From positions 9,382 to 73,381 of IMG/VR virus record IMGVR_UViG_3300050821_012250: a DNA stretch of 64,000 nucleotides; one strand, given 5' to 3'. A program made the position numbers and the translations under genes. The notes below the pieces were generated by a model. The model did not search any database. It saw nothing but the letters and a program-made list of their open reading frames with translations, and was not told where the DNA came from. Position 1 is the first letter of the stretch. Every line of letters begins with the position of its first letter. The stretch comes from a virus. Shown piece by piece: positions 1-64,000 of this stretch.

Positions 1-354
1 ATCGCGATGCTTTCCGGCATGCTGTTCGGCAAGCCCTGTACATTAGGTCCCGGATTCGGCATTACATCGTCCTCAGTTAATCGGTGCCGTCAAAAGAATT
101 CCGCTTGAGCGGCTTGATGAGACGCGGGGCCTCGCGGCCCGGTTCGATCTTTCCGGGCAGCGCTGAAGCCGCACGCGGCTTCAGTCCGGAACCTGAGGAT
201 TGGATACAGTCGCTCGCGAAAGCCTCGGGCATGCGCTCGTAATGCGTATGCTGAGATGCTGGACCACCAGCGGGAATATCCGGAGCGTGCTCGACCGGCG
301 CATGCGGAGTACCGACTTCGGTACTCGTGGTGATCCGGCTCGGCTCGTTGGGCA

Positions 355-729
355 TCAGACGCCAGCGCCTCGCGTGAAGATTACCGCGGTATTCGTACCA
401 GGCGCGGTACCCAGAATCACACTCACCGCCGCCACTTCACTGTTGACCGTGACGGTACGGCACACACCGGGTGCCACCGGAAAGCTCGCCGCGACCGTTG
501 CCGCGACTTCCTCGGTGGTATTGCGCGAGAAATTGACGTACGCCCATGCGGTGGTCGTATTGGCGATCTGGATCTGATTGAGATCGCTGTTGCCCGTGGT
601 GTTACCGGGAAGCGTGGCGGAGGCCGCAGCCGAGTTACTTCCTGTCACCGTGACGCTCGCGATCAGTGAGCCGGCGCCAGATCCCGAATTCGGCCCGTAG
701 AGCGGTGCAAAAGGACGTTGATCGTACAT
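355..729 (-). CDS. Ser/Thr/Ala-rich putative virion structural protein
   Basis: 124-aa ORF downstream of the coat gene, co-oriented and closely spaced with neighbours; beta-strand-like, small-residue-rich composition. Confidence 0.55.
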   Translation of the reverse strand: MYDQRPFAPLYGPNSGSGAGSLIASVTVTGSNSAAASATLPGNTTGNSDLNQIQIANTTTAWAYVNFSRNTTEEVAATVAASFPVAPGVCRTVTVNSEVAAVSVILGTAPGTNTAVIFTRGAGV

Positions 730-731
730 GA

Positions 732-1079
732 CTACGCGCTGATGCCGGACGGCGCCGAGGCGCTTTCGCCGTAGTTCTCGTAGCGCGCCACGAAAACGGT
801 ATAGACGGAACTGGCTGTCGGCGTGATGGTCGCGGCCGTGAGATTGCCGAACGTGATGCCGATCGTGCCATTCGCGGTCGCGCGCGTGTTGGTAATGGTC
901 AAGCCGGCCTGTGGCGCACCGGAATTGTTGGCATTGACGTAATCGCCGAGATGCAAACCGGGAACCGTGAATGTCTGTTCCGCCGAGGTATTCGGCGCGA
1001 CAGAGGTCGGACTCAATGTCAAATTCAGCACCATCACCAGACTGACGTTGCCGATCGTGTTCGTTGCGGGACCACCCAT
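732..1079 (-). CDS. Putative head decoration/structural protein
   Basis: 115 aa, GGAG RBS upstream, Thr/Ala/Asn-rich, SAEQTFTVPGL..GD.V type motif typical of phage head accessory proteins. Confidence 0.55.
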   Translation of the reverse strand: MGGPATNTIGNVSLVMVLNLTLSPTSVAPNTSAEQTFTVPGLHLGDYVNANNSGAPQAGLTITNTRATANGTIGITFGNLTAATITPTASSVYTVFVARYENYGESASAPSGISA

Positions 1080-1091
1080 GTTGAAACTCTC

Positions 1092-1799
1092 CTAGGAAGC
1101 GATTGAAAGAGGGACGGATTCGGGCTCAGGAACCTGGGTTGCCTGCAGCATCCCGTTTTTGACGCCATATTCCAGGAAGTTGCCTTCCCAGAATTTCTGA
1201 CCGCGATGCGTGAAACGCACATCGGCATCGATCCAGACGGATTCGCCGAGCGCGGTCCACTGGCGGCAGAAGAAAATATCCTCGCCCGTGAAATGCTTGT
1301 TCATATAACCGGTTTGGAAGTACGGCTTGCCGCTATCCATCGTGTGATAGTCGGCATATTCGGGATAGGCTTTGTCGAGTTTCTCAAACGCTGACCGTTT
1401 GATCCGCATGAACGCAGTCGGCGCCTCCAGCGTTTCGATCAAGCCGTTTTCGACTTTGCCGGTCAGTGCGCGATCGTGATAGGGCTTACCTTCCCAACGT
1501 TTCGGCACCAGACCCGCGACGACTTCCTGCGGATACTCCAGGAATTTCTTAGTGGCATGGAAGTCCCAGCCCACATCGGAATCGATGAAGAACAGATCCG
1601 TGCAGTCGGTCTCATGCAGGAAGTGATGCACGAGCTGATTGCGTGCGAGATCGATGAAGCACATGCCGGCGACGAAGCGGGCCTGGACATGGATCTTATG
1701 CTGCGAGAGATAGATCGCCGTCGACATCATGGAGGTCTGATACTCGGCGCAGAAACTGAAATCGAAGGTCGGGGTGGCGAACAACACACGGGGTTTCAT
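1092..1799 (-). CDS. GT-A fold glycosyltransferase-like protein
   Basis: Motifs VLFATP, IDLARN, LFFIDSD (DxD), TAFMRIKR and GEDIFFC. Confidence 0.75.
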   Translation of the reverse strand: MKPRVLFATPTFDFSFCAEYQTSMMSTAIYLSQHKIHVQARFVAGMCFIDLARNQLVHHFLHETDCTDLFFIDSDVGWDFHATKKFLEYPQEVVAGLVPKRWEGKPYHDRALTGKVENGLIETLEAPTAFMRIKRSAFEKLDKAYPEYADYHTMDSGKPYFQTGYMNKHFTGEDIFFCRQWTALGESVWIDADVRFTHRGQKFWEGNFLEYGVKNGMLQATQVPEPESVPLSIAS

Positions 1800-2164
1800 T
1801 GTCGTGATTCTGATTTTTTGAGGGAGAGGATGGGACGTGACGGAGACTCCGTAGATGGGATCACCTCCTCGACATTCGATAGCGGCGCGACGGTTGCGAT
1901 CTGGGCGACTGCAGGCAGATCGTCAGGATGGTATTCGCAGAACGCGCCAGAGGGACGCATCATGCCAGGTTGCCACAGATAAACGACCGGCCGCGCTTCC
2001 AGTTCGCCGCGACGGTTCAGGTATGAAATGTTCACCGTGCCGTCAAAATTGACATGCGTGATGGTCGCGGCCAACGGCTGATTGTTGAGATCGTACGGCG
2101 CGTAGGCCGATGCTGCGAGCGTAGGCCAGAACCAGAGTCGTTTTCCAACGGTGGGTTGGATCAT
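1796..2164 (-). CDS. Conserved phage hypothetical protein (PTVGR-type N-terminus)
   Basis: MIQPTVGKRLWFWP...PLAATITHV...VN; ATGA overlaps with both neighbours. Confidence 0.6.
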   Translation of the reverse strand: MIQPTVGKRLWFWPTLAASAYAPYDLNNQPLAATITHVNFDGTVNISYLNRRGELEARPVVYLWQPGMMRPSGAFCEYHPDDLPAVAQIATVAPLSNVEEVIPSTESPSRPILSLKKSESRQ

Positions 2165-2400
2165 TCTGGGATGCCTTCAACCATATAGCGAACCAACGCT
2201 TCCGCTTGCGTGGCATCCAAGAGGTTAGTACCGCTGGGCTCGTGGCGCGCAGGAGGCTTGCCTCGGGCTGCGTTGTACTCAACGTTGTAATCAGGGTTGA
2301 AGCTGATTCCCGCGTCAGGCTGGAAGTTCTCAGGCAACCGCCATCCAAGGAAGCGATTCACCATGTGCTTGATTTGCTCGTCGGTCATTAATTCACCTCC

Positions 2401-2425
2401 AAAAAAGGCCCCGGAGTACGGGGCC
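2401..2425 (-). terminator. Rho-independent terminator
   Basis: GGCCCCG-TACTC-CGGGGCC hairpin followed by T6 on the minus strand. Confidence 0.8.
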
Positions 2426-2545
2426 AACGTGTGTCACCACTACGAGGAAAATGTGTGTCATCTCCAAGTTTGTCGTTACGATCTTCTCGGTCCACGCTTG
2501 GCGCCTGACACGGGCGGCAGTTTACAATCATGATTTGTTGTATTT

Positions 2546-3010
2546 CTACGATAAATCATATCCATAGACGTAAACATCGAACGTCGCGGCCACGCCAGCC
2601 AACGTTGTACCCACACGCGCATACAGCGTGCTGCCGGTCTGACTGGTGGTCGTTGCTGCGACAGTGCTGTATGCCACAGCCGTCGCATTGGTCACTGACA
2701 GTGCGGCAGCCGTGACGATGGTTGTACCGCCGTTGTTGGTCGCCGCATTCAAGCTGAAGTAAGCGGTCGATACTGCAGTAGTGCTGGCATTCGCAGTCAG
2801 CACCGCTGAAACGACCCATTTACTTGCATTGATCACGGGAATCGGCGTATCGGCCACCGCGTTTGCGTTCACGGCACGGGCTTCACCGAGAAGTCGAAGC
2901 GCATTCGAACCTTGGTAGTTGCCACCGTAAGTCTGTGTATTAACCGGCGTCAGCACTGCCAAAGAATTGGCATTTGCCGTAATCGCCGGGCCTGGATTGG
3001 TATCTGCCAT
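2546..3010 (-). CDS. Putative capsid decoration/minor structural protein
   Basis: 154 aa, Ala/Thr-rich, C-terminal FDVYVYGYD, AGGAG RBS, located downstream of the coat gene. Confidence 0.6.
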   Translation of the reverse strand: MADTNPGPAITANANSLAVLTPVNTQTYGGNYQGSNALRLLGEARAVNANAVADTPIPVINASKWVVSAVLTANASTTAVSTAYFSLNAATNNGGTTIVTAAALSVTNATAVAYSTVAATTTSQTGSTLYARVGTTLAGVAATFDVYVYGYDLS

Positions 3011-3030
3011 GGAAAACTAGCTCCTAAATG

Positions 3031-3053
3031 AAAAGGGCGCCGTGTGGCGCCCT
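3031..3053 (-). terminator. Rho-independent terminator after coat/HNH
   Basis: AGGGCGCC-ACAC-GGCGCCCT hairpin followed by Ts. Confidence 0.7.
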
Positions 3054-3097
3054 CAAGGTGGTTGGTTGATCGGCCCTGTCAGGCCCGGACGAGAACA

Positions 3098-3886
3098 TCA
3101 GTCGGTAACGTGCTTCCAGACTTTGCGTCTGCGGATGTTGGAAACGAGAACGTTGGAGATTCCATATTTCTGAGCCAAGATCTTCCCTTGCTCGATACTT
3201 TTACGGATTTCTCTCACAATTTCCTCCGTGATTTTGCTTCCGATTCCACGTCTATGCGCGCCACCGCGAGGATTTTTAGCGATGTGGCTCACTTCTACGT
3301 GAGCCCAAGAAACTCTATTCTTGATGCTCGTGATCGTAGTAGCAGCCACTCCATAATCAGCCGCGATTTCAGCATACGTTCGTGAATCTGAGAGAATTTT
3401 CCTAACTTTCTCTTCATTGAGTTGGGCCAGATGAGAATTCTCTCCCGACTGATCATGTCGGCGCCCTTTCCTATTCATATCTGCATGGTTGTCGGCTACA
3501 GTTCCAAGCCACAAATGCGCTGGATTGACACATGTGGGATTGTCACAGGTATGACAGACAAGTTTGTCAGGAGGCACTGGCTTGCCACTATGTAGAGCAA
3601 AAGAAAATCGATGGGCTTTCGTATACCTCACTCCGTGAATTATTCCGTCAAAACGCCCATACCCTTGACGGTCCACGCAGTAGGTCCATAACCAACAGCC
3701 CTCTGTCTTTTTATGCTGTGCTTCGAATCGTTCGATGGCACTCCTGCCTCTGAACATCGCAGCATTCATTTTAGGTTCAAACGGCGAGCCAGATTTCCTA
3801 GCTCGCCGCAAATGCTCACTGCATAAGCCAGAAGCCTTCACAGGGAGGTCGCACCCTTTGCATTGACACACGCTTACGGTTTCCAC
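3098..3886 (-). CDS. Free-standing HNH homing endonuclease
   Basis: GCWLW..GYG, KAHRFS, VCHTCDNPTCVNPAHL..GT..DN HNH motif; C-terminal repeated helical DNA-binding units; GTG start at 3886 preferred. Confidence 0.9.
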   Translation of the reverse strand: METVSVCQCKGCDLPVKASGLCSEHLRRARKSGSPFEPKMNAAMFRGRSAIERFEAQHKKTEGCWLWTYCVDRQGYGRFDGIIHGVRYTKAHRFSFALHSGKPVPPDKLVCHTCDNPTCVNPAHLWLGTVADNHADMNRKGRRHDQSGENSHLAQLNEEKVRKILSDSRTYAEIAADYGVAATTITSIKNRVSWAHVEVSHIAKNPRGGAHRRGIGSKITEEIVREIRKSIEQGKILAQKYGISNVLVSNIRRRKVWKHVTD

Positions 3887-3981
3887 ATTTCGTTCTCGGT
3901 TATTAAGACCGAGACATTTTGCCGAAAACCTTGGACGAATGCAATGCATTGAGCTATTCTAAATCCCCGTGAAAACAAGCC

Positions 3982-5600
3982 TCATCCAAACACCCGGATC
4001 GCTAAGGACCTGTATAAAGAAGCAGGGCCGTAGAGAACATCACAGCGTGTAGGCTCTGAGTCGTTATTGATAGTGAATTGCGTCACCATCCGAATCGACA
4101 TCCCCACATCCTCGTCGTCATAAGCCCGCGCCGCGAACTCCACGCCCCGGGGCAGTGGCAGATCCGCGAAGGCCAACGCAAACGCGTACTTGTGGAACAC
4201 CAACCCCTGCGGAGTCGCCGTGCTGGCGTACGCCGTTCCACCGTTGACCGTGATGGTCGTACCGGTGCCAGTCGGCGCCGCCGTGCAGTTCTGGAACTGG
4301 CCGGCGCTGATGATCGCGTCGCCAATCGTGAGCTGCAGATTGCCCGAGCTGTCACTGGTGTACACCCCAGTCAGCGGGTTGAACGTACCGTTCGTCAAAC
4401 TCGCCGGCCCGTAGTAGATGCCCGTCGTCGCGGCACCGTTAGGCGGCGTGATAAAGCCACCGGGCGGTAGTACCACGAATTGTTTCAGCGTGCGTCCATA
4501 CTGCTGACGGCTCTGCGGGTTTACCGGATAGATACCTGAGAACTGGATCACATCACCGACCTTGATCACACCGGTCGAAGCCGTCCAACCTGTCGTCAGG
4601 ATCGTGCCGTTCGCCGACCATCCGCTCGTGAGCAGCGCCGTACCGGTCGGTGTCGCCGAGACCGTGGGCGTACCGCCCTGAGCACCGGTCGTGAACGACA
4701 TGATGTTCTGATCCTCCCACCAGTCCAATCCGGCGAACTCCTTCGCCACCATGCCGCGCTCGTTGAACTCGCTGATGCGCGCCTGAGGATTGAACAGACC
4801 CTTGATGGCATCCGTTGCCGCTGACATGCTGATGGGATCCAGCACGCAGTTCTTCTCGCCTTCGGCCGGGCAGGCCTCGGACGCCAGCACCGCGCGCGCA
4901 TCGGAGAAAATCTTGTAGCTCGCAGGCTGGATGCCCGCGGTGCCCAAGGAATTCGCCGTGTTGAGCGTGCAGAACTGTGCAGTGTCGGAGTCAACCCGGT
5001 TCGCGACGGTTGCGACCTGAGGTTTCAGAATGCGCTGTTTGAACATATCCATGGACAGCGCCAGGTCCTGCGTCGTGAACTGCACATCGACGTGGAACTG
5101 GTAGTTGAGCACCACCGGGACGTACTGCTCGAACGTGTCTTCCACGTTCAGAGGGGGGCCGTATGTACCGATGTAGCGGGGCGGACGCCGGACGTTAACT
5201 GTGTTGCCTATCTTGGCGCCGGTCTGTGCGAACTCGTTTGAATCAAATGTTAGACCAACTCAAGTTGGTCCGATCTTTCGATCGCTCTGATTCTCATCAG
5301 AGATCAGATCATATCTTGCTTCTTTCGAAGCCCCACCGTTTCGAGCCCGTTGGCTCTACTTCCTTTCGGAATGATCGTTGAGCGTTCCGTCTTATGACGG
5401 CTTCGTTGCTGATTGTCTAATCCTGAAGATTGTTACCTTTCGGTACTTCAGGCTATAAAGAGTTTCCAGCAGTTAGATGGGTTTTGCGTCAGCATTCAAT
5501 TTTACTGACGGTCAACGCGGTTAGCGATGACGAGTTCATTTTCCAACACTACCAACGCCTCGTTAGTAATGTAAGAAATCGTCAAAAGTTGCTGGACAAT
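3982..5600 (-). CDS. P22-like major capsid protein, join(5504..5600,3982..5243), about 452 aa after splicing
   Basis: Exon 1 reads (M)VQQLLTISYITNEALVVLENELVIANRVDRQ; the spliced junction gives RVDRQ-Y-SNEFAQTGAKIGNTVNVRRP in frame with the 387-aa ORF; C-terminus FHKYAFALAFADL..R.DVLYG is typical of P22 gp5-like coats. Confidence 0.9.
5244..5503 (-). ncRNA. Group I self-splicing intron (260 nt, no ORF)
   Basis: P1 CGUCAGU/GCUGACG with a U.G wobble at the 5' splice site; P10 UUGAAU pairs with exon 2 AUUCAA; P element AACUGCUGGAAA, Q AAUCAGCA, R CUCAACGAUCA, S AAGAUAUGAUC; P3 CCCAUC/GGUGGG; terminal G at 5244; removal restores the reading frame. Confidence 0.95.
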
Positions 5601-5643
5601 AGTCGCTGCTCCTAAATGTTTGTTTCATCAGGAACACCAACAC

Positions 5644-6858
5644 CTAACGCCGCTTACTCCGCGCTCTCTCCTTTTCATAAGCCCGCAGTTGCTTGAAATC
5701 CATCTTCGACGGATCAGTCACCACGGTCCCGGAGCCTTGCGCGGAAATCGGCGTGATCGGTGGAGGCGCTCCACCACGCTCGGGTGCTTTCGGTGCAACT
5801 GGCGGCGGCACGACTGCGACAGGCGCAGGCGCGACAACCGGAGCTGCGGGAGCCGGCGGCGGGGTCGGCGTTGGAGCCGGGGTGACCGCTGCAGGCTTCT
5901 CGAAAGCCAACTCGAGCTTGCCCACTTCGGCGACAGCCTTGGCGGGCGAGAGTTTTCGAATACGATCTGTGAAATCTGGGTGATTCGCCATGTAATAGGT
6001 GATATCAGCCCCGTAATCGCTCTCGGTGACGAACTGGAGCACCGCGTCTTGAACTAGAACATCTGTTGCGCCCACGACTTCCAGGAAATCGGGGTATTTG
6101 ATCTGAGCTTTTTCAAGTCGGGACCGAAATTCGGCCTCGACTTTGGCACGCTCCTCTGCCTGTTTCTCTTGCGCGATTTTGGCGCGCTCTTGCTCGGCCG
6201 CATGAGCGGCTCGAGCGTCTGCAAACTGATCTTTCGCGTCAATGAACTTACTCCAGTCGACGACACCTTCTGGAGAAGTGAATTCTTTGATATCCGGTGC
6301 CTTCGGCGGCTCAGGCGCGGCTGGCGCAGCCGGCGCGGATTTCTGAGTCTTCGCGGACTGCAATTCGCGCTCGAGCTCTGCGGCACGGGCTTCCGCCAGT
6401 CGAGCACGCTCGAACTGGTTTTTGGCAAACGCCTCGGCGTCCTTGGCCTCTTCTTCCGCCGTCTTGCGCAGCGCCTCTTCCTGCTTCGCGATCTTGTGCC
6501 GTTTGCCCACCAATCGCCGCACACGCTCGCTTTCATCGGGCGCGGCGAGAATGTAGCCCTTGTCGTCCTCTGAAAGCCCGAGATACGGGTCCGGCAGGTC
6601 ATCAGGGTCAACCGACGCGGCAGGCGGCACAATGGCTGCGGGAGCCTCTGGCGCTGGCGCGGGGGGCACTTCGGGCGCTGTCCCGGCCGTCGCATCGGGC
6701 TGCTTCGGAGGTGCCGGCGGCGGCGTAACGGCCACCGTAGTCTCGACCGGCGTCTCTCCGGGCAACGACTTGTCGCCCTTCACGTGGTTTTTGACCTCCG
6801 TGACGGCGCCGGTTTCGATGAAATCTTGCAATCCAGAACTCGTTACAACTTTTCCCAA
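5644..6858 (-). CDS. Scaffolding protein
   Basis: Lies between portal and coat; Pro/Ala-rich with coiled coil; YPDF..V, YYMANHP, AVAEVGKLE and PPPITPI motifs typical of P22-like scaffolds; TTG start with GGAG RBS. Confidence 0.8.
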   Translation of the reverse strand: MGKVVTSSGLQDFIETGAVTEVKNHVKGDKSLPGETPVETTVAVTPPPAPPKQPDATAGTAPEVPPAPAPEAPAAIVPPAASVDPDDLPDPYLGLSEDDKGYILAAPDESERVRRLVGKRHKIAKQEEALRKTAEEEAKDAEAFAKNQFERARLAEARAAELERELQSAKTQKSAPAAPAAPEPPKAPDIKEFTSPEGVVDWSKFIDAKDQFADARAAHAAEQERAKIAQEKQAEERAKVEAEFRSRLEKAQIKYPDFLEVVGATDVLVQDAVLQFVTESDYGADITYYMANHPDFTDRIRKLSPAKAVAEVGKLELAFEKPAAVTPAPTPTPPPAPAAPVVAPAPVAVVPPPVAPKAPERGGAPPPITPISAQGSGTVVTDPSKMDFKQLRAYEKERARSKRR

Positions 6859-6912
6859 GGAAATCTCCGCTCTCAGCCGCTAGGCTGCAAATTGACCGTA
6901 TCCAAATCACAT

Positions 6913-7212
6913 CTACGCATTCAACTGCCGTTCTTGGCGTTGCAACTCATCGTAGAAAAATTCCGTCAGACGAAAGCCGAGTGAGCCGCAATAACAAAGG
7001 ATTTTCTGAGCCTTGCGCATATCGCCAGTTTTCAGATCCCTATAAATTCCCCACCATGGCAACCGCAAATCCCACCAAATTCGACCGTCGTATTTTGAGC
7101 GGTGATATCGCAGAATCCACCGATATTCTTTATGCAGATGTCGTTGAAGGTCTCTGTTGTGCTCGTAGGCCCGTAGCTCACGAAATGACATTTCAGATGG
7201 ATTCTTTGTCAT
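6913..7212 (-). CDS. Hypothetical protein with an N-terminal scaffold-like motif
   Basis: ATG at 7212; begins MTKNPSEMSFRELRAYE, similar to the scaffold C-terminus. Confidence 0.55.
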   Translation of the reverse strand: MTKNPSEMSFRELRAYEHNRDLQRHLHKEYRWILRYHRSKYDGRIWWDLRLPWWGIYRDLKTGDMRKAQKILCYCGSLGFRLTEFFYDELQRQERQLNA

Positions 7213-7570
7213 CACAACTCTAACTCGCTCTCGGCACAATGGCCGCAATTAACCAAAAATACGGACTATCACTAAATTCCAAAAGGCCGTGCAAATCACG
7301 CACAATTCCAAAACTATCAAGTATGCGACCCAACCAGGGATCACGCGAATATTCGTGTAGGCCAGCAGCGGCTTCATGGCGTGCTGTCGGATTTCTTCTC
7401 GGCCTTCTCAACAAATCGCATGGCGCTCAAAGCAGCCAACACACCTTTACGAAAATATTCAGCGGCTTGGCCTCCGGGAAATGGATCACTGGGCAATCCG
7501 CAACGGCAGCAGCGACAATCTCCGCCCGTCTTGAATTCCTCGCAATCGCAAACCGGACATTTGCCCCAAA

Positions 7571-10500
7571 TCATTTTTCGGCCTTCTCAGCCTTCTCGGC
7601 CGCATGTTCTGCGGCGACTTCAGCCGCCTCTTTCGCATGGCCGCCCTGCACGTGCGAATCAATGATCTTGCCCGTCGCGCCGATCTCAGCCACTGCGATG
7701 GAGGCTTGCGCTTTGGTGTGCGTGTCCATCGCGCTCGTATGCGCCTTCAATGCCGCATCATTCGCCTTGACCTGTGTCTGCTGATCGACCTTATACTTCT
7801 CCAAGGCGATCCAGTTATTCTCAATATTGGTCTTCAGCTTCAATTCTTGCTGCAGACCTTGGATTTCCTGTTGCGCCTGTTGCAACTGCTGCTGCATGGC
7901 CGTGACGATACCCTGCGCCTGTTTCGGCAGCGATTTGATGGCCTTGTCGAGACCCTGCGGGGTGAGTGGCGCGAGGCGATCGGCCAGGTCTGATGCACCG
8001 GGCCAGTCCATGTTGCGCACCACGAGATCGGCGCCGACTTTAACGACCGGCTCGCCCAATGGTGTCCGCATGAGATCCAACATGGAATCGACCGCCTCCA
8101 TGCGCTTGGTCTCAAAACCGGGGCCGGTATCCATCACGACATCGTAACGGCCCACTGTGAGGTCGTTCTTGATCTTCGCGACCGCAGGATCTATCGGAGG
8201 CTGTCCGAGCAGCGGCAATTCTGCGCCTGCGCCGCCTTCATTCGGATCTTGCGGCTGATTAATGCCGACCACTTCCGGCACGCCATCCTCGCCGATGATG
8301 CGCTGCATGCGTGCTTCGCTGTAGTAGTACGGAATCAGGTCGAGAATGATGCGGCCGGTATGGCAGATCGACTTGGTTTGATTGTCGTAGTACTGGAAGT
8401 GGCCGATGTCACTCAACGCTTGGCGAGCACGTAAGGCTTTACCGGAAACGACCTGACCAGGCGCGTCCTGACCGGGCTCGTGCGGCATGCCGGCGAGGAT
8501 CATCAGATCCTTAAGGGCGGACTCTGCAGCCTGCACAAAGCCCGCTGGAACGGCCACCGGCTCAACACGCTGCGGCGGTGGCAATGGCGTTTTACTGCCA
8601 TCAGGTTGCTCGATAAAATCGGGTGTATAAGTCAGCTTCGAATAGGGAACTTGATTGGCATCATTCCATTCCGGGTGACCATCGAAATGATTTGTGGTTC
8701 CCACCCATGGAGCACGCGGAGCAAGGGCGATTACCTCTGTTTCGCAGGTATTGTGAGTAGGAATCATCGCCTCGCCACATAGGAATAGATGCGATGGTGA
8801 ATCGATAGCTAAACATTGCACTGGCACCGATGCGATACGTTCGACTTTGTCGATGCGATGTCGATGCGTGCGCCGAATCTGTTCTGGCCGTTTACCAAGT
8901 CCTGCAAGCTTTCTGGCCATACGAAATATCGGTTTTCGTGTGGTGAAGGAAAATTGATATGACTCGGAACATTTCGATTGATAGCCACCAGGCATTTCGC
9001 AAAGTCGCGCTGCGCGCTTAATGACTATAGCTTTTATGCCAATGGAACGAAGTAATTCAGCGAGTCCTTGTACAATTTGTAGATTTATATTTGTGAAACT
9101 GCATTGACCTGCAGCCGACACTGATCCATCAGTATCCATTAAACCCTGAATCAAAGCTAATCGTTGCTCATGCGATGCTCTCAAATATTTCTGAGGAATG
9201 TGCTTGCGACCTAGCAAGCCTTCTTCGATCAGTATTTGACGAATTCCATAGACGGAGAAAGTCGGGGCTTTTGTCTCATCTTTTTGCTTATGGCATGGGC
9301 CAACAGAATATCCACAGTCTGATAAATGTTTTCGCATCTCTTCAACATCATCTTTTCCGTGGCAGATGCTTGTGGAAACTGCTGTTCCATTTCCCAACCA
9401 GACGCCTAATAGATATGGATCTAACGGCAAATCGATCTTTGGCAAATCAAGCGGTGCTGTGACATAAATGTAATCCTTTCGCGGTTGTAGATCCTTTGTT
9501 AGAACGGACTTCCTTAGCCATTCAAAACTATGAGCATTGCGGGGTCCACGCTGCTCTACTGGCCATTCATGTTCACCACTAGCTATTACTTGGCTACCGT
9601 CGTCGAATGTGATGCGATAGCAATCCTTGTGGACGTAGATCGGACTTTTACCGAGTACTTTGCACGGTTTGCCATGCTCATTGAACAACATGTCGCCGGA
9701 CTTGACTTCGCCCATCGTGGTCCAGCCGGTTGGCGTCGGCAATGGTGTATCCAATGACAGATGACGCCAGTAATTCACCATGCGAGCAACATCAATCAAA
9801 TCCCGCACCATCCCCTTGCGCCGGATCTGCCCATTCAGATCCATCACGTTGCCTTCGCAACGCACGACTGGAATCCACTTCCCCGGCAGATCAACTGATT
9901 CAACAACCGTCGACCCGTTCAATCGATGCCATTCCAATTGGCGCCGATACGCGGGGCGGCGAATCTCATCGCCACGAAGATTCTTCGCGATCTGCTGCCC
10001 TTCCTTCATCTGACTCAGATAAACGGACTCGCCAGAAGTGAGTTTGACTAGCGTGTCTTTCTTCTTGACGATGCGGAAATATTCCGCGAGCCGGATTTCC
10101 TCTTTCGTGCGCCATTCAAGGCTCATATCGCCTTGGCCACCATCACGCCATTCGGTTTCAGCTTCCTCGGGATACTTCCGCTCAAATTCCGACCGCTTCA
10201 TGGTCTCGGTGATCAAACACCACTCAGCATCCTCACCCGCCGGCAAAATAGAGCCGGGGTCCATGTAGACCGTGAACGGATTGCGGATCGGCGCAATCTT
10301 CAATTCCTGCTCAAAGCTATCCTCCGCGATGTACTCCGACAGAATGCGCCAGTAACCCCAGCCCATCTTGACGGCGGACTCACCACCGATGTCGTAAGCC
10401 GTCGCCCCTTCCGAGCGTTGCTCGATGTGCCGGATCAGTCCGCCGATTTTCTGCGCAAGATCGACATCCGCGCCATCACCGACCGGATGGACTTTGATGC

Positions 10501-10768
10501 GCGGACGCTGCATGCGCATGTTGTTCACGACGCGCTTGACCATCGCACGCGTGTGATTGATGGTCAGCGTCGGGCGTCGGGAGACCTTGCGCTGATTGTA
10601 GATGTCCGTGGGCCATTGCTGGCCGTCTTCGAACTCGAGATCGATGACCGCGGCCTGGCGGTTCGCGCCTTCGGACTGTTCTGCGATGCGCAGGCGTTCG
10701 GAGGCTTCCTGGAAAATTTCGTCGTTGCTGGTTGCAGGCTGGTGAGAGCCTGACGGAATTACGGGCAA
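7571..10768 (-). CDS. P22-like portal protein containing an intein
   Basis: GQQW..RPTLTINH, GWGYWRI, PGKWIPVV, VSGKAL and DLTVGRYDV..GP motifs of P22-type portals; 1065 aa including a 338-aa insertion. Confidence 0.92.
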   Translation of the reverse strand: MPVIPSGSHQPATSNDEIFQEASERLRIAEQSEGANRQAAVIDLEFEDGQQWPTDIYNQRKVSRRPTLTINHTRAMVKRVVNNMRMQRPRIKVHPVGDGADVDLAQKIGGLIRHIEQRSEGATAYDIGGESAVKMGWGYWRILSEYIAEDSFEQELKIAPIRNPFTVYMDPGSILPAGEDAEWCLITETMKRSEFERKYPEEAETEWRDGGQGDMSLEWRTKEEIRLAEYFRIVKKKDTLVKLTSGESVYLSQMKEGQQIAKNLRGDEIRRPAYRRQLEWHRLNGSTVVESVDLPGKWIPVVRCEGNVMDLNGQIRRKGMVRDLIDVARMVNYWRHLSLDTPLPTPTGWTTMGEVKSGDMLFNEHGKPCKVLGKSPIYVHKDCYRITFDDGSQVIASGEHEWPVEQRGPRNAHSFEWLRKSVLTKDLQPRKDYIYVTAPLDLPKIDLPLDPYLLGVWLGNGTAVSTSICHGKDDVEEMRKHLSDCGYSVGPCHKQKDETKAPTFSVYGIRQILIEEGLLGRKHIPQKYLRASHEQRLALIQGLMDTDGSVSAAGQCSFTNINLQIVQGLAELLRSIGIKAIVIKRAARLCEMPGGYQSKCSESYQFSFTTRKPIFRMARKLAGLGKRPEQIRRTHRHRIDKVERIASVPVQCLAIDSPSHLFLCGEAMIPTHNTCETEVIALAPRAPWVGTTNHFDGHPEWNDANQVPYSKLTYTPDFIEQPDGSKTPLPPPQRVEPVAVPAGFVQAAESALKDLMILAGMPHEPGQDAPGQVVSGKALRARQALSDIGHFQYYDNQTKSICHTGRIILDLIPYYYSEARMQRIIGEDGVPEVVGINQPQDPNEGGAGAELPLLGQPPIDPAVAKIKNDLTVGRYDVVMDTGPGFETKRMEAVDSMLDLMRTPLGEPVVKVGADLVVRNMDWPGASDLADRLAPLTPQGLDKAIKSLPKQAQGIVTAMQQQLQQAQQEIQGLQQELKLKTNIENNWIALEKYKVDQQTQVKANDAALKAHTSAMDTHTKAQASIAVAEIGATGKIIDSHVQGGHAKEAAEVAAEHAAEKAEKAEK
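8750..9763 (-). mobile_element. Class 3 intein with LAGLIDADG endonuclease (338 aa)
   Basis: Starts HLSLDTPLPTPTGW and ends IPTHN/T; block B H-x-W, block F VQC, block G THN (WCT triad); LAGLIDADG-like motifs YLLGVWLGNG and LIQGLMDTDG; lower GC than the flanks. Confidence 0.9.
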
Positions 10769-10775
10769 TCAATTC

Positions 10776-11048
10776 TCACTTGTTGAACCAATCATTCGGC
10801 CTCGGCGACCGGCCCGTAGCCGTGCCGCCGTAGAACTGCGGGAAATACCAGGGGGGTACCTGTTGCGTCGTATGCAGCGCCAATTTATGGCGCGGTCCAC
10901 GCGGCGTATTCTGCGGTAACCCGATACCGCCTCCGTTGATCAGACACGCGTCATCGGCGGTCCAGTCGGTGGAATCCGCCGTAATCAGCGTGTTGTCGGC
11001 GGTCGGAATCGCGAGCGGAGTCGTCACCCGATGTAATCGATCAGGCAA
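10776..11048 (-). CDS. Hypothetical virion-associated protein
   Basis: TAD repeats (PTADNTLITADSTDWTAD); between tailspike-like gene and portal; start position uncertain. Confidence 0.45.
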   Translation of the reverse strand: MPDRLHRVTTPLAIPTADNTLITADSTDWTADDACLINGGGIGLPQNTPRGPRHKLALHTTQQVPPWYFPQFYGGTATGRSPRPNDWFNK

Positions 11049-12952
11049 TAAAAGTTGGTGAAAATGCTCGTGCGCGTGATCGTATCAAGCACTTTGATCG
11101 TGCGCGCCAGATCGGTTGTCATGACGAAATTCGGCGTCACGGTGTACATGGAACTCGCCGGCACCGGCGTTGCGGAATTGGAGCCCGAGACGGTGCCCAA
11201 TACGGTTGGCGTCGCTTCCTCGGTCTGAATCGAGTAATTGTAGGCACCTGAGCCGCCGCTCGCCACCGGCAACCACCAGCGGATGCGCGTGATCATGGCA
11301 TTCAGCGGCAACCGGATCGCAAAACTGCCGCCATTGGACGGCCAGTCGCTGTTGGCGCTGACGAAGGATACGACCTTGGTATCCGTCGAGCCGCCGACGC
11401 CGATATTCCAATTCACATCCGAGTCGACAACCTCATGCCAACCCACCGCGCTTGCATTGTTGCTGTTGCGACAGTTTTTGAATCGCGCGATGGGATAACC
11501 GCCCTTGTTGCCGGAATTCGTAACCGTGATGAAGTTGGCGGCGGAGTTATTCTGCAGCAGTGTGCAGGATTCATAGCGTACCGAAGACTGATAATTGTAG
11601 TTGTTGCTGTTGTTGTCGTAGTTATGAACGCCAGATAGCTGACTATCGCGGAACGTAATGATTGGTCCCGGTTGATTCACGAAATTGAAATTGCACAGCA
11701 CATCGCTCGGCGAGCGACTGCCGACCTGCGAGGACTGATCCAGATTCATGAACGTGATGTTGCCGTTGTTCCAATTGGAATTCATCAGCAACGCGAAGTC
11801 CGTCGCATGTTCAACGCGCAGTCCGTTCACGCGAAACTGTTGGACACCCTGCGCGTTCGGCGTGCCCAGCAGATTGAACAGATAAGTCGTCGAGGTTGGT
11901 CCGAAGGCTGAGACATCGCAATCGTCAATATTGAACTGGCCGCCATAATAGGAATAGATCCAGGGCGCCTTGGTCGACCAGAACTTGCATTTGGTGAACC
12001 AGAAGTTCAGGAATTGATCGGTACCATTGGCGCCCACGGCCGTACCGTTCGCATTCGGGACCAGCGGCGATCCCATGAAGCTTGTCGCGATCTGAATATA
12101 ACTGCCCGTCGCGGCGACAATGAAATACGTCGTATTGGCCACAATATTGCCGACCGTCGTCCCGAAAGTCAGCGTCTGACCGACCGCGAAACCGCCATTG
12201 ACGTTCGTAAAAGCGAGCTGTGAATTCGATGCCGTGACCGTGAAAGTCTGCGACTGCGGCAAATACATCCAATTGGCCAGTCCATTCGGACAGGTGACGA
12301 AACACCGATCGAAACGCCATTCACTGTTATTGTTTCCGCCCGAGAGCAGGCAGATATTCTGCCAGGTTCCTCCCCATCCGCAATCGGAGAAGTTGAAATA
12401 CTGGATGTTGGACAGTCCGCCCTGCTCAGAGGACTGATAGAAGTCACTCGTCGCGGAATTGCCGTAGAAGAAAATGCCTTCCCACTGCACATTCTGGATC
12501 AGGCGGTTGTAGCAGAGCGGTCCCGGCGTCGCGGGCGAGTAATTGATGATCGTCAGGCTCTGCCCCGCACCGACGAACTTCAAACCATCCAGTTTCAACG
12601 TGGGGCCATTGGTGAGCCCCGGCATCATCGCGTAGGCCTGATTGATATAGTACACACCAGGACCGAAGGCGACCACCGCATAGGTGCCATACGCCGAGCC
12701 GCCGGGCTGCAACGTCGGATTCGAGACGGCCCTTGAATAGGCGATGCTCAGATTGAGCGTATCCAGAAAGCCGGTCTGATCGCCGGTGGGCGATAGAATC
12801 GAGCCCTGCAGCCCCACGAAAGCCTGCGCGCTGCCAATCGCAGTGTTGAGCGCGTTGAAGTTGAAGTTGCATTTCGAGAATGCAGCTTGAATCGGATCGC
12901 CCGTGGTGTCATTCGCGAAAGTCCCGATGTTGATGACTTCGAGGGCGGTCAT
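11024..12952 (-). CDS. Tailspike/fibre-like protein with a probable right-handed beta-helix
   Basis: N-terminal INIGT.AND.TGDP...AF.K.N attachment motif; V.FGPGVY and G.G...TII pectate-lyase-like start; Asn/Gly-rich. Confidence 0.7.
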   Translation of the reverse strand: MTALEVINIGTFANDTTGDPIQAAFSKCNFNFNALNTAIGSAQAFVGLQGSILSPTGDQTGFLDTLNLSIAYSRAVSNPTLQPGGSAYGTYAVVAFGPGVYYINQAYAMMPGLTNGPTLKLDGLKFVGAGQSLTIINYSPATPGPLCYNRLIQNVQWEGIFFYGNSATSDFYQSSEQGGLSNIQYFNFSDCGWGGTWQNICLLSGGNNNSEWRFDRCFVTCPNGLANWMYLPQSQTFTVTASNSQLAFTNVNGGFAVGQTLTFGTTVGNIVANTTYFIVAATGSYIQIATSFMGSPLVPNANGTAVGANGTDQFLNFWFTKCKFWSTKAPWIYSYYGGQFNIDDCDVSAFGPTSTTYLFNLLGTPNAQGVQQFRVNGLRVEHATDFALLMNSNWNNGNITFMNLDQSSQVGSRSPSDVLCNFNFVNQPGPIITFRDSQLSGVHNYDNNSNNYNYQSSVRYESCTLLQNNSAANFITVTNSGNKGGYPIARFKNCRNSNNASAVGWHEVVDSDVNWNIGVGGSTDTKVVSFVSANSDWPSNGGSFAIRLPLNAMITRIRWWLPVASGGSGAYNYSIQTEEATPTVLGTVSGSNSATPVPASSMYTVTPNFVMTTDLARTIKVLDTITRTSIFTNFYCLIDYIG

Positions 12953-13142
12953 TTTGGCTCACAGCCTGCGCGGTAAGTCCATTCGATGGATTCGCGAACA
13001 TGTTTGCAGCTTCGGCACTCAACCGTGCCGTCGTGATGCAGGAAGAACAACTGACTGCTGCACGGGCATTCAAAGACCCATTCCGGGCGCTTGATCTGGA
13101 AGTCGTGCTCGACTACATCGCCCAAGAAGGTCTCCTGAAATG

Positions 13143-13166
13143 AAAACGCCCCAGTCAAGGGGCGTT
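13143..13166 (-). terminator. Rho-independent terminator
   Basis: AACGCCCC-TTGACT-GGGGCGTT hairpin with a short T run. Confidence 0.7.
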
Positions 13167-13170
13167 ACGT

Positions 13171-13371
13171 TGAATGAACGGGATATCTCGGGCCAGCGCG
13201 GTCGCCTGCCTCCCGTGGGGCGCGCGTGATTCAAAAATAATCGCCCGATACTCGCCTCGGTGCTGGGAAATAGCTCATTTGACAAGGGTGACGGACTGGC
13301 AGGCGTTGCCTATCCTTGGTACCTCAGATCCAGTCCGCTCCGGATTTACCTCAATCAAACCAATTCATTCA
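13171..13371 (-). ncRNA. Candidate structured ncRNA (family unknown)
   Basis: Closing helix UGAAUGAA/UUCAUUCA; internal helices GCGGACUGG/CCAGUCCGU, UCGGGC/GCCCGA, AGGC/GCCU, GAUU/AAUC and GCGCG/CGCGC; directly followed by a terminator. Confidence 0.5.
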
Positions 13372-13544
13372 TTTGGACGCCCGATCGGCTTCGCATTTGG
13401 GAAATGCTCCTTGAGTAGCTTCCTTCCCTGCGGATCATCCAGCTTTTCAGGATAGTCCTGCTTCAGCCCCGAGCACATCTCGCAATCCTCAGCGCCCACT
13501 TCAGGATCATCGATCTGGAAATTACACCAGATATGATGCTTCAT
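13365..13544 (-). CDS. Small Cys/His protein (59 aa, not in the ORF track)
   Basis: MKHHIWCNFQ...DCEMCSGLK...; ATGA overlap with the upstream gene's stop. Confidence 0.5.
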   Translation of the reverse strand: MKHHIWCNFQIDDPEVGAEDCEMCSGLKQDYPEKLDDPQGRKLLKEHFPNAKPIGRPNE

Positions 13545-13756
13545 CGCTGAGATCCGGGCCAGCGGTCGAAAGCAGCCCGATATTGGTGCGCTTGTTCCGT
13601 TGGCTTATTTACGAGTGAAGTGGGGTTTGCAAAAGCCATCTTCTCCCTCAATATCTTCAAATCCTCCAACAGCTGAGCGTATTTCGCTTCCAGATCGACA
13701 ATGCGTTTCTGGTGAGATTGAAGCTTTTGCTCGAGCTGCTGGAGGGGGTTCAAGGG

Positions 13757-14320
13757 CTATTCCGGCGATGGACCATTGATGCCGCCTGCGAGGCCCGCAG
13801 ACGCATCAACAGCAGACGGCACTTCAAGGCCAGCTACTCCGTTGGCCTGATGCAAAGCCTGATTCAGATCGCCGTTTGGGGGCCATGCATTCTGAAATGC
13901 CGATCCTGCCAACAGTTCCGCGCTAGTTGCCTGAAACTGATACCCCGTGGTATTCGGGACATTTTCGGGCTGCGCGGCGCTCAGCGTGACTTCCGGCACA
14001 ACCACCGGTTGAGGCAATTTCTCGCCCGTGATGCCGATCCATTGCCGGAAGGCCGCGACCGTTTCGGGGCCGACAAACAACAGCAGATTTCCATCGTCAG
14101 TGACGATAAAGTCGTTCGCCTCAACCGTTTCGCCATCGGTGTAGCCATCATGCATGACGGTTTTCACCGTGTACCGATAGAGTGATTGAACAGGCTCGGG
14201 CGCAGATTCAACGACGGGAGCCGCATTCTTCCGCGGCCTTCCCGGCTTGCGCTTCGCAGGCTCGGAAAATTCAAAGGATTCGGCGACCTTGCGCGGTCGG
14301 CCAGGTTTACGTTTCGCCAT
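13757..14320 (-). CDS. AT-hook-containing hypothetical protein
   Basis: Two KRKPGRPRK AT-hook motifs at the N-terminus. Confidence 0.6.
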   Translation of the reverse strand: MAKRKPGRPRKVAESFEFSEPAKRKPGRPRKNAAPVVESAPEPVQSLYRYTVKTVMHDGYTDGETVEANDFIVTDDGNLLLFVGPETVAAFRQWIGITGEKLPQPVVVPEVTLSAAQPENVPNTTGYQFQATSAELLAGSAFQNAWPPNGDLNQALHQANGVAGLEVPSAVDASAGLAGGINGPSPE

Positions 14321-15277
14321 TTTATTTACTCGACAGTGGTGACAGGAAAGGGAATTTTAGCAGCAATTATTAGGCCGCTTCGCGCTTTTTCTTTTTGGCT
14401 TCTCTATAAGAATTGTAAGCCACAGCCGCGCGCTGCTTTTGATCGGGAAAATCCTTGTTGGCTTTCTTCGATCCCATGTATTTCGAAATAAACGCCGACA
14501 GTTTTTCTCCTTTTTGAACTTCGGGCACGCCTATTCTCCCCTCCGCTGCCCGCGCCATCCGCGCACATTGGTCGCATCGCCGCCATCGGGAATCGACGCG
14601 CGAGCTCCATTCGGGCCACCGACCTTGACGGCCGGCTCGGCGCGTTGCGGCTGAGTGCCGGGAACGACATCGATCTGATTGACCGGCGGTGGCCGATTGC
14701 CGAGGACCTGAGCGCAGGTTTCGGCGCCGGTCGACTTGGTCGGCATCGGCCGCTGAAAGCCGGAGGAGGTGTTTTCGCGGTCGTAGGGGGTGCCGGCGAC
14801 GCCGATCAGCATGGGAGTCTCCAGGATTGCACGGCACGACTCAGGACGGCGCGGCGTGCGAGTTTGCGCTGGGCAGCGCGTGAAATAATGTCGGTTCGGG
14901 GACGAGGGCGCGGCTGAAAAGGTCGCGGAATCATCGGAATGCTGGACGGCCCATCAAGCCTAAGTGCATGACGCGCTTGAACTTCGTCTGCCAACTCTTC
15001 GATTTCGTGTTCCACGGGCACGTTTCACAAACCGCCGAATTACTCCTTCAGCGTCCCGCGAATCACCGACTTGTCCGGATGCTCTTCCGTCATCGTAAAA
15101 CGTACGCCACCGGACTCCGCTCGCCCGGGCGAACCCACCTGAAGGGCACCTTCCTGCTCAATATCGGCCACGGTCTCGGAGCCGCGTCCGCCCTTGGTAT
15201 TGTTGGACAGCGCGGCCGACTCGGCATTCTCGTTCGGGGTCATTCGCATGGGAAAATCCTTTGAATTGAGCGCCCGC

Positions 15278-15745
15278 TCAGGACGCAGAGACAGTTTTGC
15301 ACTCTATCCGACGTGTACTCTGAATCTTCTTTCGGCGCAAGGGCTTCGGTCGCGTTCCAAAGGCCGAAAGTCCCGGATACCGCCGTAGCAGTTCTGCGCG
15401 AGCTCGTGTCACACGCATGCGTAAGGCACTGACAGATAAGCCTAAAATGCTCGCTTTCTCATCTGGCGACCAATAGCCGCCGCTGTCTTTCATTTGTACG
15501 GCATACCACACAAAAAGGGCGGACTGATGCGTCAGCGGAAGCGTTAATTGACAGCAGTGGATGAAATAGACCGATTTCGACATGTCGGCGCAGAGAATTC
15601 GCGAACCTGGCGGCTGATCGGAGAAAATCATGCTGAAGGCTGCTTGCTGCGGTAATACAGCGTCCTCGCAATGACGTTCCTGCCACGCGCCCCAGTCGCG
15701 CAGAAGGCTGTCCAGGTGGTCGTATTCCGCTGAGGTATGGGCCAT
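15278..15745 (-). CDS. Antiterminator Q-like/late regulator
   Basis: L..LL.DWGAW N-terminus and C-terminal HTH (KASILGLSVSALRMRVTRAR); upstream of late genes. Confidence 0.6.
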   Translation of the reverse strand: MAHTSAEYDHLDSLLRDWGAWQERHCEDAVLPQQAAFSMIFSDQPPGSRILCADMSKSVYFIHCCQLTLPLTHQSALFVWYAVQMKDSGGYWSPDEKASILGLSVSALRMRVTRARAELLRRYPGLSAFGTRPKPLRRKKIQSTRRIECKTVSAS

Positions 15746-15751
15746 AGCGCC

Positions 15752-16165
15752 TCAGCTCGTTGCCAGCGTCAGCGCCTCAATCGTCACCCCTGTCGGCGGA
15801 TCCGGGATTGCCGCCGTAGCGGGGATGACCTTGGTTCCGACCGGTGACAGCGCCGAGCAACCGGATGAATCACAGGTCGTGACATACACATACACCGTCT
15901 GCCCCGGCAGCGCCGGAAAATTCCCCGCCGCGCTGGTTTGTCCGGGTGCGGCGGTAAACGTCGGCGTCGTCGGTGCGACCGTCAACGGCGATGTACTGGC
16001 ATAGACATTGGACACCGTGACCGCGTTCACGCCCGTAAGCGGCTGCGCGCCGGAGGCGGAGGTTGTGGTCGTCGGCGCAGTCCAGGAGACGCTGAGATAA
16101 TAGGCGGTCTGGGCGTGAGCGGGGCTCAAGGCGGCGAGGGAAAGCAGGGCGACTAGTTTTTTCAC
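15752..16165 (-). CDS. Secreted fibronectin type III-like protein
   Basis: Signal peptide ending AHA; LSVSWTAP, Y.YVT..D.SG.SA.S and P.PPTGV motifs. Confidence 0.6.
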   Translation of the reverse strand: MKKLVALLSLAALSPAHAQTAYYLSVSWTAPTTTTSASGAQPLTGVNAVTVSNVYASTSPLTVAPTTPTFTAAPGQTSAAGNFPALPGQTVYVYVTTCDSSGCSALSPVGTKVIPATAAIPDPPTGVTIEALTLATS

Positions 16166-17110
16166 GACAACTCCTCAAATATTTGAAACCGCGCAGTATA
16201 GCGCTCACGACGGCGATCCAATCGGGCGATCAGCCGTTCGATGGCGCAAATCCGACACGAACTCGACGGATGGCTTTCATACGGCCGATGTTTTCTCATC
16301 GTCCCCATGCCCGCGCCACAATGGCAATTGCCGAAATCACGGCCGTGGGATTCCCATTCCCGACGCCATCGCTTTACCATCATCGGCCGATCCAGTTGAA
16401 ACCGCTGCACATTCGCTCCCTTTGCTGCGGGCAGGATCGCCCGGAGTCATGGAGCGCGGATGCTCGCCACAGATGGAGCATTTAAAAACGTCATGGGCAA
16501 TGACATAGACCTCGAAGCCGAACTCACAGAACGGGCAGGCGGCCGAGCCGGCGTTGATGGCTTTCTCGCGGCGGTCGCGGAGGAGTTCTTCGATCGTCAT
16601 GACCTGATGAATTCCTTAAGATTGCGGCGTAAATTATCAACGTCGTCGACTTGCTTACCGAGCTTTTCCGCCTCCTCGTACCAATGGGTCCAGTTTTTCT
16701 TGGCAGATGCCAGTTGTGAAACGAGAACGGACTTGTCTGCTTCTAATTGCTTTATGATTGCCATCAATTCATCGGCACGCGCAGAAGGATGGCTGCTCAA
16801 TTTGTTCGTCAACGCCGCGATCGTCTCGCGAGCCGCAGCCAATTCCACTTCCAATCCGGCAATCTCTCGTTTGTAACACGGAGGAGCAACTTTACGCGCG
16901 GCCTTCTTTTTCATTTTTCCTCCACTTCGGTCGGTACATCGCGCCACTCGAAGGTTTCCCGAGTGAACAACTTTGATATCGGATCATAATGTCTGATTCG
17001 ACATCGCTGTTGGAGCGCTCTCGTGCGAACCGCCAGACCACTCATCGGACCCGCGCTTTCTCGATCTAGAAAGCGAAGTTGTGCCATTGGTTCTACTTCG
17101 AAAATAGCTT

Positions 17111-17917
17111 TCATTTCGCGCGTATCACCATGCCGATCAGATCATTTGATAGCATTTCATGCCGTTCAACCCTTCTATCGGTCCAAGTCTCTTCGCTGTT
17201 TTCAGCTGTGAGCCACAGTGGGGACTCTTCCAATACCGCAACAATATCTTCCTCACGCATCACCAACAATTCCTCGCCGTCTATCTGAATCTGAGTACCG
17301 AGACTGAACCAGATGCGATCTCCGGCTTTCACATCGAGCGGAACGACTGCGCCGCTTTCGAGAAGCTTGCCGGGACCGATTGCAATGATCTCGCCACGCA
17401 AATAAGGCTCGCGCTCCGTATCTACAATCTGGATGCCACCGCGCGAAACGGTCTCGCGTTCCAAGCGCCTCACAATCACGCGATCGTGTAGGGGGCGACT
17501 CTCGCCAGTTTCGGCATCGAATACAATCGCCACATCGGCTTCACGTGTCGAAATGATTACGTCTTTGCCGCCCCAGAGCACACGAGTGAACAAATATCCG
17601 TTTAATTCGAGGCCGCCAAGATCGACGACATCACCGGGCTGAATATCACACGGGGTGAAGTGTTTTGAGTCCCACGACTTCGTGCGCTTGCCTTTCGGCC
17701 CGTCATATCGCTTCTGGAAATGACCGGGCCCGACAGCCAATACTTTCCCGCGAACTGGCTGACCCCGATAAACCAGCTCCATCATCGTCCCATGATCGAT
17801 ATCCAGCGGCTCAACGACGATATGATCGCGCAGACAGCGGATGGTTTCGTCTTCGCGGACAAAGGTTAACAGGGCGTTGGACACGCGGACGCCGCGATCG
17901 ATGAGGGGTTGGTTCAC
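17111..17917 (-). CDS. groES: Tandem (two-domain) GroES/Cpn10 co-chaperonin
   Basis: Domain 1: CLRDHIVVEP...GKVLAVGPG...IQPGDVV...READV. Domain 2: RPLHDRVIVRR..E.VSRGGI...GEIIAIGPG....G...PLDVKAGDRI.F...DGEELLVMREEDIVAV. Confidence 0.85.
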   Translation of the reverse strand: MNQPLIDRGVRVSNALLTFVREDETIRCLRDHIVVEPLDIDHGTMMELVYRGQPVRGKVLAVGPGHFQKRYDGPKGKRTKSWDSKHFTPCDIQPGDVVDLGGLELNGYLFTRVLWGGKDVIISTREADVAIVFDAETGESRPLHDRVIVRRLERETVSRGGIQIVDTEREPYLRGEIIAIGPGKLLESGAVVPLDVKAGDRIWFSLGTQIQIDGEELLVMREEDIVAVLEESPLWLTAENSEETWTDRRVERHEMLSNDLIGMVIRAK

Positions 17918-18098
17918 TTTTCAGTCTTCTTCAGCAACAATAAATTGTGATGAATCTTGTCTAAAGCCATCCGTAGTGTATCGCCATCGCCAGCATCAGG
18001 CGCCGATCCAGAATTCACTATTTCCGCCTTCACGCCAAGAAGCTCAACAAAATCGTCGTTGATCTGATGAATTTTGTCGCGCGTCGCGTCCTGTAAAA

Positions 18099-18377
18099 TC
18101 ACTTCTGAATCCTCCGCGCCGCCGCCTCCAGCTCAAAGCTCTTCAGCTCCTTAAAGCTCATGCCGCTGAGTGACGGCATGACCTGCAACTGCTCCGGTAG
18201 AAACTTCTCGCGCACGTAGGCGCGCTCCTCGGTCTCAAACCATTGGCAGATCACATACGCCTTGCGCTCGATCTCATAGCCGAAGAGTTTGAAGCTGTGA
18301 GCTTCCTGGGAGCGCTCGATGACCATTAGAGGGCCACCGGATTTCAACTGGACCACATCACCAAGTTTCATGGACAC
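18099..18377 (-). CDS. YodC/DUF2158-like protein with a C-terminal extension
   Basis: GDVVQLKSGGPLM.I and CQWF...F..EQL signature. Confidence 0.75.
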   Translation of the reverse strand: MSMKLGDVVQLKSGGPLMVIERSQEAHSFKLFGYEIERKAYVICQWFETEERAYVREKFLPEQLQVMPSLSGMSFKELKSFELEAAARRIQK

Positions 18378-19905
18378 ACTCCTTCAATTTCATTTTTTAA
18401 TTGAATCAGCCGCTCGCATCTAAGATCATTCCAGCAGATGCCGGACATTCGCGTTTATCGAGTGGCGTATGGCTTTCATGCCAATAGCCCGAAGTCACGC
18501 ACCAGGTAAATTCGCAATAGATACATTTTCTGCATGCCATTGCATCATATTCTGAATCGCATATTGCCCACGCATCGCTCCAGCGATGATTCGTCAATCC
18601 AGATTGCGGATAAATAGATGTCATTTCGTCCCCGCCAACCATCGATCCCGCGCTCGACTCAACTCGCGCCAGACTTCCAATGGATAGCCGCATTCGTGCA
18701 TGCGGTGCTCATGCCAAAGAATGAAGGCGTCGCGTTCTTGGCGGGTCATTCTGTTTCCTCATTTGCCGAAGGCGGAATGATTGTAACCAGCGGCCATACT
18801 TCTCCCACCGCAATGAGCCTTTTCTCAGGATCATCATGAATATCAGTAATCGCTATCCAAACTGCTTCAATTGATTCAGCGACATAATACAAGCGGCATT
18901 GCTTGATTTCTGTTTCGGAAATACCGGGCACCTTGATGGTGCGGCCGTCTTGTTCGTATCTGACTTCGAAAAGTTTCATGCTTTGACTAACGCGAGTTTC
19001 ACCGCGCCCTTCACGTTCGTTGTTGGATCAACCAGTGCGTCTAAATCGGCTACGCGGAGCATCCCGAGCTTAAAATGGTCTCTCGTCCCTCCACACTTCT
19101 CATGTCGTTTGAAGAACTTCTCCGCGACACGCTTCTCGGCGCAGTTTTCGTACTGGCCATCGGTGCGGGAAGCGTAAAGCAATGCATCCGACGCATTGGC
19201 GCCACAGACCGTGCATAGAATGTAGAGGCTGTTGCCGAGGATCTGGGGAGTGCGGGAGTTTTCGGTCACGGATGCCTCTCAGGAATGCCATGCAAGGCAC
19301 GCAAATATCGTGTCGCGCGTTTGCGCTTCTCCATCATTAGTCTTTCAATTTCAGGCTGCGCCTGACGCAATGATTCTTCGGGTGTGACCTCATAGATAAT
19401 CGTGAAGGGCCAGAAGAATGGCAGGCATTTGCGATGATACAGCAGATGATAGATGTAACCGCGCCATTTCCATGTCAGGAATGCGGCCGACGGCGGAGGT
19501 CCAAACCATTGCATCACGGCTCAATCCTCAACAGCGCATATCCTTTCGGCAGCAAATGCCATGGCACTTTGCCGCGCGCCAGAATTATAGACCTGCAGGT
19601 ATCGCAGATTTCGAAACGATAAATATTCTTCATGCCGAAGGTTTGTTGGAAGCGTACTGCACCAGGTTTGTTGTGTTTGCATTTCAATTGCTTCGCATTG
19701 GGAATTGACACCAGCGGCACAGGCGGCTCCGGATCTTCCTCCACAATCGTCTCATCAGACTTTACCAGTCCCTTGGCGCCATCTTTCGAGATGGAAGAGC
19801 CTGCAATTTCCCACGGGCATGATGAATCCGCGCGGCGATATAAGCTCCACGCATAACCGCCCCAGACGTTGGGATCGAACCGGATCGCGACTTCAGTCCC
19901 GGTGC

Positions 19906-21063
19906 TCATGTCGCCGACCTCACCGATTCTGCTCCTATCTCGCGACGGCGCTTGCGTAGCCTGCTCGATGGAATCGATAAGTCCGAAGACTCGTTCCCGC
20001 ATACGGAGGCTCGACACCTGAGCCCGGTTCTGAGAATGTTCCTCGCGGCATTCACGTCGCGATCGTGCTCGGTACCACACTCCGAGCATTCCCAGTGCCT
20101 TACAACGAGTTGTCCTATTCCCGCCGGGCCGGAAAGGCCTCCGCAGTTTCCACAGACTCGCGTTGTGAATCTCTCGCTGACGATTTCCACAAACCTGCCG
20201 GCGTGCTCGCCTTTATACTGCAGTTGTGTTTTGAGCATCCCCCAACCGGAATCCAAAACGGATTTCGCCATCTTGGTTTTGGCTAGCTTGGAACTACTCA
20301 CATCGCCAATAATAATTTTCTGATAACTATCAATAATCGCTCTTGAGAACTTATGCAGGGCATCGGCACGACAGCGCGCTGCTTTGCGGTGAAACCGCTT
20401 CGCCTGGCGCCGATGACCGCGACGCTGAGCGTTGGCAAGTCGCTCAGCATAGCGATGAGTCCACTTGCCGGCTTCCAATCGCTCGCCGTCACTAGTAACG
20501 GCGATATCTTTTAGGCCCAGGTCAATGCCGACAGACTCATTTGGCGCGATTGTTATCTCGGCCGTTTCGATGATCGGCAGGCATAGCCACCAATCCCCCA
20601 TGGCGTCCTGCGCAAAGCAGCCTTGCTGCCACTTTGCCCCTTCGAGTCGATCGGACTCGAACACTCGAAAAGTCTTGCCGGCGAAACGCAGCGCATTTCC
20701 TTTGCGCTTGAGACTCTTTGTCTTAAACGGTATCCAACCTAACGACCGTCTCGATCCACGGCTTACGCGCCAATGCAGTTGAGTGCGCTTTGCCTGTTTG
20801 CGCTTCTGCGCATATTCACCGTTGATGCGCTGAATAGTGTCTGCGCCAATACGCACAAAGTGTTCTGTGGCGCCAGCACTCAGGTTGTTGAGATCAAATC
20901 CACTCAACCATTCCCGGGGTCCTACAAAAGGCTGCGCTGCCTTGGCGCTCACCTCATTTGCCCAATTCCAAACTTGGTTGACTTCAATCGCAGCAGCATT
21001 GAGCCACGCATAGGACTCAGAACGGACCTTCAACTTCAGGGTACGCGTAAACGAGAGCGGCAT
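19906..21063 (-). CDS. tnpB: TnpB-family RNA-guided nuclease (IS200/IS605-derived, no TnpA)
   Basis: GIDLG (RuvC-I); IIIGDV with a downstream VSERFTT; CxxC..CxxC zinc finger; HDRDVNAARNI (RuvC-III). Confidence 0.92.
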   Translation of the reverse strand: MPLSFTRTLKLKVRSESYAWLNAAAIEVNQVWNWANEVSAKAAQPFVGPREWLSGFDLNNLSAGATEHFVRIGADTIQRINGEYAQKRKQAKRTQLHWRVSRGSRRSLGWIPFKTKSLKRKGNALRFAGKTFRVFESDRLEGAKWQQGCFAQDAMGDWWLCLPIIETAEITIAPNESVGIDLGLKDIAVTSDGERLEAGKWTHRYAERLANAQRRGHRRQAKRFHRKAARCRADALHKFSRAIIDSYQKIIIGDVSSSKLAKTKMAKSVLDSGWGMLKTQLQYKGEHAGRFVEIVSERFTTRVCGNCGGLSGPAGIGQLVVRHWECSECGTEHDRDVNAARNILRTGLRCRASVCGNESSDLSIPSSRLRKRRREIGAESVRSAT

Positions 21064-22498
21064 GAGCGTATTATCTACTCTCATGGGCGCTCGCGCTCCA
21101 CTTTTTTGCGCAACTCGCTGATGGCTCGATACGTCATGTTTCTCGATAACCTCTCATCCCATCATCATCTGCCCGCATCTGCGCGAGCCAGTCACTGCGT
21201 TCTTCGCTGAGAAACCACATTAATCCGTAGACTGCGAAGACCCAAGGCATTTCGCTTCCTCCTCGGTCAAATAGCGCATGCCAGGCCAAGTAAATGGCGT
21301 GCCGTCAGCGACAGCCAATGCTACGAGAAACTCATAAACATCTGGCAATTCGGCGCCGAGCTTCATCCAATGCTCAGTCAGAAGACTTTTCGCGGTCACT
21401 TCTTTAGTTAGAATCATGGTTCATTAATCCTACTGCACAATCCTAGTCTGATTAGACCAGGTCCGAATATAAAGCTCCAATACGCGTCATATGCAGTCTT
21501 TCCATCTCCAACCCAAGTCCAATCATTAGGAATCTGACAAAGCCAGTAATTCGAGATGATCCGACGAATGTGAGGTTTACCCTTGGGTCTCTGCACGTTT
21601 CAATTCCTCTTTCTCATGCTCCAGCCGATACACCTCCGCCACAGCCCATTCCCACTCTGCCCGATCGACGTGCGCGCCGATCAGGCCTTGGCGGATGGAT
21701 TCGCGCAGGGCGGCGGAGGTCTTGGTCACTTCGACTTCCGCGTGGATGCGATCGACAGCAGCCGCTGAGCGGTGACCGCGGTATCTTTCGCGCGGCCGAT
21801 GCGGACGGCTTCCAGTACCTCTTTGGCCTCTATCGCATTTTTGGCGTAGACCGGCAACGGACTGCGCATTCCGGGTCTGCTTCTGCGCATCGCGCTTTTG
21901 ATCCTCGCATTTTTGCGCATCTCGAAGGGCGTTGAATTCACATGGCCGCATTCACGGCACTTCGATACGAAGTGCATCGTATCTTTCTGGCAGTCGGGAC
22001 AGAATTGCGTGGTGAAGTGTCGGACGCTCATTTCGGCGGTCCATTCCCAGCATTCTTATGCCAGCTGCGCGACATTGGATTACTCGGAACGTGGCGTTCA
22101 TCATGCACGGCGTTGCATTGGCAGGTGGCGCAGTGCTGATCAGTCAGACGTTTGGGAGAGGCGTTTATCGCCCCAACAGTTCGCGCAACCGCAATACCAT
22201 GCATGTCAATCTCGCCGTCTTTTCCGAACGCATGATCGTAACCCGCAGCGCGCATCTGATCGGCGATCTCGCGATAGGCCGCTTCGCTGAGCTCCATGAT
22301 GACATACGTATGAGTCATAAATTCACACACTCCCGGCACCAAAACACCCCACCCCGAATCCTACCACCGCCGGTCGGCTTCAGCAGCCCGCATTTGCGGC
22401 AGGTGCGGCGGATGAGGGTGATGGGGCAGTAGGTCATGCGCCCGCTCGGATCATCGCCTTGAAGAACAGGCCGAGGCCTGAGAGGAGGGTTGCAACGG

Positions 22499-22954
22499 TC
22501 ATACGTACTCCGCGTGTATTGCGCCTTCCGGCAACGGCAAAAGAACTCTCGGCGCATCGAAACCAGCATGGAATGCATCCTGCGCGAATTTATTGCGAGC
22601 GTTCTTGCGCAGTTCGCGCAGAACACGGTCGTCAAACATCTCCACGTCAGGAACCGTGACGCAGGAATGATTAAGAACTGGAACTCGGCCCCGAGCACGG
22701 ACTGCAGACTCCGGGAGATAGACCAGCGTGAACGATTGCACTGGGCCTTGCGGACCTTGAAACAGTGCATCATGGCGTACCGCATGAGCATCTGCATTGA
22801 TCATGTATTGAATCACCTCCCGCATCACAAAGTCAGACGGATACCAGCCTTCGCGCGGCGGCAGAAAGATCGACCGCTCAGGCATCAGTGATAACGGCAA
22901 GCCCGCACCAACCAGCGCGGCAGCCGTCATGCCGAAGAATTTGCGGCGGTTCAT
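22499..22954 (-). CDS. Hypothetical protein with a twin-arginine-like N-terminus
   Basis: MNRRKFFG followed by a hydrophobic stretch; GAGG RBS. Confidence 0.5.
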   Translation of the reverse strand: MNRRKFFGMTAAALVGAGLPLSLMPERSIFLPPREGWYPSDFVMREVIQYMINADAHAVRHDALFQGPQGPVQSFTLVYLPESAVRARGRVPVLNHSCVTVPDVEMFDDRVLRELRKNARNKFAQDAFHAGFDAPRVLLPLPEGAIHAEYV

Positions 22955-23105
22955 GATTTCCTCTCTTGCGCCATGCGCCTTAACACATGTTCAGGCGCCC
23001 GAACGAAACATCGATCGCACACCGTCAGCGTATATTCTTTCCACTGATGGCCAAGGAAAAGACAAGCCACCCGCAGGGATTTCCATTTGATCCAATCGCA
23101 GATTG

Positions 23106-23807
23106 TCATTTGGCCAATTCCCCCAACGCATTCCGATACCGCCCCATAATCTCCCCAGCTTTCAGCGCCGTTCCGATCCGCGAAGGCTTGATTGCCTGCA
23201 GCACAAACGCGAATGTCTTGTTGTCATCCTCTTGACAACACAACCTGAAATCCGCCTTGTAGATATTCCGGAAGTCCGACATCGGCGAGAGCTTGCCATC
23301 GCACTGGCGGATGTATTCGGACTGATCCAGGAAGGTCAGCGACTCGAGCGTGATCAGTCGCGTGTGCGACGGATCGCCCCATGCCCACGGCGAATGACGG
23401 GAGGGGACGGTCGCGCAGAGGTAGCCGTTGGGTTTGAGGAGGCGGTAGATTTCGGAGAAATCCCGAAAGAATGAAATGGCGTCGCCCTGCTGGCCCAGAT
23501 GCTCAAGCACCTCATACGCGTGAATCTCATCGAATGAGGATTCTTCAAGCATCCCGCCTTCGGATTCGTCATAGGCAACCGCCGTATATCGACCCGGCAC
23601 GTTGATATCGCGCGGAAAGCGACAATGGCCCCAAGGGATATTTCTCAAACTGCACAATACATCGGGATTGACATCCGGGTTGTGATCCAACGTCGTCAAA
23701 CACGCCCAATCATCCAACGGCCGCGACGGCACCTTCAGCCGCTTGTCGCGCGCGTGGCCGCTTCCGATGAGGAGCTCGCGGTAATTGCTCGCGTGTACCA
23801 ATGTCAT
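23106..23807 (-). CDS. Class I SAM-dependent methyltransferase-like protein
   Basis: LLIGSG, TTLD, SFDEIHAYEVLEHL, EIYRLLKPNG and DPSH motifs; ATG at 23807. Confidence 0.75.
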   Translation of the reverse strand: MTLVHASNYRELLIGSGHARDKRLKVPSRPLDDWACLTTLDHNPDVNPDVLCSLRNIPWGHCRFPRDINVPGRYTAVAYDESEGGMLEESSFDEIHAYEVLEHLGQQGDAISFFRDFSEIYRLLKPNGYLCATVPSRHSPWAWGDPSHTRLITLESLTFLDQSEYIRQCDGKLSPMSDFRNIYKADFRLCCQEDDNKTFAFVLQAIKPSRIGTALKAGEIMGRYRNALGELAK

Positions 23808-23954
23808 TCCTCTTTTTCTCGGTACCAAATCGTCACAACTATTGTCTCGTGTGAAACACCGGTAGAGCAAAGTGATGTATGCGTTTTGAAGATTTCTTCA
23901 TATTGCTCATCAAAAAGCCATCGGTTTACATCGCGTTCTAAGACATCCAAGTCA

Positions 23955-24170
23955 TCAGTTCCGACAGCGCATGTCTTCTTGAAAAGTATGATTTTCATCG
24001 GTGATCTCGTTTTGTTTCATTCGAACATCATGATCGTACACGAGCGCTTCGATGTATTGGCTCTTGCCTCTATAATCGAATTTGGCAACATTCTCCCTGA
24101 TCAGGCGCGCAACCTCCGAACTTACGAAGACGGAGACCTTTACCTTCTTGGGCTTCGGCTTTTTCGTCAC
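23955..24170 (-). CDS. Ribbon-helix-helix-like DNA-binding protein
   Basis: GTG start overlapping the TerL stop; KVSVFVS..V...I......KSQYIEALV. Confidence 0.5.
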   Translation of the reverse strand: MTKKPKPKKVKVSVFVSSEVARLIRENVAKFDYRGKSQYIEALVYDHDVRMKQNEITDENHTFQEDMRCRN

Positions 24171-25648
24171 GCCATCCACCCCTGTTCTTGCCCCTGATGA
24201 AACACCGACTGCTCCCGCTTCTCCACGCGCTTCTTCGGCTCGCACTCGGCGCGGGTTTTGGCGATGCGGCGCATCATCATGGCGTAGCGGGTGGCGGCAA
24301 GTAAATCGTCGTGTTCTTTCACGATAATACCGTCTTTGCGGTGATAAAGCTCGAATTCTTCCTGCCATTCACGCAATTCGCGGAAAACCAGCAGTCGGCC
24401 GGTCTGGAACCGCTCCAGCATTTCACTGATGCCCGCTTCGACGCCGTTGTCGCCGTTCTCAAAGGTCGAGTGCGTCATATGCATCTTGAGTCCGTGAGCT
24501 CGGTACATCTGGGCGAGCTGCGGCTGATCCTTCAAATCGAACTTGCCACCCGACTGCTTGCCGTCGTGCGGCCACGCCCATGGAATCCACTCACCCCAGT
24601 GTTTGACGGCGCTTGCAAACATCATTGGAGTTTGTTCTCGCTCGCGATGAATGGCGGTTACGTACAATTCATCGGTGTCGCGATTGAAAGCAAGACGCAC
24701 ACCGGCACTTGGATGGTCCCAGCCGAAATCAATGCCGCAGACTTGCGCCCAATGCTCAGGAATAGGAAAGCTATCGCATAGGATATCATCCAGCTTGATC
24801 GGAAATACCGCCCCCGATCCGCGCGACGGAATTCCTTTCGTACGCGCTTCCATTTCATGCGGTTTGTATGTCGCAATGATCGCTGCCCGATCTTCTGGAG
24901 AGAAGTGAGCAGCATCATCGATCGTCATGTTGATGACAAAACTACCGGGTACCTTGTCGATGATGAATCGACGCACAACCTCGGTAACTCCCATGAGCGG
25001 AGTGAATGTCATGAGGACGGGACCCATACCAACGTTGGTGCGCGTCAATATCTCAGTATAAATTCCGGGATCATCCATTTCTTCATCGCACCAGGCTCCT
25101 TGCAAAGTTTCGCCTTGGAATTTGGCCCTTCCTTGATTGTAGGCTTTGAATTGGCAGGTTGACTCAGTCCCACTGACGTGTTTGATTTTCACCATATCAA
25201 CACCATCAGCCACGGATCGATTGCGTGATGGCTCGCCAATGATGCAGTCTTTGGGGATCATGCCGGTTCCCCACTGGCCGACACGTCCCAATAGAATACG
25301 CTGCGGGTTATCGCGTGTTGACTCTGCGGTGATTCCCGCAACCCACCATGGACCACCTTTTTCGAAGCGCTTGCCTTCCCACCACTCGGGATAGCGGCCC
25401 GTTAAGTGCATCGCGACTTCGGCGCCTGCAGATAATGTTTTCCCGACCTGGTTCGCCGAGGCCATCAAACGTTCACGATATTTCGCACCAGCGGCATGGA
25501 ACTCAGCTTGCTTAGGATAGGGCTGATAGTTCGCGAGTTTATTTGCTGATTCGCGCCGATCCAATTCCCTCGGAATCTCTCTCAGAGCCGTCTCCAACAC
25601 CTCCGGCGCAATCTGGTCGAAGATTTCGTCGAGCGCGTCGAAGTTCAA
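24167..25648 (-). CDS. terL: Terminase large subunit
   Basis: PYPKQ.EFH, ASANQVGKT (Walker A), AWCDEE (Walker B), MTFTPL.G, GIDFGWDHP and DDLL.ATRYA nuclease motifs. Confidence 0.95.
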   Translation of the reverse strand: MNFDALDEIFDQIAPEVLETALREIPRELDRRESANKLANYQPYPKQAEFHAAGAKYRERLMASANQVGKTLSAGAEVAMHLTGRYPEWWEGKRFEKGGPWWVAGITAESTRDNPQRILLGRVGQWGTGMIPKDCIIGEPSRNRSVADGVDMVKIKHVSGTESTCQFKAYNQGRAKFQGETLQGAWCDEEMDDPGIYTEILTRTNVGMGPVLMTFTPLMGVTEVVRRFIIDKVPGSFVINMTIDDAAHFSPEDRAAIIATYKPHEMEARTKGIPSRGSGAVFPIKLDDILCDSFPIPEHWAQVCGIDFGWDHPSAGVRLAFNRDTDELYVTAIHREREQTPMMFASAVKHWGEWIPWAWPHDGKQSGGKFDLKDQPQLAQMYRAHGLKMHMTHSTFENGDNGVEAGISEMLERFQTGRLLVFRELREWQEEFELYHRKDGIIVKEHDDLLAATRYAMMMRRIAKTRAECEPKKRVEKREQSVFHQGQEQGWMA

Positions 25649-26047
25649 GCGAGTCGCTCCGACTCAGACCCTCCGAGATGAATGGTCTTGAGGACATGAG
25701 TAACGCCAGCATGTCCAGTAATGCGCGGACCTCCGGCACAATATAAATATAATGCCGTGGGTATGTTTGATGAATACGAGACGACAAACCAGAAGTTCTT
25801 CTGATCGTATCGATAGTGAGGTTTGATTTTCACCGCAACCGCCGCTTCCAATCGCCCGAATAATCGCGCTTCGGTTTGCCGATGCCCTGCGGCCAATAGG
25901 TTTGCGACAGCAAATAATCGCGCGTCTCGATCAATAGCTCGCGTACCGCATCGTGATTCGCCAGTTCAGGATTGAACAAACCACCGCTGGCCAGGTATCC
26001 GGTGATGCGGTCGATCAGGCGATCGCGTTGGTCGGAGGGTTTGGCGG

Positions 26048-26431
26048 TCACGGCGCCGATTCCGGCTTCACCGCCTCAACCGGCACCAGGTCGATCGCCT
26101 GCGCCCGTTTTCGCGTAACGTAGCTTTGTGCGACGGCCATCAGCAATCGCAATGCATCGCTATCCAGCTCGTCCAAGGCATTCGCCACCTCGAGCTCGCG
26201 CGGACAGAGTTTCACGATTGCGCCGACATAAGCGCGAGGATCTTCCTTGCAGAGCCGATCGATCGCGTCAACGCCGTGTTTTTCGAAGTGGGTCGACAGA
26301 GCGCTCAGGAAGTCGCCGGTAAGGCGACGACGCGCACCCTTGGCTTGACCTCCAGGATTACCTGATTTGCCCGGCTGAAACAGCCAAGGACGATTTGGTC
26401 GGGGATTTTCGACAGATTCGGAAATGCTCAC
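26048..26431 (-). CDS. Probable terminase small subunit (DUF5681-like)
   Basis: FQPGKSGNPGG..KG motif; upstream of TerL; start at GTG 26431 is tentative. Confidence 0.7.
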   Translation of the reverse strand: MSISESVENPRPNRPWLFQPGKSGNPGGQAKGARRRLTGDFLSALSTHFEKHGVDAIDRLCKEDPRAYVGAIVKLCPRELEVANALDELDSDALRLLMAVAQSYVTRKRAQAIDLVPVEAVKPESAP

Positions 26432-26523
26432 TGAAAAAATCTGCTGCTGTGAAGTAGCCGAAGGCGCGTATAGCACATCCGAAGCGGGAACGGAAGCAAA
26501 AAGAGGATTTCGAAGCCGCGTCA

Positions 26524-26689
26524 CTCCCAACCTCCCAACCTCCCAACCAAAAATCGATTTTCTAAAAGTTCCCCGTTTTTCTACCCCTCTATATAATACT
26601 AATAGGTTGGTAAGGTTGGTATATATATAAAGAAGGGGGGATACAATCAATGACTTACGCGTTCCCAACGCGATGGTAATCCGTTGGGA
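26524..26689. repeat. Iteron-like repeats and AT-rich spacer (candidate replication origin)
   Basis: CTCCCAAC x3 in tandem, inverted GGTTGGTA x2, a TATATAATACTAATA spacer and a TTCCCAACG/CGTTGGGAA inverted repeat, just downstream of the primase-helicase gene. Confidence 0.55.
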
Positions 26690-26699
26690 ATGATGGTAA

Positions 26700-28958
26700 T
26701 CACAGCTCAACCTCTCTGATCTTGATGTATTTCCAGCCATCACTGCGCCGCTTGCGCTCCCATTTAAGTGCCTGCAGGGCACTCGCAACACGCATCTGAT
26801 CACCGCGACTCCAGCGTCCTTCTTCGATGCGCAGCGCCTCAGTCAAAATCCTCGAAACGGTCAATTCTTCGAGCGGTTGTTTTCTCAAATACCATTCGTT
26901 TTTTTGCAGTGGATCGCTTGACCGCTCGTGCGTAATGAATTTCTCAATCAGTTCCTCCCAGGCATCCCGATCGCGGCGAGATTCCTGCTGAGCACGCGCC
27001 TCAACGCGTGGTACATCCCACCAGATTTCGCCGCGCTTGAATCGCTCTACCGCTTCCGCAAAGAGCATTGATTTCGATTTTTCCAGCCATTCCAGATCAA
27101 TCGTCGTGCAGCGGATCGGCCAGAAACGCCGTGCTCCAGTATCGCTGGCATTCCAATTATCGCGATTGGTGGTGCCCGCAAAAACGCATGTACGTGGATG
27201 ATCCTCCGCTCGGCGCCCATAGGATTCCCGATAACGATCGACCTGGCATGAAATAACACCTTTCAGACGATCGACATCCGCTTTACGGAAGGCATGAAGT
27301 TCAGATATTTCGACCAGGGCCTTTCCCTGGATGGATTGATAAAAATCCTTTGTTGTGATGGATTCGTGGCATTCCGCAAACCAGGGTGATCCGATGAGCG
27401 CGAGTGCTGATGATTTGCCCAATTCTTCCTTGCCTTCGAACACGGGCAATGCATCAACTTTTGCTCCGGGTTTGAAAATTCGCGCAACGAGGCCGACAAG
27501 CCAGCAGCGCCCTACCGCGCCGGTGTATTCGTCATACTCGGCACCGAATCCATCTGACATTAGATGGGCCAGCCGTTCCGTCCCATCCCATTCCAGAGAA
27601 TCAAGCCATTCGCGCGGCTCATTGCGGATATTTGATTCCGCGACCGCTTGGACGGCATGGCGGACTGGCTCAATAGTAAGTTTCGGAATATCGAGTTTCT
27701 GCTGAATCCAGATGAGCGCGCGAATATCGTCGCCATCGGTCCATTCACGTCTGGAATCGGCAGTTGCGCGAAAAAAGGTGCGCCGGTGAAACTCATCAAA
27801 CCATATTTTACCGGCAAATTCTGGATGCCCTTTCAGGATGGCCGTGACATTTACAACATTGGTATACGGGGTTTGATTACCGGTCTTCTGCAATCCAAGT
27901 TTGTCCCACCACGCATAAGCGGAGCCATCATCCTCTATCATTCCGGTTTCGGACACGGTAGCGCCCGCTGCCCTCAAGGGCTGCGCTCGTGTAGAGGCTT
28001 TTACCGCCGGTTGCCGGGCTCCCTCTTGAATTACTCCATCCTCGTCGACGACAAATGGAGTATTATCTTGAACAGGAGGAGAAACTTTTCTGCGGGATTC
28101 TCCATACTTACGGACAGCTGTTTCTGCATATCCCCCTACACGCTCGCTGAAGTTGACTCCGTCCGCGTTGAGGGAATTCGGTCCAAGCAATTCTCCAAGA
28201 AGGGCGGCGATATCCCCAGCCGTCATTCCTTTGGCTGCGAGTCGTGAGCTTAAAGAAAGGCAACTCTGATGCCGATCGTGCCCCTCCTGGATATTTCGCC
28301 GGAGCTGCTCATCCGTGGTCTCATCCCGCGCATGCGTGCCGTTAGCCTTGAATCCAGCGTAATACTGTGGCTCGAGGTCAACGGCCTGATCGACGCACCG
28401 ACCCTCGATCTGATACACCTGATAGTTAGCGCCGCGGACCCGGCCGATATAGAAGGATTGACTGAGCGTGAAGGATTCCCGACTTGCGATGCCCCCCAAG
28501 GCCCGATTGGCGCGCGCCAGATACTCACCCCGCTTCTCCGGTGGGGCGGCCTCCGAAAACGGCAGAATGGCGCGCCAGCGAGGCTTGGCGGGAATATGAG
28601 ACGGTGATGTGTAGATCACGGCGCGCAAGCGAGCCGCCTCCAGCATAGCTGCCCCGCGTTCAGGCGAAATCAGCTCACCGTCATAATCCAGCTCCGCTCC
28701 GTAAGCGCGCACCACGTTGGCGGCGTGCCGCAGGATGGGTTGCTTGGCGCTGTTACTGAGCAGTTCCCCATATTCGCAGAGACTGACCAGCGGACAATGC
28801 GCCTTGTCTGGGTAAGCTTCGCTGGCGCGGATCCTCGTTACCAATTCCTGCCATTCTACATCGGACCGATCAATCTTCGTCTTGGGCCATACGTCGGGGA
28901 AAAGTGTATAACTGATCAACAACTGACCAGTATCAGCGCTGTTCTGTGAAATCTCCAT
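26700..28958 (-). CDS. Primase-helicase with VapE-type P-loop domain
   Basis: N-terminal LDYD, YTSPSH..KPRWR primase-polymerase-like motifs; C-terminal WDG.ERL, EG..ELGKS, YR.SYGR, GTTN and TGARRFWPI. Confidence 0.88.
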   Translation of the reverse strand: MEISQNSADTGQLLISYTLFPDVWPKTKIDRSDVEWQELVTRIRASEAYPDKAHCPLVSLCEYGELLSNSAKQPILRHAANVVRAYGAELDYDGELISPERGAAMLEAARLRAVIYTSPSHIPAKPRWRAILPFSEAAPPEKRGEYLARANRALGGIASRESFTLSQSFYIGRVRGANYQVYQIEGRCVDQAVDLEPQYYAGFKANGTHARDETTDEQLRRNIQEGHDRHQSCLSLSSRLAAKGMTAGDIAALLGELLGPNSLNADGVNFSERVGGYAETAVRKYGESRRKVSPPVQDNTPFVVDEDGVIQEGARQPAVKASTRAQPLRAAGATVSETGMIEDDGSAYAWWDKLGLQKTGNQTPYTNVVNVTAILKGHPEFAGKIWFDEFHRRTFFRATADSRREWTDGDDIRALIWIQQKLDIPKLTIEPVRHAVQAVAESNIRNEPREWLDSLEWDGTERLAHLMSDGFGAEYDEYTGAVGRCWLVGLVARIFKPGAKVDALPVFEGKEELGKSSALALIGSPWFAECHESITTKDFYQSIQGKALVEISELHAFRKADVDRLKGVISCQVDRYRESYGRRAEDHPRTCVFAGTTNRDNWNASDTGARRFWPIRCTTIDLEWLEKSKSMLFAEAVERFKRGEIWWDVPRVEARAQQESRRDRDAWEELIEKFITHERSSDPLQKNEWYLRKQPLEELTVSRILTEALRIEEGRWSRGDQMRVASALQALKWERKRRSDGWKYIKIREVEL

Positions 28959-28960
28959 CG

Positions 28961-29191
28961 CTATCCTTCAGCGACAGAGTTTTCCATTTGAACGCGTTCA
29001 AATCGCTCACCGACTCGGAGCTCCAACTCCAGGAGACGTAGCATGGCCTCCGGAATCGTATTGATGCCGGCATGCCAGGATTTGACGTAGACAGGGTTTC
29101 GGTAGAGAATGCGGCCGACTTCGGGCGGAGTGAGCTTATGAGAGTGCATAAGCTGCCGTAGCCGCTGAGTGCGGCCATCGAATCTGGACAT
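28961..29191 (-). CDS. Small HTH regulator
   Basis: LRQLM..HKLT..EVG.IL....VKSW...IP...LRLLEL. Confidence 0.6.
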   Translation of the reverse strand: MSRFDGRTQRLRQLMHSHKLTPPEVGRILYRNPVYVKSWHAGINTIPEAMLRLLELELRVGERFERVQMENSVAEG

Positions 29192-31868
29192 GAGACCCCC
29201 GGAACGGGTTAGACTTTCTGCTTAGCTAGCGAATCTAGCGCTAACGGGGGCGTCGCACAAGGGGATGTGACAGATTTCTTTAGCCCTCCGGATTGGAATC
29301 CTCCGGTGCCCCTGTATCGCCGCTGTAAACCCACGGACAGGGCTCCTGCAAGCACTTCTCCGCAATACCGAGGGCCTCGCAGCGCATGGAGCACAACGCG
29401 CAGGGCGCGAGGTCATTCATGGTTTGCGGAGAATCCGCAATCATCACTCTCCTCCACCCTCCACTTCTTCACCGCCAACTCCACCCACACGTTCTGACCT
29501 TGGCTCGGCGCCACCAGGTTATGTTTGCGCGTGAATTTCTTGCGGTATTCGCGAAAGCAGGCTTTGTCGTGGCGCACGGGGAGGTTGTGGGCGGCGCAGA
29601 GGATCACGACTTCTCCTCCAACTGCCGCCATAAATGCTTCTCCACCACATCGGCCAGATGCAGATTATCAGCCCACTGATTATCCCCGTGCCGCGCGCAA
29701 ACCTGGCGCAGAATGGCCACCGTCCGCTCGCGCTCGCTGATCCAACTCATTCGCGAGACCTCTTCCGAATCGTAGCCGAGCTCCTTGACGCACTGCTCGA
29801 GCAGCTTCACCCAGACACGCCGCTCGCCGCAGAGATAGGCTTCTTCTTCTGACTCGGTCATTTTTTCTCCACGATATTTCGCAACTCCAACACATTCTCC
29901 AGTGCCGGACTCCGCCACTCCTCCCGACATCCCCGGAATTCGCCCACTGCCGCCATATCCACGGCCGCGAGCTGCATTTTCAGCGTCTCGACCTCGAGGC
30001 GCAGACGTTTGAGCTCGGTCCAAGGCCAGATGCTCATACTTTCTTCTCCCTGCGCATACCGACCGGCCACAAATCCAACGTAATGTACCGCGTCACGCAC
30101 CGCGCTGCCTCAGTCGCATCGGCGAAAGTGGCCACCCAGGACTGTCCGTCATCGCCGCCGACAATCTGATGTTCACCTTCGGCGACTTGGATCACGCGCA
30201 GCGATTGCGGATCGACGTGAGTAAAGGGAGCGCTCATGATGATTTCTTCTCTGCTTTCTGCTTCTCCCTGATCCGCTGTTCGCTCATTCTGTCGGCGAAC
30301 AGCCCGATCGTGTTGGCCATTTCCAACAATCGCTCTCCCTGGCGCTGCAGATCCCGCGCGACCGCGTAATAGGATTCAATCAAGGCGCTGACTTCATCGT
30401 CCATAGCGTGCCTCGTACCGTACTTTTTCCAAACGACTGAATGCCCAGTCGATCGACAGCGTCAACGTACCTCCTATCAAACACCATACAACACGCTCAA
30501 GCGGTACCGGATGACCGATTGGAATGTAGTGAGCCAATACCAGTCCGACCATGAATCCGATCCAAACAACAGTGCGTCTCATACGGTTTCCTCCACCGGT
30601 ATATCGTCGAGTCGACAGAATCTGACCCAGTCCTGCGGCGGCCGCTTCTTGCGCAGACAAACGGCTCCCACATCAAACCGGCGCCCATCGAAAGTGCGAA
30701 TCCAATATCCAACGCCACCGACATAGTCGAGAGAGTGCGTAGGCAGGCTATCCACAGTCACATCTGTGCCGAAATATCTATCCGATTTCGAATCATGCCA
30801 GTCAGCCTTATCATAAGGCTCCAATCGCGCGATTTCTCCGATATGAAACTGCGGCATCACGACTTTCGATTCCAATAGGTTTCAACGAGCACGGCAAAAA
30901 CAGCGGCAAACCCGACTATCAGACAAATGAAAAGTCCCACTGCAACCAGACTCCAGAACGGCGCGAATATCCACCACCAGGACCAATCAATAACGCCACA
31001 GAGTTTTGATAATGCGGCAATCATGCTCAGGAGAATGAGCAGACCGAGCCCGCGAGCAGGAAGGGGATTTCGCGGCTTCATCGTTCGAATTCCGCCGAAT
31101 CGATCATCCATTGCAAACGCTCCTTGGTAGCCGCGTAAAATCGCGTACCAACGTCCCGACCGATTCGGCCTCATATGCCACGCCAGAATTATAGAGCGGT
31201 CCATACGCCGTCTCCAGCGCTTCAAAATCCGGATAGGCGAGCTTCTTGAGGAGTGAATAGATTACCGTCCATTCCGCGAAACTGAGAACGCCATCACACG
31301 GCACCTCGAATGCGGGAATGGCGAACCGCTGATTGATGCGCTCGAGGTCGATCGACAGAGGCTTGGATTTCATGGCGCGTCTCCGTGATAGAGTGCGCGG
31401 ACGTTAACATGAAATTATTTGAATTGCACCTTGGACTGCGGATTGTCATCACGATAATGCAGGATGACCAGACCGGTACTCTCAACGCGCAATCCCCGCG
31501 CGATATCCCGCAATTGTCGCTGCCGCTGCGTGATGGGCAGCAGATTCTGCGGCGTGCAGACGGTGCAATAATACTGCTGGTACCAGCGCTCTCCGATGCG
31601 CGGGTCCATAATCACCACCGTACGCTCGGACAGGACCTCACATTCGATCGGCCATGTAAGCCCGACCTTCTCCAGTGCCTCCAGATTCTCATGATTGAAA
31701 TTCAGGACGCGACGCCAGAGTCCGTCATCGCATTTCACATCGAAGCAGTTGCCGTGCTCGTGCGGAGGTTCGCCATAGACACCAACAAGGGTAACGCTGC
31801 CGATTTCAAGGGCTTTCATAGTTTGATCCCGTTCGCAAATGGCCGCGTCCCTGCGGCCCAGGGCTTTC

Positions 31869-32267
31869 CTAGAGTTCCGCGATCTTTTTCTGAAGTTCCT
31901 CAATTGGCAACGCCTCCAGATGCGCGTCCTGCTTCTTCGCCAGAATCTCCAGCAGCCGTTGTTTCGTCTCGGCACTCTCGCGCCGTTTGGCTTCCTTCTG
32001 ATTCTCCTCCTTGCGCGTGTCGATGATATGTTTCACGATATCAAATCGCAGCTGGACGGTCGGATCAGTCTTCGATTTCTCATCGACGAATGATGCTACC
32101 TCAGCGGTGCTGCGCAATTCCCGATGTAGACTCAAGGCGATGTCATCTAGATTGGGTTTGCCGACCATCGAGGTCAATGGCAAATCCCACAGCTCTTCCA
32201 CTGATAGCTCACCACGCGAGGAGGTGAATCGAAGTTTCTGTCTCGTAGCTTGATCAAACATTCTCAT
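31869..32267 (-). CDS. Conserved-looking phage protein, partner of the 672-aa gene
   Basis: MF.QATR.KLRF.S.RG.LSVE.LWDLPL followed by a coiled coil; 9 nt from the upstream gene, with an AGGAG RBS. Confidence 0.7.
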   Translation of the reverse strand: MRMFDQATRQKLRFTSSRGELSVEELWDLPLTSMVGKPNLDDIALSLHRELRSTAEVASFVDEKSKTDPTVQLRFDIVKHIIDTRKEENQKEAKRRESAETKQRLLEILAKKQDAHLEALPIEELQKKIAEL

Positions 32268-32276
32268 GATCTCCTG

Positions 32277-34295
32277 TTAAAAAACAATCTTGACTGTTCG
32301 GGTAAACGAGCCACTGATTTTGGCCAGCACCTCATTTCGCTGCGTGCTGGAAAATCCCAGCCCACTCAATTGCTCCGTCGATTCCTCAGTGCGCATCTTG
32401 GCCCCGACCATCTCAATAACCTTGCGATGCGCATTCAATTCCTCTTTCAAAAACTCGTTATAGAACCCGCGCGCCTGTCCATCGTTCGCGCAGCCATCCA
32501 ACATGAAGAAATAATGCTTGTTGCCAATTGGATGCTCACTCCAATAGTTTGGTGATAGCATTACAACATTGACTCGCTGGAACTGCTGGGTTTTCAATCC
32601 CCATGCCGTTTGTGAGATCTGTGTCGATGGCAACGATTCCATTATCTCGATGCCGTTCTTGCGCGAATAATTTAATTTGGCTACGAGCACATCAGTATCC
32701 TGGCGTACTGCCTTCTCATAAGCGAACTGGTGAATGGCTCCGAGATAATCTAACTCCACCTCGAAACCAATATCGATCGTTTCGCGCTGCCGGTACTGGC
32801 GCACAAAAAGTTGATAAAGGCCCTCCTTCATGCGCGAACGATCAGTGTAGAAAATGTTCTCCACTGGAGCGCGAGTATGACCTGACCCCGCGTTCATATC
32901 GACATCCAGCATGCCGCCACACGCTGATAGCGTGCGTTTGTTACCGAAGTAAATCTCGTAGTCGGTCGGCTCGCGCATATGGAAATCAAGATCATCGAAA
33001 TTAGACCAAGCCAACCGACAACACAAATCACCGGTCACCGTGCCGCCAGCTTGCTTCACACGCTCCTTGATCGAATCCGCCACATCCCCCGTATAGGACC
33101 AGGAGAAGCCATTGTCCCATTTGAACAGCCGATTAGCGGTGGGATCGGCTGGCGCCACCAGACTTACCAAATTCTGGATATGCCGATTCTCCACCATGAT
33201 CTCAACCGATTCAGCGCGCGGCAGGATCTCGCTGATGAAAGTCTCAATGGGTACCTCCTCGACGCGCTCAAAGCTCCTACTGCTGAGCGCTCTCGTGGCG
33301 AGAGTATCGAATACATCACCCGTTAGGGATTTCCGCGCCGACCGGTCGGCGAAAAGGATGTTATTGACATTGATATCGGTAAGACGCGCATAACGGCGCT
33401 CCAATGCCGATACCAGGCCTAATTCCTCCAATGTCTGCTTTGCAGCAGCGATCATTTTTGGCGTCACCAGCGCAGTCGGACGTTTGTAATTAGTCGGTGC
33501 CACGACCATTTCGAACTTGCGTACCGCAGCCTCCAGATCGAGCCCCTCAGATAGATCGACCAGCAGCGTCCCGATAGAAGTATTGCGGATCTTGGTCACG
33601 GAGCCCGGAAGATCCTTCAGGCGCGACCAGACAAAAACATCTCGTGCGCCATCATCAGTCAATTGGCCGAATTCCTGCTGCAACCGCTGAAATAACGTGA
33701 GTGTCGTATGATGCTCTGACCCGCGATATAGCGAGCCCTGTCGGATCAGATCCAGGACGGTCTCAACTGAATCGAGCGTCAATTCTTTCAGACTCCGCAG
33801 CAGTACGTCATGCTGGGCATGACGTTCCGATAATTTGGGACCGATATCGATGCCCTGAACAATGCATTTCGCCGGTAGATTGGCGAAAAAATGATTATAG
33901 GTGACCACCCGATCGGTCAACTGCTCGAAGTTCCGATCCGTACCCGCGACCGGCTCAGTATGCAGAAATACATTCGCGATCGGCCGCGTTTTCACGATTC
34001 TCGCCAAGGCATCCGTGACGGTCTGATAGGCTGATTCTTCCATCACCACATCCCATAGGCTCACGATCCGTCCGTCGATGATCGCGACCACATCACCGAT
34101 TGCGCGAATGTATTGGCGACAGCACGAGCAATCGTATTCCCGTCGCTCTCGGAAAATCGGATTCGTCCCAGCGGGAAATGATTCAATATAGGTTGACCAT
34201 AACAGGTCTTTCTCGACATCGACGCGGAATAATTCATGGCGCGATAACAACTCGAATTGCTTCGCAACTGCTTGCTTGAAGACTTTGAAATCCAT
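32277..34295 (-). CDS. Large phage protein of unknown function (CxCC motif; YfaP/DUF2135-like segment)
   Basis: 672-aa ORF; YDCSCCRQ near the N-terminus; LAW..DDLDFH..EP..IYF...GG.LDVD..N...VENI segment. Confidence 0.75.
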   Translation of the reverse strand: MDFKVFKQAVAKQFELLSRHELFRVDVEKDLLWSTYIESFPAGTNPIFRERREYDCSCCRQYIRAIGDVVAIIDGRIVSLWDVVMEESAYQTVTDALARIVKTRPIANVFLHTEPVAGTDRNFEQLTDRVVTYNHFFANLPAKCIVQGIDIGPKLSERHAQHDVLLRSLKELTLDSVETVLDLIRQGSLYRGSEHHTTLTLFQRLQQEFGQLTDDGARDVFVWSRLKDLPGSVTKIRNTSIGTLLVDLSEGLDLEAAVRKFEMVVAPTNYKRPTALVTPKMIAAAKQTLEELGLVSALERRYARLTDINVNNILFADRSARKSLTGDVFDTLATRALSSRSFERVEEVPIETFISEILPRAESVEIMVENRHIQNLVSLVAPADPTANRLFKWDNGFSWSYTGDVADSIKERVKQAGGTVTGDLCCRLAWSNFDDLDFHMREPTDYEIYFGNKRTLSACGGMLDVDMNAGSGHTRAPVENIFYTDRSRMKEGLYQLFVRQYRQRETIDIGFEVELDYLGAIHQFAYEKAVRQDTDVLVAKLNYSRKNGIEIMESLPSTQISQTAWGLKTQQFQRVNVVMLSPNYWSEHPIGNKHYFFMLDGCANDGQARGFYNEFLKEELNAHRKVIEMVGAKMRTEESTEQLSGLGFSSTQRNEVLAKISGSFTRTVKIVF

Positions 34296-34344
34296 CGTAG
34301 TTCGCCTTTTTTATAAGATGTCAGTAAATCGTGACACGGTCGGA

Positions 34345-34497
34345 TCAGATCTTTGGCACGCTCCCAAACCACCGCAGATTGAGCGCTTCCAACGTCGGCA
34401 TATCAAGCTGTCGCGGCACAACCGCATCAATCTGGCAATGCGGACACAATGCGGTGTTGCCCCGGTCGGTCCAGTCTGCGACCTCTGCGCGCGTCAT
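34345..34497 (-). CDS. Small CxxC protein (50 aa, not in the ORF track)
   Basis: GAGG RBS; MTRAEVADWTDRGNTALCPHCQIDAVV...RWF. Confidence 0.5.
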   Translation of the reverse strand: MTRAEVADWTDRGNTALCPHCQIDAVVPRQLDMPTLEALNLRWFGSVPKI

Positions 34498-34510
34498 TGA
34501 AATTCCTCAG

Positions 34511-34558
34511 TTGTAAATCATGTTCGCGCACGCTATCATATTTTCCATTGACAGGCAA
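34511..34558. promoter_or_regulatory. Overlapping divergent sigma70-like promoters
   Basis: Plus strand TTGTAA-17-TATCAT; minus strand TTGCCT-17-TAGCGT; the -10 elements overlap between divergent genes. Confidence 0.55.
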
Positions 34559-34919
34559 CGAGGCTGAGCGGATGAAAAAGACTAAGGCCGGATTTATCCT
34601 GAAGCCGGATTTGTTTGATAGTAACGGTCTCGTTGCTGAATTCGAGACAGATCGAATAAATCATCCAGAACATTTCGGCGAAATCTATATTCTCAATGGA
34701 TGGCTCGATATTTATAAAGCCCGTCAACTGCGTGATTTTCTGAATGAGGTACTGCCACCATGACGCGCGCTTTCCCCATCCGCTGGTCGTTCCAAGTTCT
34801 CTCAAACGACACTGGGTTCCGTTTTTTTCGTTCTGACACCGCACAAGTCTGGCTGCGTGTCGGCTATACCGTTGATGATGTCCGCTCATTGATCGACTAT
34901 CTCAACACAAGGACCTGAT

Positions 34920-35174
34920 ATGCGCGAACATAATAAGGAAATGACTATCCTCCAACGCCGCGTCTACGATTTCATCCGCACGCGGATGGAAACCGAATTC
35001 TGTCCACCAACGCGCGTGGAGATCGCTCGGAACTTCGGCTGGCGTTCGCCGAATGCGGCCGAGGATCATCTTCGGGCACTGGAGAAAAAGGGCGTGATTC
35101 GATTGCTGCCCAATACCTCGCGCGGCATTCAGTTGATTGAGCTGCCCGTGCTGCAGCCGCCGACCGCACAATGA
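34920..35174 (+). CDS. LexA N-terminal DNA-binding-domain-only protein
   Basis: PPTRVEIA..FGWRSPNAAEDHLRALEKKGVI..L...SRGI.L, closely resembling gammaproteobacterial LexA winged HTH; ends before the peptidase domain. Confidence 0.85.
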   Translation: MREHNKEMTILQRRVYDFIRTRMETEFCPPTRVEIARNFGWRSPNAAEDHLRALEKKGVIRLLPNTSRGIQLIELPVLQPPTAQ

Positions 35175-35629
35175 CCGCTTATGAGATCCAATGCTACCAT
35201 TGGCTGCGCCGCGCGCTTCGCGACGAGATCGGCGTGCCCTTCGAAGGTCCCGGCCGCAAGCGCAAACTGAAAGACGCCGAGGCGCGAGCAATCGCGGTCA
35301 TCGTACTGGCACAGCCTCATGGATACCGTGATCGCATGATTGAGAACATCGGCGAGCGCTTGTTGATCAGCCGTTCCACCTTGCGACGGGCGATCTTGAA
35401 CTACAGAACGAAAGTCAAAGTGACACTCACGCTTCCGGCGCCGAAGTAGGTTTCCTGGATTTCCGCGGTTTCGGCGCTTTCGCATCGACCAGATCAAATT
35501 CCGTCTCGCAGTGACGGCATTTGCGGCTCGTGGCGTCTTTAGATAGCGGCGCGCTCACGGCGATGCAGTTGGGACAGCTCGCCCAACGGCGACCGGACTT
35601 AGTCACATGGATGATGGCAGTGCGGCGGC

Positions 35630-35980
35630 TCATGCGGATACTCGACCGCCCAACATGGAGATTACATCAGAATCTGTCCTCCAAACGTGGTATTGCGCGC
35701 CATGTTGCTCGCACCATGTAAAAAATCTTTTTTGCAAAGGCGTGAATTCCGACTTCTGCCCTTCGCGTTCAGGTTTCTTGATTTCGATCACAAACCAACG
35801 TCCTCGTGCCCAGCACCAAAAATCCAAGGGACCGGCCATGAAAATATGAGCGCCAAGTTTTTCGGCAAGCTGGATGAGAGGATCTTCATTTGCGTCCCGA
35901 TGAACGTCCGCGAGCCGATGGCGGCGAGAAGCTTTCACGACAATGCCGTCCTCAACTGCACATGATTGCATCGAACACAT
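35630..35980 (-). CDS. VRR-NUC-like PD-(D/E)xK nuclease
   Basis: HRDANE..I, PLD, VIEIK.P and T.LQ..F motifs; start position uncertain. Confidence 0.7.
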   Translation of the reverse strand: MCSMQSCAVEDGIVVKASRRHRLADVHRDANEDPLIQLAEKLGAHIFMAGPLDFWCWARGRWFVIEIKKPEREGQKSEFTPLQKRFFTWCEQHGAQYHVWRTDSDVISMLGGRVSA

Positions 35981-36133
35981 CGCCGTTCTTGGATGATCTT
36001 GATACGTTCCGTCGGTGCGAATGAAGTGCCTTTCGCCCCTTCCACGTCATCCGATCGGACAAAGATGGCCTGTTTGATATCGCGCCACGGCGAGTATTTG
36101 TGCAAAATGTGAAGCATCTGAATTCCTGAAACT

Positions 36134-36205
36134 TTCGGAGGGCAGGATTCGAACCTGCGTATGCGGGAATCAAAATCCCGTGCTTGGCCGCTTAGCTACC
36201 TCCGA
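36134..36205 (-). tRNA. tRNA-Gln(UUG), CCA not encoded
   Basis: Acceptor TCGGAGG/CCTCCGA; anticodon arm CGGGA-TTTTGAT-TCCCG; T arm GCAGG-TTCGAAT-CCTGC. Confidence 0.88.
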
Positions 36206-36772
36206 ATATTCCTGTTGAGCTTTCGCAGCCTTAATCCTGATTCTCCGCCGCACCCAATACATGCGATTCGCCTCGTGACATTCCTCGCATCGGCAACCGA
36301 TCTGATAGCTATAGCGCGTTCCACATTTCCGTGTCCGCTTCGGTCCACGTGGGATCTTCACACCCGCATACGCCCGACAATAGACGCGATTAGCCTCCTT
36401 GCAAGGCTCGCAGCGGCAGCCATGGACGTAGGTTGATCGCGTGCCGTGGAGCTTCGCATTGCTTCTCTGCGCAGCCTTAATGGTGTCCTGAGCAGCCTGC
36501 CACATCGTCTGATGCACCTTCTTGGCCAACCGGCATTCGGGACATCGGCATCCGAGTGCATAACTGGAGACTTTTCCATGTTCCGCGACCTCCGGAGCAT
36601 TGCGGCGGCGTTCCAGATAATCCCGCAGATATCGCGAATTGGCCTGCACACACGGTTCGCACCGACAACCTTTCGCGTACATCGATCGCGTACCGCATTG
36701 AGCCACTTTCACGGCGCGGCCTTCGGCATCTTTTTCGCGGCCTTCTGATATTTTCTCAACTTGCGCGTCCAT
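36170..36772 (-). CDS. Protein with four (H/C)G...Y..GCRC..C zinc-finger-like repeats
   Basis: Repeats CGTRSMYAKGCRCEPC, HGKVSSYALGCRCPEC, HGTRSTYVHGCRCEPC and CGTRYSYQIGCRCEEC. Confidence 0.7.
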   Translation of the reverse strand: MDAQVEKISEGREKDAEGRAVKVAQCGTRSMYAKGCRCEPCVQANSRYLRDYLERRRNAPEVAEHGKVSSYALGCRCPECRLAKKVHQTMWQAAQDTIKAAQRSNAKLHGTRSTYVHGCRCEPCKEANRVYCRAYAGVKIPRGPKRTRKCGTRYSYQIGCRCEECHEANRMYWVRRRIRIKAAKAQQEYSEVAKRPSTGF

Positions 36773-37095
36773 TGAGCAACAGCCCGCTTAGCCGTTCGAG
36801 GCGGCAACTGCTTCGCCTCTTTCAACTGTTGTTGCGCATTTTTGAGCAGCCACGCCATCTGCGTCCGCGTGAGCTCCTGTCGGTTCGCGCGGTCCTCGAC
36901 CATCCAGCGATGGAGTTTCTGTAGATCCTCGATATGCGTAAGGCCGCTGCGTTTGATGGTGTAGGCGTAGAGACTCTCGCGTCGGATGCCCACCAGGTCA
37001 GCGATGATTTCCTGTCGCCGATAAGAGTGAGCACCCAGATAATCCATGATTTCGTCACGCAGGCTGAGGAGATCGATCGTCTTCGTCATTCGCAT
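36709..37095 (-). CDS. HTH (Cro-like) regulator at the genome divergence point
   Basis: QEIIADLVGIRRESLY HTH; first gene of the leftward arm. Confidence 0.55.
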   Translation of the reverse strand: MRMTKTIDLLSLRDEIMDYLGAHSYRRQEIIADLVGIRRESLYAYTIKRSGLTHIEDLQKLHRWMVEDRANRQELTRTQMAWLLKNAQQQLKEAKQLPPRTAKRAVAQWTRKLRKYQKAAKKMPKAAP

Positions 37096-37200
37096 ACCGT
37101 AGCATACGTGCGGGAGTGCGCACAAATGGAACGACGGCTTGCATCAAGACTTTTTGTGTGCGAGCATGGGCACATCGAATGGATCGAAGGGAGAGTTTCC

Positions 37201-37388
37201 ATGCTCGTATTGAATCGCACGGTAAAGCAAGCGGTCATCATCGGCGACGGTGAGATCGAAATTCAGATTCTCAGCATCGAAAAAGGCCGCGTGCGTCTCG
37301 GCATCCGGGCACCCAAACGCTAACAGTTGATCGTGCAGAAATTTTCCTGCGCAAGCAAGCTGAGAAAGCCGCCAAGGGTGTCGCATGA
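37201..37388 (+). pseudogene. csrA: CsrA/RsmA homologue with a 1-nt frameshift near 37319
   Basis: MLVLNRTVKQAVIIGDGEIEIQILSIEKGRVRLGIRAPK then a stop; another frame continues LTVDRAEIFLRKQAEK to a TGA overlapping the next ATG. Confidence 0.8.
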
Positions 37389-38035
37389 GTCCGGCGTTGA
37401 ACCTACGCGAGATCCGCACGCGCGTCATTCGCGAAAGGCGGCAGATGGAATCCTCAAGCCGCAAGATCGCCGTCTATCGTCGGGCGTTATTGGAGGCGCT
37501 TCCTGAATCTGATGAGTATGAAGACTTCCTTATGCGCCTGATTGATCCTGCTGTGAGTGACGCGGATGTTGGCGCGGCCGCGCGCGCGATGGTGAAGAAA
37601 TACATTGAGGAAGTCGCGAGTTATCGGGGTGAGGAGTTATGACATCGGAGACGCCGGTCGCAGCAGCGCTGGAAATCATCGAGCGTTACGGCGGCATCGA
37701 TGGTGAACATCACAAAATGTGGGTTATTGATCAGATCGCCCGCGCCCTACTCGGTGATGCTTATCCGCAGTGGGTCGTCGACATGAAGGCTGGCGAGGAT
37801 GGTCCGAACACCTACGACTGGGATGAAGGAATCGCGCCATGACCCAGGAAAATGTTCCCATCCTAGCCAAAGAAGGCGACGAATGGGTGTTGAAAGTTGA
37901 CGGAGAAGCCCCGGTGCGAATTCCTTACGCCCAACGGGCATTGGCCAATTCCATCTGGAAAGCCGCACAGCGGGCTTACATCAACGGCAGGATCGACGTG
38001 ATGCAAGCCATGCAGCGAGCGATGGGAATTACAAC

Positions 38036-39010
38036 ATGACCTCAAAACAGCGGTTACCTTTCCAGCGGCGCGTGGTCGATTGGATGATGGAGACCTTCAG
38101 CATGGAGGTCTGTCGCGATAACGCCGAGCGTAATCACCGTTTTCTGGAAGAGGCGTTAGAGCTGGTCCAGGCTATGGGTTGCACGGCGGCCGAGGCGCAT
38201 ATGCTGGTCGATTACACCTTCGGGCGCCCCGTAGGCGATCCCGAGCAGGAAGTTGGCGGTACCATGGTCACACTGGCCGCGCTCTGTGCTGCGGCCGATG
38301 TCAGCATGGCGGAACTGGGTGAGCGCGAGTTAGCGCGATGCTGGCAGAATATCGACCGCATTCGAGCCAAGCAGGCCGGGAAGCCTCGCAGCTCGCCGTT
38401 GCCAGGACCATCGCCGGACGAGAGGGTCACGGAGAACTTGCGCTCCCACTTGGAGCTTGAGCGGATGACAAGTTCCGAGCTTCGCGCCATGGTCAACGGC
38501 CGCGACAGAACTATTTCCGAGTTAAACGCGAAACTCGCCGCATGCACACCGTCCGAGACGAAACCGCCTCTCGGACAAGAGCCATGGCGCCTCTCGCTGC
38601 CGGTGATCACCGTTCAGATGTTGGCTGATTACGGTCAGGAAGGTTTCTTCGAGAAGACAGACCAACCGGTGCAAGGTGTTACCGGCGTGAGTTGGTCGAG
38701 CGCTGCCGTAGATTTTGCCTGCATGTTGCAGGGCCGGCAGCAAGAACGACTCGCTGTGGAACCGCCGGATGCTCCTCTCGGTTTGATGTACGAATGTCGT
38801 GATGAGCTTGCGCGCTTGAACTCTCCGCTATATGAGAGGGTGTGGAAGTGGTGCCAGGAACGTCAACAGAAAGGACCCGCTGTGGAACCGGAAGCGCCTA
38901 AGCGGGACTGCGTGCATTCCATTCATGTCGATTACTGCCCGTCGTGTCAGGAGGATCTGAAATACCTGCGCACACCGGAAAAAGCCACTTGTCGCAAGGA
39001 CGATCTTTAA
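38036..39010 (+). CDS. Modular protein with an N-terminal MazG-like NTP pyrophosphohydrolase domain
   Basis: RFLEEALELVQA...QEVGG.MVTL acidic motif pair. Confidence 0.55.
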   Translation: MTSKQRLPFQRRVVDWMMETFSMEVCRDNAERNHRFLEEALELVQAMGCTAAEAHMLVDYTFGRPVGDPEQEVGGTMVTLAALCAAADVSMAELGERELARCWQNIDRIRAKQAGKPRSSPLPGPSPDERVTENLRSHLELERMTSSELRAMVNGRDRTISELNAKLAACTPSETKPPLGQEPWRLSLPVITVQMLADYGQEGFFEKTDQPVQGVTGVSWSSAAVDFACMLQGRQQERLAVEPPDAPLGLMYECRDELARLNSPLYERVWKWCQERQQKGPAVEPEAPKRDCVHSIHVDYCPSCQEDLKYLRTPEKATCRKDDL

Positions 39011-39510
39011 TGCGCAGACTCACCACCGAAGAACTTTTCCGCATCGGCCCCACCGGCCTCGAGGAAATCAGCGACGAGACGCTGAACCGGAGGTTGGATG
39101 AGGTTGAGCGGCGGGAGTTGGAGAGGATGGTCGATGGATCTCGGGATTCCACCGATGGATCTTGATCAAATCAAATTCGAAGCCCGTCGTCAGCTCGCCA
39201 AAGAGCATTTTGACGAAGCCGTGCGCGCCGAGGTGACACGGCTGAAAACTCACAAACCGTGGTGGTATATATTTTTTCCGTTCGAAATCACTATCAGGAA
39301 ACGAAAATGAATGAAGTCGCTGATTTAAAGCCAAACTATAGAGAAGTGGTTGCGCGAGCCAAACGCGAAGTATTCGAGGAGAATATCAAGGGAGCGGTCG
39401 AAAAACTGAAAGGCAAACTTCGGGAGCGCGATCGGGCGCAAACGGTGCTCGCCAACATTGATCGCGAGATTGCCGAACTGGAACTCAAGATCGAACAGGG
39501 CAATCTGTAA

Positions 39511-40107
39511 TTGCGTTTTGATGGCCCACGGTTTCTCTCCCGCCCGCTCGGCGTTCACTGGGCGGGATGGGAGACTGACACCTATCGTTTGCAGCGAAGT
39601 GGTTGGGATCTGGCGGTGGAACACCAGGTTGGTCGAGATGAATATTGCCTGCTGATGCGACATGAACAGATGTCCCTCTATGCCTACACGGATGTGATTA
39701 CGATCGAACGCGTCATGCAGGATCCGAGTTTTCATGCAGAACGCTATCCTATTTTTCAGGTGCGGCGGATGGCAAAAATGCTGTATTCGAACTGGACGGA
39801 TATGTCGCTGAACTTTGCCGCGTTTCAGCAGATCGATGCAACGCCTCAATTTTCTGAGAGAAGAATGCAATCCGTCGAGGATTTCAATATTTTCGCCCTG
39901 GCGCGAAGTAAGGCCGAAGAAGTATTGGTGAATCGCGCCGACATGACAGTGATCGAGCATCTGGAGGCCATCAAAGCATTGCAGGAACCCCGACAACATG
40001 AGATCCGGCAGCGGATGTTGCGTGAGAGAAGTAATCAGATTCCGGTGCGCAGCACCCCGAAATTTCAACTCGTTGCACAGTTGATTCACGTGGAGAACGC
40101 AGCATGA
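39511..40107 (+). CDS. Conserved-looking phage hypothetical protein
   Basis: LSRP..VHWAGWETDTYRLQ..GW; lies within a co-oriented gene run. Confidence 0.55.
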   Translation: MRFDGPRFLSRPLGVHWAGWETDTYRLQRSGWDLAVEHQVGRDEYCLLMRHEQMSLYAYTDVITIERVMQDPSFHAERYPIFQVRRMAKMLYSNWTDMSLNFAAFQQIDATPQFSERRMQSVEDFNIFALARSKAEEVLVNRADMTVIEHLEAIKALQEPRQHEIRQRMLRERSNQIPVRSTPKFQLVAQLIHVENAA

Positions 40108-40214
40108 CCATCCTCCAATCCGCCTTCACCCTCCTGCTCGCCGGCATCCTCATCGCCGCTTTCGATGACCGGCGCTGGTGGCGTTGGTTGAGGCGGAAAT
40201 TGCGCGATTGAGCC

Positions 40215-40598
40215 ATGGTCATTCGAGTCCTCGTCTGCGGCGGACGCAATTACAACGGTGATGCGGAATGGAATCATGTAATGAGCGTGTTAAGTGAGAT
40301 CAATCGAGCGACTCCCATATCAGCCGTGATTCAAGGCGACGCATCAGGAGCGGATTTGCTCGGCCGTTGTTGGGCCGAAATGTACGGCGTCAAATGTATT
40401 TCCGTTCCGGCGGACTGGAATGCGCACGGCCGCGCCGCAGGTCCGATTCGAAACAAGCGGATGTTGACCGACTTCAAGCCTGATCTGGTGATTGCTTTTC
40501 CCGGTGGACGCGGCACGGCGGATATGATCCGGCAGGCCGAAGCGGCGAATGTTCCGGTGAGAAAATGTCCACGGCCTGAAACTGAATCGCGCAGTTGA
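40215..40598 (+). CDS. SLOG/YspA-like (DUF2493) protein
   Basis: RVLVCGGR, IQGDASGAD, PADW..HGRAAGPIRN..ML and AFPGGRGT.DMI. Confidence 0.85.
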   Translation: MVIRVLVCGGRNYNGDAEWNHVMSVLSEINRATPISAVIQGDASGADLLGRCWAEMYGVKCISVPADWNAHGRAAGPIRNKRMLTDFKPDLVIAFPGGRGTADMIRQAEAANVPVRKCPRPETESRS

Positions 40599-40623
40599 AG
40601 CGTGAGTTTGTTTGTGTTATGGT
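40595..40623 (+). promoter_or_regulatory. Sigma70-like promoter
   Basis: TTGAAG-17-TATGGT with an extended TG, followed by the palindrome GTGCGCGCAC. Confidence 0.55.
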
Positions 40624-40871
40624 GCGCGCACATTAAAACCGATTGAGGTCACCATGTCTGAAAAGAAACCCCGCGCTACCCGAGTCTATATCGTCACAGA
40701 TCGCACCACGGATAAACCCGTTGCATTGGTCGAGGCCGTCACCGAGCCGGCAGCCCGGAAGCATCACAGCTCTAAGACTGTCGATGTGAAGCTCGCGACG
40801 CAGAAGGCCATGTTTGATGCAGCGAAAGCCGGCATTGAGATCGAAACGGCGAGTGCGGCAGAAGAAGCGGA

Positions 40872-41684
40872 ATGAAGATGAATCCGCTTTGTATTTATCA
40901 CGGCGGTTGCGACGACGGTTTCGGCGCTGCCTACATCGTCAACAAGGCGCTGAATGGTGCCGTCGATCTTCACTACGGTATCTATCAGGCCGAGCCGCCT
41001 GACTGCACTGACCGCGAAGTATATGTGGTGGACTTCAGTTACAAGCGCGATGTCATGCAGCGTATTGCAACTCAGGCCAGATCTGTGACGGTTCTTGACC
41101 ATCACAAGTCTGCAAAAGAAGACTTGGACGACCTGCTTGGCGCCCCTGGCGGTCTTATCGGACAATTCGACATGGAGCGTAGTGGTTCCGCTATGACGTG
41201 GGATTGGTTTTATCCGGGCCAATCGCGCCCATGGCTGATTGAGTACATCCAAGATAGGGACCTCTGGCGCAAACAATTGCCGGACTCTGACGCCGTGATC
41301 ATGGCGCTCCGCTCCTATCCCCAGGATTTTGCAATGTGGGATCGGATCATCGCAAATGGTTCGGATGCGCTGATCACCGAAGGTCGTGCGATTCACCGCT
41401 ATTACCGCACGATTGTGGACTCGCTGAAAGCGAACGCGGTCATAGCAACCATTGCAGGTATGGAAGTTCCAGTAGTCAACGCTCCCTATCATTTTGCCTC
41501 GGAACTGGCCGGTGAGCTCGCGGAGGGTCACCCATTCGCGGCGTGCTATTGGAATCATGCCCACGGCACGACGTATTCCTTGCGCTCGCGCGATGGCGGA
41601 ATAGATGTGTCACAGGTGGCGTTGCAATACGGTGGTGGTGGCCATCGAGGCGCTGCAGGATTCAAAGTCCCTACTCCGCTTTAA
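40872..41684 (+). CDS. DHH/DHHA1 phosphoesterase
   Basis: YH..C.DG, VDFS, LDHHK, D.DLW, YSLRS and GGGGH..AAGF. Confidence 0.9.
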   Translation: MKMNPLCIYHGGCDDGFGAAYIVNKALNGAVDLHYGIYQAEPPDCTDREVYVVDFSYKRDVMQRIATQARSVTVLDHHKSAKEDLDDLLGAPGGLIGQFDMERSGSAMTWDWFYPGQSRPWLIEYIQDRDLWRKQLPDSDAVIMALRSYPQDFAMWDRIIANGSDALITEGRAIHRYYRTIVDSLKANAVIATIAGMEVPVVNAPYHFASELAGELAEGHPFAACYWNHAHGTTYSLRSRDGGIDVSQVALQYGGGGHRGAAGFKVPTPL

Positions 41685-42269
41685 ATGGTGATTCGATGAA
41701 CCCCGACGCCGACAAATCCCTCCTCGACGCCCTCCGCGAACGCGCCTGGAAACGCAACGCCGTGCGTATGGAGCAGAAGCAGAATACGCGCAATGGCTTT
41801 GTGGTCTGCAATGATCAGCTCGACAGCTGGAAGGCATATCAGCTCGCGGAGGCGCGTCTGACCGAGGCATTGATTCGGTGGGAAGCGGCTGAGGGTGTGC
41901 CGGATTGATTAAAATGAAAAAACAAAAACCTATTCGTGCCAAGAAAAACGCACGTCGAAAAGTAAGTCCCATTCCGCGGCAGCGTCCGTTGTCAGACACC
42001 GATTCCTGTCCCTATTTCGGGCTCTGGAAATTGTGGGGAAGGGTTTAAATGAAAGCTTGCTACGAATTCACAGTCATACTGCTTCGCATCTGGCTACTCG
42101 GTTCAATTATCGTCGGGATAGCATCGATTTCGGATGTCGCCTTCCGCCGTCCCCGATCATTCTCACGCTTCTGCCATCAGATCTGGTTCGGCTGCATCTG
42201 GCCTCTCGCCATCTTGAGCGACAAAGGCCGACGCTTGTTTTTCTGGTATTAATTCAAAGGTTAAATACA

Positions 42270-43043
42270 ATGAAACTGAAAATCACAGCTCTCATGCTGC
42301 TTGTCATCACTCTCTCGGGTTGCGGCGTCCACACGGTTGAGACGGGGCATCGCGGTATCAAGGTCAGCTTTGGGCAGGTAGAGGGTGAGCCGCTCACAGA
42401 GGGACTTTATTTCACCGATCCGTTCACGACCACCATTGAGCAAATGGATATTCGCACGTTGCGATGGGATGGAAAAGCCGCGACCCATACCAAGGATGTT
42501 CAATCGGCTACAATCACCTTCTCGCTGAACTATGCATTGCGTCCAGAGATGGTTGGAACCACTTACAAGACTGTGGGTGAAAATTGGGCCAATACCTTGG
42601 TAGAACCCGTAGTACTTCAGGATCTCAAAGACGAAATCGCAAAATGGGATGCTGTTGATTTAGTGGCCAGTCGCCAAATCGCATCTGATCATATTCAGGC
42701 TGCGGTGATGAGCGATCTTGGCAAAAAAGGCGTTACCGTTTCTGGATTTTTTCTCACCGATGTGGAGTTTTCTGGCGGATTCACCGCTTCCATTGAACGC
42801 AAGGTCATCGCAGCACAGGATGCGTTGGCGGCGCAGAATAAGACTGAGCAAGTTAAACAAGAACAGGCGCAAGAATTGTTGCGTGCTCAGACTGCTGCTC
42901 AATCTATGAAGATCCGCGCCGATGCACTTTCGCAAAATCCCAAGCTTGTCGAATGGGAAGCGGTGCAGAAATGGAACGGTGTGTTGCCACAATATTCGAT
43001 GGGCGGTACGTTGCCGTTTATTCAAATGCCGGCGGCGCATTGA
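42270..43043 (+). CDS. SPFH/band 7 (prohibitin-like) lipoprotein
   Basis: Lipobox LSGC; V.TG.RG.KV.FG, EGL.F, TKD.Q and KWNG.LP. Confidence 0.85.
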   Translation: MKLKITALMLLVITLSGCGVHTVETGHRGIKVSFGQVEGEPLTEGLYFTDPFTTTIEQMDIRTLRWDGKAATHTKDVQSATITFSLNYALRPEMVGTTYKTVGENWANTLVEPVVLQDLKDEIAKWDAVDLVASRQIASDHIQAAVMSDLGKKGVTVSGFFLTDVEFSGGFTASIERKVIAAQDALAAQNKTEQVKQEQAQELLRAQTAAQSMKIRADALSQNPKLVEWEAVQKWNGVLPQYSMGGTLPFIQMPAAH

Positions 43044-43044
43044 T

Positions 43045-43905
43045 ATGTATACCATCATTGATAGCGACAACTACGCCGCCGCCAGCATCGAAACGATGTT
43101 CTTTCCCGGTGGCGAGCCGCACGTAAAAGTGTCGGCTTCCATTTCGGGCGATGTGCTGCTATTTCTCAAATTGCGCACATGGGATGATGTTGGACTCGCC
43201 AGTTGCCTGCTCCATGCATTCGCGAACATTGATTCGATCAAGAAACTTGAGGTCTTCATTCCTTATTTTCCTGCAGCGCGTCAGGATAAGGTCAAACGCA
43301 ATGCGGAGAATGATCCCTACTCATCATTGACAGTTGCGATCATGGGCGATTTATTGACCGGCGGTTGGAGCGCCACGGTATTCGATGTCCATTCTCCAGA
43401 AGCTTTCGAATGGGCTGAAATCGGGCGCAATCTGATGCCTGAGGACTTGCCGATCGAAATTCAACCGGATGTCGTCGGCATCATCGCACCCGATGAAGGA
43501 GCGGCTGATCGCGCGGAGTCTTTCCGCAGAGCGTTTTATCCGCATGCGTCGCTTGTCCAATGTTCCAAGCGGCGCGATCCGACGACAGGGCGACTCTCAG
43601 GTTATGAGATGCCGAAGCTGCCAGCCATGGGTCGTTATATCATCGTGGATGACATTTGCGATGGCGGTGGCACATTCAATCTCCTGGTCGATGAGTTCAT
43701 TGAGGACGAATTCGGACTCGGGAGTCAGCTGGAGCTCTTCGTGTCACACGGTATTTTCTCGAAGGGACTCGACAATATTTCGCCAGTGATTGAGCGTATT
43801 ACGACGACCGACAGCTGGTGCAAATTGAAGCCGACTAGCCGATTGTCGATTATTCCGCTTCGTACGCTATTCGATAAAATCATGGGAGTAAATGCGGGTG
43901 CTTGA
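43045..43905 (+). CDS. Prs-like protein, probable ADPR-PP synthetase (Adps of NARP1)
   Basis: FPGGE.HV, PYFPAARQD, DVHS, PDEGA, K.RD and IVDDICDGGGTF; overlaps the Nampt-like gene. Confidence 0.85.
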   Translation: MYTIIDSDNYAAASIETMFFPGGEPHVKVSASISGDVLLFLKLRTWDDVGLASCLLHAFANIDSIKKLEVFIPYFPAARQDKVKRNAENDPYSSLTVAIMGDLLTGGWSATVFDVHSPEAFEWAEIGRNLMPEDLPIEIQPDVVGIIAPDEGAADRAESFRRAFYPHASLVQCSKRRDPTTGRLSGYEMPKLPAMGRYIIVDDICDGGGTFNLLVDEFIEDEFGLGSQLELFVSHGIFSKGLDNISPVIERITTTDSWCKLKPTSRLSIIPLRTLFDKIMGVNAGA

Positions 43906-45370
43906 TTTCATCCAATGTACCGATTTTTACAAGGTCGACCATCGCCGGCAAATGACTCCGGGCACAACCCGCATTCTGGAGAATTGGACGCCAAGGGCTT
44001 CCCGCATTTCCGGTGTTGATTCAGCCGTATTCTTCGGACTTCGCGCACATCTGAAATATGATTTGACCGATCTGGCGAATCGAACATTCTTCAGCCGCTC
44101 GCGATCCGACGTATTGTACGACTATCAAATGATGTTGGATAATTCTTTGGGTACGACAGAAATCGGGACAGAACACATCGGCGCCCTCCATGATCTTCAG
44201 TACTTGCCATTGGAATATTGCGCCATCCCAGAAGGCACATCTGTTCCATTGCGAGTCCCCCAATTCACGGTCGAAAACACCCATGATGATTTCGCGTGGG
44301 TCGCGGGTTATCTGGAAACTCTGACTTCCTCGCGCGTCTGGCTGGCATGTCAAAGCGCTACGACGGCTAAGAGATATCGGAAGCTGTTGGATCATTATGC
44401 CAAAGTAACCGGTGGGCCTGCGGAATTCGTCGATTGGCAAGGACATGATTTCAGTTTCCGCGGTATGGGAAGTCCCGAAGCGGCTGCATTTTCAGGTGCT
44501 GGCCATTTATTGAGTTTCACCGGCACTGACACGATTCCGGCAATCAAGCTTTTGCACGATGCTTATGATGGCGACGGATTGATCGGTGGTTCAGTAGCTG
44601 CCACAGAGCATATGGTCATGTGCCTCGGCGGCAAAGAAGATGAAATACAAACATTCGATCGCCTCCTCAACCTCTATCCGAAAGGAATTGTTTCTGTCGT
44701 CTCCGACACGTGGGATCTCTGGAAAGTTATAACGGAAACACTTCCGGCGCTGAAAGACAAAATAATGGTCCGGGATGGAAAACTCGTGATCCGTCCTGAC
44801 AGCGGTGATCCGGTATTGATTTTGACCGGGGACGCGACCAAGAGTGGACCCGCGCGCAAAGGAGTAATCGAACTTCTATGGGATCTTTTCGGTGGCACCA
44901 TCAATGCGCTCGGATTTAAACAGCTCGATTCGCATATCGGTGCGATTTACGGCGATTCCATCACTGAGGCACGTGCGCTTCAAATATGCGATCGATTGAT
45001 GGATAAGGGATTTGCTTCGACCAACGTTGTCTTGGGAATAGGCTCGTATAACTACCAATATGTCACCCGCGATACCAGCGGTTATGCAATGAAAGCAACC
45101 TGGGCTCTCGTAAATGGAGAAGAGCGCTTTCTATTCAAAGATCCAATCACAGATGATGGGACGAAACGATCCGCGCGCGGTCGATTGGCTGTCGTGGATC
45201 ATCGAACTCGTGGGGGCGCCATTGAACTCATCGATGGTCTTTCATTAGAAGAATGGAAAAACTTTTCAATAATGACCGGCTTTGAAAATATGCTTGTGCC
45301 AGTCTGGCGCAACGGCCGATTTCTACGACGCGAAACGCTGCCTGAAATTCGCGCCAGAGTTAGAGCATGA
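43892..45370 (+). CDS. Nampt-like protein, probable nicotinamide-ADPR transferase (Namat of NARP1)
   Basis: TDFYK..H, HDFSFRG, F.GTDT, ATEH, SVVSDTWD, IRPDSGDP, IYGDSIT, TRDT...AMKAT and KDP.TD..K.SA.G. Confidence 0.9.
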   Translation: MRVLDFIQCTDFYKVDHRRQMTPGTTRILENWTPRASRISGVDSAVFFGLRAHLKYDLTDLANRTFFSRSRSDVLYDYQMMLDNSLGTTEIGTEHIGALHDLQYLPLEYCAIPEGTSVPLRVPQFTVENTHDDFAWVAGYLETLTSSRVWLACQSATTAKRYRKLLDHYAKVTGGPAEFVDWQGHDFSFRGMGSPEAAAFSGAGHLLSFTGTDTIPAIKLLHDAYDGDGLIGGSVAATEHMVMCLGGKEDEIQTFDRLLNLYPKGIVSVVSDTWDLWKVITETLPALKDKIMVRDGKLVIRPDSGDPVLILTGDATKSGPARKGVIELLWDLFGGTINALGFKQLDSHIGAIYGDSITEARALQICDRLMDKGFASTNVVLGIGSYNYQYVTRDTSGYAMKATWALVNGEERFLFKDPITDDGTKRSARGRLAVVDHRTRGGAIELIDGLSLEEWKNFSIMTGFENMLVPVWRNGRFLRRETLPEIRARVRA

Positions 45371-45588
45371 AACGGATCTCATTTTTTATTCTGACATCGA
45401 CGATGTTATTGACCTCGACACTCAATACGCCGGTTGATCTGAGGACATTGATGATGGCGGCCAATCCACCGATCACATTCAGCTATCGACCACCGCTTGA
45501 GGGTACTCTCACGCCTTGCAAATGAATTGCGTCGTATAATTTTGCTTACTAGTCTTCGCACACGATTTCAATCAACGGATCACTTTTC

Positions 45589-46443
45589 ATGAATGACAAA
45601 CAAGTCGCCATCCATCAGCAAGACCCCACAGCGCAACGTGTCGCATCCTACCCGTCGCCAGCGTCCTACAGCTTCGAGCAGATCCAGCGCATGGCCGGTG
45701 CGTTCGCGAAGTCGGGACTCTTCGGCGTCAAGGATGAGAATCAGGCACTGAGCTTGATGCTTTACGCCCAGGCCACGGGCAAACATCCCGCGCTGATCAT
45801 GCGGGATTACGACGTGATCCAAGGCCGTCTCGCCAAAAAATCAGAAGTGATGTTGCGCGACTATCAGGCATCCGGCGGCAGTGTGGAATGGACCAAGTAC
45901 GCCGATGATGGTGTGATCGGCATTTTCCGCCATCCGCTGGCGCCTCGGCCGCTGGAGGTCAGCTGGGATTTGGACCGCGCAACCAAGGCCGGTCTCGTTG
46001 CCAAGGATGGCAGTATGTACAAGAAGTATCCGCGCGCCATGTTCCGCTCGCGTGTGATTTCAGAAGGCGTGCGCGCTACGGCTCCCGATGTCACGGAGCA
46101 GATGCATACGCCCGAAGAGGTACGGGCGATTGAGCAGGAACAGGAGCCGATGTCGGTCACGGTGGCCGTCGCGGAGACGGTCAAGGAATCCCGCAACGCC
46201 TTACCGCCTGAGGAGGTCGAGGTGCTGTTGAAGTCCCTGGAGGTGGCGACAGTGGCCGAACTCACTCCAGCGTTCGGCCGGGCCTATACGCGCGCCAAGG
46301 AGGCCAAGGACGAGGTTACCAAGCAAAAGCTCAAGGCGCGGTACGACGAGCGCAAGGATGAGATCGCGGCGGAGATCGCCCAGAAGGAGGTTGAAGCGGC
46401 GGCGGAACGGGCAGCGATTGAGGGGGAGGGAAAGCCATCATGA
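45589..46443 (+). CDS. RecT/Bet-like single-strand annealing protein
   Basis: FAKSGLF, VIQGR and YKKYP.AM.RSR..SEGVR..PD motifs; near a Gp157-like gene. Confidence 0.7.
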   Translation: MNDKQVAIHQQDPTAQRVASYPSPASYSFEQIQRMAGAFAKSGLFGVKDENQALSLMLYAQATGKHPALIMRDYDVIQGRLAKKSEVMLRDYQASGGSVEWTKYADDGVIGIFRHPLAPRPLEVSWDLDRATKAGLVAKDGSMYKKYPRAMFRSRVISEGVRATAPDVTEQMHTPEEVRAIEQEQEPMSVTVAVAETVKESRNALPPEEVEVLLKSLEVATVAELTPAFGRAYTRAKEAKDEVTKQKLKARYDERKDEIAAEIAQKEVEAAAERAAIEGEGKPS

Positions 46444-46708
46444 TTCTGAAACAGCTCAGTATTTTTCGCAAAAGCTCATGGGACGAGAAGTGCGATAGTC
46501 CACTCGTGGGTAACATTGAATTCAAGAACGATTTGGGTTCAATTAAACTGGATCTCTCCGAAGAGATGGCGCAAAAGATTCTGGCGGTCGTGGCGGAAGG
46601 AGTTGTTGAATCGGCGAAGGAAGTAGCCAAGAAATTGACTTCGAATCTACTGATGCAGAGTGCGCCCGCGTTAGAACATCGGAATGCGATCAGCGCCGAG
46701 ATCCAGCC

Positions 46709-47212
46709 ATGACCCGTCTCTTCGAACTCGCTCAAGAATACCGCGCGTTATCCGAGCTCGAGTCCTCGGACGATCTGCCGCCTGAAGTCATCGCGGACAC
46801 GCTGGAAGGGCTCCAAGGGGAATTCCAGGACAAGGCTGCCGCAGTCGCGAAGTTCATCCTCTCGCTCGAGGCCGACGCGGCTGCGATCAAAGCCGTGGCC
46901 GAGGCGCAGGCCAATCGCGCAGCACGACTGCAGAAGCGGGCGGAATCGATCCGGCAGTATCTTCTCCTGCAGTTTCTCTTCGCAGGCTTCGACAAAAAAA
47001 TCGAAACGCCGGAAATCCGTATCGCGCGACGCACGAATCCTGAGGCGGTGAACGTGATCGACGAGAACCTGGTGCCGGCGCAATATTGGCGACAGCCGCC
47101 TCCACCGCCGAAACAGCTCGATAAGATCGCGATCAAGGCAGCGATCGACGGGGGCGTGAAAGTGGAGGGATGTTATTTGGCTGCGGGTGAACGGATCGAT
47201 ATCAGGATCTAG
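46709..47212 (+). CDS. Siphovirus Gp157-like protein
   Basis: L.EL..EY, IADTLE, coiled coil, P.V...DE..VP..Y, DK.AIK.A..G..V.G. Confidence 0.85.
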   Translation: MTRLFELAQEYRALSELESSDDLPPEVIADTLEGLQGEFQDKAAAVAKFILSLEADAAAIKAVAEAQANRAARLQKRAESIRQYLLLQFLFAGFDKKIETPEIRIARRTNPEAVNVIDENLVPAQYWRQPPPPPKQLDKIAIKAAIDGGVKVEGCYLAAGERIDIRI

Positions 47213-47620
47213 ATGCGTGTTTTCGGCGGATGCGACCCCCGCGTCTGCAAATGTTCTACTCGACTATTTTCGACTGTCAACCGGCATCACCTCCTTTGTT
47301 TGCTGAACCACTGATCCACACCCGAATCACTCCATAATTTGCGATTGCATTGATCAGCGTGTCGCAGTCTTCACGCACATCCATTAAGGATGTTCCAGCG
47401 CGAACCCCTTTCAGAAATGGCAGCGCGATTTCCGTCAGAACCGCTTCGCGTCCGTATTCTTCTTCAATGGCGCGCTTCATGCCAACACTCAATGACTTAC
47501 CATGCGGCGGCTTATAAATTTCCCAAAAAAGATTTGTGCTCATTTCAATGGTCGAATTCCGGTGTTGTTTGCGAAGGTTGTGAACTGGCGGTGAGGGATA
47601 AATAATTTGACAGCCCTCGG

Positions 47621-48442
47621 TCAATCTGTCGGCGCTTTAAAATCATCAGATACATGCCATTCGATCATTTGATGGAATGGAGGTTGTTTTGTTAAACATG
47701 ACATAATATCTGTCATGAATGGGGCACGAGTTTTCGAATCAACCCCCTGACGTACCTTTCTACTCTGAGACATTTCGCTGACTATTAAACCTGCCGCTTG
47801 AAGAGGTATTTCTCTGTCCGCATTTGCAATGACACAATATTCCATTGATGGATGGTTTTTTTGAAGAGTCTGAAAAAGTTTCTGAATATGCGTTTCGGGT
47901 AATTCAGAGCGCATAGAGAACATAAGCGAAATCTTTTCTGGGAGATCGATCAAACCGCTTATTTTTTCCGATCTTTTCAAAATTGTTTCAATAGCTTCCA
48001 TGTAGGAAGTGCGGACGAGTTCTTTGTCTGAGACTACAGGCACCGAAGCACAAAGATAGTGAACTTCATGCACACAGATGATCGTAGCCAAATCCTTCAA
48101 CAATAAATTGAGTTGGGTCAAATCCCATCCATAAAATGGATCGCCCTCCTTTGCGGCTCCGGTACAAGCCTGCTTAAATTGCTGATGATCAAACCGAGCA
48201 ATCGGAGTTGGATTGCGCATACTCTGAAGTCTTTCGTCCCAAAGAACCTTGATTTTCTGCCAAGTTTCGCAGGTCGCGACTCCTCCGCCAACTATGTATC
48301 TATGAGGTTGAATGGAGGCAGCGCTACTGTCTAAATATGCCCATAACATATAGATGCGAGTTTCCGGCTCCCATCCCAAAGCATTAATTAGTTGTACAAA
48401 ATAATCGTTGGACAGCGAGATGGAACTAGCTTGGGGAGTCAT
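47621..48442 (-). CDS. DUF3800-like (RNase H fold) protein, possibly degenerate
   Basis: AYLDSS...VGG N-terminal motif and PLQAAGLI C-terminal motif; AT-rich. Confidence 0.5.
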   Translation of the reverse strand: MTPQASSISLSNDYFVQLINALGWEPETRIYMLWAYLDSSAASIQPHRYIVGGGVATCETWQKIKVLWDERLQSMRNPTPIARFDHQQFKQACTGAAKEGDPFYGWDLTQLNLLLKDLATIICVHEVHYLCASVPVVSDKELVRTSYMEAIETILKRSEKISGLIDLPEKISLMFSMRSELPETHIQKLFQTLQKNHPSMEYCVIANADREIPLQAAGLIVSEMSQSRKVRQGVDSKTRAPFMTDIMSCLTKQPPFHQMIEWHVSDDFKAPTD

Positions 48443-48499
48443 CTTACGCCTCCGCCATTAATTTGGGTACGGGAAGTATAATATCTGGCTTCAAATCAT

Positions 48500-48769
48500 T
48501 TACCATTCAACGATCCTCCGCAAAAGATTCTGAGGGTCTATTTCAATCGCCGCAGCAATCGCCATGAAGTCCTGGAAACGCACCCGCGCACGGCCGCTTT
48601 CGATGTTGGCAACCATATTGCGCGTCCAGCCGCATTTTTCGGCCACGGCTTGCTGCGAGAGACCGACTTCCTGACGTGAGGCGCGGAGCACAATGGTAGC
48701 CCGGCGCCCCCAGTCGGTTTCGATGCGGCGACTGGAGTGTATTGACTGAATCGGTTGAGGATTATTCAT
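48500..48769 (-). CDS. XRE-family HTH regulator
   Basis: LR.SR...GLSQ..VA..CGW.R..VANIESG. Confidence 0.85.
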   Translation of the reverse strand: MNNPQPIQSIHSSRRIETDWGRRATIVLRASRQEVGLSQQAVAEKCGWTRNMVANIESGRARVRFQDFMAIAAAIEIDPQNLLRRIVEW

Positions 48770-48797
48770 GTAAATACACTATAACGTTTTATCTTAT

Positions 48798-48986
48798 TCA
48801 TAAATCCGCCACAAGCTTTTCCAGGGCAATCCCGGTACGCTCCGCAATCAGCTTCAGGTTCTCCGCTGAAGGGGATCTCCGTCCGTTTATCCAATGATTC
48901 AAATGCCCCGGACTGACGCCGATCCGTTTGGCGAGATTAATCTGGGACAGACCCGTGACTTTCATGTATTCATTGAGTACTTGCAT
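48798..48986 (-). CDS. Cro-like XRE HTH regulator
   Basis: GLSQINLAKRIGVSPGHLNHWINGRRSPS; ATG at 48986. Confidence 0.85.
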   Translation of the reverse strand: MQVLNEYMKVTGLSQINLAKRIGVSPGHLNHWINGRRSPSAENLKLIAERTGIALEKLVADL

Positions 48987-49484
48987 GGAAACGTATATAG
49001 CATACAAACAAACAAATACACAATACCACATGGAAATAAATGCTTGACGAAGTCGTGCCGCCTATGCTCTCATAGGCTCACTTCAATAAAGCACCTTGGA
49101 AAAATTGGAATGAGGCTTTCTCTTCGCGTGAACCCCACCGCCTTCGCCGACCGTCGCACGGCCGAGCAGAGGCGGCATTCGGATTCGATTGTCGAGAAAC
49201 GCTGGAGGTGGCGCGTAGCGAGAAATGAGGCGAAACGCCGTGCTGAAAAATCGCGATAATGCGCATGCTCACACCAGAACTCGTCCATCAGATCCGCACG
49301 GCAAGGCTCACGGATACGGAATGGAGCAGGCGCCTAGATGTGTCGGTCAGGACGATACGGGATGCACGGGTGGGGAATACGTGGCCGAGCGTTGCGACGC
49401 CGCCGGATATCAGGATTCGGGTCGGAAATGGACGTGGACAGAAGGCGGCTGCGAATCTGACGCGAGAGCGGTGGAGTTATTTCC

Positions 49485-50042
49485 GTGAGTGATGACATTC
49501 TGGCCGATGAGCGCCTCAAACGTGATACGTGGGGACGGCTCACGGAAGCTCAGTACAACGAGCACTGGCTCGCTCGCGTGCGGGAAAAGTCCGTCGTGAC
49601 CGAATCCGGCTGCCTCGTGTGGCAAGGATTTCTGCAGACCAAGGGATACGGCGGAACGACTTACCGAGGGCGCAACGTCGCCATTCATCGGCAAGCCTTC
49701 AAGATCCTAAAGAAGGCCGACTTGCGCACGGAGGATTTCGTCTGCCACACCTGCGATACGCGCGCGTGCTGGAACATCGATCATCTTTGGCTGGGGAAGC
49801 CAGCCGATAACTCCCTCGACATGGTCAAGAAGGGCCGCTGTCATGAGTGGACGCGAACGCATTGCCCTAAGGGGCATCCCTACGACGAAGAGAACACGAT
49901 CCACCGAATAGCGAAGTCCGGCCGCCCAGCTCGTGGCTGCAAAGCCTGCCTCAAACTGACACATCAAACGCCTTCCTATATCGAATGGCGGCGCAATTAC
50001 CAACGCAGACGACGCGCTGAAAAACGCGGAGCGAGTCAATGA
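49485..50042 (+). CDS. HNH endonuclease
   Basis: SGC.VWQG, GYG, HR, VCHTCD...CWN.DHL...N..D and THCPKGHPY. Confidence 0.88.
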   Translation: MSDDILADERLKRDTWGRLTEAQYNEHWLARVREKSVVTESGCLVWQGFLQTKGYGGTTYRGRNVAIHRQAFKILKKADLRTEDFVCHTCDTRACWNIDHLWLGKPADNSLDMVKKGRCHEWTRTHCPKGHPYDEENTIHRIAKSGRPARGCKACLKLTHQTPSYIEWRRNYQRRRRAEKRGASQ

Positions 50043-50229
50043 ACGAGAAATACGCAGTTCCCACTGATGAGCGTCTCATTCTAGACGGGGCTGCCGAATG
50101 TCAATTCGACAGGGACGGTGACTTGGAGATCGATATCTCTCCGGGAACCGGGAGTGACAGATGGGAAGGAATTTACCTGAGTCGCGAATACGTCCTGAGG
50201 TTGCGAGACTGGCTTAACGAGAAACTCCC

Positions 50230-50484
50230 ATGACCGAAGCTCACCAGACCGAAGAACAACAGTTAAAGGCATGCCCGTTCTGTCAATCGGCTTTGGCACC
50301 CGAAGCCCTTTCGGAGCATGAGATGGAAGATCTTGGCGATTGTGACTGCGACTGCCATGCCAACGCCCACCAGAACTTTGCGGTCTGCTGTTGTGCGAAT
50401 TCTGGCGGATGCGGCGCGATCGGCGGATTCGAAATAAGCAAGCGAGCGGCCATCAAAAAATGGAACGCGAGAGGTGCAACATGA
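50230..50484 (+). CDS. Lar-like restriction alleviation protein
   Basis: LKACPFC...C..CGA.G.....AI..WN.R. Confidence 0.7.
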   Translation: MTEAHQTEEQQLKACPFCQSALAPEALSEHEMEDLGDCDCDCHANAHQNFAVCCCANSGGCGAIGGFEISKRAAIKKWNARGAT

Positions 50485-50689
50485 CTGCAGATCGGCCAAG
50501 CGTTGAAGACATGCTCGCCCAAGCGCGATTGTGGCCACGTGATGGGTTTGGCGAAGGTCTCTGGTTCCACGCCATGGCCGATGAGATCGAAAGGGCGCAT
50601 GCCGACTTGGATCTATTAGCGCGCTCCGGCTGTCGTGTCCGTGAATACAACGGGCGCCGCTTTGTCGAGATCGTATCGGATGTACAGCC

Positions 50690-51253
50690 ATGACAGACAC
50701 TAACCGTTCATCGGAACAGCGGGTACTGCCGTTGATCGCACGCCGTGCGGCGGTTATCAGCCCATGCGAGCTATATCGGTACACCCTGGAGCGCCAGTTC
50801 GGGGATTACGAGGACGGCGCTCCGTATGATGGTGTCGGTTCGATCATGTTCGTCATGCTCAATCCAAGTACCGCCGATGCGGACAAGGACGACCCGACGA
50901 TTCGGCGTTGTCTGGGATTCGCGCATCGCTTTAATTTCCGAGAGTTGCTGGTTGCCAATATTTACTCACTGCGCGCGACCAATCCCGAGGACCTGTGGGA
51001 TTCGTTAGAGGCCGGCATCAAGATCAGAGGCCCTGAGCACGAATACTACTTCGCGGGGCTGGCTTTCCGCGCCCACCGCGTTGTGATGGCTTTCGGCAAC
51101 CATGCGGCATCTCCAGATCGGCGTCTGGCCGAGAAGCTTCTACTGGATAACTTCAAGGGAGATCCGTGCTGCCTCAAAAGGAACAAGGATGGCAGTCCCG
51201 GACATCCTCTGTATCTCCCGGCGAACTCCCAATTCGTAAGGTATGGCGCATGA
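50690..51253 (+). CDS. DUF1643 family protein
   Basis: YRY.L.R, FVMLNPSTAD...DDPTIRR, N.Y..RAT.P and G.P.HPLY. Confidence 0.88.
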   Translation: MTDTNRSSEQRVLPLIARRAAVISPCELYRYTLERQFGDYEDGAPYDGVGSIMFVMLNPSTADADKDDPTIRRCLGFAHRFNFRELLVANIYSLRATNPEDLWDSLEAGIKIRGPEHEYYFAGLAFRAHRVVMAFGNHAASPDRRLAEKLLLDNFKGDPCCLKRNKDGSPGHPLYLPANSQFVRYGA

Positions 51254-52044
51254 GCAAAGAACTGCCGTCCAAGGAACAGCGAACCACTCCAGGCGAGCAC
51301 GGGCATCTCACAACGGCTGACAGGGATGCTTGCCCCGTGTGCAACCCGACCTCAAATCGGAAGTTACATCGCTGTCCCGATTGTAAAAATCAGTTCGTGC
51401 AGCCGTTCGTGTGCACGACCTGCGGCGCCGAGAAACTCTACGACGAAACCGTGCGGTCTCAGGCTGCCACTATTGAGCGGCTGCGCAACACCACCGCCGT
51501 GCTAAAAACCGTCTACAGACTCGCGGGCGGACACTCAATCGAATGCCAGTGCAGGCAATGCGAAATATTCGAGTTGCTGGAGCCCATCGTCGGCAACACC
51601 AGTCAGAGAAACGCCGACGAGACGCCTGCGCTCCCCACGCAAATGCTGTTGGACGCCGTCAATCGGCTCACCGAAGTACTCCACGAATCGGATCACATCC
51701 ATTTGGCAACACTATGGACCGAATTGCAGCGCCTGCGCGTCGGCTCATCGGAGGAACCGACAGGAAGTCGAACCAGTGAGGAGGCCATTCTCAGAGGGTT
51801 GTTGGCTGCCGCTTATTCCGGTAGCAATCTGTACTGCGATGATGGCGAATTGCAGGACGGGGCTGATATCCCTGTCATCGATTATCTACGCGATAGCGTG
51901 CTGGAGATTGAGCGAAAGATTCGGGAGCGCGGCCGGCGCAAGCTTGCTAGCTCACAGGAGAAAGCCACAGCGAAGCGCTGGTGCCCGAGTTCTTTGCATC
52001 AACTCGGCGCCGATGAAACGTGCGATTGCGTGGTTCAGCCGTGA
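51250..52044 (+). CDS. Modular early protein with zinc-ribbon motifs
   Basis: Multiple CxxC motifs and LY.DDGELQD; ATGA-coupled start. Confidence 0.5.
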   Translation: MSKELPSKEQRTTPGEHGHLTTADRDACPVCNPTSNRKLHRCPDCKNQFVQPFVCTTCGAEKLYDETVRSQAATIERLRNTTAVLKTVYRLAGGHSIECQCRQCEIFELLEPIVGNTSQRNADETPALPTQMLLDAVNRLTEVLHESDHIHLATLWTELQRLRVGSSEEPTGSRTSEEAILRGLLAAAYSGSNLYCDDGELQDGADIPVIDYLRDSVLEIERKIRERGRRKLASSQEKATAKRWCPSSLHQLGADETCDCVVQP

Positions 52045-53757
52045 CCGCCGGCGACATCATCCCCATCCTGCTACGCGCCGCGCCTGCTATCGTGCTGACG
52101 TGGTGCCTGATCCGATCCATTCCAATCTGGAGGGCCTATGACTGAGAAGAACGCTGAGCCGATCAATACCAAGTCATTCGGGGTTGTGATGGCACTTTCT
52201 CAACTCACGAATCAGCCACAGCTAGATGGCCTCGGCGAGTTGGGTGAGCTACTCAAGAAGCTGATCGTCACCTCTCAGGAAATCGTAGCTCAGGTATCTT
52301 CGGGCCAACAGGCGGCATCGTGACAATCAGACGCGCGGTTATAGTCTTGTGCGGTCTGTTTGTTCTGGCTGCGCTGATCATCATGGCTCGCCGCACAGCC
52401 GAGACCAGCGCATGGATAGTCGCTGAAGGCCGGGCCGAGACGGGAGGCGCCGTCCTCCCCGTGGGAAAATTCCCAACCAAAGTCGCGTGCGAGACGGAAA
52501 TCGAGCGACGGTTCCCGGGCGCTCCGAAAACGGGTCACTGGTATCTGTCCGAAGGCATCGCGTATGGGTGCTTCTCCTCCAATGTGCCCGAACTGTTGAA
52601 AGAGTCTCGGGTGCCCGAGTGGGACATGATTCATGGAGATCCACCCAAAGACGCGAATGACGTCCCGGCTGAGTGGTGCCCGGCGTCCATAGCTACTGAC
52701 TATGGACAGACGCCCCCGAAGGAAATCGTGACGAACCCGGCGGGATGGTGTCGGACGGGCGATACGATCGGTGTGCCTACGGCTGGCGGATATACAGCGC
52801 AGTGAACGGGGACGATAAGCAATGAGCATGAAAGTTGAAATAGATGCCGTTGATGCCGAATTGCTCAGCGCTCTTCGGAAGTGCAAGGCATCGAGCGTAA
52901 TGGCTTGGGATGTAACTCTCGCGCCGGGCGTGACGATGAAAATTGAAGTAAATTACCCGCTTACGTACATCATTCCGGCTTCGATCATATCGGCTGCCAC
53001 CGCATGTATTTCGGCCAGCATCGAGGCAGCTAAGCCACCGCAAAAGAAATTTCCCTGCACTGGTTGCTATTCGGTACCGTGTGTCTGCGGTCAATTAAAA
53101 CCGGTGAGCGAGGAGCCGAAGCATGGCTAAGTTCAAAGGTCCAACACTGACAGATGCCGCCTACGTGGCGCGACTGCGAAAGGACTATCCCGAGAGATGC
53201 GATGGAAAGGGTGACGAGGAGGTGCTTGCCTATTACAACCCTGCCGGTCACAAGTATGTCGAGTGCACATTATGGGACCACCTCGGAGATGCTGCGTACG
53301 ATTACGAGCGGTTGGCTGATGCTTATCTAGCGCTTCGAGCACAGTCGGGCAAGACATGAAACCACCAAAAGAAGCTCCTGACGTGCTGCTACGTGCAGCG
53401 GACGCCGCTGTTGCGCTATGGCGTACGCGTAAACCATTCGGGAAAAGCATGCGCTACTACGCGGAGCATCCAACTCTAAATTGGGAGTCTGGCGCTCATC
53501 GATTCGCGAAAGCCGCAGCTAAGTGGTGGTTGATACAACATCCACAGCACAGGGGTGAGCAGCCATGAATTTCCTCAAGGTGGCGGATTGCAAAGCGAAT
53601 CGCGACCGGCTGGCAGAACTCGACAGGCTGCCCCGACCACGTAGGGGAAGCCAAACCCACTGTTGGACGTGCGGTCGGTGGTGCTACGAGGTTGACCGCT
53701 GCAACCTGTTCCGGGCGAAGTTCGACTCGACACAAGATTCCATAACAGCAGGTACAA

Positions 53758-54705
53758 ATGCGTGAGTTGGCTCTTTTCGCAGGCGCTGGTGGCGGAATAC
53801 TCGGGGGGGGGCTGCTCGGGTGGCGAACCGTGTGCGCAGTTGAGCGTAATGCCTACTGCGCAGCCGTTCTGGCGCAACGACAAACCGATGGTTGCCTCCG
53901 TCCTTTCCCGATTTGGTCTGACGTTACAACTTTTGACGGTCGACCATGGCGCAGCTTTATTGACATGGTTTCGGGAGGATTTCCTTGCCAGGATATCTCC
54001 GTCGCTGGCAGTGGAGTCGGACTCGATGGCGAACGATCAGGACTCTGGCGCGAGATGGCCCGCATCATTCGCGAGGTGGGACCGCGATACGTCTACGTGG
54101 AGAACTCCCCAATGCTCACTTCTCGGGGACTCGGACGAGTTCTCGGAGACCTGGCCGAACTCGGGTTCGATGCGCAATGGGGAGTGCTCGGAGCGTCCGA
54201 CGTTGGAGCTCCGCACATCCGAAAGCGGATCTGGATTCTTGCCGACGCCCGTAGCAATAGATACGGGAAGCCGATTCAATCAGTCGCCGAGCGAGGGAGC
54301 CGCATTGAGGCCGACGCTGGGCGCCATGGCGAGGTTTGGTCTGTGGCCCACTCCAACGGCGACTTTAGGCACGAAAGGGGGGCGGATAACTCCGAGGAAG
54401 AGCCGGGAGGGCGGGACGCTGATCGAAGCGGTATCAGCGCGTCGATGGCGGACGCCGAATGCCTCGGACGCGACGAAATGGTCGAATCAGTCGATGGAGG
54501 ATCGCCTGACAAAGGGCCAGCAGTTGCGTTTGAACACTCAGGTATCCCCGGAGGGCGGCAAGGGTGGCCAACTGAACCCCGATTGGGTCGAGTGGCTGAT
54601 GGGGTGGCCAATCGGGTGGACCGCATTACAGCCATTGGCAATGGACAAGTTCCAAGAGTGGCAGCAACAGCATGGCGGCTACTCAATCGACGAAACAAAC
54701 GCTGA
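53758..54705 (+). CDS. C5 cytosine DNA methyltransferase (alpha polypeptide)
   Basis: LFAGAGG (motif I), GGFPCQD (IV), VENS (VI), H.RKRIW (VIII) and IGNG (X); no motif IX in this frame. Confidence 0.92.
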   Translation: MRELALFAGAGGGILGGGLLGWRTVCAVERNAYCAAVLAQRQTDGCLRPFPIWSDVTTFDGRPWRSFIDMVSGGFPCQDISVAGSGVGLDGERSGLWREMARIIREVGPRYVYVENSPMLTSRGLGRVLGDLAELGFDAQWGVLGASDVGAPHIRKRIWILADARSNRYGKPIQSVAERGSRIEADAGRHGEVWSVAHSNGDFRHERGADNSEEEPGGRDADRSGISASMADAECLGRDEMVESVDGGSPDKGPAVAFEHSGIPGGRQGWPTEPRLGRVADGVANRVDRITAIGNGQVPRVAATAWRLLNRRNKR

Positions 54706-54733
54706 TACATCCGGAGATAAGCATGGCACCTGA
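53762..54733 (+). CDS. Overlapping +1-frame polypeptide carrying methyltransferase motif IX (beta polypeptide)
   Basis: 323 open codons overlapping the MTase; repeated (W/L)PTP.A units and QLNPDWVEWLMGWPIGWT. Confidence 0.7.
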   Translation: MSWLFSQALVAEYSGGGCSGGEPCAQLSVMPTAQPFWRNDKPMVASVLSRFGLTLQLLTVDHGAALLTWFREDFLARISPSLAVESDSMANDQDSGARWPASFARWDRDTSTWRTPQCSLLGDSDEFSETWPNSGSMRNGECSERPTLELRTSESGSGFLPTPVAIDTGSRFNQSPSEGAALRPTLGAMARFGLWPTPTATLGTKGGRITPRKSREGGTLIEAVSARRWRTPNASDATKWSNQSMEDRLTKGQQLRLNTQVSPEGGKGGQLNPDWVEWLMGWPIGWTALQPLAMDKFQEWQQQHGGYSIDETNADTSGDKHGT

Positions 54734-55333
54734 GAAAGGCCACACCTGTCCGCATGGCGTACCAGATCATACCGAGTGCCAGCGTTGCAAAAGAAACGCC
54801 GCTAGTGCGTCCGGGAGTCATACATGAGCCTCAGTCGAACCGCCAAGTCCGTAAAGCTCGAGCGCTGGGAGATCGAGACCCTGATTGACGCGCTCCTTGA
54901 GAAGAAATATGCAGCGGCCAACAAGGAGGATTACAACGACGCTGACTGCTACAAACGGCGCGTGGAGGAATTGCGCGCGATTCTCGCGGAGCCGCTGGAG
55001 CCTACAGAAAATGGAAACTGACTACACGCTTGTTATTTCGAAACCCGACGAGAGCGGCCAGGTAACCGTCGTATCGCCAGAATTCCCCGGCATTGAGGAG
55101 CATGGCGTCGCGTCTGAGGCCGTCAGTTGGGCGGTAGATGAGATCGACAAAAGGCGCACTCACAATGGATGAGCAGTTAAAGCTGGCCCATGAAGCAATT
55201 TGGGCGATGGTCGATGATGGATGGCTGTACTGCGGACCAGAGGGACTTTGTCCGATACAACAGAAAGTTTACGACTACACGCTTAAATATCCGAGATCAC
55301 CGGACAGCGCAAAGTGTATCGATGGAGAAGGAC

Positions 55334-55924
55334 ATGGGACGTAATCAATACATCGCGCGCAAGATGACGGATGCTCAATATCTGGAATATTGGAAGGCAA
55401 AATGCGTTGTTAGCCCGAGCGGTTGCTGGGAATGGCAGGGGTTCAGGCATCCCGCGCAGGGATCTCGTCAACTACCCTATGCCCAGGCGTCCTATCGCGG
55501 GAGGAATATGGGACTGCACCGGGCAGTCCTACAGATAAAGCTCGGTAGGCCGCTGGCGCAGGGCATGCATGCCTGCCATTCGTGCGATGTGCCCTATTGC
55601 ATTAATCCAGATCACATCTTCGAAGCATCCAACAGAGATAATCAGTTGGACATGATAGCCAAGGGCCGTCATACCAAGCAGAAGCGCACGCATTGTCTTC
55701 GCTATGGCCATCCTCTCAGTGGAGACAACCTACGGATTCGCAATGATGGTCGCAGAGTTTGCAAAGCGTGCGAGACGGTCAAGAATCGGCTGAAAGCCGG
55801 ATGGATGGTAGAGGAGGCTCTTTCCACGCCAATAGTCCGGCCTGGCGAACGCACAGCGCGTCGAACCTTTCAGCATCGGCGCAAAGTGCAACCCTCAACC
55901 GTGAGCGGTGAGCGCACAACATGA
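55334..55924 (+). CDS. HNH endonuclease (paralogue of 49485..50042)
   Basis: SGCWEWQG, HR, ACHSCD...CINPDH, N..D and THC..GH; ATG at 55334. Confidence 0.88.
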   Translation: MGRNQYIARKMTDAQYLEYWKAKCVVSPSGCWEWQGFRHPAQGSRQLPYAQASYRGRNMGLHRAVLQIKLGRPLAQGMHACHSCDVPYCINPDHIFEASNRDNQLDMIAKGRHTKQKRTHCLRYGHPLSGDNLRIRNDGRRVCKACETVKNRLKAGWMVEEALSTPIVRPGERTARRTFQHRRKVQPSTVSGERTT

Positions 55925-56278
55925 TCAATCTCAGAATCCGAATCATTGGGGCCGACTTCGACATTTCACTTGCTATGTGTACCGACGAAGATTTTGAGAT
56001 CGTCGAGCGGATTCTCGCCAGGGCAAAGAGTCTGTTGCCGAAGCTCCCCCTAATCGAATTACCCGCCGTCCCCACGACGGCGGATAAGCCATGACGTTCA
56101 CCAACCCGCACATCATCCTCGCGGCGCTCGCAATGCTCGTCCTGGCCGTCGCCACGCTGTTCTTTGCCGTGGCTGATCTACGGCGAGCCCACAAGCCGCT
56201 TCACATGCGTGAGCCGCCGCACTGCTCGACTTGTTCGTGCGGATGCTCCGGTGAACCACAGTCCGATGAGCATGAGGC

Positions 56279-56307
56279 TTGACTGTGACATGTCACGATG
56301 ATAGAGT
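56279..56307 (+). promoter_or_regulatory. Sigma70-like promoter with a perfect palindromic operator
   Basis: TTGACT-17-TAGAGT with an extended TG; GTGACATGTCAC palindrome at 56285-56296 in the spacer. Confidence 0.75.
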
Positions 56308-56332
56308 AGCGTCACTGGTTAAGGAGATCGAC

Positions 56333-56509
56333 ATGTTCAAATCCATCGTACAACTGAAGAATGGCAAATACCTTTCCGCGCCCCCGGTCGAGGGTAAACG
56401 TCCCAGGCTCACCTCCGTTTCCTCCAAGGCCTACAATTTCGGCAGCCGATCTGCGGCGAATATTGCCCGCAGCATCGCGGGGGCGCGAGTCGAAACCATT
56501 CTGCTGTGA
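56333..56509 (+). CDS. Small basic hypothetical protein (58 aa)
   Basis: Strong TAAGGAG RBS; first gene after the promoter. Confidence 0.65.
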   Translation: MFKSIVQLKNGKYLSAPPVEGKRPRLTSVSSKAYNFGSRSAANIARSIAGARVETILL

Positions 56510-56664
56510 GGACGGCCGCTGAGCGCAAGGCCGCGCAACGAACTCGCCAGGAAGCGCAGGGTCTATCGAAACTGGAATTGTGGCTGCCGAAGGCGCTGCA
56601 CGAAAAGGTCAAAAAGTACGTGGCGCGGCTGATGCGCGCTCACAACCAAACTGGTGGCAAATGA
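56506..56664 (+). CDS. Ribbon-helix-helix-like repressor (52 aa, not in the ORF track)
   Basis: GTGA-coupled start; MRTAAERKAAQRTRQEAQGLSKLELWLPKALHEKVKKYVARL. Confidence 0.65.
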   Translation: MRTAAERKAAQRTRQEAQGLSKLELWLPKALHEKVKKYVARLMRAHNQTGGK

Positions 56665-58969
56665 TTAACCCGATTGTAAGACAAATTGAGAATCTCACGC
56701 CGACAACGGAAGTGACTGACTATAAACGCATTGCATTGGGGTTTCTCGGAAATCCTTGGAGGCGAGTAGCCAGCGGTTCCGGTAAGCCTGAAACGCGTCG
56801 TACGAGGCTACACAGAAGAATCGAACAGGAAACGCGGGATGTCGAACTGGATACATTTGAGGATGGTTGGCAAACGCCGGAAAACCGATATCCATGGATA
56901 AACCGGTAAAACATGCCGAGGGCGTTGTGGGTGGGGGCGATTTGACACTATGCGGGTTCGATGTGGCTGGGGCAGGAATCACTGACGGAGGCGAAGATAA
57001 CATTCCCCCTTTAGTGGCAACAATCGGCGAAACCGTGACGTGCCCTACATGCCGCCAGATCATCGACCAATGCAAACGCTTCAGGCGCTACGTGCTAAAC
57101 GGGTAGCAAATGAAAGCAATGCCGGCAGAAGTTCAACTCGCCCTCGGCAGAATCTTTCTACTCGCGTCGCGACCCGCGCAGCCGGGAGACGTCGAACAGT
57201 ATGAGCGGGCTCGCAAGGTTGTGCTCGATGCCGCCGACGAATTCCAAATCACGCCAGGGCCTGACTATGAGCACTGCTGGGTCCGTGACCGATTCAAAGG
57301 CGCCCAAGGCGACTGAGCACAAGACCAACTATGAGAGCTTTCAACCATTACGACACTGACCCCTACTATATTTCTCCCGAGGAAGAGGGGTGCTTAGAGC
57401 TATTCGAAAGACTGGAAGATGATGAGTCCTTCGTAGAGATGGTTGAGCAGATTCGCGCCGATCGTATCTCCAAAGGCGCCAACCCGGATACAGGATTACC
57501 GGATTCTCAACCGTAGGCGCATAGTCATGCAAGAAGTCAAAGTCATCGAATCACTCCCGAACGGACTTACCAAGGTCGACCTGGGCAACGATGAGCGCCG
57601 AAAGGCACTCTTTGGTAGCGGCGTACTCGATGATCTCGCGCGACACCTCGGTTGCGATTGCGAAAGGTGTCGGCTGAAGGGTGCGAATCAACCAGGAGCG
57701 GAACATGGCGACTGAACCCCTCATCAAGCCCGATGGCTGCGTGTGCAAGGATTGGGAGGAGACAATGCCAAAACTCAACGGGCCGATAGTGCTCGCGTCT
57801 ATCCGCGCCGGCAATCCGAATCTCTATACGGGCACGCCGTTCAGATTCTGCCCATGGTGCGGCGCGAATCTCGCAGAGCTGCGAAAGCTCACTGGCTAAC
57901 TCAGATGAGCGATAAATGCCAGCATGGCGCGGATCGCGACGGCCACAAAAATTGGCCGGATGGCATCGCCTTCACGGAGCCCCTATTCGCATGCTCTTGC
58001 TGTGGAACGCTGTTCTATACGATCTGCTTTGCACATGGACCTGTTGTGAAGGAAGGGCCAGATGGCCGGCTGCGAGGCTATTGGGAAGGGACTTGTTATG
58101 AACCGGAAGATCATTCGCTTTGCGAGAATTGCGGTGGTCGCTACGTCGCGTTCAGCGAAACGTTCGCACGTTCTGTCGAACCACAGTTGCCCACGCTTCA
58201 AGAGCGGCTCGCGGCCTACAAGGCTGCAAAGTTCATGAGATAATTTAAGCGAACATCGCAAATGAAAAACAAAGACCTCATCGCCGCCCTATCAAAAGCC
58301 GATCCAGAACTGTTGATCTGTCAGTTCACCGAAGCTGGTCCAGAGGAAGTTGAAGATGTCTGGATATTCAAAGGATCTCACAACATCAGCATGACTCCCA
58401 AGATGGTATGGGGACGCGCAAATGGTAAATATATCGGAATCGGCAATCCAGGCGATTATGATGTCAGCGTATCGCAGGAGGATTGCGAGCCGATTCAGGA
58501 TTTGACCGAAGACGCCGTTAGGAATTCAAGCGATTCATTATCGCATGAAAAAAACTGGAAAGTCATGAGCGTGACACGCGGTGGCACAGTCAGTCTCATC
58601 AAGGATCTGACTAAAGCCGAAGCCGAATTCATGCGCTGCCGATTGCTGGGTTTACCCGCGACGCCCGAGGAAGCAGCGAGAGAGCGCGAACAGTGGGAAA
58701 GAGCCCATCCACCGGGGCCGAATTATGAGAATAACGGCCAAAATGTAAGCAAGGAACAATGGGCTGAATGGAACAAACAACATCCTTATGCACAGGGCTG
58801 TCGCTATCCCAATGGAGGTTCAAGCTGGGGCGGAGGACGCCTTGTTCAGGACAGCGATATGAAAACGGTGGAAATATTCCAGTGAAAACTGTGAACGCCA
58901 TTGGTTGAAATCTAGCCTGTATTATGAGATAGTGTGCGCGAGCTAGAACGTAATTACAAAAATAGACCC

Positions 58970-59476
58970 ATGAGCAATCTCGAAAAACGCGCCCGCATCT
59001 TCGCCATCAAATGGCACGGAACGCAAGCCAGAAAGTACACCGGTGAAATGTACTGGAAACATCCAATGGCGGTTGCGGAGTTAGTCAAATCCGTGCCGCA
59101 TACCGATGAGATGATTGCAGCGGCATGGCTTCACGATGTCGTTGAGGACACCGCCTGTACTCCGGAGGAGATTGATTTAGAATTCGGGAATCTTGTTTCG
59201 AGTTATGTGTTTTGGCTGACTGATGTAAGTCGTCCGGAACATGGCAATCGGCAAGCACGCAAGACAATTGACCGCGCTCATACTGCCGCGGCGCCGCGCG
59301 AAGCCAAGACAGTGAAGCTCGCTGACCTGATCGACAACAGCAAAAGCATCATGCAGTACGATCCGGATTTTGCGAAAATATATCTCCGAGAAAAACGCTT
59401 GCTTTTGGACGAAGCTCTGAAAGACGGGGATGCCTCTCTCTGGACCATGGCCGATGAAATCGTGAAGAATATATGA
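58970..59476 (+). CDS. HD-domain hydrolase (SpoT/Mesh1-like small alarmone hydrolase family)
   Basis: H..Q.RK.TG..Y..HP..V, AAWLHDVVEDT, LTD and VKLAD.IDN. Confidence 0.85.
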   Translation: MSNLEKRARIFAIKWHGTQARKYTGEMYWKHPMAVAELVKSVPHTDEMIAAAWLHDVVEDTACTPEEIDLEFGNLVSSYVFWLTDVSRPEHGNRQARKTIDRAHTAAAPREAKTVKLADLIDNSKSIMQYDPDFAKIYLREKRLLLDEALKDGDASLWTMADEIVKNI

Positions 59477-59642
59477 AACTCAAAGTCACCCTCACCGTCG
59501 AACGCCAGATCGAAATTCCGTTGGACGCAATCAACAACGATGGCGCAAAACTGATTCAAGCGGTAGAATTTTCAGTGCTCGAAGATCCGAAGGCGTTTAT
59601 TGATGACCGAAGCGCGAAGATTTCGGTCGAGGCGATTCAAAT

Positions 59643-60104
59643 ATGAGCATTACGACGTGGATTCTGCTGATTATTCTCACGCCTGCGGCCGCTTTGTTCG
59701 TTGCGGGTTACATGGCAGCCCTGATGGATCTGGACGATCTGCGTCCGCCGAAGCCGGCGACGGCCCATCGCATCCTGATCCTAGGCTATCACCCAAGGCT
59801 CGCAGGAGGCGTTACCGCGGTCACCCGGACCTTGCTCAAGCGCATGCCAGAAGCGCGGTTACTGCCGCTCAAGCACGCCTATGGGGCTCAAGGCTGGGCG
59901 ATGTACGCCCTCAGCCTATGCGTCCTCCTGTGGGAGATCTGCGCCGTTCGTCGGCCGCTGGTGGCGCATCTGATCGTGGCGTCACGGGGTGATCGGGTGC
60001 GCGGAGTGGTGCCGATTCTGCTGTGCAAGGCGTTCGGGGTGCCGATCTGCGCGCATTATCATACGAACTGGGGGAATTTGAGCTTCCAAAGGAAGCCGGC
60101 ATGA
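59643..60104 (+). CDS. Membrane protein resembling a glycosyltransferase (GT-B) N-terminal fragment
   Basis: N-terminal TM segment; RILILG...GGV....L and ..P...HYH pattern; no C-terminal domain. Confidence 0.4.
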   Translation: MSITTWILLIILTPAAALFVAGYMAALMDLDDLRPPKPATAHRILILGYHPRLAGGVTAVTRTLLKRMPEARLLPLKHAYGAQGWAMYALSLCVLLWEICAVRRPLVAHLIVASRGDRVRGVVPILLCKAFGVPICAHYHTNWGNLSFQRKPA

Positions 60105-60712
60105 GCAATTCAGGCGACGGCGACAAGCGAAAGGTCTCGACAGATGCGCTCGAGACATTGGGAACCATCATCGGACCGAATGAACGGCGGGACGCGATCC
60201 ATATTGCGGTTGAGCCGGTGATTGCCAAGCGTCATCTGCGTCCAGGTGATCACGTACGGGCGGATGGCGATCTGGCGGTCGTAGAGAGCGAAGGTGTCGG
60301 GATTGTCGATCCTTTTCTGCTGAACACCGTCAAACCTGGCGAACGCTTCTGGCTTCTAATTTACCCGCGCCAAATCCATTCGCTCCGGCACGTCTGGACG
60401 CATCCGGCTTTCCCAGATGCGCCGGAGGTTGCGGGGGAGATGCCGAAAATGGGGATTAAATTCATCAGCGAATCGGAAGCGTGGATTCGGAATTATGCGG
60501 CCGAACTGGATTTAGGCTATGAACGGCTGATGTCAGGTGCCGATGAATGGATCGAATCGAGAAAGGACGGTCAGTGGGGAGAATATCTGGTCGATGGAGG
60601 CAATCTGGAAGGGACCAGCACGAAGCCAGAGTTCTGGGATCACTATGCGAAGGTTCGTGGCGTCGAAGTGCCAACGAAAGATCGCGAGAACTTTTTCTCG
60701 TGCAGTTGCTGA
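60101..60712 (+). CDS. Conserved-looking phage hypothetical protein
   Basis: RDAIHIAV.PV, GIVDPFL, FWLLIYP..I.SLRH.W.HPAF and FSCSC. Confidence 0.65.
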   Translation: MSNSGDGDKRKVSTDALETLGTIIGPNERRDAIHIAVEPVIAKRHLRPGDHVRADGDLAVVESEGVGIVDPFLLNTVKPGERFWLLIYPRQIHSLRHVWTHPAFPDAPEVAGEMPKMGIKFISESEAWIRNYAAELDLGYERLMSGADEWIESRKDGQWGEYLVDGGNLEGTSTKPEFWDHYAKVRGVEVPTKDRENFFSCSC

Positions 60713-61319
60713 GAGGACATATGAATCTCTACCGCAAAAAGCCCCTCGACGTGATCGCAGTCCTCTGGAAAGGCCAGATTCTGCCGCACTTACCGGCCGG
60801 CACGATTCATACGGTCTATCAGGAATTGGATGGCGCCATTCTCGGCACGATGAAAACGCTGGAGGGTGCATATCTCATCCAAGCGGCAAAGCATTACATC
60901 GTCGGTCCGGGTCATAAGGGCGAGTTCTGGCCGGTGGAGCGGGAGATTTTTGAGGCGACGTATGAGGAAGTTTCAAAGGAAGTGTTAACTCTCTCGCCAG
61001 ATGGCTCTGAGGTTGGAGTATGGCGGCAGGGGTGGCCGGAAGATGCGCCAAATGAGTGATGACACCGACAGTTTCGTGATGCGCGTCGCGCGGTTGGTAG
61101 GGTACGATACGATGCCTCCCAATGACATCCGTGACTTCGTCGTGAAGCTGAAAGAGCGGGGATATTCGGCGTGGGGCGCGGCGCAGGAATTGCGGCGGCT
61201 TTTGGACATTAACGGGATGAAACTATGACAGTCTCAACCGATGGCCTGTGAAACCGTTCACAATATTCACCCTCGATTCGGCGTAGGATTCAATTCCTCA
61301 AATCGAAGGAACCGCCAAA

Positions 61320-61805
61320 ATGAAACGCGCGCTTTTATTGTTGCTGATGGCAAGTTCGGTCGCGTCAGCGAACACTCCGGAAGTTCTTCCCGCGAGCGAA
61401 GTCTCCACAGCCTGCTTCGCGTCATTGGAAGCTGCGGCCGTCGCCGGACTTGACGCGGCGCAAAAGGCTTCTTCGATAGAAGAATTCGCGGGCGCGGTAC
61501 TGATCAGCGGAAATTCATATTGCTACACGACGCCGGTGAGCAATCAGAAGGACGGAGAATTCAAGATCCGGATTCTGGTGCCGCACGGCTATAAGCTCGC
61601 GGCGCTATATCACACCCATCCGGATTATTCGGAGTCCGAGTTCTTTTCAAAGGGTGATATTCAGATCTCGAAGTCAACCGGATTGATCTCCTTCATCCGT
61701 GTGATGAGCAAAGACAGAACGATGGTGTTTGATCCGCAGCGGGACAAGGCGGAGATCAGCATGTTGTCGATGAGGGCGCATGGGAGAATGGTGGGGCATG
61801 GGTGA
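61320..61805 (+). CDS. Signal-peptide protein with a JAB/DUF4329-like domain
   Basis: Signal peptide ending ASA; E..G, YHTHP and FS..D JAB-type motif. Confidence 0.6.
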   Translation: MKRALLLLLMASSVASANTPEVLPASEVSTACFASLEAAAVAGLDAAQKASSIEEFAGAVLISGNSYCYTTPVSNQKDGEFKIRILVPHGYKLAALYHTHPDYSESEFFSKGDIQISKSTGLISFIRVMSKDRTMVFDPQRDKAEISMLSMRAHGRMVGHG

Positions 61806-61845
61806 GAAATGATTCATCCAACAAGATATAAAAAGGTAGTAACAG

Positions 61846-62475
61846 ATGCTTGAATTCACCGAGTTCGAAAAGATCAGCCGCCTCAACCGTGAGGTGATCT
61901 GTACAGAAAAAATCGATGGGAGTAATGGTCAAGTCCATATCCGGCCAGCGGAAGGCTCCGAGCTCGAGATGGGCTACGACACGCAGATCGAAGTCGCTGG
62001 CGTGCCGCACTACATCCGGGCCGGCTCGCGGAGTCGTTGGGTGCTCCATCTTGGCACCGACGACAACAACGGCTTCGGTCGGTGGGTCCATCAGCATGCT
62101 CATGAGCTGGCCGCATTGGGCGCAGGTGCGCATTTCGGTGAATGGTGGGGTCAGGGCATCCAGCGCAAGTACGGACTCTCTGAGAAGCGCTGGAGTCTGT
62201 TCAACGTGAGCCGATGGAAAGACCCGAATGATCTTTGGGCGCCTGCAGAAGCCGTCACGGTGCCCCTGTGCTGCAACGTAGTTCCCATTTTGGCGCGAGG
62301 CATCGGGCTCGCATGCGTTGAAGACGCGCTGGAGAAGCTACGTCAGCATGGGAGTTTCGCGGCGGCCGGATTCATGAAGCCCGAGGGTGTAGTGGCCTTT
62401 CACACTCACTCACGCACGTTGTTCAAAGTGACGTTGGAGCGCGATCAGGAACCCAAATCGATGAGGGCGCCATGA
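61846..62475 (+). CDS. RNA ligase (Rnl2-like nucleotidyltransferase domain)
   Basis: TEKIDGSN (motif I), SR.R, FGEW.G.GIQ, LFN, EGVV and FK. Confidence 0.82.
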   Translation: MLEFTEFEKISRLNREVICTEKIDGSNGQVHIRPAEGSELEMGYDTQIEVAGVPHYIRAGSRSRWVLHLGTDDNNGFGRWVHQHAHELAALGAGAHFGEWWGQGIQRKYGLSEKRWSLFNVSRWKDPNDLWAPAEAVTVPLCCNVVPILARGIGLACVEDALEKLRQHGSFAAAGFMKPEGVVAFHTHSRTLFKVTLERDQEPKSMRAP

Positions 62476-63593
62476 AGTTCGCAACAATCCGAACCATTGC
62501 CGATGTGCAGCCTTTTGTCGCGCACAAGAAGGAAATCAAATTCCAGATGCAGCCGAATGGCGTGACAATCGGTTGTTATGTCTTTTGCGACAACAGCACC
62601 TTTGATTCGCCCGAAGCGCTCGAATGCCGTGGTATTGCCTTTGATTCCGCCGGGAACATCTGCTCACGTCCATTGCACAAGTTTTTCAATGTTGGTGAGA
62701 AATCTAATCTAATGCCCGAGCATCTGCTATTGCGCCCGGATCTGGCCGACATCCATGAGAAAATCGATGGCAGCATGATCTCGACGGCATGGGTCGATGG
62801 AAAGCTGCTATGGCGTTCCAAGAAATCGTTTGTGTCGGATGTGGTGAAGCTCACTGAAGAATATGTTGCCCGTGAGCCCCGGTTTCGGGGATTTGCCGAG
62901 ACCGTAGCGGCACAGGGTTTGACCGCGACTTTTGAATTCACACATCCGGCGGCGCGCATCGTTTGCGATGAGCCGGAGGGCTTGAGTCTTTTGCATGTGC
63001 GCGATAACGTGACCGGAGAATATCTCCTGCTGGACCCAAACCACCCGGTTCACAAGCTTGTCGAGACGTATCAAATTCCTCGCGCATGGACCTTCAATAA
63101 CATCACGTTGGCCGGCGCATTCGATTATCTGGAAACGGCTCAAGATTTTGAGGGCTATGTCCTCCAGTTTCTGGATGGCACGTTAGTGAAAGCCAAATGC
63201 GCCTGGTACCGGCGACTGCATCGGAGCATCACATTCCTGCGTGAGCGCAACATCGCGGAATTGGCGCTCAATGAAGAATTGGATGACGTGAAGGGCTCGC
63301 TGGTGGAGGCGGGAATAGATCTGGCGGCGGTGTTGGAAGTGGAATCGCGATTGAAGAAAATTCTGATCGATATTACCGATGAGGTCGAATCAGTCTATGC
63401 CGCGTCGGCATCTTTGGATCGCAAGAGCTTCGCGATCAAGAACCGTGAGCATCCTTATTTCGGGATGATCATGTCGCGGTATATCGGGCGGGATATTGAA
63501 TTGAAGGAGTGGTATCGGAAGCGGCGGTTGAATGAGGATTTTGGGCTGAAGACGCTGGCGAATGATGCGCTGGCGGAGGCGATTGAGTCGTGA
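62472..63593 (+). CDS. T4 Rnl1-like RNA ligase
   Basis: ECRGI.F, RP.HKFFN.GE, EKIDGS, T..FE...P..RIV, EGYV and K.K..WY..LH. Confidence 0.88.
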   Translation: MKFATIRTIADVQPFVAHKKEIKFQMQPNGVTIGCYVFCDNSTFDSPEALECRGIAFDSAGNICSRPLHKFFNVGEKSNLMPEHLLLRPDLADIHEKIDGSMISTAWVDGKLLWRSKKSFVSDVVKLTEEYVAREPRFRGFAETVAAQGLTATFEFTHPAARIVCDEPEGLSLLHVRDNVTGEYLLLDPNHPVHKLVETYQIPRAWTFNNITLAGAFDYLETAQDFEGYVLQFLDGTLVKAKCAWYRRLHRSITFLRERNIAELALNEELDDVKGSLVEAGIDLAAVLEVESRLKKILIDITDEVESVYAASASLDRKSFAIKNREHPYFGMIMSRYIGRDIELKEWYRKRRLNEDFGLKTLANDALAEAIES

Positions 63594-63600
63594 ATGAAGT

Positions 63601-63672
63601 TGGTGGCGGGTTCGGAGTTGAACCGATTCTCAAGGTTATGGGCCTAGCGTAGTGCCGTTCTACTATCCCGCA
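63601..63672 (-). tRNA. Degenerate tRNA-Met(CAU)-like gene with encoded CCA
   Basis: Acceptor GCGGG/CCCGC with a 1:72 mismatch; D stem GTAG/CTAC; anticodon loop CCCATAA; T loop GGTTCAACTCC; 3' ACCA; one nucleotide short at the T/acceptor junction. Confidence 0.65.
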
Positions 63673-64000
63673 TTAGAAGAATGTCTAGAGAAATAATTAT
63701 ACCTTTCGAACGATGCACGTCAAATACGGCGCATTCTGCGGCGATGCTGCAGCCTTGAATGCTTCGTCGTCCATCAGGCTGATATAGCTGAGCAGATGAT
63801 GGCTGCAGCCCAAATTGGCTTCAATCTGCAGCTCATCATTCGCCGGGCCGATATCGATCGTATTCGGCAGATGCTCATATCCCAATGAAATGGGGACTTT
63901 AGGCACGATATCTTCCGGATTCTTCAGGTGAAGGTGATCGGGAATCGCCACCGCGACCGCACCGACGAATTCGCTGTTACCCGGGTGAGGGCTCGCCAAG

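Follow-up and report, generated by a model that had tools for sequence, protein, structure and literature searches.

The window, by which we mean the whole stretch of 64,000 nucleotides analysed here, corresponds to bases 9382-73381 of a virus record that is rated complete and is 73,381 bases long; its genes lie on the minus strand as far as about 37 kb. Judged from its portal and coat genes, the source would be a P22-like soil phage, belonging to a poorly known group, and no match to the window was found in the GenBank phage collection. With the portal as the starting point, 115 relatives were confirmed: among the best 80 of these 115, found at 79 loci, the neighbourhood described below is shared only by L007 and by G001, the latter sampled as loci L006 and L088. 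G001 is an 89-kb record in which about 230 nt are repeated at both ends with a one-base difference (L088 1-230, L006 1-65), and is probably a circularly permuted assembly classed as linear. The relevant genes and features of the window, in the order of minus-strand transcription, are:

26700-28958, minus strand: VapE-like primase/helicase
24167-25648, minus strand: large terminase, upstream of the gap
19906-21084, minus strand: TnpB/Cas12f-like protein, with OrfB_IS605 and TNB domains
17111-17917, minus strand: GroES-like protein, followed by a run of small genes and then by the gap
15278-15745, minus strand: 155-aa candidate transcription factor, sigma-region-4-like, 1.9 kb upstream of the gap
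13365-13544, minus strand: 59-aa gene of the HHxWCN...CxxC...HFP family, whose stop codon (13367-13365) opens the gap
13126-13364, minus strand: untranslated intercistronic gap of 239 nt, featuring stops in all frames or ORFs devoid of homologues
13137-13166, minus strand: intrinsic terminator, with an 8-bp stem (6 G-C), a 6-nt loop and the tail TTTTCATTT; pair probability 0.97-1.0
13123-13136, minus strand: RBS AGGAGA (13136-13131) and TTG start (13125-13123) of the zinc-ribbon gene, directly after the T-tract
12949-13125, minus strand: 58-aa zinc-ribbon-like gene (CxC...CxxC), 86-88% identical to L006 and L007
11024-12952, minus strand: 642-aa tail-fibre-like gene, following the zinc-ribbon gene
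7571-10768, minus strand: P22-type portal, with a LAGLIDADG intein
3982-5145, minus strand: P22-type coat gene
3033-3054, minus strand: second module, made of a GC-rich hairpin, TTTTCATTT, AGGAG and an ATG start
2425-2407, minus strand: third module of the same build

A scaffold-like gene is also found among the structural genes downstream of the gap. An initial annotation had proposed that the gap contains a novel structured RNA of about 200 nt and had located it in the late region; this location is a fair one, given the large terminase upstream and the tail fibre, portal and coat downstream.

Coding status of the gap and its terminator

The ORF immediately upstream of the gap is a real gene, as its family indicates: 53 homologue representatives were found at E<=1e-3, 43 of which are 52-83 aa long, and the 12 aligned members stop 6-14 residues past the HFP motif, as the window's protein does. 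In a near-identical strain, represented by a single contig of run X2 (n=1, depth 2.7), the stop of the gene is preserved, TAA taking the place of TGA. At 8 of 8 other phage loci examined, out of 11 found, a coding sequence follows the 59-aa gene directly, with no gap; the orphan 5' segment of the gap, described below, does not therefore travel with this gene.

The gap itself is non-coding, as originally claimed, since the upstream gene family ends where the gap begins and the overlapping ORFs lack homologues. A small protein might, in principle, be encoded by an ORF of 71 aa (13070-13285, minus strand), by one of 93 aa (13174-13455, plus strand), or by read-through of the TGA at 13367-13365, which is followed by 30 in-frame sense codons. 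A search of 5.8 billion clustered proteins, within set length windows, revealed no homologue of either ORF, however, and the protein-level conservation that had been named as counting against an RNA is thus absent from both. The 71-aa ORF, furthermore, includes the terminator and shares part of its length, in another frame, with the conserved zinc-ribbon gene, while read-through is at odds both with the end of the 59-aa family, coincident with that of the window's protein, and with the TAA of the variant strain: a coding function is hardly credible.

Directly after the proposed RNA, as had been noted, lies a terminator, a GC-rich stem-loop (13166-13145) followed at once by a T-rich tract (TTCATTT). 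It is the sole terminator-like site (13166-13137) on the minus strand between 10.5 and 17.5 kb and, in a pattern scan of positions 1-40000, the only minus-strand sites with at least 7 stem pairs are this one and the second and third modules listed above. Over the window, the totals of terminator-like sites are not above those of shuffled sequences (15 against a mean of 20.3, and 16 against 19.4).

A hairpin is present at the same place in both relatives sharing the neighbourhood, with an 8-bp stem and a TTCG loop in G001 and a 5-bp stem in L007; the two stems are unrelated to the window's and to each other, and are followed by TTTTCATTT, GGGAGA and TTG. In this comparison with two relatives, position and structure are kept and the stem sequence is changed, which constitutes the best evidence for a functional terminator. 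The TTG start and the GGAGA of the zinc-ribbon gene are likewise kept in L006/G001 and L007; more distant copies of the gene, in L113 and L114, have neither gap nor terminator in front. In a contig of run X2 (depth 4.8), the terminator and RBS are joined directly to a tail-fibre-like GTG start, without the zinc-ribbon gene (window 13131), and this junction places a module boundary at the RBS.

Predicted folding of the gap

The helices drawn by the initial annotation on the minus strand are all present. The closing helix, located at the upstream stop codon, pairs 13371-13364 with 13178-13171 (8 Watson-Crick pairs), and the main helix of the first proposed domain, Domain A, pairs 13338-13330 with 13299-13291 (8 Watson-Crick pairs and one G-U). 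UUUGA (13359), UCAAA (13282) and the palindrome GGUACC (13323-13318) are found at their expected sites, and so are the motifs of Domain B, namely UCGGGC (13248) and GCCCGA (13193), GAUU/AAUC and GCGCG/CGCGC. The whole fold is near-optimal, its energy being -75.8 kcal/mol when enforced, against a minimum free energy (MFE) of -79.5 kcal/mol. Pair probabilities decrease from 0.97 for the closing helix to 0.6-0.7 for Domain A, 0.25 for UCGGGC/GCCCGA and 0.03 for GCGCG/CGCGC.

Comparison with shuffled sequences, a check that the initial annotation had itself suggested, revealed nothing above chance. The MFE of the 241-nt stretch has a z-score of -1.06, with 24 of 200 shuffles equally stable, and that of its plus strand a z-score of -1.61; for the core (13371-13171) the value is -0.02 (144/300 shuffles), for Domain A -1.05 (41/300), for Domain B -0.37 (104/300) and for the gap deprived of its terminator +1.33. 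A Watson-Crick helix of at least 8 bp is found in 73 of 300 dinucleotide shuffles, and one of at least 9 bp, with G-U allowed, in 239 of 300; two perfect 8-bp helices within 201 nt are somewhat more than one, the shuffle count covering single helices. The helices match, in short, what random sequence of the same composition gives. Hexamer palindromes are also of the sort supplied by chance, five being observed in 201 nt against about 3 expected, and GGTACC occurs 13 times in the window, which leaves the proposed multimerization through the GGUACC loop without a distinctive basis.

MFE z-scores proved a poor discriminator here. The non-coding elements found in four relatives (see below), which do show compensatory changes, have equally non-significant values, between -0.3 and -1.3, and a non-significant z-score does not therefore exclude a real fold in the window.

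The statement that the gap corresponds to no known RNA family proved correct. A search of positions 12500-14000 with Rfam 15 (4227 models), at E up to 10, returned three chance-level rows, none of which inside 13126-13364, and a scan of the whole window at gathering scores returned only a tRNA-Gln.

The hypothesis of an autonomous, novel two-domain non-coding RNA of about 200 nt, possibly multimeric through its GGUACC loop, can be weighed on these grounds. Its helices exist, the fold is no more than 3.7 kcal/mol above the MFE, the lack of an Rfam match would make it new, the terminator could produce its 3' end, and an element with compensatory changes is present at the same locus in relatives. 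Thermodynamic excess is lacking, however, such helix lengths are common in shuffles, Domain B has a low pair probability, neither the Domain A nor the Domain B segment is conserved anywhere, no promoter-like site was found, and only 33 of the 224 positions in the profile of the relatives' element find a match in the window. We consider such an RNA very unlikely. The phi29 pRNA, a packaging RNA forming multimers through loop-loop pairing, resembles it only in the idea of loop-mediated multimers: the window's phage is of another type (P22-like in portal and coat), a location at a genome end is lacking, the palindromic loop is not conserved, and the stretch has no Rfam match. More generally, a fold drawn by hand in a GC-rich spacer of 200 nt is no proof of an RNA gene, and this one did not stand up to the controls.

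A conserved block and a related non-coding element

Comparison with other phages divides the gap upstream of the terminator into three parts, here listed with the core hairpin of the central one and with the element found in relatives:

13268-13364, minus strand: orphan 5' segment (97 nt) containing Domain A (hairpin 13338-13291, UUUGA/UCAAA); MFE z-score -0.71
13235-13267, minus strand: conserved block (33 nt), matched by nhmmer to model positions 184-216 of 224 (E 1.1e-5)
13263-13243, minus strand: core hairpin (21 nt) with a bulged A, predicted identically in 5 of 5 sequences
13167-13234, minus strand: window-specific insert (68 nt) containing the Domain B 3' arms (Domain B pair probabilities 0.03-0.25) and most of the closing-helix 3' arm (13171-13178)
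L007 6293-6512, L088 (= G001) 208-424 (minus strand), L095 95-300 (= L098) and L097 827-1066 (= L109): relatives' non-coding element, rare and complete in these four contigs, about 206-270 nt

Both L007 and G001 feature a non-coding stretch of about 270 nt before the zinc-ribbon gene, ending in the hairpin described above; upstream of this terminator the two share 77% identity over about 260 nt, and the window is not alike. The elements of L095 and L097, of which L098 and L109 are metagenome copies, were found by a pattern derived from the shared block, and are located after a GroES-like gene and directly before a 60-aa gene. The four sequences align over their full length, each matching profile positions 1 or 2 to 222. 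They are characterized by two 5' hairpins with changed but paired stems, by a hairpin loop in which GUCGA is conserved and by a 3' block of high conservation; two members also have tetraloops of the GNRA type. Stops are present in all six frames, and conservation is equal in every frame. An antisense ORF across the element was considered and rejected, because L109 and L007 use different frames.

Compensatory changes affect 9 of the 36 predicted pairs, and the covariation score is reached by none of 500 column shuffles, figures to be read with caution, as the four sequences form two pairs and themselves supplied the alignment from which the structure was deduced. No Rfam row was obtained for L007 and L088 at E<=1. 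The element is a candidate for a new RNA family, a possibility that four sequences are too few to settle. On viral contigs, all 4 matches to the block pattern are genuine; in metagenomes 2 of 13 are, both of them copies of known elements, and the other 11 look like chance occurrences in coding sequence. A shorter pattern resulted in 65 matches on viral contigs, 61 of which new, and a genome pattern in 2, and none of these 63 new loci matches the profile at E<0.01.

The part of the element retained in the window is its final 33 nt, with the 21-nt core hairpin; three phages also have the terminator and the zinc-ribbon gene downstream in common. The conservation of this block is clear, its identity being 31/32 to G001 and 35/41 to L097. 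The stem of the core hairpin is invariant in 5 copies, with two loop positions differing in L007, so that covariation is uninformative about this hairpin. Identity to G001 is 86% for the zinc-ribbon protein and 85% for the portal: the block is better kept than the surrounding coding sequence, which argues for selection on it. Its core hairpin has hardly changed among five soil phages, the proteins of which are by now 50-85% identical.

Of the 224 positions in the profile, about 190 are missing from the window, including both compensatory 5' hairpins, the GUCGA loop and the 5' arm of the last helix. This helix, CGGUA/UAUCG (alignment columns 223-227 with 247-251), is formed in 4 of 4 elements, against 0 of 5 pairs possible in the window. 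In place of the missing parts the window carries 97 and 68 nt of unrelated sequence, so that about 165 nt of the gap are lineage-specific, and neither segment has a homologue in any collection searched. For the 5' segment no match was found in the fetched loci, and its similarity to the four elements is at chance level (60-287 of 300 shuffles), except for an 18-nt stretch shared with L007 (6/300, uncorrected for four comparisons), which has a different pairing role there. The insert, absent from L007 and G001, shows no similarity above shuffles; in those two phages the terminator lies within about 10 nt of the block, and in the window, which has the insert between them, about 70 nt downstream of it. 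Domain B crosses these boundaries, its 5' arms falling in the conserved block and its 3' arms in the insert; with homologues lacking for both lineage-specific segments, the multi-domain RNA gains no support from covariation. In G001 the block cannot pair with the terminator's 5' arm, and the sequence between block and terminator is absent from the relatives, which does not fit a leader of the riboswitch or attenuator type.

Other queries did not extend the neighbourhood. The tail-fibre relatives L001-L005 share the tail-fibre gene only; the 59-aa and 187-aa proteins, used as single queries, retrieved nothing on viral contigs, and the zinc-ribbon alignment retrieved no relative on genome contigs.

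We regard the gap as lying where modules of a mosaic genome, one with many mobile elements, are joined. It could, at the simplest, be a recombination scar, filled by what module exchange left behind and accompanied by a plain leaky terminator that just trims expression, the block being a functionless, decaying remnant and no dedicated antitermination being involved. The relatives' element is indeed cut inside its last hairpin, whose 5' arm CGGUA has been replaced, relatives do not agree in their flanking genes, the terminator is followed by another gene in a variant strain, and the genome contains many mobile items (the portal intein, an HNH gene, TnpB and a probable group I intron). A remnant in decay is, however, difficult to reconcile with a block that is better kept than the zinc-ribbon and portal sequences, and we hold this explanation to be unlikely.

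Transcription of the structural genes and mobile elements

The T-tract ends at 13137 and the RBS begins at 13136, so that no promoter fits between them and transcription of the tail-fibre, portal and coat genes has to pass through the terminator. No sigma-70-like promoter was detected on the minus strand between 10.5 and 17.5 kb by a scan with an E. coli-type consensus. The reading we prefer, with a probability of about one half, is that the gap is an untranslated intercistronic leader made of orphan sequence, which contains one conserved hairpin block and carries a terminator ahead of the structural genes.

In such a leader, the terminator would be a point of punctuation or attenuation, where transcripts coming from upstream would stop unless RNA polymerase had been made terminator-resistant. 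The best candidate for a factor conferring resistance would be the 155-aa protein, whose modelled structure resembles Q21, and the conserved block may be the site at which the modification of the polymerase is set. The layout in three modules would suit either leaky terminators grading expression or processive antitermination.

By sequence, the 155-aa protein shows a weak similarity to Sigma70_r4_2 and no match to a Q family. Its structural model (mean pLDDT 68) has Q21 in the top 7 PDB rows, ranking above the rows of sigma-4 domains, with 88-103 residues aligned over the whole length and Z between 7.3 and 8.7; in a helical protein a Z under about 13 can reflect a common arrangement, and the best value of 8.7 is not decisive. 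The protein is conserved in L007, G001, L012, L015 and L018, and distantly in L109. At least five ORFs separate its gene from the gap.

In lambdoid phages, the late operon starts at the late promoter PR', from which a short leader transcript extends to the terminator tR', read through by Q. The window resembles this arrangement in having an untranslated stretch of about 200 nt and a strong intrinsic terminator directly before the structural genes, further terminators down the operon, and a protein with a Q21-like predicted fold encoded upstream. It differs in that no promoter or pause element was identified by the E. coli-type consensus scan, in that the Q-like gene lies 1.9 kb away, with at least 5 ORFs between, and in that the large terminase is upstream of the terminator instead of downstream. 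The block, a short conserved hairpin in a leader upstream of terminators, may also be likened to the cis-acting antitermination RNAs HK022 put and lambda nut boxB; the stem of its core hairpin is invariant in 5 copies and carries no covariation signal.

A more specific proposal, which we advance tentatively and judge rather unlikely, is that an undescribed antitermination system is loaded at the core hairpin (13263-13243), which would act as RNA, in the manner of nut or put, or as DNA, in the manner of a Q-binding element, and would allow the polymerase to pass three strong terminators in the structural operon. The full element of the relatives would then be a new family of leader RNAs, of which the window contains a minimal version.

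The block might instead function as DNA, for instance as an operator, a Q-binding element or a late promoter, in which case the gap would be the leader of a transcript starting inside it. This is suggested by conservation at the DNA level, equal in all six frames; by the occurrence of the block once per genome, before a first gene that varies (in three phages the zinc-ribbon gene, in two the 60-aa gene); and by the presence, in the window, L007, G001 and L109, of a nearby gene for a Q21-like or sigma-4-like protein. The scan with the E. coli-type consensus, however, found no sigma-70-like hexamer pair, and the 9 compensatory pairs out of 36, not equalled in 500 shuffles, fit an RNA better, with the reservation that the structure comes from the same four-sequence alignment; a DNA site thus appears quite improbable.

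Should read-through of the terminator, in the leader we favour, prove to be regulated, it would constitute a late switch outside the lambdoid phages of enterobacteria. The layout is testable, consisting of three hairpin/T-tract/RBS modules, a conserved block before the first of them and a protein of predicted Q21-like structure encoded upstream.

Several mobile elements are found in the same arm. The 1065-aa portal (P22_portal, E 6.5e-137) contains, at about residues 524-587, an insert with the homing-endonuclease domains LAGLIDADG and Hom_end, which is an intein. PHROG matches labelled terminase and primase, to portal residues 327-676, probably reflect inteins in the terminase and primase families. 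Most of the 79 related loci match about 2.1 kb of the 3.2-kb portal query at the DNA level, and many relatives may therefore lack the intein. At the TnpB/Cas12f-like locus no guide-RNA family was recognized by Rfam, and a free-standing HNH endonuclease ORF (3098-3949, minus strand) is located just after the coat gene.

The coat gene appears to be split by a self-splicing group I intron, as far as can be judged from its sequence. A match to RF00028 covers 5285-5574 (minus strand) over the full model, with 48.8 bits against a gathering score of 50 (E 2.9e-11), and was accordingly missed by the gathering-score scan of the whole window. It lies in an ORF-free stretch of 498 nt before the P22-type coat ORF, whose frame is open from 5259 (3982-5259) and whose Pfam match starts at profile position 41. 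The first coat exon may be an open frame of 40 aa (5505-5624) located before the intron, for which no Pfam match was found. This intron seems to be the clearest structured RNA of the phage.
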